Part shown: piece by piece, positions 1 through 64,000 of the stretch
How the letters are laid out: the number at the start of each line of letters is the position of its first letter
Position numbering within the stretch: the first letter of the stretch is position 1
Source of the DNA: Phoronis australis
Taxonomy: Eukaryota; Animalia; Phoronida
NCBI GenBank assembly: GCA_002633005.1
Contig: NMRA01000212.1
Coordinates: 47,272 to 111,271, forward strand
DNA: 64,000 nucleotides
Direction of reading: 5' to 3'
Position numbers and translations under genes: made by a program
Notes under the pieces: generated by a model
What the model was told of the DNA's origin: nothing
Databases searched by the model: none
What the model saw: only the letters and a program-made list of their open reading frames with translations

Positions 1-51
1 CCACAGGTCATCTTTTGTTGCAGCTCCATACGCTTTGAGTCGAAGATAATC
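1..51 (-). CDS. M1 aminopeptidase exon 10 (partial; gene continues beyond the window)
   Basis: cacag acceptor, then DYLRLKAYGAATKDDLW, matching the M1 YL...Y.N....DLW motif. Confidence 0.88.
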
Positions 52-1549
52 CTGTGAACGTTAAGAACACCGAAATTTTCTTATCGACGTTGTCTTATTA
101 TATTAGCTAGATTATATACGGAAAACTGATGGCAGGTACAACAACGCTAAGAGCATACTAACGCAGAGCTTTCATTGATTTTAACCCAGCGTAAAGAAAA
201 AATGAGTGCTAACTTTTTCATATATTTCTACAAAAGTCGGATCCATCAGGCACCCTCTTCTAATTTAAGAACATATATTGAACGTTTGTCCATCGAAAAA
301 GTATATATTAAAAGAGTGCAATTACAATTTTCCACTAGGGGGCACCACAGATGTCAGATCCCTCCAAAAATCAACACCAGTCGCGTTCACTCAATAGTAA
401 CAAATATGCCAAATATTGCACCATAAAAGAAATTGGTAGGTATTAAGACAAACGCAAAGAAAACAAATTCCCAAAGGTGGCACCACAGTAGCCATATCTG
501 TCCCTAAAGGAACGCCAACCATGCTCTCCTCTGTATGAAACATGTATGTCAAATTTCATGAAGATCCGCTTAATAACTTCGTAGCTTCCACAAAAATTGG
601 CACTACAGTTCTCTATAGCAGTCTGATCTGTGCGTAACTCAACGCCAATCCCACTCTTCAAAATAAGATCAATTGAAGAACTGAGGAAGACACGAAGAAA
701 AATAAATTTTCCTAAGAGGCGCCATGGTTGATCTGATAGATAACTAATGGGGATATGGAACGGATAAGCGCTTATAAGCTACTTGCAGCAATCTAAGCGT
801 CCTTTTCTTGTATGAACAAAAACAATAAATATGCATTTTCAATTAATTCATTCGAGTAACGTGCCACGAAAATAGGCTTCTCAAAAGAGCACAAAAATTT
901 CCAGTTTTGGATCCCAAAGTCACTTTGTAAGATCACCGTAAATAATAGCATTTCTAAGCATATTTCATTGGTTATTTTTTTCTTCGGATTAACTAATGTT
1001 TGACATCTAGGATGAAAAATAGATACGGATTCGCGAGGCCTTTCATCCTGCTTGACGAAGCTTAAGCAGGCAACTAGTATCGACTTATTATGCTGTTGGA
1101 AAGGCGGTCTGGAAACATTTTACTCCATTTCGCTTTGTGCTTATCGACATTTTAAGTCGACATTTTAAACCATTTTGAAACTGGAATCTTGCTGTTGATA
1201 ACCTATCACCTCTAGGTTCCCGCTGAGTTTATTCCACCATCTGATGACGTGAAGCTAAATTTCATGATCATAGGAGGACATGAAATAGGACGGGAGGGAT
1301 CAGTTATTGACACTCTAACCAGGAACATGAACACAGTGCTTAATCAGACGTTTTCGTCCACTTTGTTGCCGAAATATCTGCTCATAAAAGGGTCTAGACA
1401 AAGGATACGATCACGGTCGCGGGCAGACATCTTTTCGGATTTGTATTCATTAAGTCACGTGATGTGATCAAAAAGATGGCGGATTAAACGGGATAAATTG
1501 TTTGCATCAATTCATTTGTTTTTTATACTTCATAGTTTCAACCACTTAC

Positions 1550-1615
1550 AATGAGTCCTGCCTTGAAAATATCCTCGGTTAAGAAAAAGTTCATCATTCT
1601 GATGATGGAAGCACC
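1550..1615 (-). CDS. M1 aminopeptidase exon 9
   Basis: GASIIRMMNFFLTEDIFKAGLI; tttcag/gtaagt. Confidence 0.93.
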
Positions 1616-2257
1616 CTGAAACGAAAACAAACAAGTCACTCAACTAAGAAGCTAATATAGAGTTAGAGAAATAGAAATTGCAAAAATTTATACATGACCA
1701 CTACAGATGACAAAATGAAGTTTCCCGAGATAAAAATTAAGCGGTTGTTTAACGTGCTAATCACTCGTAGCCGTCAATCACAGAACATTCCGTTAACACA
1801 ATTTTAAATATCTAAGAGCAAGTTTAAAGTAGGGTTTTCTGGAATACGCGCTCCTCTTAGGAATAGTTTCATGGAACTGATCCAGAAGGTGCTGCAGCGT
1901 CCTAACCAGCTTTCTAATTACAATCATGTTGAAAATTTTCGAAAGATAAAATTTCTTCAAGTGTTGCAGCTGTTAAAGCAACACGTAATTATCCGGGACA
2001 CCTCGGGTATTTTCGTAGCCTCAGTCTTCTGTGAATAGATATTATCTGTGCGCATGCGACTACTTTAGTCTTACGGCACGTGACAGGTGTGTTCAGAATA
2101 TTCTAAGCACTGTGCTACCTACATGTATTTCTACGACACTTATACTCAAGAACTGCCAGCGCCAACATTTACTGTCTCAGTTCAAGTTCAGACAAGTACA
2201 TACAAACACGAAGCTTTGCATAAATAATTCAGGGATGGCCAAAGTAAAAATACGCAC

Positions 2258-2392
2258 TTTTGCGTACGAAATTCTGTCAAAAATCTCGTTTATTTCGTCG
2301 GGATGATTCACAGGAACGAAGATTGGATGTGAGGAACCAAGCCCGTCGAGCTCCATCACGTCCTGCAGGTCTTCTGTAATGAACTGTTCCAT
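2258..2392 (-). CDS. M1 aminopeptidase exon 8 (catalytic Tyr)
   Basis: MEQFITEDLQDVMELDGLGSSHPI...EIFDRISYAK. Confidence 0.95.
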
Positions 2393-2738
2393 CTGAAAAT
2401 ATAAACAGCATCATCGCCTTTTCGTGACACAAAACACCACTTACAAAAATACGTGATGATACGAGAGTCTTCCTTTTATGAGATTTAATTTCGTATTTAT
2501 CGAAAAAAGTTCCCTATCCATGGTCAGTGGTTCATATTTCTTGAAAAATTGTGGTTCATTTCAGTTCTGTAGTGTTAAAATTAGAGGTAAGTAGGCGCCC
2601 AAAACTCACCGTATCACCTCCAGAACTGAACGTAAGTTACGGTGCGTAGCCGCTACGTTCAAATGCCAAAAGGTGGTTGGCTGTGCCTACGTGCGCCTAC
2701 GCCCAACTTCAGCACTGGGTCATTTACGTATAAAGTCG

Positions 2739-2868
2739 GGCGTGCGTTCAGTAACGCTAGGACCTACGCAAGGACATAACTAAAATCTAGCCAAGTCACC
2801 TGTTCTCATTTAAAATACACGCCAATATCTCACGTAATCTCGCGGAATCTTGCTTTTTAACGGGAGGC
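2739..2868 (+). mobile_element. ~130-155 bp MITE family D, copy 1
   Basis: GGCGTGCGTTCAGTAACGCTAGGACC...AACGGGAGGC; other copies at 28008-28140, 43562-43717 (reverse) and 25255-25425 (reverse, interrupted). Confidence 0.75.
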
Positions 2869-4369
2869 AGGTTCCAAGCCTCGATTTCCCTAGCAAAGCA
2901 TCATCTTTCCAAAGAGGTCATTCATTACTGTACATGTAAATGCAGTCAAAGATTACTCGCCAGACCCAAGCGTCTTGACGACAGTAAAGAACGGAAATAA
3001 ACAGATACAATGAACTTTTATCAAAATAATTATAGAAATGCAGTAATAGCTAGTAACACCGGTAATAGCTAAAAATTGGATTGATTTTTGTATGGATACA
3101 GGTGTACGACGTTTCATAGAAAATTGTGTGAGGGGAACTTTATTATCGCTATGTGCAATTAAATACAAGCGCAGTTCGAGAGATTTCATCTACAGCGCTG
3201 CTATCATTTTTCACATGTATGTGTGGGACGGTTGCTACTCTTGAACATCCAGTGACATCGCAGATGTGTAACCCGATTGCTAATCTGTGTTTTAGGAGGT
3301 GAGATTCACTTCAACGTGATCGGAAGGCGCGTGCATCGACAATATTTCGGCGCAAAACATTTACTAAGCTGTGTTTTGAATTAATGCATTTTAAGAATCA
3401 CGCTCAACATTTCATTTTACATAACGGATGCTTTGTTGTATTCCCACCAAAAGCATTTGGTAACAGACCGGTGCTTTCGATTTTGGGTGCGCTCAAGTAA
3501 CAAAATCGTCGTTTTCCGTAGTGTTGTTTACACGCCGCCTTGGGAGGTCTAAGACCACCACAGTACAGATTTTTGTAGTTTCCCCAAATGTGAAAATATG
3601 GGAGTGGGTCAGGTTTGATGGCAATTCTGTGGTGAAAACGAGAAGCGATTGACACGAATGGTAGAAAAAAACCCAGACATTTGGATCCTGCCCTTTTTAC
3701 ACGGATCCTGCCCTTTTTACACGGATCCGGAAGTCCTGCCAGCATCTGAGCACTTTCTTATTCATCATAATAATGTTGCATGAAAGACGGGTACTCTTCT
3801 GACGAGCAGAAAAAAAATCTGATTGGTAATGGTGTAACTTACTCTGTACACAGGAATCTACAGTAAAAAGCATTAGGATTCTTGTCTCCGCTCAGACAGG
3901 GACCAGGACAGTCGTGAATTTGTAATTTTGGTCATTTTTGTCATCTCAATTTTTTCCGTGGGCATCGCAAGGCAAAAACACATGGCTTTATTATTCTGAA
4001 ACCACATTAGTGTCTTGAGATAGAAAAGAAACCTGCCAGGACCTTTGTTGAACCAGAATACAGAATACGTCGTGATCAGCCGCTCGAAATATGTAGCCCA
4101 TGTTATAACTGACTGTTTCAAAATAAACATACAAGCGTTCCATTATGCATTTGAAAATCAAATAGTATTGCCGTTGATGAAATCCCCCGAATTCTGTGAA
4201 CTCTAATAAGTGACAAATGAAATTCAAAGTGACATGGTAGACGGTGATGCACTGCATGTCACTTCCCAGTTGCTTTTAGTATGTGCACGCATACTATTTG
4301 GATATTCGTGCTTTTAAAAACGCGTTTCCTTTGGCATGAACAACGGAAAAAGAACCAAAAGATTCAAAC

Positions 4370-4483
4370 CATATCCCAAGAAGGCTCCAGGAAATCGGTT
4401 CCAAGATACTCCACGTAACTTGCAAAGCCCTCATTCAACCATAAGTCGTCCCACCAACTGGGAGTCACCAAGTTTCCAAACCA
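4370..4483 (-). CDS. M1 aminopeptidase exon 7 (third zinc ligand)
   Basis: [38 protein letters not shown]; ttcag/gtttga sites. Confidence 0.96.
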
Positions 4484-6258
4484 CTGAAATAAAACAAAGC
4501 GCTATTTAGTTGTTAGCCAAATAACTCACTCTTTGGTGGACGTCGACTTATGCAGAAAACAAACGGATAATCCTCAGACTCGCGGTGAGGAAGTATACAT
4601 AATAAGACGATGAATGCGATTCATTTGCATATTACAGTTATGAGAAAGACTTTCAGAGTTGCGCCTTGGCTAAGATTTTAGAAAAAGCAGAAAAAATCCA
4701 AAGAAGTTCCTACGTAAAACCATTACTCAGTCGAGAGAGCCACCTGAAGCTTCCAAGAGACGATGTCGTTTACTCAATTAGGTATCATCTTCATTGTGGC
4801 GAATAATGTGAATGTCTTGTTTGATAACATTTGCAAAAGTTAAGCTCTTTAACAAGCTTCATGGTTTTAGAAACATGAATGTTGCAGATCATAAAGGCCG
4901 GCTGCGGTAATCAACTTGAAATCTTTGTGGGTGGCTAAGCAATTGGCGTCTGCCCATTTCATTTGGTCTTCTGTTCTGCTCACTGTAGGTTAAAGCTTAC
5001 TGGCATTCTGGAGACGGGTAAGTACTAACAATAACAAATTCAGGACCTCAGCTTGTAGAGACAGAGTTGATCATTTTCATGTCAAATGTATATCCAAAGT
5101 TATTCGCGGGCTTTAGAAGGAGTAAAGCCACCAATACCAGATACATGTACCTGCAAGTCAATTCAATTTTAGAAACAAAAACAAAACATAACGCTTTTAG
5201 AAGAACAAACTCATTAGCAATGCACATTTTGCAATAATATTTATCATACAAATTGCTGATGGAGATAGAGCATGATGTGATACGTAGAAATAATGTGTAG
5301 CGCCAAAGATAAATAAGTATTAATAAAAATACATTGAACCTACTTACACAAGTGAAAACACACACGCACACATATAGGTGCGTGTATTATTGTATAACGT
5401 GTAAGCACAATTGTGTTGGTATACATATGTGTATGTTACGGTGTAATTTAAACTTCATGCAGCAAACAAATTTCAGGAGACTGCGTTTGTCACGAGTTTG
5501 AAAGTTTTATGCACGCCTTTTCTTACTAGTTTCGTTTGAGAGTGAGAGTTTTGAATGGAGCACTAAAAATGTTTTATAGCTCGTCTTGCAGCAGACAGCC
5601 ATATTGTTCCAGATGGTATAATTTCACCGGAGTTCATAGCTGTTGTAGCCTGAGGCCGATCACATTTTAGGCGGGTGTCAAGATTTGTTCTTCTTAAGCA
5701 GTTACTTGTTTCGTGGTCGTTAAATAAGTCAAGTGTTTTCAAGAAACCACAATGCCTAAGTTAAAAATACTGTTAAAATCAACGATAAAACCTTGGTTTC
5801 GTGGGAACTTAAAAAGTTTGTATTCACATTGTTTTCGTCTGTGAAACAAAACTCATAAAGCCAAAATAACAGTTTTGGCGTAAAATAAAAAATGTACCGT
5901 GATCCGTCAGATAATCAACAAAAGTTGATTTTGGTTTTCGGAAAAAGATTTCGTAGAACTACTTCTCTGTAGTTTTATCGGCTGTACGAAGGCCCCTCAC
6001 TATATAGAGGCGGCTATGAACCCTCATCAATTGCTTTAGACCATTTACCGTTATGGAATCGGTGTCATATCATAGGCGGCACTGAAATAAGTGGGGTGGG
6101 GCATACCCCCAACCCCTTATGGTGAGCCGCTCATGCATATTGTAGCTGGAGACAATTCGAAAGAACTGTCAGTTTATCGTTGCTTTAGATCAGTAAAACT
6201 ACATGGGTGCGTCATGATTTAGTGGCAATATGCCGAATCGAGCTTGAAAGCTCTGTAC

Positions 6259-6413
6259 CTGATGAGCTAGTTCGTGTGCGACCACAACAGCAACACGTTG
6301 TTTGTTCGTAGCAGACGAAACTTTGGGATCATACAACAGCGCTGTCTCACGGTAGGTTATTAGGCCCCAATTCTCCATAGCTCCGGCAGCAAAATCTGGT
6401 ATGGCAATCATAT
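6259..6413 (-). CDS. M1 aminopeptidase exon 6 (GAMEN and HEXXH)
   Basis: [29 protein letters not shown]...VVAHELAHQ; catalytic motifs intact. Confidence 0.97.
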
Positions 6414-6822
6414 CTGAAAACAAAGGAATCAAATTCGTTCTTCAGCTACATTTAGGCCACTTAATGTAACACTATTTCGTTTCCGCTTTAACGTGTCTGT
6501 GTTACGTGTTTCTTCCCTATACCAGAAAATTGTAAACGTTTTGCAAAAGCATGAAAAGAGTCTTAAAGAGCAGTCTTTGGGATGCACTATTATCACGCAC
6601 GAACGCTTGTCTTAGTCTTGGAAAGTGGGTGGGTGAGAAAAGTTTGGCTTTAATTCTTTGGCCAACTTTGGGCGAGATAACATCCTCCCATTAAACACAA
6701 TTGATAGTGTCTCTGAAACCATTTCCTGGCGTTTTTGGGCTAACAAAGTGTTGTGAAAACATATTTTGTACTTAGGCACAACGCCTCCATATCAAAGCAA
6801 TTAAGGTGAATTGTCATCTTAC

Positions 6823-6943
6823 CCTGTTTTGGAAGTGGGTACGGTATTTTGAAGTATTCTTCAAAATATTCTAAAATTTCGACTCCCGCTTTCAACGCGT
6901 AAGCTGTTTGGTTGATTGCTTCAGGTCTGGCCCACACTCGAAC
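6823..6943 (-). CDS. M1 aminopeptidase exon 5
   Basis: VRVWARPEAINQTAYALKAGVEILEYFEEYFKIPYPLPKQ; canonical splice sites. Confidence 0.95.
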
Positions 6944-7996
6944 CTGAACAAAAGATAACACATTCGTGTTGTTAAAGTGACATTATCAAGATGATATGTA
7001 TTTGAAATAAGCTTCGAAACAGATTCAAACCCCCGACCTCTGGGGTCGCATTTCGATGTTTTACTAACAGAGCTATAGGTTATGCAGGACACTATCGACA
7101 AGTCTTTGTCTGTAGCCAAACTATAGAGTTTACCTCTGAGTAAAAGTATATATTTTCTGAAGGTAGAAATCTTGTAAAATCTGATTTTGTGGATATTTTA
7201 CCAATCAGCCAGTCTCAGAATCTGTTGGTTCTATTAAAATCACAAAAACAACGGATTTTGCTACGGGTCTAGGCCGAGAGACATTTTTTGTACTCGAAAC
7301 CCAAATTGAAATTATTTTTGTCAATTTCGTTTTAGTGTTGTGAGAACTAAAGATAAATGTTTGAGTTTGCACACATTTTTGGTTACCCGTAGATGACTGC
7401 ACTTGATGAGCCCAGCATTAAATCTATAAATTCGAGTCTGAACTCGAAATCTACAGATTTTACTCGAAATTTCGACTTTTTATTCGAATTTAAGAGACAC
7501 CAACCACAAACTTGAATTAGATACTCATCAATGTAAACCGTGACGTAATCAGGTACAGAATACGAGACATCTACTTTCAGTTCGTAAAAAATACATTAAC
7601 TTAAAAATGTCATTAAGAATTTCTAGTTCTATTTCGAGCAAAAAGACTGGAACCGGGTCCAGGGGAACGCTAAGTCTATCCTAACCAAAAAGGATCCCAA
7701 AATGCGTAGTTGTGGCCCTATAACAGATCGTTTCCTTTTGAAGACGTTCGAATAACCATTCCTGTAACTTTAACTGTAGAAATGACCTCTCGTTGTATGC
7801 AGTTGTGTTCCTGTATACCTTTCAATTTTGGACAAACAATGTTATTTATTGGACAGAACAAAACGTTATCCTACCACACGCCGCTCGCAATCGCAAAACA
7901 ATTAAATAGTTACGCTTTTATCAATGAGTGACGCTGTTATTAAACAGTGACGCTGTTATTAAACAGTGACACTGTTATTAGAATTTTTCTACTTAC

Positions 7997-8114
7997 TGTT
8001 GTGTTCGTTGAGGTGTTTCGCTCTACTGCAACAAAATCACAGACGATGAATGCCAGGAGATAAGTGGACATTTTCACTGTAGTTTCGTAATGGTCAGCAA
8101 TCCAGCCGTTTCCT
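7997..8114 (-). CDS. M1 aminopeptidase exon 4
   Basis: [27 protein letters not shown]...; MSTYL motif; ctag/gtaagt sites; phases consistent. Confidence 0.93.
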
Positions 8115-8249
8115 CTAGAACAAAGCGGCAACAGAAGATGACTCTGAACATTACGAAGTAACTCGCAGTTTGTGTAGTTGATGATCAATCCTATTTCGGA
8201 GGGAATGTCTATTTCGCCGCGGGGACCCATTCTGGGTGACAGTAGTGTA

Positions 8250-8462
8250 GGATGGTGATGGTGGCGGGGCAGTCGTGATGGGTGGTGGTAATAGGTGGTG
8301 GTAATGGGTGGTGGGAGGTGATGGAGATGGTGGGAGGTGGTGTCGGGTGATGCTGGTGAGTGATGGTGGTGGGCGATGGTGATGGTGGGTGGTGATGGTG
8401 ATGGTGGATGGCTGGTTTTGGGGGAGGTAGTGATGGTGGTGGTGGTGGTTGCGGGTGGCGAT
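8250..8462. repeat. Degenerate (GGT/GAT)n microsatellite in aminopeptidase intron 3
   Basis: Visible low-complexity tract; it generates spurious His/Pro/Thr-rich ORFs. Confidence 0.9.
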
Positions 8463-9023
8463 GAATATGAATTGTAACAACTATATGTACCCACCCTGTA
8501 TTTAAATTAAAAAAAGTGCCGTCCAGTGCCCAGGTACTTATTTTCAAAGCAATCCCCAAGCAAACACATTTTCGAAAATAGGGTTGAGATTGTTTAAGGT
8601 AAACTTTCATCTATTTTATCAATTCTCATCACCATTGCGTATGTATTGGCTTTTTACTATCAGTTCTTCAAAGTTAGAAAGCGCGGAATCCCGTGTCAAG
8701 AAACTGTGGCGTCTCATCATAATTGTTGGCGCACAACCACGAATTCAAACCTTATAACTTAAAAATTCAGATATTAAGTTTATTTTGAAAAAATGGCAAC
8801 GTGAGAGCATCCTGAGATAATAAATTACGGTGTAACTGGTTAGCACTGGAAATCGTTTTGAAATGACTCGGAAGCTTATTTTAAAATCTTGCTTCGGGGG
8901 TACAAAATACAACTATTTATGATTGACAACTAGTACGATCTTATAAATTTCAAAATGGTTTGTAACTCACATAATCTCGTTTGTAATTAGTTGGATTGCA
9001 TTTCGCGCTTTTCGATAGCGTAC

Positions 9024-9179
9024 CTGTCTTCTTTCTCCCTGATTGGCATATTTGAAATGCTGACCATGTGACTTTTCCTAACTAACGTAACCGTAAAATT
9101 TGATTTAATAGCTGGTTCATCAAAACACGGGAATGTTTTCCTGGCATCGGTCGGCTGCAATTGTGTTGTGGCTATATAT
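9024..9179 (-). CDS. M1 aminopeptidase exon 3, variant A (canonical APN-type)
   Basis: tttag acceptor, gtacgc donor, 156 nt, phase 2-2. Encodes YIATTQLQPTDARKTFPCFDEPAIKSNFTVTLVRKSHMVSISNMPIREKED(R). Confidence 0.93.
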
Positions 9180-9250
9180 CTAAAAACAAACACACCAAAA
9201 AATCAAAAATACAAACACGCAATATAACAGAACATGTGATCAAGGCTCAC

Positions 9251-9406
9251 CTATTTGTTTCGACGAGCCGGGGCATATTTGATAGGCTAATCATCGTTGC
9301 CTTTCTCACGAGGACCATTTTGAACTTAGATTTGAATGCCGGTTCGTCAAAACAAGGAAAAACTTTGCGAGCGAAAGTAGGAGCCAAAAAACTAGTTGCA
9401 ATATGT
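9251..9406 (-). CDS. M1 aminopeptidase exon 3, variant B (candidate mutually exclusive exon)
   Basis: tttcag acceptor, gtgagc donor, 156 nt, phase 2-2, no stop. Encodes HIATSFLAPTFARKVFPCFDEPAFKSKFKMVLVRKATMISLSNMPRLVETN(R). Not in the ORF track. Confidence 0.85.
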
Positions 9407-9663
9407 CTGAAATAAAAAGGCACATTTTAAAAGAATATCATTGGTATTAGTCCTGTTGCTTAGGAACTGATGTATTTCACGAACATTCAAGTTTTGAATA
9501 AAAAATATTTCCCCATCTAATTGTAAAAGACTATTAAGGAAATAAAATAATCTTTGCACCGAACGAAAAAATCTCATGGACCTTCAAATGTTGAAGGTTT
9601 AGAGCTAAATCTTAGACACTACAACAAACGACGCTCGTTATCCCAGACTTAAGTAGTACCTAC

Positions 9664-10168
9664 ACTGTTTTATTGCGCTCTTTATCGTAGTATGAGCTCC
9701 GATAGATACCGGCGAGATCATCTGCTAACCAACCAACAAAGCCTATCTTCAAAACGTATGTTTTCCCTGTCTCTAGAGCATTTCTCAGTGGCAAGACAAA
9801 AAATTGACGTTCCTTATCCTCAGTATAATCGTCAGTCGTAATCAGGTTTCCTCCTTTTTCTTCGAAACTGAAGTTTGTTACGTTGAGCTTATTGATATGA
9901 ACCTTGACCTCACGGGTGGGGGAAACACAAAGCAAATCGATCTCCACACTACCATTGAACGTAAAGTCTTTGGGATCTCCTTCATACATGTTTGGCTGCA
10001 ACTCCACCAGATAATGAACAGGATCTAAGTCAGTTGGAAGACGGACATTCGTAACATTTGGCGGGCTTGTGGTAGAGGATGGCGCGTTTGTTGTAGAGGA
10101 TGCCGAACCGGTTGAGGCCGATGCTGTAGGCTTAACAGTTGTGGTGTGGACGTCAGTTGAACATGGGC
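9664..10168 (-). CDS. M1 aminopeptidase exon 2: Ser/Thr-rich stalk and domain I
   Basis: taag acceptor, GT donor (gtaggt). Encodes PCSTDVHTTTVKPTAS...NVRLPTDLDPVHYLVELQP...DDLAGIYRSSY, containing the RLP..P.HY and G.YRS.Y M1 motifs. Confidence 0.93.
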
Positions 10169-13100
10169 CTTAAAGAAACAACATTAAAACATAAAGATGT
10201 GCAACGCTAACAATTGTGTTCGTGACGTACTGATATTTTGAAAAGGATAAGAGGGCACGTGGTGGTTGCGCCGCCATTGGAATAAATTAGTGACACTGAA
10301 TTGAACTGGAGTTCAAACTACAAGTGTGGCTCATTAGTTTTTAGAGAAATCCACTCACCGAGGACTGAAATATACTCGTACTTTCACGAGGTTAAAACAT
10401 GAAAAGAGTGTCATACATTGAAAGATATCGCCAGATCGGGAACATTTCACAAATTACGACCTAATCTGCATTTTCAACATCAACTTCATGAAAAGTGGAG
10501 TCCCGTGTTATTTTGCTGGAGCGTCGACCGAAAAGCGTGTGAAAATGGTATGGGGGTTTAAATACGATCATTTGGGAATACATCTTGACACTTTGCCTGA
10601 AAACCGTGATCTATGAAGTTCTTAACTACAATGAAGCCGGGACAGTCTTTTGTGGCATAGTCAATGGTCATTGCATATAGTTAATTATGCTAGTCACGTG
10701 ATCTCAGGCTTTCACAAAATGATAAAGAGGCAAGAAACCAGCCTCCCTTCACAAAAAAAACTTTTGACTGATACCACATACCGTTATGAAATTGGTCTAA
10801 AATTGGTCCTTTGTCAAATTGGTTCTTTGTCGATTGAATCGAGTACTCTACAATGTGGCATGTCACGGCGTTTTATTTTATACGCCGAACACGATGATCT
10901 CACACAAGGAAGCAACTGTCAGTTGTCTTAGCAACACCAGATATCAGTTCTCATCTGATAAAGGAACCTATTTTATAGCGGTAGGGTAAGTGATCTCAAT
11001 CAAAAGTTCGCCTGTTGGACGGTTGATGACCGACAGATGGCGCGGGGTTATTGGCACTTTAAAACGGAGCAATAACTCCGCGCCATCTGTCGTAGTCTGT
11101 TACTTGTCCAATGGGTCAGACAGTCGCGTGCTTGTGTGAACTTTTATTGTTCCTTGACACACTGTCCCTGTTGGTCACCTTACTGTCACTGTAATCTAAC
11201 AGATCTGTCAACTATTCCTTTTGGATCTGTTCACTACTTATTTTGTCTCAGTTCCCTAATTTTCTGCCTTCGGACCCCCTGGCATCCGTTTCGTGAAGGT
11301 GAATACACGTAAGACATAAATTTTGTCTTACGCTCCACTTCTGTTGAATAAAGGTTTATTCAAGTAATTATGAGTGCATCACAGCCTAGAAATAATTCAT
11401 GGAGATTATCTCAGTACCTCACGTCTTGTCCCATTGGACTCGGGGGGGATGTAATAGTTTGTAGAGAAGCCCCTCGCCCGGCCGGGCCATTTCCAAAGAC
11501 TCGAATTATCCATCGAGTTTTATATGTGGGCATGTAGTAACTCCAATCGTTACAGCAAAGATTTTTTTTGTGTTTAGAGACGGCTAAAATCAAAGTCTCA
11601 GCCTAACCTTGCAGTGCGACTGTCATTCTTAATCCTAAGTCTGTCTCGTAGTGTAGTCGCTGTTTGCCTGTTGTTACCCGATGTATGCCGGCGCATTCGA
11701 CGATATTATCCACATCTAATAGTAATAATTGCAGGTACGAAACACATTCGAGGGCTAATTTGAGGCTACGGAAATACATGAGGTGTCATGGCTGTAAAAG
11801 GGTGTGCCTCAAACTAGGGTGAGTGTTTGAGCATTCAGGATATGAGTTTTCATAATTTAGTTGGTATTGTCTCAGGTAACCATTTATTAGGCCAGTAAGG
11901 TATTGTGCAACGAAAATTTCATGCCAAATATGTCTGCAAGCTGATATGAGATCCTAAATATCTCATAATTACAATGCATTTGGGCTTGGGGGGGGGGGGT
12001 TATTGCGAGTTTCATCACTGAGACTCAACTTGAACAGCCTAGGGGACAATCAAACAATTGCAAGAGACTGCTCACCAACGGAATCCTACCCTAGGAGAGG
12101 ATCCTTAGTTTACTACGAGGGGCGGGAAACCTCTCTGCCACGAATCATTAGCAACGCACTGCTAAACCCTTTCGACCACAGATACCTCAACACCGTATTA
12201 CCTGGACTGCAACAACGCACAGCCATACCTACTATACCCACAATTTTTAATGGAGATGACCAGTGTTTTGTGAAGAGTAGTGATGGGTTCCGCTTCCGTT
12301 TTACGTGTTCTACAGACCATGTTGAAGGTTCGATGAACACTTCTGTGGTGGCCATCCAAGACAATTGCGATAACGGGGTTTGACAATAACGCATAGGTAC
12401 TCAATTGATTAGCGAAACTGCATACATTGTAAATAACAGTTCTTTATTACTTTACAACTTTCAAGCTTATGTATCAGTTAAGTACTCATAATTCGTCAAC
12501 AGTTCCCTCCCAGTTATTGTCAAATGTAAACGACTCTTGAAACCCAGTTTTTAGCAACCACAGCCTGGACCGCCAAGAACATTTACTGACACTAGAGTTC
12601 AATCTGTCATATTCAGATTGAATAAGATGGTGAGCCAAGACGGGAGAATGTTGTCTCGTTTACCTTAGTTACCTCGCGCTGAACCAGAGTGATTAAACGG
12701 GTCCCAGGTATGATTCGCCATACGCAGGGTGATAGCATCAGATTTTAAGAGAAGTCGCCAAGTTCAGCGTCAAGGAAATTAGGATTCAAGTTATAGTCTA
12801 CTCGCCGTTTTGATTGAAAGGCCCGTTTGTTGAATGTTTGGTCGTAGTGTTAGCCCAGTTTTAATCACAATTTGCTGTACACGATGAAGTTTGAAAATTA
12901 GTCCCTTTTAACCTGTGAAAAACGTTGTTGGGTCAGTCTTTTATCACTTCATACTGAGAAAGAATTTTCTGGGTTAAAACCACAGATTTCAAAGGCTCTG
13001 CAGCTTTGAGGATCTGTTTACAAGAGACAGCCGAGAAAAAGGAAACTAAAGACGCAACATTACATGTGCAAACAAGTTATCGGGCTCATTCTTACAAAAA

Positions 13101-15438
13101 TTATGCAGAAGAACGTTATCAAGTAGGTCTCATTCAGTAACATTTACATTTCATTGGAACACGACCCAAAACGGGCGTTTGGAGCTTCATTCTTGCTTGA
13201 AAGGTCCTTACAAGGTGAAGTTCAGGTAAAATCGCCAGTGTAAAACGAACGGACAAGGCGAGTTATTCAGCAGCCGTGGGACGTTCGGCCACATTGATCC
13301 ACATGAACCACTTAGTGGTGCCGGTAGTTAAAAGCATTGTTTTAGCTGAACAATAAGTTTCTAACAGTTCTCAGAGATAAAAAGGCATTGTTTTTCCTTA
13401 ACAATAATTTTGTAGTTACTTCTCCGAGAGATAAAAAACACTGTTCATATGTAACAGAGTTTCTGTCTTACATTAGCGTGTGACAAAAGTCAATCTGGGT
13501 TCATTCTCCATTAAAGTGGGCAATTCTAAATTTAATATGCGAAAAATATAAGTTGTCTGTATTGGAAAAAATACTAAAGTAGGATTGTTATAAGTAACAC
13601 AACGACAACAAACGTAAAGTTGGGAGCCCATTTTTTACCCATTGGCAGATACGTTATGGATGGTATTTTGATTCCTGGATAACTGCATTTAACAAATTGT
13701 GGTAGGTTTTTCAAAGCTCTTTTAAGTGCCTTCCGATAAAATATGCTCGGATTGACTGGTTAATTTGAAGATTTCGCATAGATAAATTATCACTTTTTGC
13801 AGATATACGCTAATAGAAAAAGCTCACTTCATTCGTACTTATACATGCAATACGGGACTCTATCTCAACATTGTACGAGATACGTGGAGTGGGAATCTAA
13901 TCTCCCTTGACATATGTCAACCACTTCACCCCGCCGTTGTTTGTTCTTTAACTAGTCAATTTCACGTGCCTGGTGAAATATGTCTGTCAGAAAAACTTAG
14001 ACAGGAACTCATTTTGTACAACGTACTTTGATAAATCTTTAACGTATCTATGAATTAAACTACGATATTGGCTATGTATGACACAGTTCATGATTTCTGA
14101 ACAACCATTTCAAATCCTCTTTTCGTAATCCCATTAACACTTTCAATGTACTGCAGTAATGACGTTCCCAGGCTCTCTCACAGTTTCTCTGACCGTGACT
14201 GATATCGTATCTACGAAAACAAACGCTTAACAACTCTCATACTTCACAAATATCGCAACTCTTTTCAGTAATATCTGAAAAATTAATGACTTTGTTTCTT
14301 GAAAATGTGTGATGCTTTGGCACAAATAAGTATGCAATGGATATCATTTCAAAATATCTATATGTGTCCTGTGATGAGTATAATCACCCTCATTCGATAC
14401 ACTTCGTCATTTTCCGTACTATGGTATAATGTACGGTACATTTTTTTCGTGGTTGCACCGGTTAGTAAATTTGAGTTTGACAAAACGATGGGATGATTTT
14501 GGACAATTGTTTTTCTATCCACGTTTTTCTGAATTGCGCATTTTAGTACTCAGAGACTCAACCTTAGGAATGAAATCGCCAAAACAGGACTCGCTTTCAT
14601 TTGAGAACGTTTAGTGTAAGCAGGTTAATCAGATTCAACTTTAGTATATGGTAGCCAATATAACACTTTAAGTCTTGAAGGACCCTTATTGGCGGTCTAA
14701 ATGGGAGTCATAAATGTAAATGTGCAGTGCGGTACAATTAAAAAATCACAACTATATAGCTCTGTCTGTCATAGTTGAGCGATACAATAATTCTTCATGT
14801 TAAATTTTACTTTCCACCCAATGTTAACAATATCTTGACCTAGATTTTAGCCTTCAAGAACACTATCGAAATGAAAGATCGCAAACATTTTAGTCTGGTC
14901 AGCACGCCACCTGTTGGCCCCACATCTCGGAACCTCGTGACACTGCGTCTGCACGGTTGGCAGTAGGTCCCGGGTTCGAGTTCCTGTGGGGGCAAAACTT
15001 TTCTTAGACTTACATTGTTTTTAGGTCACGTGATGTGACCAACAGCTGGCGTGACCGGTATTTAGCTCACAGTTCCGAGAAAGTGTGTTCTAATCGAAAG
15101 TCACTCACACCTTACTCTAACTTTCTTGTTTTGGCGCGGAGGTAGAAAAGTGCATTGCTCGCCAACACATTCCTGTACCGAATCGGAAAAGTACATCGCG
15201 CCCCACAAAATTATTAAATTTCTTGTTGCCAGCACTGAAACTGACCGACCTTGCAACTTTTACTGGAATACATGAACAATGAACGTCGAAACAACTGTGG
15301 TGTAAGGGGATAGGCTCAACAGTGAGAAATGTTCCCGGCTACAGACCCTCCGCCTAGTGGGTAAATACTGAAGTTATCATAGTGGCGCTGTGCAGTTTCG
15401 GCGTGACGTAGCTACTGTTACGTGGGGCGCATACTTAA

Positions 15439-17917
15439 AGTCCTGGTCTCAAACTGCCCATGTGATTTCAGTATCCGAAAATACTTACTTATTTTCGACA
15501 CCCTTTCTTTATATTCTTTTCGCCTTTCTTGCCAAAAGCGATTTTTTAACAGTATTTGACCCTTCTCTGTGAGCGTATAATCCCGGCTATCATCGGTTAT
15601 TTCCGTACCCACATTTCCGGCTCATCAGTTCAGGAACTTGCCCTGAACGCCGCCGTTTTTCCTTGTAACTGAATGTGCTATCGCCTGCTCGAAAAGTCTT
15701 CATTATTTTATTTTATCAGTAATATCTCGTGATTCGTTTGTGTGTGTAGTGTATTTATAGTTTGTAGTTAGTGGTCGTTGAACTTTTTGGAATGTTACGC
15801 GTACTTATTATGTTAAAATAGCATTAGTGTTTAGTTCCTTACGTAGGCGGTCGAACCTAAGAACCAATATTGTCGAACCAATTTTTTCGTTTTGTTTTTT
15901 TTTCTCGTTTTAAAAAGTGCTTTGCTACCGTCGGAAAGGTAGTGCTTTCTACTCAGTTAAAATCGAAAAAGTATCAAAATCGGGGCAAGCACTGTAAAAT
16001 TATTGCAATTTTTGTGGCGAAATTTGGGTCACTTTGTTTGGATCGCGTAGGCCATATTAGAGGACAGCGGTATAAGTTACGAGTTTAAAACTTCGTGTAA
16101 ATTGTTTTCTTAAATTACTTATTATTCTGCACGCTTCAACAGTGTTCACCAAACTTCAGCCTCGCAGTTGTTACTCATTAAGTGATAAATGTGCTCACAA
16201 TTCCCGTTGGACTTTGTCTCATTTCTGGCGGCACCGACAACATGGCGACTTTTGATGAACAGGAGAGCATGTTCAACCTGTTACTTTGTAATTTGTGAAG
16301 ATTTAACGTTGATACATTTTGACAAACGTTGCTACAAAAAAGGATCTTTGTTCAATTTTCGCGTTTTTGTGCAAAAATATAAGATAATTCGAATTATTTT
16401 ACTGTGAATTTCCCACTCAGGTGATCTTACACTTAGCTAAAAAAATAGTTGAAATGATTTTGAAATGGTTTTTTGTTTGACTATCAACTGCTGTTCAAGG
16501 CTTGATTAGGTGTCACAAAATGGTTCATATTTTTTTTAAAATTTTAAGTCTCAATTGCTTTCAAGTCATGTTTTGTTACTTATTACTTCTTCATTCAGGT
16601 TATCAAGTCAACAATATGAATAATCTTAATTTAAGAAATAAGCTGTTGGATTGTGAAGCTTGAAGCCTCCAATTCTTGTTCCTTGCAACTTCATATTTTT
16701 TTAATCATGCTTGTCAAATTCTGGTGTAAGGAAACACTATTCGGTTACCATGTTAATAGTTACATGTTTGTCCACTTTCTTATCATGGAAACTTTTGCTG
16801 TTGAATAGTGTCTGTAATGCTAAATGTTGTAAAGTATTGTGTATTTTAAGTTACTTATTATGTTAAAAGGTAGAATCATTTTGGCTTAATGAATAAAAAA
16901 TGATAATATTTTGTATTGGACTTGTCATACTTATGTGCTCGAACGAGCCCCCTATTTGGAGAAATGGAAAAAGGTCTGCCTCAGTCAGAGAAGCACGAAC
17001 TCCGAAAAAAGTAGAAAACGAGACGATATTCCACTAGAAGACAGGAAGTTTAGCGTCTGCAATTCACAACTATTAACATACCCAGTGAATCTTATAGTAA
17101 AAGATAGACATTCCCAAAAATTCCAAACCCCATTTTTAAGCTTGGTGCGCTCATACAAAGTCTGGGAAAATCTTTGTTGAAAGCCAACAACTTTGCACAG
17201 TTCGCCAAAAGTACCCAAGTTCTAAATAAACCTCGTTTGAGCTAACGCTATGGCCAGCGACCAGGTAGGCCTAAGGGTAGCCTTGGCCCAAAACTGTGTG
17301 GGCCTACTAACAAGCTAGCTGTATTTTGACGGTAGTCTTCATACTGGTAGCTGGCACTGAGGCTAGCTAAGGGTTGCCGCGGCAGTGAGACACAGGATTA
17401 ACCAGTCCGTAATTTTATGCAAGTGTCTGAAACTAACTTTGAACATGCTACTTCGACAAAACAGCTTGCAACCGCATGCCTTTACCGTTCGCCAGTGTCT
17501 TGTCTCGATCCGCACCGGGTCCAATAGGCTGCGGTCCGAGTCTGGCAAAATAATTTCTGTCAAAATTTATTCGCCAGATTTCTTCAGCAAATTCGATACA
17601 ATTGTCCGTATTTTGATTTTATTAAAATTAAGACGCGCTGTCCATTATTTTATCCACGTTTGCAGGCTGGTAACAGGCACTCGTCCATTCACACTGACGG
17701 CGTTTTCTTAGCCTGAGTTTCTGAATGAATCGTACTTCCGGGTTCGCTGCAAGTTCAAAAATGGCGGTGGTTCTTCGGGTGAGAATCGTGAGTGGCGCGT
17801 TCATTTAAACTTTTTTCGAGTGTGGATCGTGTATTAGTTATGGGGTAGGTACTTCTTGGATCCTTATAACATCATCTAACCATGTAATAAGGGTTAACAA
17901 CGTGTGAGACCAGGACT
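15439..17917. mobile_element. Non-autonomous TTAA-targeting DNA transposon (Kolobok-like)
   Basis: TTAA|AGTCCTGGTCTCA ... TGAGACCAGGACT|TTAA: perfect 13-bp TIR, TTAA TSD, AG..CT termini. The right ~540 bp recur at 29830-30396. Confidence 0.8.
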
Positions 17918-19444
17918 TTAATTCGTTTAGCACCACTCAACGTGTCATCACAAAGTTGTCACCGAGCGTTGCCCAGTTTACAGGCAAGGAAGAAAGTTTG
18001 AAATTGAACGAGAAACAATTGGCATTACCATAGATCATAGACAACAGTTTCGCAACTCTGATATTTGCTAACTAAATTCCCAGAAGAGGTGCCACTTTCT
18101 TCCAATACACAAGTCAGCTTACGGTTATTGAGCAGACGAGAACTTGTCGAATTGAAGTACAAACGTCATACCAGGGGCTGACAAGGTGAAACATACGTCG
18201 CGGCAAATGGCGCAGTTACGGCTTCTGCGCAAAATCGCAAATTTTGTGCATCGACAATATGCAGAGTTGGCGGTTCAAGCTTTTAGTCATCCGACCAAAA
18301 CTTTTAGATTTAGTTTTGATGGCAAAGGCATGTTACAAGCAAACAACACAAACCACAGTCACCCAAAATAGTATCACTAATCACCATTGGGGGGTTTGGT
18401 GCCAAGCTCAAAATTGCGAGTTACCTATTGACATTTTAAGTTGGGATTATTACCTTTAATTAAAGATGGTATATCTCATTAAATTGTGATTAAGCAAATG
18501 ATGTACTAGTTTACAGACAACCCCGGGTCTACCGATGTGCAGGAAACCATCTGAGAACCAGTTACCATTACGATCTCGCGAAAGTTTCGTTTTTCGAGGC
18601 TATTTTTACTGTAAAAGAGTACGGTAATATGTTATCGTTACCCTAATAAAACAATACACTATCAAGTATCGGTTGTATAATATTTGGAATTACTACGTTT
18701 TCTAAATGTTCACACTTGTTTTTAAGTGTAAAAGTTGCGGGTTACTCTTTAAAACTGCATTTTATTTATAAATTGTTTCTTTTCATGGTTATGACTGTAC
18801 ACACAGTTCTCCAGGAAGTCCCGATTTAATCTTTAGAAGGCCTCCTAATTGAAATCGAATGTTTAATCATTGTATTATTATAATTTAATGTAAATAAAAA
18901 TGTTTCTCTCTCTCACACGAGGTGGCACTAGGTACAAGTTTAAGTATTCACAGTTTTAATGAGACAAGGCACCTTTAAGCTTACCTCATTTCCATTTGTT
19001 TATAATCTTGTACAGGGGACCTTCTTATCAGCGGTCAATTACCTTTAGAAGGCCTCCTAATTGAAATCAAATTTTAATCAATGTATTATTATTATGTACT
19101 GTAAATAAAAGCGTTTTCTCTCTCTCTTGATAACGACGTGGGGTAAATAGATCATTTCAGGTCGTAAGTAAGCACGACTATCATTGCTTAACATTGAAAC
19201 CAATGAAAAGCAGAGTCTAGACATTTTAACAGAATTGGAATGTAATTAATCTTACCAGTTTAAATAATGCCAAATTTAAACAAATAATCGCATGAATTCG
19301 CAAGTGACTTCCCTGGCACTAGGCATACATGAAGTTGTTCTCTGTACGTGCCCGTACTTTTCATCGTCTGACGTAAAGCCGACATTTCTTACGACCAGAA
19401 ATGACCTACTTTGTCAACTCATTCTCACAAGGCAAGCTTAAAGT

Positions 19445-19694
19445 ACTAAAAGCACTGCATATCACAAACGTGAATTCAATATTCCAAAAACGAGAAAATA
19501 GAATAAAAACGAAAGTTTCGTAGATTTACGAATATGAGTATGATGTGCCAGTGTGTCATGCCCACAAACACGCTATTTTTTACAAACTTGGGCCATGCCC
19601 GCGTTTTTCTAATCTCCCGCGGGAAGGCGAGAACAGCCACGGCGTGCTCAAATACTGAGTTGCCACAACCACTACAAACGCAACGTCTCGCCAT
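19445..19694 (-). pseudogene. Degenerate THAP-domain ORF (DNA-transposon derived)
   Basis: MARRCVCSGCGNS...LAFPREIRKTRAW..FV matches the THAP C-x4-C, FP and W signature; the C-terminal C..H part is disrupted. Confidence 0.55.
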
Positions 19695-20964
19695 TCTTTA
19701 TTATACCATAAACCACGGGAAAAGAAGTAGCAATATCTGATGACTTTTCACACTAAACAAGGTGGAGGATGAGTAAAATGCTGTGATTGGATGTCCCCGA
19801 TTCTACCTAGTATGTATCCACCAATAACTGCACGTAAATCGAGATCAACTAATTAACATACCGCCAGATAGTGTTTGCGGGTTTTCTAATTTGACAGCTG
19901 AACAACTGGTGGGGTTGGTTTTTGGTGTTTTTTGACATGAAATTGTTTAAATGCATTTTGAAGGGAATAATCCCAAGTTCGAATGTTGATAACTTTATTG
20001 ATTCGCAATTTTGAACTTGGCAACCCCCCAAACAGGGAGCAGTGATACGTGATTGTGATCAGTGTTGTTTGCTTCTAATATGACTTTGCCACCAAAACCT
20101 TAGTTAAGTGACTAATCAAGATTCGGCCGGCTGACTATATTTGTCTATGGAATTATCAACTCTATCCATGGAACACGTTTGATGTTCGTCTGGCCCTCGT
20201 CCTCAAAATGACTGACAGTTATGTAGCCTTAATTAACAACAGGTCCCTTGCAACAAACAATGTACCGAATTCTGAGCTTGAGCTGGCGCATCAGATTAAG
20301 ATAGTGAAGTTCTTGTCGCACCTTCGAAAGCAAACTTCGTTATCTTTTTGGCGCAGAAATAAGATGTCCGAAGTTCAGCACAATCTACGAAATGGCACCT
20401 TTACAAGTACAATCTTACGGAATTTGCTGATTGCGAAAGCACTCGAAGTCCACTTAAAGATAGCTTTTCCTCTTTTGTTGCTTGAAAACTGTAGTAAAGA
20501 GAAATTCCTTTCAACGCGACACCCCGCTTTTAAATAAACAAAATATGACGTCAAAAAAAGACATTTAGTTCTGGGGCTGGGGTTTGTCGTCTAATCTTCG
20601 TACTCGAAATCAAACTCGAAATTATTTTTGGCAATTTCCGCTCTACTTTTGTGAGAAATCAAGATAAGTGGCTATTATTTTGTGCTCGAATACAATATGT
20701 TTTAGGCATATGCGATTCTAGTCCAAGTTTGTACTTGATGTCCTCTATATTCATGTCACAAACTCGGGTAAAAGCTCGAGATTTCGCGTAAAAACTCGAA
20801 ATGTAGAGAACATTTAGAATTTATTTAGGCGTAAAACGTTTTCCACGCAATTCATTGTTTGCTCGAGCATAGCATAATAGATATTTATTTTGAGTTTGCA
20901 AAACAGTAGATTAGGAAAATGACAAAACATAAGTTCGAGTAAAAAGATAGACTCTGGGCCTTGA

Positions 20965-21212
20965 GGCCTGTTCCAAGAAACTGACTTAAGTTCATTTTTG
21001 ACTTAAGTTTAAGGTTTGTCTTAACTTCCAAACTTTGAAACTTCCACATTCGGTAAGTTTGTCAAAATTAAGACAAAACTTATGTCAAACTCTTAAGTCA
21101 AACTTAAGATCTCTTTCCTGAATTGGTTTTGAGACAAATTCAACTTTTATTTTGAAATTTACTAAACTTTAAGATTTGTCTTAGCTACGTCAGTTTTGTT
21201 GGAACGGGCCCC
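20965..21212. mobile_element. Tourist/Harbinger-like MITE
   Basis: TIRs GGCC(T/C)GTTCCAA.AAA.CTGAC; internal ACTTAAG repeats. Confidence 0.55.
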
Positions 21213-23339
21213 TGATCTATGGTTGTTTTGTAAATTGATGTGATGTCGTATATAAGTTCCAAGTTGATATCAAGTTAAGAGGTGCGGCGTTTTTTTGTCA
21301 GCACAAACCAGGCTGGTAACGCAGAGACGCGATTTGCAACAGCCGNAACCCGCTATCTATCTGTAAACACAGCGTTACACAATTGATAGGCATTCAAACT
21401 TCTAGGGCAAAATATTCACTGCGAATACAGTCACAGACAGTGATAATCAATTAGAAGGACACTGATAAGTGAGAGTATATCATAAAAACATAAATTAATT
21501 ATTTACATATTTAAAAACTATTTTACTAATGTAGTGTTATATCAACGTCGACAGGCTCCCTCCATTAGCGTGTGATTGACTAAGCTGAATGCTAGTCACA
21601 AGCCGACAAGTCGGGCGAATCGGGCAGTGCAAGTAATAATTGTTCGATGGATAGGGGAGGTATGTGGATGAAATAACTTCGTTACCAAAGATAAAGATGA
21701 AGAATAAAGGCGTGATAAAGGGTACTCAGGGAAATGTATTTCGACTGATAGGCTACCAATTCACACAATGATGTATGGCCATTTAAATTACTCGCTAGTA
21801 TGCTACATTGCGTAATAAGCCTTTTAAACACGACTTTAAAATATCGCGGTCAAGCATTCAATATTCTTCAGTAGCATACTATTTCGCATACACATTCTCT
21901 AGTCTTACTGCTTTAACAGATTAAAGTCAAAATTTCTCAATTGATACCTCACGTAAAGGCAATGGTTTCGGATATGTAAGAGTATACCTAAACACAGTTT
22001 TAGCCTATTTTCAAATATTAATTGGTACTGAATCACAAACATTTCTGAAACAAAATAAAGCTATATGTATTCCCCAAGAATCCTGAAAACTCTCCAGAAA
22101 TTCTTGCAAACTCTTCGCTCCGCCAATAAGCGTTAATAACGCTATGGATTAGCAAATCGACGATTGAAGGAAAACCGCTGACACGTTATGGCACAGGAAG
22201 TATAACAGGAGCTGAATAACCGTTTTGTCACTCACGAGGAGATGAGCGAGAGGTCAGCCTCGAAATCTGTTTTCGCACAATTTAAAGTGGCTATGAACCC
22301 GTCTGGCGTTACAAAATTCAGCTTTCCCAAAAAGACCATTTATCGATGAAAATATTGGCCCCAAAAAGTTGTGATTTCTGCACTTCAAAAGAGCTGACAT
22401 TGTATTACTGAATAGATCAAACTCTAAGCTGACTTGTCACGACGTGTCATTTAATTGGTCAAGCATGGCATGCGAGAACTCTTTGCAAGACCAAAAATCG
22501 TTTCCGACAAGTTAGAGACCAATTATAATAGCCGTATAAGTAGGAGTGGTCTCAATCAAAATTTAGTTTCTTAGACGCAACGCCAGTTTATTGCCGTTTT
22601 AAAGCATTATCATTTCAGGACTTCAGCTAATTTTGTCACAACTCATCACGGTATATAGACCACACAGTTCGTGATATTACTGTCACAGTTTGGTTTTCAA
22701 CAACACCGAGGCGTTTTAAAAATGTACGAGATTAATTCGTTGTGACCATGATTCACATGAAACATGCATCATTATTATTTATATATTATAGTGACATAAG
22801 GGTGTCAGTAAATACAATCTCAAAGACAGAATATTCACCACACCCCCCAGCCTCAATGGGCTTACTCAGTCACCTAATAGTACCGGTAATTAAACCATTG
22901 CATAACATATTGCACACGCTCAAATATGACCACTTCAGACTAGTTTATAAACACATAATTACTTCTAACCTGCAAAGCGTCTTGAATGAATTTCGCTAGA
23001 CCTTTCAAGTTATTTTGGAATATTTGCATTGAGATACAAAAAAATCAAATGGCAAATGTCGCGTAATGTGTTTGATACCGGAACTCTATTTGCTCGTGGC
23101 TAGTAGTACTTCCTGTGGACACTTCCTGTTCTTAGAACTTCTGTTAGAACTGTGGTACCCCCATATGTACATCTAATTGGATTAGTTTCCCCGCTATATA
23201 TGTTGTAATCTTTATATAAATTCACTTTCATTGCATTGTGTAAACGACAGCCACACTCAATCCCATTCAGTTACGTCAAGTACTTCTTTCGTTCTTAAAT
23301 AAACTGGTCGAGACACATCTGCCAAGTTGAACATCGATC

Positions 23340-24110
23340 ACTGCGTCAACTCATCCAGATAAAACAATACTTGTAAAAAAGTTAAAATTGTTTCTTCAGG
23401 ATGGCCTATTACGCAGCGCCGGACAGTGTGGATGCACAACACCAACCTACCTGACCACGCGAAGTTTCCCATTTTGTTACCATTAGCCCACAGATTCAAT
23501 GAAAAGGTCATCAAAGAGGCACACGCCAGCAGTCTCCATAGTGGCGACAACATGCCTATCAAGTTCAGACGTCAGAGCTAGTGAATTCCGAGAGTTTGCC
23601 AGCTGATCAGAGTTGTCATTCGACTCAATGTGCCTTGCCGCAGAGTTGCTGAAAACTCGTATCCTTAACCAGCCCCCATCAAGTCTATGTGCCTACTATA
23701 ATGGCACGCAAAATGGACAACCCTTTGAGAGTACTGGTGTTGATTAAACCTGTCATGTGTTCGCCAAGAACTCTATTGGCAACACCAGCAGCACGGTGTA
23801 CATCTGTTTATTTACATGCGCGCTCACTGGAGCAGTGCATTTGCTGTTGGTATCTGATTAACCTGTCAGATCATTTATACAAGCTTTTCGTGCTTTTGCC
23901 AGCCTGCGCTCACTCCCATTTGTTGTGATTTCAGATAACGCCACAAATTTTGGCGCCCCGCACTGTCAACGAATTTGAGAAATCGAGAGATTTTCTCGCC
24001 GATCAGCAAGTCACCTGGAAATTTATTCCTTCCCGCGCTTTATAATTTGGTGGGTTTTGAGAAAGTCCCGCCGAAATCACTAAAACATGGTTGAAGAAGG
24101 TCAACCTTTA
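23340..24110 (+). mobile_element. Degenerate BEL/Pao LTR-retrotransposon pol (integrase) fossil
   Basis: Translation with stops and frameshifts: KFPILLP..HRF..VIKEAH....HSG...RQS**IPR....CRR; PFESTGVD*; YICLFTCALTGAVHL; VISDNATNF; VTWKFIPSRA.*FGGF*E. Possible LTR remnant at ~23070-23300. Confidence 0.88.
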
Positions 24111-24142
24111 ACAAACTCTGTACAATTCTTATAGATAAACCT

Positions 24143-26662
24143 CAGTGGCTGATCTAGGATATCGTAAGGGGGGGCCCAACATTATGTTTCGGGCAATCGC
24201 CCAAAGCACGGTTACATGCGCGCACTCAGCCCACAATCTAGAGGGGGCTTGACCCGGATGTTGTGGGTAACTGTCATTCAACTCCGTTGGACAGAAACTT
24301 CTCAAGAGCGGCCGCGACCTGCCCCCGCCCGACGCCTCCTTCCCAATTGTTCTTGCGACGGAAAAGCACCGGGTTTTGTGGCAGCCCGGCCTGTGTTTAC
24401 CGTGCTCAATATTCGGCGATAGAATTCAAAGATTTGTCCACGCTGAATAATTTTCTGAAATTCAAGTAAAGCCAAGGGGCGGCCTCGGTATTTTATGCAC
24501 ACCCGTTCGCTGCCGCGTTGGCGTAATCTGTGTGATGCGGCCGCGTGCTTCAACCATGACGACGGGGTGAGAGTTCTTCGCTTATTCGTCCCGTTAGAAA
24601 TACTTTTATATTAGAGGTAAGTGGCAGTGCCAAAGATACATATGTAAATCCATTTTTTGTCCATAAGTTTTGTGCGAGGCCCATGCAGTCAACGTTTTCC
24701 TTTGTCTCCGGCGTATAGGCTTACAACTACTAGCCCAGAGTCAACTGTTCAAAAGTTTTGCGTTTCCCGTTTTAATCATTCATTTTCAATGGCTTTAAGT
24801 TATGAAGTGGAATAAGTCCTGTTGCGGAATATTACGGTCATATACAGTATACAATCACCTCATATTTACATTTTGGGTTCAAATTGAATTGTAAACAAAG
24901 ACAGTTTCAAGTGTTCGGGGTTTTCCCATCAGGCCAGGTGTTAATATTTATCTGGCGGGTCGACCTCTTGCCACATTGGACTGGTACTGAATGACATAAT
25001 TTTGCAGGGCACTTTCTTTTTATGGTTAAAAGTTTTCAGTCAAGTTATCCAGTAAGATTGATTACGCCTAGAATCGCATTCGTATCTTTATGTGTGACAA
25101 TTTCATGATGTTGTGTGTGTCATGCCACATAATAGTTAATGAAAATCCAAACCTGTCAGAAATACGCAACTGGACTCGACCTGGCAGGCATTCTTTGTTA
25201 CGGTATGTTGCAGGTTAGTCAAACCTGATGGAAGCACCGGCAAACCTACCCTGAGTTCAGTAACGCTAGGACTTCGCTGAAAAGCAAGACTTCGCAAGAT
25301 TACGCCGTGAGATGCTCGCTGGTTCCCCGTGCGTGCTCAGCCCAGCTAGCAGCTACCGCCCCACCTAGCGGCACGCAGGGAACCAGCGAGCGTGAGATGT
25401 TGCCGTGTATTTTAAATGAGAACATGTCATGAGAAAACGCTGATGTATCAAAACGGCTCCCAAGTATATTTCATCGTTGTTTGTCTTTTCTCAGGTACCC
25501 GTTACTACAAAAAACAACTCAAGATTGGAAGTGCCTTATTGTAAATAATTATTTAAAAATCTCGATTATTGGCTGAAAACTTCATCTTCATAAGTGGAAA
25601 AGAGGGAGCAAAGAATTTTATTAGGCGAAGGACATTGAATTTTGCAGCCTGCGAAGTTTAATTCTCCGAGTCCATGAACCCAATCGAACATCTTTCGAAT
25701 ATCTGTGTCAAGGTTAGGTATTGGATACATTGAAAGGAAGCACGTGGTTAGACTCCATTTGCTGTAAGAAAACACCGTGTGAGACCAGCGTTCGAAATAC
25801 ACGCGGTGGCCGGGGGCCAGTGTATTTAAGGCGGGGCCACTAAACTTTCACATACAGGCTCTATGTGGATATGGTCTCATATTCAAGTAACTGACCCAGT
25901 GGTCCAGGACATTTACTTGCTGAAGGTCAAACACTGTGTGACACGTGTTCCGCAGAATCTGGATGTATTCTTCATGCCAAGGCCACTGCGCTTTCTCTTT
26001 GCCACTTTGCACAGCAATCGACTCCATGCTCTACTATGATGGAAATAGCACCAAGATACTGCAGCTAACCACGTGAAACCTACATTCATGAAAAGACCTG
26101 TACATGTGAATTTGAGGTAGGGTAATAAAGACACAATGCGTGTGTCTACTTCGTGGTACTACCGCCATCACATTTGTGTACGGTGAAATAACTATAACAA
26201 GTAACAATGGGATTCAACAAAAATGAAATTCGATAAGGAAAAAATGGATGACAATAGCAAATGATACTTAAAAGTATTGATAACAGCTTTTACGCCATAT
26301 TTTTATTTCGTAACTCAAGCATGAGCAACTTCCCATGTCAAGCGTAAAGCGGCTAATGCTGATTCCCTTGCACCAGCTGGAAACCGTATAATACTGTAAG
26401 AGGATGCGTGGTGGCGCCCTCTTGTAGATAGGACGGGAGTTCAAATCCGTGGGGTTTATTAAAGTTCCAGTTTTACACATTCTCAGTTTTTTTTGTTCTT
26501 TGACAATACTTCAGAAATCAAGGAAAATGCTTGTATTTAGAGGCAAAAACAAACTTTTTTCATGGGCAGCAGGAACGGGGGAAACCCCCTCCCGACCTCC
26601 CCCCATTCGGTGCTAACAAGACAAAATGTTGGGCGCCTAATGATATCCTAGATCCGCCACTG
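24143..26662. mobile_element. hAT-like non-autonomous DNA transposon
   Basis: ~45-bp imperfect TIRs CAGTGGC(T/G)GATCTAGGATATC..AGG..GCCCAACATT. No intact 8-bp TSD seen. Confidence 0.6.
25315..25390. mobile_element. 76-bp MITE with 9-bp TSD
   Basis: TIR CTCGCTGGTTCCC; flanked by the direct repeat CGTGAGATG (25306-25314 and 25391-25399). Confidence 0.75.
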
Positions 26663-28007
26663 TGTCATGCAAGTGGCGTAGCAGCAAAATTTTGTTTCTG
26701 CAGTAATGTTTAATTGCCGCGTGCTTGAAGCACATACATGCACAATAAACACACATCTGGTGTATTATTCATACTGAATGAATACAGGACAGCAACGTAA
26801 ACAAAAGTCAAAGACAGTAGAACGATGCACTCCGAAAAGGCGCAACCACAATTTTCTGGGATTCACATTTCTTGAACATAAATTTTAACCATCAATTTGT
26901 CTGTACAACAGGCTACATTTACTTTTTCACATTTTTCGGCAAGTTGGAAGCTTTGGGTGCGTGACATTTGCTTTTAGTCTGGAGAATGTTTGGCTACATG
27001 ATTGAAGTTCTCTGACACATGCGCAAATACTGTTCACCTCCGAAGAAAATATGACTGGATGAAAATACTCGAAATGTTCCGACCGCGATCACGGCATTAG
27101 GTGTGCGATCGTTAACTTCCACTATTTCTTTTTGTCAGGCAAAATCAATCGTCCATGCTTACGAAACTGTCTCAGTACGCTCTCAAAACAGTTCACCGAT
27201 TACGTTGCAGAGTCGCCACCAGCCGATACCACAGCTCGATTACAACGTACGCTACCGCACCAGCATCGTTCCCCAAAACCCCCAGCGAAGGGCAGTTCTG
27301 CAAGATCGCGCTCAAATAACAGACGTAATTACACCATTCTTAAAATATCCAGGCTTGTCAAACAATTGTTGGCAACTATATGTACTATCAGCTTGTGAGT
27401 TTAAAAATACGGATCACATCAGAATAGGGAAATGTGTAAGGTCAGCCACGATTTCACAGAGCCCGTTCTAGGTTCAGCATTTATACTCTTAGTTAGCCAT
27501 CGATGCAAAGAAAAAGCAATTCCTAAAGTTACTGCAATCGAACTTTTATTTCCATGACAACCACACAGTTTTTGCGTCCAAGCGACACGGCAAAATTCAT
27601 ATTGATGGCATTAATTCATGATCAAGCTCAGTTTTCGCTATTTTAAGAGAAACCTGTATTTCATTGTCGGAACCCTGTAGTGCCAATTTTTTAACATTGG
27701 CTTTGCTCACTCCATCTGTTTATCTACTACTGAATGCGCACGCGGTACGCATGCTTAACGACTCGAAGACTCCATTGTTGTCTTCCTGTGACGTAATAGA
27801 TCACGTCAAAGCCTGTTTAGGAAAATGTGTTTCCGGTCTTGACAGGTCTAAGGTCACGGTTCAGCCTTTGTAGCGCCCTCTCCTAAAAAATTTGTGGGTC
27901 AGGTTTGACGGTAATTATGTGAAGTAAATGGGAAGTGATTGGCAGGAATAGCATTTAATAGTTTTTGAAGTTGTTTTGAGTAAATGGGGTCCAGAATTGT
28001 GGCATAT

Positions 28008-28140
28008 GGCGTGCGTTCAGTAGACGCTAGTGCCTACGCTAGGACCTAGCTAAAACCTAGTCAAAGTCACGAGTTCTCATTTAAAATGTACGACAATATC
28101 TTACGTAATCTCGAGGTCCTAGCGTTACTGAACGGGAGGC
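28008..28140 (+). mobile_element. MITE family D copy
   Basis: Same termini; subterminal inverted repeat CGTTCAGTA(A)CGCTAG / CTAGCGTTACTGAACG. Confidence 0.75.
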
Positions 28141-28354
28141 TGTTCTTATTTTACCCGCATACGGAAGTCCCGCCATTTTCAGAGCACATCCTTGTTCAAT
28201 GTTGAAATTTTAGCTCGAATCTATGTCCTCTTCAGACAAATGCATTTACTCGTTTTTACGGTTCATGTAAGAAAACAAATAAGACGAGGGATTTTGATGA
28301 AATTTCCAAGAGGTTTTGCCCATGTCATAAACCTGAGACTCGTGTAGGATTCTC

Positions 28355-28835
28355 TATTTACGTGAAAAAGTAGTTTCTACGAACTCCTGCGAGAAATAGT
28401 CAAGTCTCAGAATGAGAAATTTATATGCACTTTAAAATGATTAGATGCATGTAAATTAAGCACGTAAAAAATTTAACTACCCAAAATTATATCTCAGTGT
28501 TGAAAATCCATTCTAGTTCGATGATATTCAGCGACTCTCTCAGAATAAGGATTTTGGAAAAGCTGCTTTCTTGCGAATAAACTTTAAGAACATTTGTAGA
28601 CAAAAGAATCGTGTTAATTTTATACTGAAGCAAAGAAGAAAGATTCTTACTTGGTAAGACATCGAAAAGATTTTTATTTTGATAGGGTTCTCAATCAGAT
28701 ATGATTTTGTGTGGTTAAATTTTTTCATGCTTAATTTACATGTATCTATTCATTACAAACTACAAATAAATTTCGCATTCTAGGAGTTCACCATATTTCA
28801 CAGGAGTGCGTAGAAACGACTTTTTTTACATGCAA
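28355..28835. repeat. Diverged long inverted repeat (fold-back element)
   Basis: TTTCTACGAACTCCTG...CATGTAAATTAAGCA...AAAAATTTAAC is mirrored at 28680-28835. Confidence 0.6.
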
Positions 28836-29025
28836 CATATATTTCTATCTAGCGGATATGTACTACGATAACTAGACACCCGAGCTCAGTTAACGTTTGC
28901 TTTCACGTTCGGGTGAAAATTTAGCTGTTGCGAAACCTATTTTTGTTAGTGTAACGTGAATCGGTACGCGCAATTAATTGTGTGCGTCATAATTCACGTT
29001 CACGTCTCTTTGCGAAACCTCTCTA

Positions 29026-31040
29026 TGATATATTATACCACAATATTAGCCTCAAATGGCAGATACAACCGTGTAATAACCCATAAAGTTATCTCACTAG
29101 TGAGATAACGATTTGGCGGGAAACCGAGGACGGGGTCGAAACCGGGACCCTAATATTGCTGGTCGCCGACTTTACCACTACACCACGCAGCGACTGACGT
29201 CATCAAGAGTGAAAATAGAATACTTAAATGAGCACGCGCAATAATCGCACGTTCAACAAACCGCATTGNNNNNNNNNNNNNNNNNNNNNNNNNNNNNNNN
29301 NNNNNNNNNNNNNNNNNNNNNNNNNNNNNNNNNNNNNNNNNNNNNNNNNNNNNNNNNNNNNNNNNNNNNNNNNNNNNNNNNNNNNNNNNNNNNNNNNNNN
29401 NNNNNNNNNNNNNNNNNNNNNNNNNNNNNNNNNNNNNNNNNNNNNNNNNNNNNNNNNNNNNNNNNNNNNNNNNNNNNNNNNNNNNNNNNNNNNNNNNNNN
29501 NNNNNNNNNNNNNNNNNNNNNNNNNNNNNNNNNNNNNNNNNNNNNNNNNNNNNNNNNNNNNNNNNNNNNNNNNNNNNNNNNNNNNNNNNNNNNNNNNNNN
29601 NNNNNNNNNNNNNNNNNNNNNNNNNNNNNNNNNNNNNNNNNNNNNNNNNNNNNNNNNNNNNNNNNNNNNNNNNNNNNNNNNNNNNNNNNNNNNNNNNNNN
29701 NNNNNNNNNNNNNNNNNNNNNNNNNNNNNNNNNNNNNNNNNNNNNNNNNNNNNNNNNNNNNNNNNNNNNNNNNNNNNNNNNNNNNNNNNNNNNNNNNNNN
29801 NNNNNNNNNNNNNNNNNNNNNNNNNNNNNGCGGCAGTGTGACACAGGACTAACCAGCCCGTAATTTCATGCAAGTGTCTGAAACTACCCTTGAATATATG
29901 CAGCATTTATCATTTGACCATTTTACTTTGACAAAACAGTTTGCAACCGCATGCATTTACCATTCGCCAGTGTCTGGTCTCGATCCGCACATGGTCCGAT
30001 AGGCTGCGGTCCCGAGTCTGGCAAAATAATTTCTGTCAAAATTTATTCGCCACATTTCTTCAGCAAATTCCATAAAATTGTCCGTAGTTTGATTTTATCA
30101 AAATTAAGGCGCGCCGTCGATTTTTTATCCCCGTTTGCTGGCTGGTAACAGTACAGGCACTGCTCCAGTCGCACTGACGGCGTTTTCTCGGCCTGGGTTC
30201 CTGAATGAATTGTACTTCCGGGTTCGCGGCAAGTTCAAAATGGCGGTGTTTCTTCGGGTGCGAATCGTGAGTGGCGCGTTCATTTAAACTGTTTTCGAGT
30301 ACGGATCGTGTATTAGTTATGGGGTAGGTACTTCTTGGATCCTTATAACATCTTCTAACCATGTAATAAGGGTTAACAACGCGTGAGAGAAGGACTTTAA
30401 ATGAGTACGCGCAACAATCGCATGTTCAGCAAAGAGCATTGCACCGACATTAATACGCTATGAAAAATAAAACGCATAATTTCCATAAAAACGATATTTT
30501 AATTCAGTGAAATTTTTCTCTCGTGTTCTCTCACTTGTAAATCACCGATCTCCAATTTGAATGCGGGTATCGTGTCGTCGGGATCCTTTGACTTGAGCAT
30601 TATACTCAGTTACTATTGGTAAACTACTTTAGCAGACGCTATTACCCCGGTCGAAGCTTAGCGTGATAAAATGTGTAGTAAGCTATAATAGTTGCTAAAG
30701 CTTAATTTATAGATTCACTTTATTTCTATTTTGTTTAAATTTTCAATTGGTTTTAAGTAAAAGCATTATTTGACAAAAATAGCTCGGCTTTTCTTAAAAG
30801 GTCACGACCTCCGACCACGGGCCTCTGACATAGCCGAGACAAGTCGACAAAGGTAGATCGATTCATTGCACTGTTTCTCGTTCAGTATGTGGTATAAATC
30901 GATTATTACATGTTCTCAGTAGTTATCCCCCGTTATCTAGAGCCCTCGTGTATTTTGTAGAATTATATAATATAATTCTCCAAAATCCACTCGGGCTCTA
31001 GATAACGGGGGATAACGACTTAGCCATGTAATAATCTATA
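29026..31040. mobile_element. Repeat family B copy (or copies), interrupted by the gap and the TTAA element
   Basis: Similarity to 39815-40637 on both sides of the gap and insert. Confidence 0.65.
29830..30396. mobile_element. Second copy (right end) of the TTAA element; left part lost in the N gap
   Basis: Clear colinear similarity to 17379-17917; ends GGACT|TTAA. Confidence 0.8.
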
Positions 31041-33724
31041 TTTATATCGATTTAAACGAGGGCGAATACATTTATCATACATATCGCGTGAACTGTTTTT
31101 AAGATGAGCATTTACGCGAATCTTCAGGGTTCTTTGAGGCAGGATCTGTTTATTTGTCGTTGCAGAAGAAATTTGAACTCATGAAGTGTGTGTTTATTCC
31201 ATGTAAAATGTCAACAATTATAAACTAATCAACACACGGAACAAACTAACATGAAACAACGAATTAATAGACAAATAGACTTATGCTACTTATTCTACTT
31301 ATACTAATAATAATATTAGGTTGCGTGTTTGCGTACTTTAAAAACACCGGTTTCAGCTTAATTTTAATAAAGCTTATTGAAATGAAAGTCTTAGTTGGTA
31401 TTTGACGGAAAAGTTTATGCGTTGAGCTATATGTTTGGTTCAGTTGTCATTTGTACGGTGTTTCTTAATTATTGGTGACATTAACACCAGTACAGGATTG
31501 TGATCCGTGAGGGGTACTATAGATAATTTTAAATAACAAAATTTATTCTCATAAATTTGGTCCGCCAGATCAGTACCGCAATCCTCACGGCATCTCTAGA
31601 GATGATAACGGTTATCTTCTCCAGAGACTACACCAAAGAGTACTTCTGACCTATTTCACGGTTTCATAACACAGTTCCCGGCCGTATCATCACCTATGCA
31701 TGATAATAAATATGTTATTCAGAAGACAAACACAAAATCAGGTCATGCACAATGCGTGGTGCGAAAAGCATTTAAGCGAGTTAGACTAAATTTCAATTTA
31801 TCGTTGAATAAAAAATCTTTGCTGTACTTTGGTCTTTGTTTATTTGATAACATTAGGGTTTGTCGAATTAGCTTGTCCGTTACAATTGCCCATACACAGA
31901 CACCTCTGACAAAACGTGAATTTACAAGAGTTACTGAAAAGACGCTTTTAGTTAAATTAATAATTGAAATCTGTTTGAAAATGGTTTAATTTCGTTGCCA
32001 GATGTTAGTTTTATGTTTTAACGGCTTTAACTTTAATCGTGTTTTCAGGCTTAGGGATTTTTTACGCTGACGAAAGAAGACGGGGTTTTCTTGATATTCA
32101 ATATTCTGAAGAGAATAGTTTAGGGGGGGTAACATTTCTCCATACGAATTGCTATCGACTGAACGTGGCTATAGTAAAGTTATTGCTTACAGTACATTTA
32201 AATTGATAATTTCAAATTTAAAAAATACGTAGAACAGTAAAACTCTGCGCCTGCTCGCGCAACGTAATTATAATATTCTATATGGACCGCAGGCATTTGT
32301 ACTTGGAATAAACTGAGCTGTCACTGTAACAAATGCGCTTAGATATGCTGTTTTACTAAAGAACCCCTGTCGTGGTTGAAGGCATTCTGGCTGACCAGAG
32401 ACATAAACCACAAGAAATGGAGCATGTCCATATTTTGTGACAGGCATGTCACTCTAACTAGCTTTGGTGTACACTGTATCCAAAAATGTAGAACGGGTAC
32501 GAGGAATGCACACAATCGATAAGGTGCTCAAAATATGCTTGTTAGAGAAATTGTTATGAATTGATGGGACCATTTCACACAGCAATGTCTCCAATAAAAT
32601 CAAAACGAGACGGGGCTTAATGGTCTGGTAACGCTTCGAAAGGAACTGTTTACTATTTTAATGTTAACTTTAAAACTGGAAAATTTGAATTAGCTGCACA
32701 AAACTGTTTATGTTTCGTGGCTGTTGTGGCCCAGATTCATTGTGGGTTGGAACGAATAATTATTCAAAAGTTAAACTTGCGGTTCCCTGCACAAAACCCT
32801 TCAATTTCAAATTTGAACTTACCTTTATGAGTTCATACTGAAGTCGACCAGAAAATCGTCGAGTTTGAGTTTGCCGAATTGAAAATTTTATTTCGGGCTC
32901 TGCCAGGGTAATTCCTCATAGTGGCTACTAAGTGCATCTGGACAATGAGAAATAGGTTCTATTTAGTCTGGAAATGTGTTTGAAAAAGACTTTAGTTACG
33001 AAAATAGGCTTCTTGAATTTGGCTGAACTATAAAGAAACGCACGGGTTTTGCTTTCAAGAAGTGCTTACCAGTAGGCTGATTATAGACTTAGATGAACCA
33101 GTTAGTGACTGACGTACTCGCGCGATTTGTGTTAATAATGCTTGGACATGTGCATGTAATCTTGTGGCGCTTGACGTGATGTGTCCCAGAGGTTTGTGTG
33201 ACCTTGACGACCTCGAAATAAACTTGCGTTACCGGTGAACGCAACCCTGGACCAGCGTTATTGACCTCTCTTAACGATGTTGCCCTTGCCGCAGAAACGG
33301 GTATAATTTTTGTTTGTTCCAGAGTCTTGTCCCGGGGAGTACTCCTAGAACGGGTATACGGGACGTGCCACTCAGAAGGGTGGCTATTTCACTATCAGTT
33401 TCCCTACGAAAGGGCGCCTCTTAATTCTGACAAAAGACTCTACCGAATAGTAACATGTTCCGATTGTATCGTCTATCAACTAAATCGCTTTGGGAGCTCG
33501 AAACTCTATAAAAGGCTCTTTTCCAACTGTGCAACAGAGGGGTATTCGATGTTTTGTATATATTCAAAACTTTAGTCGCAAAATGTGCTCATTTTGACAA
33601 CATGTCCTCTCTCATTGAATCATTTTGACGGGGTTGGGATTTACCCCTAAAAAAGGTGTTTTAAAACAAAACTCTATGAAAAGGTGTCTATTTCATGGAA
33701 GATCCATACAATTGCGTCCCTGTT

Positions 33725-34130
33725 TCAAAGCCTTTCTTTAAGGTTATGTAGGTCTTTTTTGACAAGTCTGCGCATTTAGCAAATTATGTTTAAAATCTCT
33801 GTAAAATATATATATTTTGAAAGTAGAAAGTCTGTAAAGTTTGATTTTTGACTTCTAAGCAGCCATGTCTTCTGAGTAAAACTTTGCAAACAGAAAATGT
33901 ACAATGGTAACAAAACAGCAGAATCAATAACATGATCGAGTTATATTTGATAAATGTTCAAGGTGAGATATCAAATACAAAATATCATTTCGCTTTCGTT
34001 TTATGCTGATAAAAATCATAAAAGTCCTGTTTTCGATAGCCCCTCATGGAAAAGTGAAATTTTTTAAAAATAATTTCTAACAGCGTTTTTTGAAAACAGT
34101 CCATAAAGCATAGTATCTAATGGGTGTTCT
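33725..34130 (+). repeat. Interspersed repeat family, also at ~45060-45440 and 7130-7200
   Basis: Shared blocks GTAAAA.TATATAT.TT.TGAAAGTA.AAAG, GATAGCCCC.CATG and GCATAGTATCT. Confidence 0.6.
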
Positions 34131-36039
34131 AATTTTTAGCTGCACCCCCGTCAAAATATAGTCGAGTACAACTTGGGGTCTGTGTTCAAGTCGAGTGTAA
34201 TTTACCCATGCCAAATGACCTCGTATGAAGGACGCAAGGTATTGTTTAATTTGTGAGATTCATGCGACGGGCGTATTTTACTGTTGCTATTATTATTCCA
34301 CGTACACATGAACGTGTGCAGAGAATCGTTTTTTGACATATACGTAGAAAATAAATCTGAAACTAAATGAGATAATCTACTGAGCTCCTCTCAGTGAAAG
34401 ATAATATTGTTGGACGAAACGTAGACTATACATAAAAATAAAAGTATAATTTTCGGATACAATTACATCCTTTCTCAACTTAAACAGAAATAAAGTAAAA
34501 TCAAGCACGGCATGAGATAAAATGTAAGACAACTTAATAATGTGTCATTCATAATGTAAACGTTTTTTTTTTCATTTTATAGTATATTTGTGGCGAACTT
34601 AAGGTCAGTTAGCGTTATCCTCTCCTTTGGCCTGCCGACCACAACATTAATTGATGAGAGCCATCAACAAATCATGACGATTCTTCCTTAGTAACTAATT
34701 GAACAATCAATTGTCATAGCCACGTTTGGTCTACCGACAGACTAGTCGACTCAAAACTCCCATAATGCCTCGGTCACTTAAAGCTTCCGACGCAGATCCG
34801 ATGAGTTTAACTGTGACAGAAAAATGACCATAGTGACCGACTGTCGGATTATTATCGGAGTCACCCACAGGCAGTTGCGGGAGTCAAAAATCGCCAAATA
34901 GAAGTATTGCTCCGATAAGACATCGCACGAGCATGTTTAACACCGGAATAAAACTCAAGATCGGCGGGATCGGCCGAACATAGCAGATATGTGACTAGGG
35001 CATTAAGTGTGACATCAAATAGTTAAAAAGTGATAATAAACCAGTGAGCGTTACGTTGAAGAAAACAAATTTTGACTTGGACCAATTACCGTTATAAAAT
35101 TGGTCTCGGCATGTTTCTTACTCTGTTGAGAAGAAATTTTTGGCTTTAGGAAGAACTGACAATTCTTTATTTCTCAAGACCATACTAGGTGAATAAATTG
35201 ACCACGTGGTAAATCAACTTGTTCACATTTATCTAAAGACATAATGAAATGTAAGCTCTTTCTAAATTCAGATAGCACACCTAGTTTGACTAAGGAACAA
35301 TTTGAGGCCAATTTCAAAACCGCAAGTGATCGAGAAAAAAATGTTTTGTGACGAATGCCGGGTTTACTACCGCGTTAAAGTTCTTTTCTAAATGACAATT
35401 ATGAACCTGAAAAATGCATTTTCATGATTTTGTGATGACTCACACTGCTGAATTGCTAAAATGCTCTATTCTTAACTCATACATTGTTCTAAAGCTTGGC
35501 TTAATGTCCGTGTATAATAATATTAATTTCAAATGAAATTTTTTCACCGAATGAGAGACGGTCATGGAACGGCATTAGCTGTCATCAAGCGGGGAGAAGG
35601 CTTGGGGTTCGGCAATATGGTCATCAATGACGTATGTCTCTGCTCGTTGCCAGAACCAACATGGGTGAAGAATGGTCCCCACACGCATGCGTATGAAGCT
35701 GCATGATAAAAGTAGTCAGCAAAGCAATCGGACAAGCGTCACCTGACAATTCCTCTTAAGGCAACATGGCCGGAAGATAACAAAATTCCCCAGACTATAG
35801 TCTAGAAGTTGGAATGCTGCACTGACAACCGGTTGGTCCCAGATTCAAATCCCACTGTGTATCAAAAAAATGCAATCCCGAAAAGTCCTAAGCATTGACC
35901 ACCATGAATGTACCCATGATACGCGCGCTCGTTTGTCTGAGGATGCTGTCAGTAACATCTGAAGATGACCGAAACGTCGTGCCAATGTAAGTAGACGAGA
36001 TGCTGATTTTAGAAATGATGATGAACTGAATATACTTAC

Positions 36040-36310
36040 AGTTAACGCACGGATCCACACTAGGTGAAGGCTCTTTGCCGCCTTGAGCACCCGACCCCGG
36101 CGCCTGTGGCGCAGCACACTGGCATACACAGGGCGAGCCGCCTCCGGCGAAGTGAACAAGTATTCCCACTCCCACAGCAATGGCAATTGCCAAAAGTGCC
36201 AGGACGAAGCCGATAGCAGTACTAACATGGCAGCCACTGGATCGCTTGCCGGAACCCATTATTTCAGTACCACTGGAAATATCAGACAATTCAAAATTGT
36301 CGCTACCCAT
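36040..36310 (-). CDS. M1 aminopeptidase (APN-like) coding exon 1: cytoplasmic tail, type II signal-anchor TM helix, start of Cys-rich stalk
   Basis: MGSDNFELSDIS...GCHVSTAIGFVLALLAIAIAVGVGILVHFAGG...PCVN. The phase-1 donor (T|gtaagt) matches the phase-1 acceptor of exon 9664-10168 (joined: PCVN-C-PCSTD). Typical APN topology. Confidence 0.85.
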
Positions 36311-38323
36311 CCGGACTTCAGGTGAGAATCCCGCCTACTGACTGAAACCTCTCCTTGGATTACCTTATCAATATGTAGGGATTTTTGCGGACGAAAGCGT
36401 TATCTGCAACCTCATCAGTCGATGAACTTCGGACCATGTCGTTTAACCAATAATAACGCGGTTAAACTAAATACATCAATTTCAAAAACACATTACAATT
36501 ATTTTAAAACCAATTATATATATGCATTCAAATTCAGTGTTTGGTTACATGTCTAAACAGATATGTCTTTAGCAATAACTTCAAAGATTCCGCGGCTGCA
36601 CATCTCTGGTTTCGGATGTTAAGGCAATTCGTGCCGCGTAATGGCGAAACGATTTGTTGTACACGGGTTATGATCGGGTAATAACAACACTAACAGCATA
36701 TGGTTTGCAGAAATGTTGCTAATGGCATCCCTGTACTAGTCACTAACGACTGATATGAAGATGTCGGCTGATGATGAAGACAAGTCTTAGAACTACACCG
36801 ACGGTGTGGGCTGGGTTTTGTGTCTTTTCATGAATTCGTCATGAGTAACGAGTGCTCGATACCACTGAGAACAATATCAAATGACAAAAGAAAAACAAAT
36901 TTAGTTTTACGAATACAATATGTACATAACATTCTTAGAGTTTTAAAAACTAAAACTGTGATATAAAAGAAATAGAAAAGGTGGTTATGAAGAGTTGTGT
37001 ACGAATTCATCATAATACGATCAACATGTCATGGAGACCAGTTTCGTAATTGTATCTTTGTGGTGAATTCGTACAGTAATTTTGAAACTAGAGAAGACTA
37101 GAAATCTTTAAGACCATCCGTACTTGACATGTGCGTAGACTGTAGTTACAAACTGGTAAACTACCAAGATATTTAAACAAACAGAAATAGTAAAAGGGGA
37201 CACTCGGGTCTCATATTTGCGAATTTTCTCCTAGCCTGTGGAAGTAAGTAAACAATTATAACTGTAATCGGTGTTAAATACCTATACGCCAACGCTTCTG
37301 CCGCAAGTAATTACGAGTAACGAAACCAAATCAAGCTTTGTTTTTGAGTTTTAAGAGTTTTACCAGTGATGAGTGCGCGTTTTGCTCATTACGAATTCGT
37401 ATGCGCAGCACAGGACATCACCGAGATTACTCATTATCTGATAGGTAACAGAGAAATACCGAGTTTAAATGACAAATGATATATTTACACCGCCTAAAGT
37501 GAAGTTGGTTATATGGGCGGTGTACGCTACCCAATGGAATAAAATTCACTTCCATGAAATTAGCAAGACACGTTGAATTCGGCTGACATGATGGAAGACG
37601 AAATTATTTTTCGAAATGAAGACGAAACCAAGATCTCTACACGTTTAGACGTCTGACTGTTTCATGTATGTCCACTAGTTTTGATGTTATGTCAACTATT
37701 GCCATGTTTCCGATATGTAAGCCGCTTGCAGGAAATGCAATCTTTAGCGGAAAGGTACCGAAATCTGCACACGTGTTGAACACGTTAGCCGGGGATGGTC
37801 TGTTCAGCACTAGTTCTAAAGTTGTGTAGATGTTCGACAAAGCTCCCTAGACAACACAACTACTTACTGTCACACTATCTCAAAAAGTCAAATATTTGAA
37901 TTCAAGTCTATAACCTAAAACTCCTCCACCATATTAGCCGGTAATCTGATCAGCCCCGGAACCAAATTTTCCTGGTCGTTATCACCTCCCTGCAAATACC
38001 TGCCTCGATAAAATTTACCTAAAACTGTTTTGAAATTAATTGAAGTTTAAGGAATATCTTGGAGACAAACGAAGTGCTTGTTCATCCGCTATATCGCAAA
38101 AATCAGTTGCAAAAATTGTCACTGACTAAAAAATTAAAATTTACGAGTGATTTAGTTAGCTGGGACGGATTGCAAAAATGTTGCACTTTGGATAGCAACA
38201 ATGGACACTGCAACATCACATGTCGCGTTGCTATTAATAAACATTGCACTTGATGTCACGAGACCCTCAGTGGATAACTGTTATTCAACCCAGCCCTGTA
38301 CAAGAAATCAGTGTGATAAAATC

Positions 38324-38789
38324 GCCACCCGTTCTAAACGCCGTAACACCATTCAAGAGTCTATTAAATGTAAGCCTTTACATGCTTGCAGCTCACTGTA
38401 ATATATTTACTACAATACATTATACACTGCAACACTCTTCAACAAGCACAGAATGAGACGGCCTTTTCTTTGAGCAACGAGAACATGTGTGAGGTCGCAA
38501 GACCTAAGAGTTCTGGGATAGCGGTACTTTCATCTGAGGTTGTTACTTTGTAAATTCGGCCCAAAATACAGATGGCCGCTAGTCTGGAAGCTGAATATAA
38601 GCCAAAATCTTGGAAACAAGAGTAAACATCGACTTGATCCTGGAGAGCACTGCAACACGCATGTAGGACTCATTGAAGGGTGTTACGGTGTATAATGTAT
38701 TGTAGTAATATGTTACAGTGAGTTACAAGCATGTAACGGCTTGCATTTAATGGTATCTTGAATGCTGTTACGGCGTTTGGAACGGGTGC
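38324..38789. mobile_element. Mutator-like MITE (long TIRs, 9-bp TSD)
   Basis: ~110-bp imperfect inverted arms; flanking direct repeat GATAAAATC (38315-38323 and 38790-38798). Confidence 0.75.
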
Positions 38790-39617
38790 GATAAAATCAT
38801 GGTGATACCGTTACTGACTGACGTAGACTTTCGCAATTCCAATCCCGAAAAAATTCCATCGCGTCAGCATGTACTAAATAAGTGAAGATTGGCTTCTTGG
38901 CGCCATCTGGGTCTGTATATTCATTGTACTGAATATTTCATAAAAGACATTTAAAAAGTGAAGATTTGCCGGAATAGAAGANCACCATTCAAGAGTCTAT
39001 TAAATGCAAGCCTTTACATGCTTGCAGCTGACTGTAATATATTTACTACAATACATTATACACTGAAACACTCTTCAACAAGCACAGAATGAGACTGCCT
39101 TTTCTTTGAGCAACGAGAACATGTGTGAGGTCGCAAGACCTAAGAGTTCTGGGATAGCGGTACTTTCATCTGAGGTTGTTACTTTGTAAATTCGGCCCAA
39201 AATACAGATGGCCGCTAGTCTCGAAGCTGAATATAAGCCAAAATCTTGGAAACAAGAGTAAACATCGACTTGATCCTGGAGAGCACTGCAACACGCATGT
39301 AGGACTCATTGAAGGGTGTTACGGTGTATAATGTATTGTAGTAATATGTTACAGTGAGTTACAAGCATGTAACGGCTTGCATTTAATGGTATCTTGAATG
39401 CTGTTACGGCGTTTGGAACGGGTGCGATAAAATCATGGTGATACCGTTACTGACTGACGTAGACTTTCGCAATTCCAATCCCGAAAAAATTCCATCGCGT
39501 CAGCATGTACTAAATAAGTGAAGATTGGCTTCTTGGCGCCATCTGGGTCTGTATATTCATTGTACTGAATATTTCATAAAAGACATTTAAAAAGTGAAGA
39601 TTTGCCGGAATAGAAGA
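38347..39617. other. 635-bp near-identical tandem duplicate split by a single N (probable assembly artefact)
   Basis: 38347-38981 vs 38983-39617, ~5 substitutions by eye. Confidence 0.85.
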
Positions 39618-39814
39618 TACAGTTGCCGGATACAGTAAAAATTAAACTGGTTCCGGAGCGGATATTCTTTTTTCAACCGTAAAATTGAAAACGCGGCATT
39701 GATTACCTTGCTTCCATTGGTAAAAGTGAGCACCTTCGACGACGATGTTGCTTCAACGATTCTAAAGGTGCTTGCGACAAGTAACACCTAAATCACCTGC
39801 GGGTTGTGCTGTAA

Positions 39815-40637
39815 TGTCATTTATACCACAACATCAGCCTCAAATGGCCAATACAACCGTTTAATAACCCCTTTAGTTATCTAAAGGCGTTAAATAAATA
39901 ACATTTTGGCGGGAAATCGAGGCCGGTTTCGAACCCGGTCCGCAAGAGTTTCGGGTGGTCGAGGTTACTCCGACCAGTGAAACATTCAGCGGCTAACGTC
40001 ATCGAACGTGAAAATATGATACTTCAATGAGCACGCGCAACAATCGCATGTTTAACAAACGGCATTGTACCTACATTTATACGCTATGAAAAACAAGACG
40101 GAAAATTTCAATAAAAACGGCATCTTTAATTCAGTAAAATTTATCTGTCATTTTCTTTCACTTGTAAATCATCAATCTCCAGTTTGAATGCGAGTAACGT
40201 GTGGTCGGGATGCTTTGACTTGGACATTAAACTCAGTAACCAGTGGTAACCTACTTTAGCAGACGATATTTTCACGGTGGAAGCTTAGCATGATACTATG
40301 TATAGTAAGCTAAAGTAGTTGTTTAAAATAAAAAATTATTTTACAGATTCACTTTAGTTCTATTTTGTTTCAATTTTTATTTGGTTTTAAATAAAAACAT
40401 CATCTTAACCAGAAAAACTCGGCGTTTCTTGAAAGGTCACGACCTCCGACCTCAGGCCTTTGACATAGAAAGTAGTTACAAAAGTCGAGGCGAGGCGATT
40501 CATTGCAATGTTTCTCGTTCAGTATGTGGTTTAAATAGATTATTACATGTTGTCAGTCGTTAACCTCCTTATCTGGAGCCCTCGGATTATAATTCTCCAA
40601 AATCCATTCGAGCTCTAGATTAAGGGCGATAATTACT
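39815..40637. mobile_element. Interspersed repeat family B (tRNA-like segment plus terminal fold-back)
   Basis: Colinear with 29026-29268 and 30397-31040; contains a minus-strand B-box GGTTCGAAACC and a TAGATTATTACATG...CATGTAATAATCT inverted end. Confidence 0.7.
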
Positions 40638-42099
40638 TCACCATGTAATAATCTTTATGTGTTATGAGGCAAGTACAAAAATAATAAAAAAATAAGACTC
40701 TACAAGATGGGCATACGCTGAAACGCCCTGATGGTGACAGTATAAGAATATTGACGTGGCCTTTTGCCTTCGAAAAATATTCATAATCAATAGAGTAATT
40801 GTTATTTTCTATAAATATATTGGAAGGTACGAAGATTTAAAACCAAATTCAGCTTTTTCGGTAGAAACAAATTTGTTGGGTGCTATTGGGACGGCTTTTT
40901 ACTTCGAAGCGCCTTTCCTACGAAAGGCCGTTAGTTTGAAGTTTGTGATAAAACAAAAGCAATGCGGTGTGTTGATATGCTCCCAAGAATTAATGTACCG
41001 CAAACCGTATGCTTCTAGGGGTATTTAGTATCATAATAAAATGGCCATTAGGTGACGCAGAATACTTCGAACGTTTCCGAAAATGGACCAGTCCGCTAAA
41101 CCTACATGTACTTCATTGCTAGTTACTCGATCTATGTCATTGTTCAGACGAAGCTCTCATAGTTTCAGGCAACGGTAACTAAAAGTCAATTCTTCCTTAT
41201 TCAAGGGATTATTTCTAAATGAGTAAGGAACAAGACGAGATAAATTTTATAAGAAAGAGGTCTAAATCAAAACTTATTATATGAACAGAAAGCGTGGGTT
41301 TTATGGCGCTTTAAACTCAAAGGGACATTTCACCACTACCTACATGTCAACGTTAAATTTTTTATCGAAGTGTGTTGCGATTTTAAAACAATATTACGCT
41401 CATCCGATTTTGAATTGCCGGCTGCTCAGTCACAGGCAACACGCACATACACAATTTTGAATTTGCAATATTAGGGTCTCTGAAGCATTTTCTAGGGTCA
41501 CTGATGTATTCGATGACCTTACTGGTAAAGAAATATTATGAGAATGATTTTACGAGCGTAAAATGCCATAAGTCGATTTTCAATTTTTAGCCAGTCAGTG
41601 TAAAATGCGCTACGCATACTGCGACAAATGCATTCTTATTTTTCTGTGCATAAAATTCAATAAGCCACTGGAGCATTGCACATTAAACAATGTAGAAACT
41701 GATAAACCGCTTTAAAAAAATTCGGTAAAAATATTCATTACAGACACTAGCTTTCGAAGATTGAGTTCAGAAGTGATCTCAGTGTGGACTCGGGATGACC
41801 TGGCTGAGTGTTAGTGCTTCACACAAAGCTCATTAAATTTCAGGTTATGCCATAAAAGAGCAGCAAAAACCATTGTGAGACATGATCTTCCCAGCAGTAA
41901 ACATATGTACCAGTTTTCATAACGATGCTTAGAACGAGTTGGCCAATTGAGGTCGACGCTAACAAACTATAACAAGAGCAACGCGGAGCGTTGAAATGCG
42001 CCCACGAATGCATTGCAAATGGTGTGCTTCTAGGGTAGTTTATTTGTATCATAAAAATGGAAACTAGATTGCGCAAAAACATACAATCCATCCAAAAAC

Positions 42100-42970
42100 A
42101 GGAACATGCCATATTTCATAAAAATCTGTCAAGAAACTTCAGAGAAACAAAGGAAAACGGAATAATATGAAATTGCCACTAGTGGGCACAGCATTGGTCA
42201 AGTCTGTCCTAAAGTCGTCGTCATCCGTAGTCGACATCACATAAATACACTCCCTAAGTTAAGTAAAGTTCCTGTGAACGGTTTAGGAGATACAGCCAAG
42301 AGCGCAACAAAAACAAAACTGCCACTAGGAGGTGCCACAGTAGTCGAAATCGTCGGAAAATCATCGTCAACCGTCCTTATTATAGTAAGCACATACATGC
42401 CAATTTTCACAATCATCCTTTGAACGGTTTGGTTAATAGAGGGGTGGACGCAAAAAACAGACTCGAAAACAGTAAAAATGGCCACTAGGTGGCGCAAACT
42501 ACGTCGAATCCATCCGAAAACGGGAGGATATCGTCATCTCACTAATAGGTGCCTACATATTAATCTGAAATTCCGTTAACGACTTTTGAAGACACCAAAT
42601 TTCATGAACGTATTTCAAAGGGTTTTGGATAGAGCAGCGGACGCCGGACGCCGCCTAGGCGGACGGACGGACGGACGGAGATGACGGCATAATGCGTCCA
42701 CATATACATGTATGCATACGTGGGCGCATAAAAATGGCCACTAGATCGCGCGCGGAATCCATCTGAAAACAAGAAAGTGGCGTCGTTTCCCTGATAAATG
42801 CCTATTTTCCAAACTTCATGAGATCAGTTAAGGAACTCCAAAAACTAAAATTGTCACTACGGGGCAGCCAGGTAGTCGGATCCGTTCGTAAATTGCTCAT
42901 GCCCATTCATGATTGGGACGTGTTATCCAAATTTCAGTAACATCCCATGGAGGTTGTGGAGATACAGCAG
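42100..42970. repeat. Repeat with AAAATGGCCACTAG subunits and a GGAC microsatellite; related copy at ~330-740
   Basis: Recurrent AA(A/T)TG(G)CCACTAG..G..GC.AC and AA.TTTCATGAA motifs. Confidence 0.5.
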
Positions 42971-43561
42971 AGATGGCGGACCACCAACACAACGGCATCA
43001 TATATAAAAACATGTCAGTACTGACAGCATGTGTTCTTTTATTTTTACTTTATTTTGTATCATTTAATATCACTTTAACTTTGAAATTTTCCATGAGCAT
43101 TTTGTTATTTTCAGACATTAAAGTTTTCACGGAGAGAATTTGAAAAATACCCATCATAATCATTATATGGCCGCTGGCCAAAGCTTGTAAATTTCACCTT
43201 GTTTTCGGTTTGGTAACAATTGCAAATAATTAAAATGTGAAATTATGTACATTCACGTTAACGTACCCTCTTCCATCCAAAATTTATTGGAACTGGTCTG
43301 AGTTGCGTAACGGGCTTCGAAAGTTATCAGCTGGATAAGTTTTATTGTTGCTTGACGTTAGGTGCATTGTTCAACAATAACCTCGTGACGCGTGATAATG
43401 CGACGTCATTGTTGCTATAGGCCTGCTGCATATAACTGTTATGCAACTGGGCCCTGGGCCATTGTTAGCCGCTAGCGCCGGAACTATTTCCGTGACAACA
43501 ATAGCGCGCTCACCGTTCTTACGCCACATTCTTTTTTAATCACCAGACTTGAGCAAGAGCA

Positions 43562-43717
43562 GCCTCCCGTTCAGTAGCGCTAGGACCTCGCTAAAAAACA
43601 AGACTTCGCGAGATTACGGAAGACATTGCCGTGTATTTTAAATGGGAACACGTGACTTTGACTACATTTTAGCTAGGTCCGTCCTAGCGTAGGTCCTAGC
43701 GTTACTGAACGCACGCC
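43562..43717 (-). mobile_element. MITE family D copy (reverse)
   Basis: Reverse complement of the 2739 and 28008 copies. Confidence 0.75.
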
Positions 43718-46128
43718 AGACTGGCGTGTAGGTAGTATGTCTTAGGCCTATGTTGAAGTCACGCAGCGACGTAATAAATTATGAAATATGTAAAAATCGC
43801 AAAAATACCTCTATTGCCACAGGTCGTGGGTCGATCGAGGGGGCTGTGGGTTGAGGGGGTCATGGGGTGTGGGGGTCGAGGTTTTAGAGCAATCCGCGGC
43901 CTCACCGCACTAACCATAGCGCCTGATCGCAGCTGATCGTATGCAGGGACAGTAAAAACTATGTAGTTTGCTCAAGGAACGTCACCAATTAGAAACATCG
44001 CCGACGTTAGGCATCAATGTCGATTGATAATGCAATTTCTAACCAAAACAATCGTGTCAGGTAAAGCACCCTTAGAACGACACTGAGCAGCGGCGTAGAT
44101 CTCGGATAGGGCGCTATCGATTCACTCACGGCGAACCAAGTTTCGAAGTATTTGCACCCATGTAAAACGCTATACAACAGCTACGTTTNTCCGTTTTTTT
44201 TTTGTTTTTAGTAGTGAGGTCAATAAACCCAAAAATTCGAGACCCCTGCATCCCTACATTTTACGCTGGGCGCGCGCATGTGGCGAAATTCTGGTTAATT
44301 CCTGTGCCCCCAATTCAAAATCCTGGATCCACCCCTGGTATTATGCTTTTCTGACCCAAATGCGAAAAGTCTCAGGCTATTCTTTTTTGTCATGCTGTGC
44401 GTAAGCCTTTCGCTTCGTAAGATGTGTAACGTCACCCGGGACGCCCCGACATAATCCCGTAATTATCACGAAGCGACTTTTAAGTAGTTTGGTTCTCTGG
44501 TACACGCTCATTCCGCCACGATGTCGCCGTGGGTCCGACGAATCTCCAGTCATTACCAACCTGTCCCGCACTGCACGCATGAACCCTGTACTTAACTTGG
44601 TTTGTTACACCCCCATGTCCTTGTGAATAAGCGTTTGATGTTAGACTGATTAAGTGGTCCCCACCGAGACCGTGCTACCGACTTCGGCGACGCTAGGCTA
44701 TCGTGGCACAGCGACTTGTAGAATATCACATGCAAGTAGAAGTGTCGAGATATGTATTTTAACTTTGTTGTCTCTAATATATGTAATTTTGAAATTCATA
44801 TGCACCCGGCCTTTACCGTAAGGTAAGTTTCCTGTGGCAACGTACTGTACCTCTCTATACTAGTCACAACGATGTCATTTGCGTCGATCAGAACGAGCGC
44901 CACCTAAAAGTTCTTTTTTCGGCGCTAAGTGGGGATCCTGATGGGGTCGTACAATAGTAATTGGCGTAATTAGTTCATGTCAGGAGTAAAGGAAGGGATG
45001 ATATGTTTGTGTTCGTTAATGACACATATATTTAAGATGTTCAAGAGTCATTTGGCCATTATATTACCTTATCCAAGAGTTAGTACTTTTAGCCAAAAAT
45101 CTACAAAACTAGAGATTTTAACTCAGTAAAAGTATATATGTTCTGAAAGTAAAAAGCCTGAAATTTTTTTTTTACTTTTTGTCAATCTTTTGTTATTGGG
45201 CCATGTGAACATGTCTTCTTAAAAAAGAATTAGCAAAAAAGAAAGGTACATTGACAGCAAGACAACAGAATAAATAACATGACAAAATTTAGTTTGATGT
45301 AAGTATTCAAGATGAAATCTCAAAAATCCTGCTACAGAGATCATATTCTATTTTTGATAGCCCCCATGCACAAATAGAACAGTTCAAAAACAAATTCCTA
45401 ACACCGTTTTCATCAGCAGTGCATATAGCATAGTATCTGGAAGTTTCCTAAGAATTCAATCAGCCACTTCTAAGATACGATGTTCGGAAGTCAGTGGAAT
45501 TTGGAGACATTTTTCTAATGTTCTCCAAAACCTTAAATTGTTTACTGTGTATCAAAAGCCAGACTTGTTACAACAGTGTCTCAACCCGTGGTCATGCCAC
45601 TCACAATCTTGAAGCTGATATGATCTTGCCTTCTGCCAGACTTGTCTCAACAGTGTCTCCCCCTGTGGTCATCCAACTCACACTCTTGAAGTTGATATGA
45701 TCTAGCCCTTTTCCAAAAGACACTAACTTTTGGCAATGACCACATTCAAGTACAGCGTATCTCAACATATTCCTTTTATTCAAACTGATGTTTTGAGATT
45801 TGAAACAACTGACAGTTCATTACTGCTTGATGCAGTGCTTGACAAACAAAATGACCAGGCAACTTGCAGAGCCCTCTCTTGAGCATTAACTAGTTGTCAC
45901 TTTTTCCCCAAGTCCAAAAAGACTTCTAGTCTGCACAAGACACAACTTGAAAGCAAGTGATTTAGATTTTTGGGCAGCAGGTTTTACTGTCCCAGTTGCA
46001 GTCCTTTGATATCTCACTTCAATGTTCCAGGCCTCAACTCATCTCACATTCTCAATATTGTAGCCATCTAAGGACATCAGAAGGTGTTAAACCAGGCGCG
46101 GTGCACAATGTAAGAACATCAGAAGGTG

Positions 46129-46192
46129 TTAAACCAAGCGCTCTTCACAATATAACTGAAACAGCAGTTTACTCAGATGAGGACCAATTTTT
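46129..46192 (-). CDS. MUS81: MUS81 last coding exon
   Basis: KIGPHLSKLLFQLYCEERLV*; possible AATAAA on the minus strand near 45775. Confidence 0.9.
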
Positions 46193-47124
46193 CTGAAATT
46201 TAAAGGACAGAATATAAATTGATTTCAATTCTATCACATATTCAGTTTTCATAACACTGTTTGCAGTAGAACTGGTAGTAGGTCTAAAACCTGCCAATAA
46301 TTACAACCCTTATTGACATTCATGCAACGCCAGGAAAGACAATGAGGTGAAAGACATTTACAAAGACGTTTACCATTAAAACAGTCAAACCTCATTACAA
46401 CGCTAACCATCCAAATACTACGTAATGTATGCAAGTATACTTTAGTACTAAAGAACTATCGATGCAGCGGACACATTGTGAAGGTCCCCCATCATGGCTA
46501 TGCAAAAGGATAATTATTCACCAGTAAGGTACTTGTCCCGTGCTGCGACAGGTCCTTAGCCACAAAAGGAACTGCGAGGTCCGCCAGTATCACACTGACG
46601 ATGACAGACTTTGCCCAGATGACCGGATTGAACATTTAAAATACAGAAGAAGAAGAAGGCCTCTTATTAAGATGATTGCATTCTCCTTCATCCCTTAACA
46701 CCACTAACTAAGCGAAAAAATATGCACCCAATGCAATGACTGGTCTGAGAACATTAGCATAAATTATACACACAAAAATTGGATACATCAATTCCTTACA
46801 ACTGCTATTAACTTGCCACCAGCCAAAAAATATTTAGATCACTTACCAAAAGTGGTTCCAACTTGTTCCTTATTCAAGTTACGAGTACTTTAGGCCACAC
46901 TCAGCCTTAGCCATGACCTGCCATATCAACTTAGTTTATTAATCTTGGTTTAACGATACATTTAACTGCCACTTCTTCCCAACTCCAGAAATCATTTCCC
47001 AACTGTGTAAGGAAAGTTTTGAGACCAGCTTTATAATGGTGCATGGCCTCAAGTCCCTTTTTTGACTAAAGGCAAGTTCACAGCAGCCTTAAAGTACAAT
47101 ATATATATCACAAAGAACTCAAAC

Positions 47125-47208
47125 CTTTTATTCTGTCCATATTTCAGATGTTCAATCAACCTCTTCTTGTCTTCTGAAGTAATGCAACTGTCAAAAGCTC
47201 TGAAGAGG
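47125..47208 (-). CDS. MUS81: MUS81 exon
   Basis: LFRAFDSCITSEDKKRLIEHLKYGQNKR. Confidence 0.9.
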
Positions 47209-47527
47209 CTTAAACGATAGAAGAAGTCCTTGAAACAAAATTGTTGTTCAGCAACCCTCATCAACCTTCAAAAGTTTGTGAACTACTTTGCAAAAATTTG
47301 GCACCAATACTAACAGTTACGTACTTCAAACAGTGGCTTATTTTGTTGCTTAAATCATTCAATCCGAGATGTCAGTATCTTCAATTACTCTTCATCTTGG
47401 TGTATCACAATTTTCAATACTTTGTCACAGCATCCCTCGCCAAAGTTCCAAAAATTTGCAAACTAATACAAAGTTTGGCACCAATGCTAACAATTAACCC
47501 AAGACGCTAACATGTTTAATTACTCAC

Positions 47528-47631
47528 GATCTTGGCGTGTCATACATCTCTAAGATTTTCAATACTTTATCACTGGACAGTCCTCCAAGTTGCAATAGTT
47601 GTTTCCCAAACAGCTCCTGCACAGTCATGGC
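47528..47631 (-). CDS. MUS81: MUS81 exon (C-terminal HhH)
   Basis: AMTVQELFGKQLLQLGGLSSDKVLKILEMYDTPRS. Confidence 0.92.
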
Positions 47632-48389
47632 CTGAAAACAGAATGTATTTCACTATGAGCACATTAAAATTAAGTCCTCTGTTTACTCTGAGCAAAGGAC
47701 TGTACAGTAAGTGTGCCACTCAAAATACTTCATTTGATATCTCCCAAAAGATTTGTTCAACCCAATCAGTGGCAGCCATTTTGCCAGTAATAATAATAAT
47801 AATTTTGCTAATAAGGTCTCGAGATTACTTAAGAAACTTTCACCTTTCACTTGTTGAGAGATTTTAAATTTCCTGACAAACTCGTGAGAAAGTTGCAAAA
47901 CAGAAAGGATGCATGGCAAGTCTTTTTGTCTACATGACTTGCAACTAAACTTTACCTTATGTCAACCTTTGGATCAGAGTCATTTTTTGACAAAAAGTGC
48001 AATGCTGTATTTATTCATAATTGGTCAACTTGCTCTGACAGTGTAGATAATACACAAAACCGAAATTAAAACTACGACAACTTCCCCCACCCCCAATTTC
48101 GTTGACGTTAAATTGTGCCATGCTGGAAACAAAGTGTGTAAAATCTAGTGTTGGTTTCCCATTGATAAACTGTAAGAAAATGTGCACGTATATTTTATCA
48201 GAATTGATAAATTGCAGGAGGTGAAGTATCTTATCAAGTGTTGCATGCCACAATACTGCAGTACTAGATAAAACACACAACTATTCAAATATCAACACTG
48301 ATATTGAGCCAGTCCTGTCTACAGATTGAAAAGACATGTTTTCATTTATTTAATAAAGAAGAATTTGTTGGATGAAGTCAGAAAGTTAC

Positions 48390-48506
48390 CTTAGACTTGA
48401 CAGCAGCCTGATTGAACTCCTTGAAAGTGAGCAACTGGCTCTCATTGAAGAACTCTTGAGTATTTGCTTTCATGTCTCCATAGCTACACGCCCGAAGTGT
48501 TTTGTT
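48390..48506 (-). CDS. MUS81: MUS81 exon
   Basis: NKTLRACS...LLTFKEFNQAAVKSK. Confidence 0.9.
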
Positions 48507-49619
48507 CTAGAAAGATTAATCAAACTACTTGCAATACACCAAACTGAACAAAAACATGGCGGCCAGGTTGTGTGTCCCCATTAAATATTAATATCACTAC
48601 CAGGGTGGAACTGTTGTACACTTGGGGTCCGATACATGAAAAGTGACTTTCAAGTATTAAAATACTTAAGACAGAAATTTGATCTTGTGCTTCCACTTCA
48701 CAAAAAGTTTCAGCCAAGTAATTATGAGCGCATCATGGTCCAGTGATAATTTGTACGTTTCAGCAACAAGCAGTTACGTGTACGTTCTCAGAGACTGCAT
48801 TTTTGCTCATACTTTTTAAAAGTTGTGTGGAGCATAAGACTAAGTTTGTGACTTAAGTCTTATGTCACATTTTATGAAACGGACTCCTAAGTCCCAAGGT
48901 TCAATTGCCAGACTCAACCTCAGATTTCACATAATCGTTAACATAGACGAGTTTCTAGTACCAAACCTGCTTCTGATGGCCCCTAGGTTCGAATGACAAA
49001 CTAGAGTTCAAACTCCAGATTTAGAGTTCAGATTCAAAAATATAACTGTAAATTAATGAATGTTAATGGTCATAAAGAGCCAGCAAGGGTAAGATATTCA
49101 TCCACATAAAATACAAAATATTTCAGGATGGAATAATAGACACTTATTGTAAGTTTGTACTTAAGTAAAACTGACAGAAAATATCAAAAATAACTTGAGA
49201 GTTCAAATTCGAGTTCGTACATTAGACCACAAGCTCTTCTCAATTAGTGGGAGAGGTGTGCAAACTGAGTCTTAAAATTGCGATGAACAGAAGGCATACG
49301 CCATGCTGACAACACGGAGGAATGAAATGGCACAGCAACATGTGTACAACGTAGAGATGATGAAACTTTACTGAAGACTCGACTCGAACATTGACCAATC
49401 ATAAAGCACCAAATTTGAACGTTTACTCAAAGTAGTCAAATCTTGAGTAAAGTTTGGAGCTCTTCTAAAACTGAAAAAGTGGACAAAAGGGCAGCTGTTA
49501 CGCAGATATCAGTTTGAAAACAAAAAGATAATGCAGATATTCTGACAACAACAAAAAACAAAAGAAATTCAGATAATCTCATTGATGAAGCAAGAAAGAC
49601 TAAAAAATATTTCACTTAC

Positions 49620-49715
49620 CTTATAGATACTTTGTAAATAGCGTGTCATTAGAGTTAAATAGGCGACAGACTCTTTCATGTCTTTCGTTCGTTTAACAAA
49701 GAACCCATCTATAAC
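49620..49715 (-). CDS. MUS81: MUS81 exon
   Basis: [32 protein letters not shown]. Confidence 0.94.
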
Positions 49716-50590
49716 CTGAAATTTTTCATAATGCTGTTTATAAAACAGGTAAACAGAGGTAGACAGAATTACAATATTCAGAATTACAATATTCAGTCGG
49801 TAACAACTATGTTGGATTGAACATTCACCCACTAACTTCTATTTAAACTTTTAATTTTTAAAGACCCAAGCATAGTTAAAACTCCACCTTAATTAATTAA
49901 TAAATTAATTAATACAGAGGGGACCCGGGACACTAAGGTCCATAAAGCATCACTTAACCCATGTATTTCACTTGCCAGTAATACAAAGAAGGTCACTGTC
50001 ATCGTTCCGAGGACTTTTTAATGAACTCTTGACCATGAAATGAATTACACCCAGAACAAAAAAATCAGATAAAATACTGTTTCCCGTCATGACAGCTGAA
50101 AATTTAGTTAACATCAAAACTTACTGGTAATAGCTATTATGGCAGAAAAAATCTAATTACAGAATTGCTTAATACACCTCACCAACTGTTCTGTTAACTC
50201 CCCTTCATTCTCCGTCATTAGGGAGAACTACTCTGATGGTGAACTCAGCTTCCATCCAGCTGTCATAACAGGTTATTTTGTCCAAATATTTTTGACTTGT
50301 ACCATAAATGCTCACCTCTGGTCATTACGCTAAATTACCAATCTGGACAAAGACTCCCTCACCCTTCGGCCTGCGCCTTAACCCGGATGAATGCAATCAA
50401 CAAGACCATTCATTCAAACTGCATTACTTTAAAATTCATGTTGCCCAAGGCCTCTCTAATGTTTATGAAACTTGACTCAAAATTTTTATACAGAATTTGT
50501 TGACATCTTAAGGCGACGTACAATGTCAACTACAACAAAATCTTGAAAAAGCAATGTTATGTAATCATTCAGACAATCGTGTTAATATAC

Positions 50591-50707
50591 CTGAGTATTT
50601 GCAATACACTGCTCTAATGCATCTTCCTTAATGCTAAGGTTTTTTGATGATCTGTACTCCTCAATAAGATATATGGTGTTCCTCAGTCCACAGTTCCTCA
50701 AACGAAA
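50591..50707 (-). CDS. MUS81: MUS81 exon
   Basis: FRLRNCGLRNTIYLIEE...ALEQCIANTQ. Confidence 0.93.
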
Positions 50708-50837
50708 CTGAAATATCAAGACCACACATAGATAAAATAAAGTAAAACTACTTGAATACAGAGCTCTACAAATTCAACAGCAAAAGCTCTGCTGTTGCTG
50801 ATTGTGTGGAATGAACAATGACATGCACTGGTTGATT

Positions 50838-51095
50838 TGGTAATGTTGGGGTGGTCCTTTATGACTCGGCTGAAACTCATTTTATGGTCAACAAAAGCTA
50901 CAGTCTGACCTGAAGTTGGGAGTGCCTGCAGTTGACTCAGGCCTAACCATAGTGAGCTAAGTAACGTTGGGGTGGTCCTAAAGATGCTTCTTTATGACTT
51001 GGTTGAAAGTCGTATTTTGGTCATTGTAAGCTACAGTCTGACCTGAAATTGGTGTGGCTGTAGTTAACTGAGGCCTGTCCATAGTGAGCTAAGTG
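50838..51095. repeat. ~125-bp tandem duplication
   Basis: GTTGGGGTGGTCCT...AAGCTACAGTCTGACCTGAA...CCATAGTGAGCTAAGT occurs twice. Confidence 0.8.
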
Positions 51096-51413
51096 AAGCT
51101 TGTTTCACGGCTAAGTGAAAGAATGTTTCTCTCAGAATGCAACTTTCCTAATCACAAGACATAAAAAAAGAAGTTGTCTCACGGTATAGTTCATCATATT
51201 ACATCAAAAGTAGGTTTAGCAATGTTTTCAATATTGAACAGAGAACTTCACATATCCATTTACCAGACTGCCTGGCATACCACAGTACGCAAGGCATAGA
51301 AACATGCACACAACCATGAATCTGCACACATGAGTGTGCATACAAAATGAGTGTGCACACAAGCACGAGTGTGATAGTCACTGTACTTAGCTTTTGAAGC
51401 AGAAACTTCTTAC

Positions 51414-51526
51414 CTTCTGTTCTTTAAACCTCCCATCCACAACACTAGTAGCCAAGTCATCCATTCGTTTCCGCTCAATAATGTAGTCTAGCACAATCTC
51501 ACGAGCAGTTGGCAGAGCTAGTTGAC
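51414..51526 (-). CDS. MUS81: MUS81 exon (ERKxxxD catalytic motif)
   Basis: [30 protein letters not shown]. Confidence 0.96.
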
Positions 51527-52483
51527 CTGCAACACAATAAATGATCCATATGGGCCATGTTGTCGTGCCAAGATAATTTACAGCATGATCTTGAAAATGA
51601 GAAAACCGAGTGTGAACTGACTTAATGTTTGGAGCAACAACTTGACCGACTTCGCAAAAGAAATACCAGCATTGAATTAAAAATGAGTCGAAGGTAGTAA
51701 AATCCACTCTGCGACATCACTAAGACATCGTTTAAATTCATGCAAATAAGGGGAAGTCTCCTTGGCTGCTTGTGGTTTGGTAAATAAAATGCTAAAGATT
51801 TTAAAAATGTCACCTCCGTCACACACAAATCTCTGTCTGGTAGCATAGGACGGTGTCATCTGTTGTTAGCTAGAGAAACTGAGCATCCGTGATCTGATCC
51901 AGGATCATTGTTTATCATACATCGACTCACCAGTACTTAGTAACAATGTCTCTCAAAACCGATATAGAATCGAGTCTCCAATAAGAAGTGTTTACAATCA
52001 ACTCTGAAGAAACTTCCGAATTCCAAAACTACTCAGCGTATGCACATTATACTATCTGAGTAATAACCTGAGGACGGTGTCACATTAGAGTAATGTTTTA
52101 CTGAAAGTTGCCTATTTCTGCCTGGCCCCATCCTTTCTCATCAAGATGCTAAGACAAGCTTGGACATTTTGAGCACGATGTTGGTCTGTCAGAGCCTTAA
52201 ACTAATTAGCTGCTGTAGACACATTTCTAAATAGCCTTTGTTCAGTTTCGCCTGTTGTTCAGGAACACACGACACAGGGTCTCAATGCCATTCTGCACTG
52301 CCTAACGAACAACGAGTGAATAGGCATTTGTGAGACAGTGTTCATTCAATAAGACTTCAATGAATCTGTTTTTTATGCGAATTTTATCAAGAAGACAGCA
52401 TACACCAGGATAATGCAGTAGATTCGATGCAAACTCGGTCTCGTGAAAAAGATAGTGTTGTACCCTTTTGAGTGAGTACTCAC

Positions 52484-52608
52484 CAGGCAATGGTGCCACA
52501 CGTTCTCGAGCAATCCACAAGAAATCGCCTACATGCAACTTCTTAACTTCACAATCGATCCCATTTTTTATCAGCTCGGGTAGCAAATTCTGTTTGTCTG
52601 AGCCCACT
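52484..52608 (-). CDS. MUS81: MUS81 exon (ERCC4, GD motif)
   Basis: ...CEVKKLHVGDFLWIARE. Confidence 0.93.
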
Positions 52609-53812
52609 CTGTAAATTAAACAACGATCATCGAGCTCAAGATATGTCTGCAGCAAATATGCAGGATTAAAATGAACTTTAACAATACAGAATAAATGTGT
52701 TTGCTCCTCAAACAAAAATATCCCATTAGTTGAGAAAGCTACAAATGTCTCCAAAATGTCAAGAATAATTAATTTGCCTTAATTTGATTTTTTATAATTA
52801 TCAAACATTACATTAAGAATAATTGACTCTACAAGGTTATGTCTGATCCAAAAATGCAACATAATTAAATACAAAAATGATTTTTCCTCCCAGAACCACA
52901 CCAATGACTACCTTGAGACATTCCTTTCAATTCGAAACATAAAATGCTAGTTATACTGTACCAATGGTACCTCCCGCAAGAGTGAGGCAATAATTATCTC
53001 ACAATCTGAGTCTCCACTCACATGCCCAGGGCATTAGTGACAGTTGACAATTCAGCAAGCATGTTTTTGTCTTTTGAGGGTTGGCGAGGGTTGCACAGCA
53101 GTTCGTTTCTTTCAAAGACTTAGCGATCTAGTCACACCACATCTCTTTTGAGAGATCAGACAACTTAATCTTCATTTAACCCTGATTAGCTGGGTAAACG
53201 AATGAAAATCGAGTTAGGCTTTTTACTATCATAAAATCAAGCTCATCAAATTCCCTACCATGGTAATGATTTTATTTCCGTAATCAACAAGAATGTCAAA
53301 ACCATCAGCAACTCATTAGACAATAAAACACTTCAGAGACCATCAAGGTTGGGATGTCTGAAGTGACATGTATGCATAGTCTTGTTACAGCAATAGAATT
53401 CTGTCACTAAAAGAAATATTACTAGGCCGATTTTATGAGGGTAAAACGTTTACATTGATTTTTGTTTTTAGTTAGCTAAACCCCAAAGTCCAGCTTTAGT
53501 AACTATCCATTTAATCTTAACAATGGCCTTTAGTTAGCAATTTATGATTCGAATATGAAGCCTGTAATATTGACTTTTTGTGTTTTCCTCAATGCCATGA
53601 ACTTGGGTCATCTTTTATGTCAACTAACGTCTGATACAAAATCAGCCTTTCGCCATTTATAGTATTTATCTAATAAGGATATTATTAAAAACAAATGGAA
53701 TGTCGTGTTCAACAAAACTTGTTTCAAGGAAAATTTTCTGCTGAGATATTCTGACATGAAAAGACAGGAAGGGTTCCTTTAGGACCAGAACAAACTTTAC
53801 GTAAAGCCTTAC

Positions 53813-53989
53813 CCGTAATGTTCAGCATTGTCAACCACCAGCACTATGTCAAAACGTCCAGGTTTAAGTACAAACAGGCTATTTCCCCCATCAACATCTG
53901 AATGCACACCGCCAGTGGAATCAACAGACTGTAGTAAGGAACCTGTTGGCCGAAAACTGTCAACTCTGTTGTCTTTAATGGAGTAATCA
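53813..53989 (-). CDS. MUS81: MUS81 exon (start of ERCC4 nuclease domain)
   Basis: ...LFVLKPGRFDIVLVVDNAEHYG. Confidence 0.88.
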
Positions 53990-54395
53990 CTACAAACAAC
54001 AGATGAATATTATCATAACATTTTTCAAAATTGAGACAATTCCAATTGCAAAATTGTAATTTTTCAATATTTCAAAGGTATTATAGATTGCTGCAAATGC
54101 TCAACATTTTGCAAAATGTTGGTGACAGCTGCACAGTGTGCAAACCACGACGACAACACACGTTTCTTAAATATTTCTGTTGAATTACATGACAAAATGA
54201 AATTCCACATATCTCCATACTAAACTGAAGACTTTTTATGGTAGTCCAGTCTTAACAACTATTAGACATCACGAGCATTTATAAACAACCGATTCCTATT
54301 AATAAAATTAAATTAAATTAATAAAATATTACAGAATATTTCACTAAGTCCCACATGGCCAATGTGACGGGTCCAGAATAGTGTAGGGCACTTAC

Positions 54396-54572
54396 CTATC
54401 TGACAAGCTTGCTTTGTCCAGGCCAGTGTTGAGATAACAATCCACATCAGCTTGGTCAGTGACATTCGTTGAGTCACCAATAACATGTAAGGGGGTGCTA
54501 CTGCTGGCTATTGAAAAAGACGTACTGGAAAGTCGACGTGCCAACTGAACACCACTTTCTGTCAGGCTGTAT
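54396..54572 (-). CDS. MUS81: MUS81 exon
   Basis: YSLTESGVQLARRL followed by a linker; phase 2-2. Confidence 0.88.
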
Positions 54573-55033
54573 CTAAAAGAAACAAGCGTACAAGTGAATG
54601 ATGAACCATTAAAAAAGCTTTTGAAAACCATGTTCTGAATAGTGTCGGAAACAATTTCTTCACACACCTGTTTACTCTTCTAATGAAACATGGTTGTGTT
54701 CTTGTCCTCAGTTTGAATTGACACTGACTAGAATTTCTCTGATGGCCATAGTTTCAGCTCTCGAAGCATTATGGCCATCAAATGTGCCAGATGTAGATAA
54801 GGTTAAATTTGTTCAGAGAGATTACTGCTTTTGTGCGCATTTTGGGCTTGTATATTTTTGTTTATTTGGTTGCAAGTCCAATGGACTGGTGTTATAATCA
54901 AAACATTGTTTTTGAATGTTGAAACCTAAATGTCACAATTGTAATGGAATAAAATAAAATTCTGAGAGATTCATTCATTTATTCAGCCTTCCATTCATTT
55001 GCTCAGTTAATTCAACAGTTATTATTCACTTAC

Positions 55034-55122
55034 TTGGCTGGATTACTTCTTTTCACAACAAGTCCCTTCCTAATGAGAGTACTGACTGAAGACCAAGCAG
55101 TATAGTGACTACCACGGGTAGG
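55034..55122 (-). CDS. MUS81: MUS81 exon (winged helix)
   Basis: PTRGSHYTAWSSVSTLIRKGLVVKRSNPAK. Confidence 0.92.
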
Positions 55123-55457
55123 CTGAAACACATTATCACACAGTCATTATTGGAATGTCTCGCATGCATACTACCGATATAAGATGTCTATGATGCCCAA
55201 AGTGCCATCTCAGCATGGTTTGAATTTCATTCTGTTTCTCATAAACAATACACACTTGTGCTACTTCTAAATTAAAACAGTCTTTTTTAAAAAATTCTCT
55301 AACAGGATCCCATGCCTAGTAAACTTTACTGATAGGTAAAGGATATGATTTTTAAAAACAAAAATATTTTTGGCACATTTTTATCTACTCAACCCATTGC
55401 TAGTATAATTATTTATTTATAGCATGTTCTCTATTTCAATTTTATTTAACTACAAAC

Positions 55458-55538
55458 CACAGTGAAGGAAGTATCCGACAGTGGCTGAGCAGTATCCATC
55501 AGATTCATCTTTGTCATATATCCAACACTGTCTTGTCC
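55458..55538 (-). CDS. MUS81: MUS81 exon (winged helix)
   Basis: GQDSVGYMTKMNLMDTAQPLSDTSFTV. Confidence 0.9.
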
Positions 55539-55883
55539 CTGAAAATTGAAAATCATTAAAGTAGTGTCAACCAATCCCTGGCCGAATAATTCTGGCAGCA
55601 CCAAAAATGTTTATTTTGGAAAACTCACCAGTCAAATCTCACCAATTGCTGACAGAACAATGCCAAAATTGTCCCTAAGCTTATCCAGTTCTTAAAATCT
55701 TAACACTCATGAGATTACTTACAGAATTATAATATTATATTATAATATTATATTATATTATCTAGTGGAAGCTACGTCACAAAACTTGAAAACGGTAAAG
55801 CATAACGTTGGTGCTACTTATTGTATAAGAAAAAATGACAACATTTTAATTGTCCACCATTGATACTGAATTGTTGAGATTGT

Positions 55884-56042
55884 ATATCACTTACACTTAT
55901 GATATCACTTACACCTATGATATCACTTACACCTATGATATCACTTACACCTATGATATCACTTACACCTATGATATCACTTACACCTATATCACTTACA
56001 CCTATGATATCACTTACACCTATGATATCACTTACACCTATA
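55884..56042. repeat. 18-bp minisatellite (TATCACTTACACCTATGA), ~9 copies
   Basis: Direct inspection; lies in a MUS81 intron. Confidence 0.95.
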
Positions 56043-56389
56043 ATACACATTACAGACAGCAAGACATGCAATTAATCACAGCATAGTGACCTACCAGTGT
56101 CAAAAGTGCTACTTCTTTCTAATGATTTCTGGGTTATTAATAATGATAACATGGTGAAGCATTGTGTTTGTGACCCATGACATTCACAACACATCATGAG
56201 ACCATGCTATGGCACTATTCAACTGTCCGTGGTTTTCCAGGACAGTTAAAATTAAAGTGCTACAAAAGAGTTCTTATTTTCTTATTTATCGAACTTGCAA
56301 TGACCTCTGAAAATTGCTACAAGGATTAATGGATATTTTCAAGCCAAAAAGAGATGGCCTGTGGTTCACGTCTTGAAGTTCTTTCTTAC

Positions 56390-56476
56390 CTGCGACTCCT
56401 GCAGTAAAGTTACCAAGACAGCATAACCTCCCGATCTGTAAGACGGAATGTATTCACCACTTTTTCTTCTTGCAGT
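56390..56476 (-). CDS. MUS81: MUS81 exon (winged helix start)
   Basis: TARRKSGEYIPSYRSGGYAVLVTLLQESQ (Y.P..RSG.YA motif). Confidence 0.92.
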
Positions 56477-56934
56477 CTAAAAGAAAAGTAAAATTCAGCC
56501 AATGCACTCACAGTAATCCACTAGCGGTAGTCACACACAAAGCCCATTTATGCTCATAGGTGGCAGTATTAGAGGCATTTATGACTATGGTAATTCCTTA
56601 CTTATTTCGCTCAAACACATTTGACAAAATTTTCAAAATTGTAAATTTTATTTTTCGATGATAGATTACTTTAGCTGCAAATAATAGAAATTTAATGTTA
56701 ACCAAATGACATCCTGTGATTCTCTAGGCTCATCATCACTCAGACATAACAACCATGGACAAATTAAGGCTTGAATTGCCATATCTGTAGCACAGTGGGT
56801 CCTTGGTTTCAGTTAGAAAATAATAGGTTTCACAGGAGACCACAACACACAGGCGACAGTAAGTACAAAGTATGCAGTTAATGCCTTTCTCTCTATCATT
56901 TAGTTTATAGTATATGGACAATTTTAAAAATTGC

Positions 56935-57113
56935 CTTAGCTGCGTTGACTTGATTTGGTTCTGGAGGTGGTGGTGGAACAGAAAAGCTGCTGAAGTCGTT
57001 GGGTTGACTTGACAATTTATTTTGTTGCGCCTTTGGTTCTCTTGGCAATGTAACTTGTGCCTTTGGTTCACTTGGCAATGCTACGTGTTGTACCCTTGGG
57101 ATTTCAGTGGTTC
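56935..57113 (-). CDS. MUS81: MUS81 exon (Pro-rich linker; probable GC donor)
   Basis: ccag acceptor, phase 1; TTEIPRVQHVALPSEPKAQVTLPREPKAQ...NAAK|gcaatt. The 3' boundary is inferred from phase. Confidence 0.65.
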
Positions 57114-58117
57114 CTGGAAACAAACACATTATTCACTAAATGCATATGTTATGCATGTGGCAAAATGCCTCAAATGAACCACGAGCAACGAAGCGAAATG
57201 ACTATAACCAATAACATAGGCTCCTACATAACAGCGCACAACGTATGCCAATGTAGAATCAGAGAGGACTGCTATTAAACATTCAAAAGAAAAGCGAGAA
57301 CATCGCATTGAACCAATTAAGCAAGTCCATGATTGCAGACAATCACTCATTGTTAAACATTTTTGTTAAAAAAATATGTTCAATTTGTACTTAATAGTGA
57401 CTTGAATATGGTGTAAATATTGACTTTGTTTATTTTCCTTACAACAACGACCTTGGCAATTTTTTGTATAGACTGACACCTGATGCTAGATCTGACTGCC
57501 ACCAGAGAGACTGTCCATTGTTCCAAGGAGCAAATTACACCCATAAACATGTGGTTAAAATGCATTTTGGACAATGTGTCAAACATGTGGTCTCCCACTA
57601 GAATGTTCCTGTTGATACAGACCACTAAACAATTGTATGCAATTAATTTACACAACAGGAGACCAAAATGTTCTTTTCAGAAATCTGGCATACAGATGGA
57701 TGCATCATTTAGTTTCAGTGTCCAAATTTGTTAAAGCTTTCGTTTACATCCATTCACTTTCTGTTGTTAAAGTTCTTCCAAATTCTTCTTTACTCAGTGG
57801 AGTAATTTCGGTACTAAGAAATAGAATAGAATAGTTTGTTATTGTTTGAGACTCTGCTCGATGCATAAAATGACACGCTGTGACAAGTCAATTTATTAAG
57901 CTTGGTCTCATGCAATAACAAACCATCAGTGCTTCCCATGTCTAGAAATCATGTGTAACCGGAGAAAGGCACAGTGTGAAACAAGCCTTAAAATCGTGAG
58001 CTGTCTAAAACCAAAAGTTAATTTTTGACGAACTGTCATTCATAGCAGCTTTAATGGTTTTACAGGTTGTACATTGGACTGCAGACTGTCCCAGTTATCA
58101 TGAGATTATCACCCTAC

Positions 58118-58174
58118 CTTCCCCAGCCATGTGTTTTGCCAACTTGTCATCAAGCATCTTGCATAAAGTGTCAC
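58118..58174 (-). CDS. MUS81: MUS81 exon
   Basis: GDTLCKMLDDKLAKHMAGE; phase 1-1. Confidence 0.88.
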
Positions 58175-58660
58175 CTAAAATTGCAAATTCAACAATTAAT
58201 GAAATAACAATAAGTATGCACATGCAATAAATTGAACCGAACCAAACTTACGTTGTGCCCAAAGTGTATTCCAAAGTGACCACAAATTGCCTTGCCTGAG
58301 AATTTGAGAATCAAAGCAATACATAAACAATTGAACTTGAAGTCTTCTAGCACTCAGCTGCTATTTTGTGAAAACTAAATTTATTCAAACTCGCTAACCA
58401 AATTTACAACCAGTAGGTCAAGAATTCTGAAATCAAGCACGTTACCACGGAGCACAGAGGTTCGAGTGCAAATGTCCCCCTTAGAAACACGATATACTAA
58501 CAGAGCAAAGTTGTGTCACCAACACTTTGTTATCCAGGCAATTTCAAAATAGTGCAACGTTCACTAGACCACTTTGTTCTATGACAGCTACCCATTAAAA
58601 TGCAATCATGGTGTCAAGATAGAATCAGTTATATAAGCCAGTTGGAAAAATGTCTGTTAC

Positions 58661-58733
58661 CAAAGAATTCCAAAATTTTGCAATCTTTCCCAGTTTTGAG
58701 AGGTAGTGGAAACTTCTGGAGACTCTTCAATGC
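58661..58733 (-). CDS. MUS81: MUS81 exon (N-terminal HhH region)
   Basis: ALKSLQKFPLPLKTGKDCKILEFFG, resembling the MUS81 N-terminal AL.SL..YPLPL..G.E..IL..FG motif. Confidence 0.9.
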
Positions 58734-59584
58734 CTGCAACATAAAACATGATATCTGAGGTTATTTAAATATCTGGTGCCAAGACAACCAGTCTTGTTTT
58801 GCGGTTCTAAGAAATCAAGAAGCATGAATGGTCGTTAGTGTCCAAATAAACAGAACTTTTAACTTTTCAAGGTGACTTAAGCTTTTTGGTTTCTTGATTG
58901 CAGAAAATTAAAAGAATTCTAATCATATCCATTCAAGCTAATACTCACATTTGTCTAAAGACACAACCTTAAATTAAAANNNNNNNNNNNNNNNNNNNNN
59001 NNNNNNNNNNNNNNNNNNNNNNNNNNNNNNNNNNNNNNNNNNNNNNNNNNNNNNNNNNNNNNNNNNNNNNNNNNNNNNNNNNNNNNNNNNNNNNNNNNNN
59101 NNNNNNNNNNNNNNNNNNNNNNNNNNNNNNNNNNNNNNNNNNNNNNNNNNNNNNNNNNNNNNNNNNNNNNNNNNNNNNNNNNNNNNNNNNNNNNNNNNNN
59201 NNNNNNNNNNNNNNNNNNNNNNNNNNNNNNNNNNNNNNNGCCTCCACAACAACATATGGTATCTGAATGGCAATTATGAACACTGCAGGTATACACTGGT
59301 TGCTTTTGCAACATTATACCTGTCTATGAAGAACATAAACTTCCCCTGAATTTTTCCAACTGGGAATCGAATCTAGACCAGCCAAGTACCTGCAATAAGC
59401 CAGTTCAATAGGAACAATCAACATTTCCAATCACCTAAAAGGCTAAAAGCTTGAGCTCGCATGCCAAAAAACAATGGTTACCCGAGCTTAAAGACAAAGA
59501 TGTAATTCAGATAAATATAGCTTTTGGTAAAAAGTGAGCCATTCTTCCTTCAGTGAATTAACTTGGTTATTGGTGTTAAAAATT

Positions 59585-59815
59585 GTCCCGAGAAATGTGG
59601 CGATTACTGGCCATTTGTGTCACTTTCAGAAACATTGCGTTGAAAAATTTTCTAAGACCCAAGAAATGTGTCGATTAGTCATTACTGGTCATTTGTGTCG
59701 GTTTCAGAAACGTTGCGTTGGAAAAGTTTCAAAGTCCCAAGAAATGTGTCGATTACTCGCTTTTTGTGTTGCTTTCAGAAACGTTGCGTTAAAAAACTTT
59801 CTATGTTCCCAAAAA
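59585..59815. repeat. ~60-70-bp tandem repeat, ~3 copies
   Basis: CCCAAGAAATGTGTCGATTA...TTTCAGAAAC.TTGCGTT units. Confidence 0.8.
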
Positions 59816-60434
59816 TGTTCAAGTCAACATAACGCGCAGACAATACCATCCCCATCCCATCACCATGCCTGGCAATTTTGGCATGTCACGAGTCGTGTTT
59901 ATGTCTCTAAGTCTAGATCAGCTAGTCAAAAGTGGATGTAGAATTGCGCATTCTTTGACCATCTTCGAAAAACAATAGGTCTATTATACACGTAACATGT
60001 TTGTAATCATTGATAAATAAGCAGATAAATTGGTAAGTATAAAAACAGAGAGGCACCCGCAAATTGGAGAGCTCAACTTTACCGCGCCGGAAACTTTCAC
60101 TGGCCTGAAGTAGAGCTAGTATTAACGACAGTCAATCGAATATAGTACCTACTTATTCTTTTGATTGTTTTAAATAATAAATTTATGCTTATAATGTACC
60201 TTGTTATTTTTAGTTTACTAGTGAGCCAATTAGGTTGAACTTAAGTGTAATTATAAGTGTAAAAGAAGTTTTATGTTAACTGCAAAACTGCGGCTATAAC
60301 GGTTGTGTTCATACTAAATATTTTGTTGTAGCAGCAGAAAAAGTTGGGGCTGCTGACAAGAATGACAAATGCTATCTTCTTTGGCGCATAGCTTTCGTAA
60401 CTGTATCATAAACAGTTAAAGACAATCCGTCAAT

Positions 60435-60466
60435 ATGCAGCAAGAACAGCAGGGAACCTTAAAGAG
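60435..60466 (+). CDS. BBS1: Candidate BBS1 first coding exon
   Basis: ATG CAG CAA GAA CAG CAG GGA ACC TTA AAG AG|gtaatg. The phase-2 donor fits the next exon, but there is no homology support. Confidence 0.4.
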
Positions 60467-61678
60467 GTAATGAAAATCCCTCAACTCTTGAGACTTGACT
60501 GAGTAATAAGTAACTTGGCAGACTGAGACAGGCAGAGATGAGCCTACGAACTACGACATTTATTTTATAACGAGCTAAGAATTTCACTTCGTTCAGGGAT
60601 CCATTCTATTGCCTGATCACGCAGCAACTCGGTGATCAGCTTATACTTTTGTTTCTGTATCAACTTATTTGCTGAGGTACTGTACTGTTGACAGCCGGAA
60701 GGTTGCTGGTACAGTAATGAGTAATGACGTACACTGACAGTAAAACCTAGTCAATTACATCCCTTGTTGTCCCAGCAGGCATCCACAAGCAATAGTGTAC
60801 CCCCCCCCCCCTCCCTAAAAATACAGAAAAAATTGTCAAATGAAACATGGTTATTGATTTCACATTTAGTTATAATTAACACAGTAAATCACAACCGATT
60901 CCATGAAAATCTGTTGCAGTTCCCTTGAGCTTCCCACGCTGGGTGCCATTTTGAGGAAGTTACATGGAATCAGGCCTGTTCATGAACAAAATGTCCAAAA
61001 ATCTTACAAATTTCACCAGATATCTTCCCATGTTATTTTTTTGTTAGTGTCGCACCAGTTCACGCACTTCGTTCAGCCTTAGCTTTTTGTTGCCTAACTC
61101 GCGTGACGTCAGTTGCAATACTTTGTGGTTATCGTACGCGGTGAAAAAGTTAATGGTGACCAAAAAGTGAAGTTGGAATTCTTTGCCGAAGTCATCTTAA
61201 TTTCTATATATATCCTTCAGCTTTATTAAATGACGTTTTTATGTGTAAAATGTTTTTGGTGAGGTAAAAACCTCTTTTTCAGTGATGGGATCTGGCCTAC
61301 TGCCCATTTAAAATGCGTAGAATGAGATTGGTACAGGAACCGATCGAAAGTATTGTAGCCCTAGACAGCCAGCCGAGGAGCTACGTGTTGCCAAAGTTTC
61401 TGATATCGAAGTACTTTGACCTTTACCATACATAAATATTCCAAGAGTTCCTGCATCACTTGTTATGTTTATATGGAATTATTACCTCTACCAAGTTTTA
61501 GTTCAAAAAGCAATTCATAGGTGGTCACATAATTCTAAGGGCATGGAGTATAACGTTTACGAATTTCAGCCAAAAAACAGTCCAAAACGTACACTCACAA
61601 ATTCTTTTCTATTGACTTGAGTATCCTATTAGCACATGTCTTCATTTGTTTATCACTTGCACAATGTTTACTTTGTAG

Positions 61679-61851
61679 CCATGACGGCAAGGATGACAAG
61701 TGGTTGAAGGCACACTATGACCCTGTGGCTACATTGTATACATTATCACAGTGCATGACACTGGGGGACATTCATGCAGATGGCGAAACCAAACTGGTCA
61801 TTGCAGACCTTGGCACTGGCACTTATAACATGAAGCTTAAGGTTTACAAAG
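61679..61851 (+). CDS. BBS1: BBS1 (BBSome subunit) exon
   Basis: DKWLKAHYDPVATLYTLSQCMTLGDIHADGETKLVIADLGTGTYNMKLKVYKG, the recognisable BBS1 N-terminus. Confidence 0.95.
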
Positions 61852-62157
61852 GTAAGACATGGTTGTCAGCCTTAAGTGAAGTTTACATGCTCCTAATTAG
61901 GAAGTTATTTTTTGCAATTTTAACATCTTGTGATAATCTTTCTGCATCTGTGGGCCTATCAGTTGATAAATTGATGTGATAATAGAAATGTATGGAAAAA
62001 GATGACATTTACGCTGATGAAGTAACGCGTTGAAACAAGCTGCATCATACAAAGTTATTCCCCAGCACTTGGATGTGGTGCTGTTGTACCCAGGCTTGAC
62101 AATGTGTGGCGGATCGCTTCTTCGCAAAACTAGCTACGAAATTTTTGTCTATTTCAG

Positions 62158-62247
62158 GAACTAACTTAATAAGCGAAAACACTATTATAGACTTACCGAC
62201 TGGCGTCGTCACATTTTACATGGATCAAAATGAACCTCGTACCCCAG
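62158..62247 (+). CDS. BBS1: BBS1 exon
   Basis: GTNLISENTIIDLPTGVVTFYMDQNEPRTP. Confidence 0.94.
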
Positions 62248-62924
62248 GTAGGATTCACATGTGACAGTCGAATTCTAATCAGACTAATTGAGTGCTATAA
62301 TGGCAAACTGATTATGTGTATAAGACAACTCATTTACATCGTAGTCTGTGTGTCAGTGGCTTGAATGATGTCATCTCATCGATTTTGGATGCGATGAGGC
62401 AGGCAATGAAATTTGTCTTCTCTCATTTTTCTATGTAAAAGATATTTAGAGTCAAAGTCATTCTTTACCATATTCAAACTCTGTATTATCAGTTATTTTT
62501 TTTTTAAATTTGAACATTCACAATGTCAGAAGACATTGAAAATGAAAAGCGATTAACTTTGCAATTAGTTTTGTTCAGGCATTCTCACTCAAGGTCCTTT
62601 GGTCATAAATGTTGACTCTTTTCATGATCTATAGTTCCACTGTTATCCATTGGAGTTCTTCTATTACTCAAACATTTCCTTCTGTATGGAAGGCAGATGT
62701 TCTCTCTCTCTCCCTCCCTCCCTCCCTCTCCCTCCCTCCCTCCGTCCCTCCCNNNNNNNNNNNNNNNNNNNNNNNNNNNNNNNNNNNNNNNNNNNNNNNN
62801 NNNNNNNNNNNNNNNNNNNNNNNNNNNNNNNNNNNNNNNNNNNNNNNNNNNNNNNNNNNNNNNNNNNNNNNNNNNNNNNNNNNNNNNNNNNNNNNNNNNN
62901 NATTTCAACACTGTTTATTTTCAG

Positions 62925-63049
62925 CTGTTGCTGTAGCATCTGGTCCGTATATTTACATTTACAAAAATTTGAGGCCATATTTTAAATTCACCCTGCCGTC
63001 CATGGATATCAACCCAGTGGAGCAAGATTTATGGAATCAAGCTAAAAAT
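62925..63049 (+). CDS. BBS1: BBS1 exon
   Basis: [42 protein letters not shown]. Confidence 0.96.
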
Positions 63050-63348
63050 GTAAGTTTTATAATCAAGCTGTGGCTGACAACTAAAATATGATTTGTTTAT
63101 TTTGTTTTCTGATTAAAATGCATGAGGGGATCAAGTCGTCAAAGGTTAAGACTCAAAATTCGGTGCAAGAAAACTAACAGACAAGTGTTTTTTCTGAATG
63201 ACAAAATTAGAACATTTTGCTGATAAATACCTCCCATTAATGTTACTGGAAATCGTCTTGCACCAATTTTACATTGTTTTTGAGCAGTTTAATCAATTTT
63301 TGTTATTGACAGCTTGAGTTTTCAAATTGTTCTTTGCACTCGTTCCAG

Positions 63349-63395
63349 GACAAGATTGATGTTGTCGTGCTACGTGAAATGTTGGATGGAATGAG
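63349..63395 (+). CDS. BBS1: BBS1 exon (gene continues beyond the window)
   Basis: DKIDVVVLREMLDGMR; ccag/gtaaat. Confidence 0.88.
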
Positions 63396-64000
63396 GTAAA
63401 TATATTTATTGAATACTACAGTTTAATTAATGTCAAAAGGCTTATACAATCGCTTGAAGCTGTCATTGGTGGCTAGTAGCTGGATTTGGCAAGGATACAT
63501 ATTAGTTCAAATTCTGCAGTATTGTAAAAGATTTGTGGGTACTGGTTTGGAAAATTTCAAATGCTCAGTAGCTGCTGTGTGGAAAATATATTTTGTGCTT
63601 GCTTTCTTATGCCGTGGAATCAATAAATTACCTACCTGTTTTGTTTTGTTTAATATGCCGTGTATTTGTTATTGAACACACAGCTAAATGAAACTGTATG
63701 AAAGAAAGACTCTGATTCCAACTTATTGTTTGGTAATTGTCTGACAAAACAACTGATAAGGATGTGAAAGATTTTTTGGCTGTGACACATTGTTGCTCTT
63801 GATAACATATTAACCCCTCACTCTTGCACGTAATCTCCTACTGTTCCTGCTTTTTTGTTCTAATGTTGTGAAACCAGGAATAGCATGGATTGCTGAGGCT
63901 AGGGCTTTCTGCCAGGGTGTTTTTAGAATTCAAGGTCTACCCGACGTCCTCTGAATGATTTTTTTCTTAGTCTTCAAAGTTTACCATTTGTCCCCCCCCC

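What the first reader, a model, noticed from the sequence alone, without database searches (positions are those of the whole stretch)
9024..9406. Tandem duplicated, candidate mutually exclusive exons that swap the substrate-recognition loop of an M1 aminopeptidase
Seen: two adjacent 156-nt exons with identical phase (2-2), both stop-free with canonical AG/GT sites, encode the same segment. A = YIATTQLQPTDARKTFPCFDEPAIKSNFTVTLVRKSHMVSISNMP; B = HIATSFLAPTFARKVFPCFDEPAFKSKFKMVLVRKATMISLSNMP. Structural residues (ARK.FPCFDEP, SNMP) are kept despite many synonymous differences, which suggests an old duplication under selection. Established: in M1 peptidases the T-[Q/D]-x-[E/Q]-P loop supplies an S1-pocket residue (ERAP1 Q181 vs ERAP2 D198; the Asp of aminopeptidase A) and a residue that anchors the substrate N-terminal amine (ERAP1 E183; Ser in pyroglutamyl-peptidase II/TRH-DE). 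Inference: exon B replaces these with Phe and Ala (and D with F downstream). One gene could therefore make a canonical APN plus an isoform with altered S1 specificity, possibly accepting N-blocked (e.g. pGlu) peptides or catalytically attenuated. Vertebrates obtain such variation through separate paralogues. I do not know of this switch being described, but could not search.
Basis: partly seen in the sequence, partly recalled or inferred. Interest (0 to 1): 0.9.

Follow-up and report, generated by a model that had tools for sequence, protein, structure and literature searches.

The report
Swappable substrate-pocket exon in aminopeptidase N
An invertebrate aminopeptidase N gene splices in one or the other of two old copies of an exon that lines the substrate pocket, and the minor copy, like second copies in limpet and freshwater-mussel gene models, replaces the glutamine that grips the substrate's free end in mammalian relatives with alanine, so one gene likely makes two peptide-trimming enzymes with different preferences.

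Summary
Confirmed and extended. Two 156-nt exons (B 9251-9406, A 9024-9179, minus strand) of an aminopeptidase N gene are each spliced between the same neighbours in RNA. B gives 12 of 121 junction reads in three runs; no co-inclusion or skip-both joint was listed. Synonymous sites are saturated (pS 0.98, pN 0.31), so both copies are old and constrained. B changes three S1-pocket positions (human APN Q211, Q213, D216) to Phe, Ala and Phe; the catalytic motifs lie in shared exons. Six further second copies turned up (Lottia, two unionid mussels, three unnamed contigs). All six have Ala at the amine-anchor position; D216F is private to this window. Spacer introns of 40-71 nt suggest steric exclusion. 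The pyroglutamyl-peptidase idea is weak: the shared exon reads WLNEG, not TRH-DE's WLKEG. Mollusc APN gene models also swap the other three S1-forming segments. Enzymatic effect untested. Five paper searches listed no description. This scan earlier noted a parallel swap in arthropod PSA (e1-7832307).

The parts
9251..9406 (-). Alternative exon B (minor): S1 loop with Phe/Ala/Phe at human APN 211/213/216
   Evidence: 12 of 121 junction reads; mapping; Pfam PF17900 51 bits
9024..9179 (-). Alternative exon A (major): canonical Gln/Gln/Asp loop
   Evidence: Pfam PF17900 66.5 bits; matches porcine and human APN
9180..9250 (-). 71-nt spacer intron between B and A; candidate branch-point motifs 8 and 45 nt from the donor
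   Evidence: zero read depth in bins wholly inside it; no unusual RNA fold, z 0.65
9664..10168 (-). Shared upstream exon (Ser/Thr-rich stalk and start of the M1 N-terminal domain)
7997..8114 (-). Shared downstream exon
6823..6943 (-). Shared exon
6259..6413 (-). Shared exon with GAMEN and HELAH motifs
   Evidence: PF01433
4370..4483 (-). Shared exon with WLNEG (third zinc ligand; Asn where TRH-DE has Lys)
   Evidence: its start is the loose end at 6259
2258..2392 (-). Shared exon with the catalytic Tyr (ISYAK)
1550..1615 (-). Next exon; the gene runs off the window start (a further exon stub at about 1-51)
36040..36310 (-). First coding exon: short tail and predicted transmembrane anchor (type II membrane protein)
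   Evidence: the loose end at 10168 in RNA matches this exon's end

Best explanation
The gene is an aminopeptidase N that splices in either exon A or exon B, and exon B likely gives a still-active zinc peptidase with a weaker grip on the free N-terminal amine and a more hydrophobic S1 pocket, hence a likely different substrate range. Shown: either-or splicing in bulk RNA, B at about 10% of junction reads; long-term constraint on both copies; the changed residues are S1-subsite positions; GAMEN, HEXXH, the third zinc ligand and the catalytic Tyr are shared. Inferred: the short spacer intron (71 nt here; 61, 40 and about 57 nt in relatives) is too short to splice, which enforces exclusion, because joining both exons would stay in frame and escape decay. 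Inferred: Gln213-to-Ala removes one of the three groups that hold the alpha-amine and opens space beside it. Phe at 211 and 216 removes the polar and acidic floor, so B should lose Arg/Lys preference and favour hydrophobic or N-substituted first residues (Pro, N-methyl), at lower efficiency on standard substrates.
For: RNA junctions. pS 0.98 vs pN 0.31. All four exon combinations are stop-free, so there is no frameshift guard. Mapping to human APN 211/213/216, ERAP2 D198/E200/Q203 and APA D221/E223/D226. Q211, Q213 and D216 are listed in the S1 subsite (PMC6222927 Table 5). Porcine Gln208, Glu350 and Glu406 bind the amine (PMC5431086). Mutating mouse APA Asp213/Asp218 changes specificity (PMC5587309). 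Ala at the anchor in 6 of 6 other second copies, against 19 of 401 distinct motifs held, four of which are these copies. A natural B-type isoform (Potamilus P0536) is predicted to fold as APN: pLDDT 88-96 over the swapped exon, TM 0.94 (target-normalised) to the closed APN structure 9cam.
Against: No activity data. B support rests on about 7 distinct read starts, from 18-19% of each run; the X1 contigs show only A. Only 1 of 20 annotated isoform sets shows a clean S1-loop swap, and relatives' genomes could not be searched. Lottia, Sinanodonta, L001, L003 and P0153 have no RNA check here. The B copies do not form one clade, and exon order is B-A here but A-B in the five tandem relatives. Loss of the anchor may simply cripple catalysis (recalled for APA Glu215 mutants; paper not read). 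One tandem pair without Ala (P0470, Glu/Glu, unnamed) was also seen.
Confidence: 0.6

Rival explanations
1. Exon B makes a catalytically attenuated or dead subunit that still folds, dimerises and binds peptides, tuning down surface APN activity or serving as a binding protein.
For: The anchor residue is Gln or Glu in 342 of 401 distinct motifs and binds the amine. A splice-derived dominant-negative form exists for TRH-DE (PMC7225337 section 4). B is minor.
Against: A null needs no particular residue, yet Ala recurs in 7 of 7 second copies counting the window, with varied 211 and 216 residues. Whole-gene paralogues with Ala and intact GAMEN, HELAH and WLNEG exist (Mytilus P0355).
Confidence: 0.25
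2. Exon B converts APN into a pyroglutamyl (omega) peptidase like TRH-DE, acting on pGlu-blocked neuropeptides.
For: TRH-DE has a small residue (Ser) at the same position (P0086). Amphioxus proteins named TRH-DE-like have Ala.
Against: TRH-DE and the amphioxus protein have WLKEG; the window, Lottia and Potamilus genes have WLNEG in a shared exon. In whole proteins Lys goes with a small anchor in 17 of 31 motifs and with Gln/Glu in 5 of 302. The review says two substitutions are critical; their identity as Ser269 and Lys463 is recalled (paper not held).
Confidence: 0.1
3. Exon B is a neutral, decaying duplicate spliced by leak.
For: Low inclusion; long branch in exon trees.
Against: Open frame and splice sites kept at saturated synonymous divergence; exact exon boundaries in reads; the same FLAPT loop in two unionid mussels.
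Confidence: 0.05

Closest known systems
Mammalian aminopeptidase N (ANPEP/CD13), M1 family
   Same: Type II membrane layout, PF17900 and PF01433, GAMEN, HEXXH-18-E, catalytic Tyr; exon A has the Gln-x-Gln...Asp loop.
   Different: No tandem exon swap of this loop is mentioned in the papers seen; PMC9741552, on human tandem exon events, has no hit for aminopeptidase, ANPEP or NPEPPS in its main text (supplements not read).
Aminopeptidase A, ERAP1/ERAP2 and TRH-DE (vertebrate M1 paralogues)
   Same: Specificity is set by the same loop positions: APA Asp213/Glu215/Asp218, ERAP2 Asp198/Glu200, ERAP1 Gln181.
   Different: These are separate genes; here the variation lies within one gene. B has Ala without TRH-DE's Lys.
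Tandem duplicated exon substitutions / mutually exclusive exons with steric interference
   Same: Equal-length homologous exons in one phase and a short spacer; such events are ancient and often convergent (PMC9741552); donor-to-branch distance under 50 nt is a known exclusion mechanism (PMC5740500).
   Different: The swap hits an enzyme's substrate-anchoring residues rather than making conservative changes.
Arthropod puromycin-sensitive aminopeptidase alternative exon
   Same: Per that note, a tandem exon pair swaps a glutamate that grips the substrate's free end.
   Different: A different M1 gene (cytosolic PSA), Glu-to-Cys, arthropods; not tested here.

Membership tests
M1 aminopeptidase (APN-like) | Peptidase_M1_N and Peptidase_M1 domains | tested here: met
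   PF17900 and PF01433 above curated cut-offs on six exons
M1 aminopeptidase (APN-like) | GAMEN, HEXXH-18-E and catalytic Tyr | tested here: met
   All present in shared exons, in both isoforms
M1 aminopeptidase (APN-like) | Gln/Glu amine anchor at human 213 | tested here: met
   Met for isoform A (Gln); isoform B has Ala
M1 aminopeptidase (APN-like) | Groups with spiralian APNs in a tree | tested here: met
   Open fork with Owenia, Macrostomum and the mollusc clade (86/98), outside the mollusc clade (99/95)
M1 aminopeptidase (APN-like) | Aminopeptidase activity | not testable with these tools
   Needs assays
Mutually exclusive tandem exons | Homologous, same length and phase, adjacent | tested here: met
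Mutually exclusive tandem exons | Each exon joined to both shared neighbours in RNA | tested here: met
   Four junctions
Mutually exclusive tandem exons | No co-inclusion and no skipping of both | tested here: met
   Neither joint listed (threshold 3 reads, 2 starts); met only at this depth, since B has 12 junction reads
Mutually exclusive tandem exons | Steric exclusion by a short donor-to-branch distance | tested here: inconclusive
   Spacers of 71, 61, 40 and about 57 nt; branch point not mapped
Pyroglutamyl peptidase II (TRH-DE) | Small residue at the amine-anchor position | tested here: met
   Ala in B; Ser in P0086
Pyroglutamyl peptidase II (TRH-DE) | Lys before the third zinc ligand (WLKEG; its role is recalled) | tested here: not met
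   WLNEG in the window, Lottia and Potamilus; WLKEG in P0086 and P0353

The most novel reading that the evidence does not exclude
Spiralian aminopeptidase N genes build the S1 pocket from swappable exons. Human APN's S1 subsite is formed by residues 211-216, 350-355, 469-477 and 895-897 plus the zinc-ligand region, and gene models show alternative versions of all four segments. They are this loop (window, Lottia, unionids), the GAMEN exon (Mercenaria, Ruditapes), the Tyr exon (Mercenaria) and the domain IV cap loop (up to five versions in Pecten and Mercenaria). The Gln213-to-Ala version may have arisen several times in parallel, giving a combinatorial, splicing-programmed peptidase repertoire that vertebrates reach through separate genes.
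Probability: 0.35. Interest if true: 0.82.

Novelty: new variant of a known kind. Interest (0 to 1): 0.66.

Why it matters
Tandem exon swaps mostly fine-tune channels and structural proteins; here one rewrites the residues that define an exopeptidase. If B has its own substrates, cells could choose by splicing which neuropeptides or dietary peptides their surface APN trims. The natural Ala isoform, kept or re-invented across lineages, gives a direct test of what the amine-anchoring Gln does. The mollusc isoform sets point to an overlooked combinatorial active site in a well-studied enzyme family.

Tried and rejected
No whole genome is held, so genome search was not possible. The first tree run used two wrong exon boundaries, gave a nonsense protein and was discarded (corrected). 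A competing RNA structure around the spacer was not supported (z 0.65); inverted repeats were short and were not followed up. Exon trees do not settle one origin or several. With all columns p-AU was 0.46 (three B rows) and 0.11 (six B rows). With the loop columns dropped it was 0.095 for three rows and 0.037 for Lottia plus P0153. Only 50 or 43 columns were available, and the Neodiprion row was left out. The representative search with P0153 and a profile scan of 508 held proteins listed six close tandem cases: three already known, plus P0430, P0470 and P0495, set aside as a multi-exon repeat, a Glu/Glu pair and a garbled repeat. Of 80 metagenome loci, 3 had two copies. L063 (copies 2.5 kb apart, one also with Ala) was not examined further. 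The window's own isoform B was not folded; a natural B-type relative was folded instead, and no coordinates were returned, so pocket geometry was not measured. Three primary papers were not held. A search for anchor-residue mutant data listed nothing. Scan look-ups by sequence, by relatives and by two further word sets gave nothing on this gene.

Full report
Observation. The two exons are as described: 156 nt each, AG/GT, same phase, open in the same frame. They belong to a minus-strand M1 aminopeptidase gene whose first coding exon (36040-36310) carries a predicted membrane anchor and which runs off the window start. Nine exons give 547 stop-free codons with either A or B; joining both or neither is also stop-free. 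The copies share 30 of 51 residues, with pS 0.98 and pN 0.31: an old duplication under purifying selection. No other exon of the gene is duplicated in the window by tblastn with five relatives.

Expression. Three raw RNA runs labelled as the same species (18-19% of each read) and one contig set were laid on the locus. Junction reads for X2/X3/X4 were: into A 33/22/2, out of A 36/16/0, into B 3/3/1, out of B 0/4/1. B is 12 of 121, from about 7 distinct starts. The X1 contigs show A only. B is covered along its whole length, with zero depth in the bins lying wholly in the flanking introns; no co-inclusion or double-skip joint reached the listing threshold. About a sixth of the reads laid (22 of 129 in X2, 10 of 72 in X3) are only 90-95% alike, and the variants on exon A include amino-acid changes. 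They come from a divergent allele or a paralogue and slightly inflate A.

What the swap changes. Both exons align without gaps to human APN 207-249, and B to ERAP2 196-239 and human APA. Exon A has Gln/Gln/Asp at human 211/213/216; B has Phe/Ala/Phe. PMC6222927 (passages, Table 5) lists Q211, Q213, A214 and D216 in the S1 subsite. PMC5431086 (passages) has porcine Gln208, Glu350 and Glu406 holding the free amine, and PMC7226027 (passages) names Gln213 in the same role. PMC5587309 (passages) and PMC2919393 (passages) give mouse APA Asp213, Glu215 and Asp218, the same spacing, as specificity and amine-binding residues. PMC11284793 (passages) and PMC9234130 (passages) cover ERAP2 Asp198/Glu200 and ERAP1 Glu183/Gln181. 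PMC10221039 (passages) gave only the family motifs. GAMEN, HELAH, WLNEG and the catalytic Tyr are in shared exons.

Relatives. Six further second copies were found. Gene models of Lottia gigantea (P0155) and Sinanodonta woodiana (P0534) fuse A then B exactly 52 residues apart. Potamilus streckersoni has two models of one gene that differ by this exon and at the C-terminus (P0185, P0536). A mussel-like unnamed contig reads through A, a spacer of about 57 nt and B (P0153/P0312, counted once). Loci L001 and L003 hold two 156-nt AG/GT exons 61 and 40 nt apart. Position 213 is Ala in all six. Position 211 is Phe (2), Met (2) or Gln (2); position 216 is Asp or Glu in all six. The unionid copies share the window's FLAPT loop. 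Among 401 distinct motifs held, 342 have Gln or Glu and 19 Ala, four of these being B copies. The window gene falls outside the mollusc clade, in an open fork with Owenia and Macrostomum. Against universality: only 1 of 20 annotated isoform sets shows a clean swap of this exon, 77 of 80 loci had one copy (most are distant relatives), and genomes could not be searched. Lottia B groups with Lottia A (100/90 without the loop columns), exon order differs, and one origin is neither shown nor firmly rejected. Either repeated duplication with parallel Gln-to-Ala, or an old duplication with partial homogenisation, fits.

Wider pattern. Of 20 isoform sets compared, 12 have internal swaps confined to S1-forming segments or the C-terminal exons that follow. 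These are this loop (Potamilus), the GAMEN exon (Mercenaria second gene, Ruditapes), the Tyr exon (Mercenaria) and the domain IV loop (Pecten, Mercenaria, Dreissena, Mya, Saccostrea, Crassostrea three sets, Mytilus californianus). That last loop maps to human 891-898, the S1 cap. Five sets differ only at the N-terminus. Three Mytilus sets also differ elsewhere (two of them across many exons) and look like chimeras of tandem paralogues, which warns that these are annotation-level data only.

Mechanism. Shown: either-or splicing, constraint, and the identity of the positions changed. Inferred: exclusion by a spacer too short to splice. Co-inclusion would stay in frame, no special fold was found, and donor-to-branch distances under 50 nt are a known cause (PMC5740500, passages). 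Inferred: B folds normally, as the Potamilus B isoform model does (pLDDT 88-96 over the exon; TM 0.94 to APN structure 9cam). Inferred: B keeps catalysis but holds free amines less well and has a hydrophobic S1 floor, shifting P1 preference away from basic residues and towards hydrophobic or N-substituted ones (0.6). Rivals: an attenuated or dominant-negative subunit (0.25), a pyroglutamyl peptidase (0.1) and a decaying duplicate (0.05). The pGlu reading fails one test: TRH-DE has WLKEG and these genes have WLNEG. PMC7225337 (passages and section 4) says two substitutions are critical; their identity is recalled from Chavez-Gutierrez 2006, which was not held.

Novelty. Searches for aminopeptidase with mutually exclusive or duplicated exons (listings and abstract starts only) showed no paper on this switch. 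PMC9741552 (passages) has no aminopeptidase mention in its main text. No supplements were read, and genome-wide exon tables there could list such events; subscription journals are not covered. The isoforms sit uncommented in public gene models. An earlier unchecked note of this scan (e1-7832307) reports a parallel Glu-to-Cys swap in arthropod PSA. Verdict: real, expressed and recurrent; a new variant of a known kind; interest 0.66.

Noticed in passing
window 9034-9170 (exon A), also 7997-8114, 6823-6943 and 9664-10168: A minority of RNA reads are only 90-95% alike and carry linked changes, several amino-acid-changing in exon A: a divergent allele or a second APN copy.
   Followed up: partly
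proteins P0006, P0121, P0123-P0125 (Pecten) residues 831-856; P0165, P0261-P0265 (Mercenaria) about 967: Up to five alternative versions of the domain IV loop that caps the S1 pocket (human 891-898) in bivalve APN gene models.
   Followed up: partly
proteins P0151/P0512 (Mercenaria), P0152/P0514/P0516 (Ruditapes) about 382-409; P0264 about 503: Alternative versions of the GAMEN exon and of the catalytic-Tyr exon in clam APN gene models.
   Followed up: partly
L003 1629-1980; L001 220-592: Tandem 156-nt exon pairs with 40-nt and 61-nt spacers; the second copy has Ala at the anchor but keeps Gln at 211.
   Followed up: yes
proteins P0133, P0355, P0350/P0353/P0363, P0057 and relatives: Whole-gene paralogues with Ala or Ser at the anchor in sawflies, Mytilus, amphioxus and termites; many insect ones carry the TRH-DE-type Lys.
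   Followed up: partly
proteins P0470, P0430; locus L063: Further repeated copies of this motif in unnamed records (Glu/Glu; Ala then Glu 146 residues apart; two copies 2.5 kb apart).
   Followed up: no
window 61677-61850 (+): Exon of a BBS1 gene (PF14779).
   Followed up: no
window about 51390-52778 (-): ERCC4-domain exons; probably MUS81 (name recalled).
   Followed up: no
window 38442-38669 and 39078-39305: Two stretches 636 nt apart give the same translation beside a single N at 38982: a local duplication or an assembly join artefact.
   Followed up: no
window about 8250-8450: CAC-rich low-complexity tract in the intron after exon A; low RNA depth along this intron.
   Followed up: no
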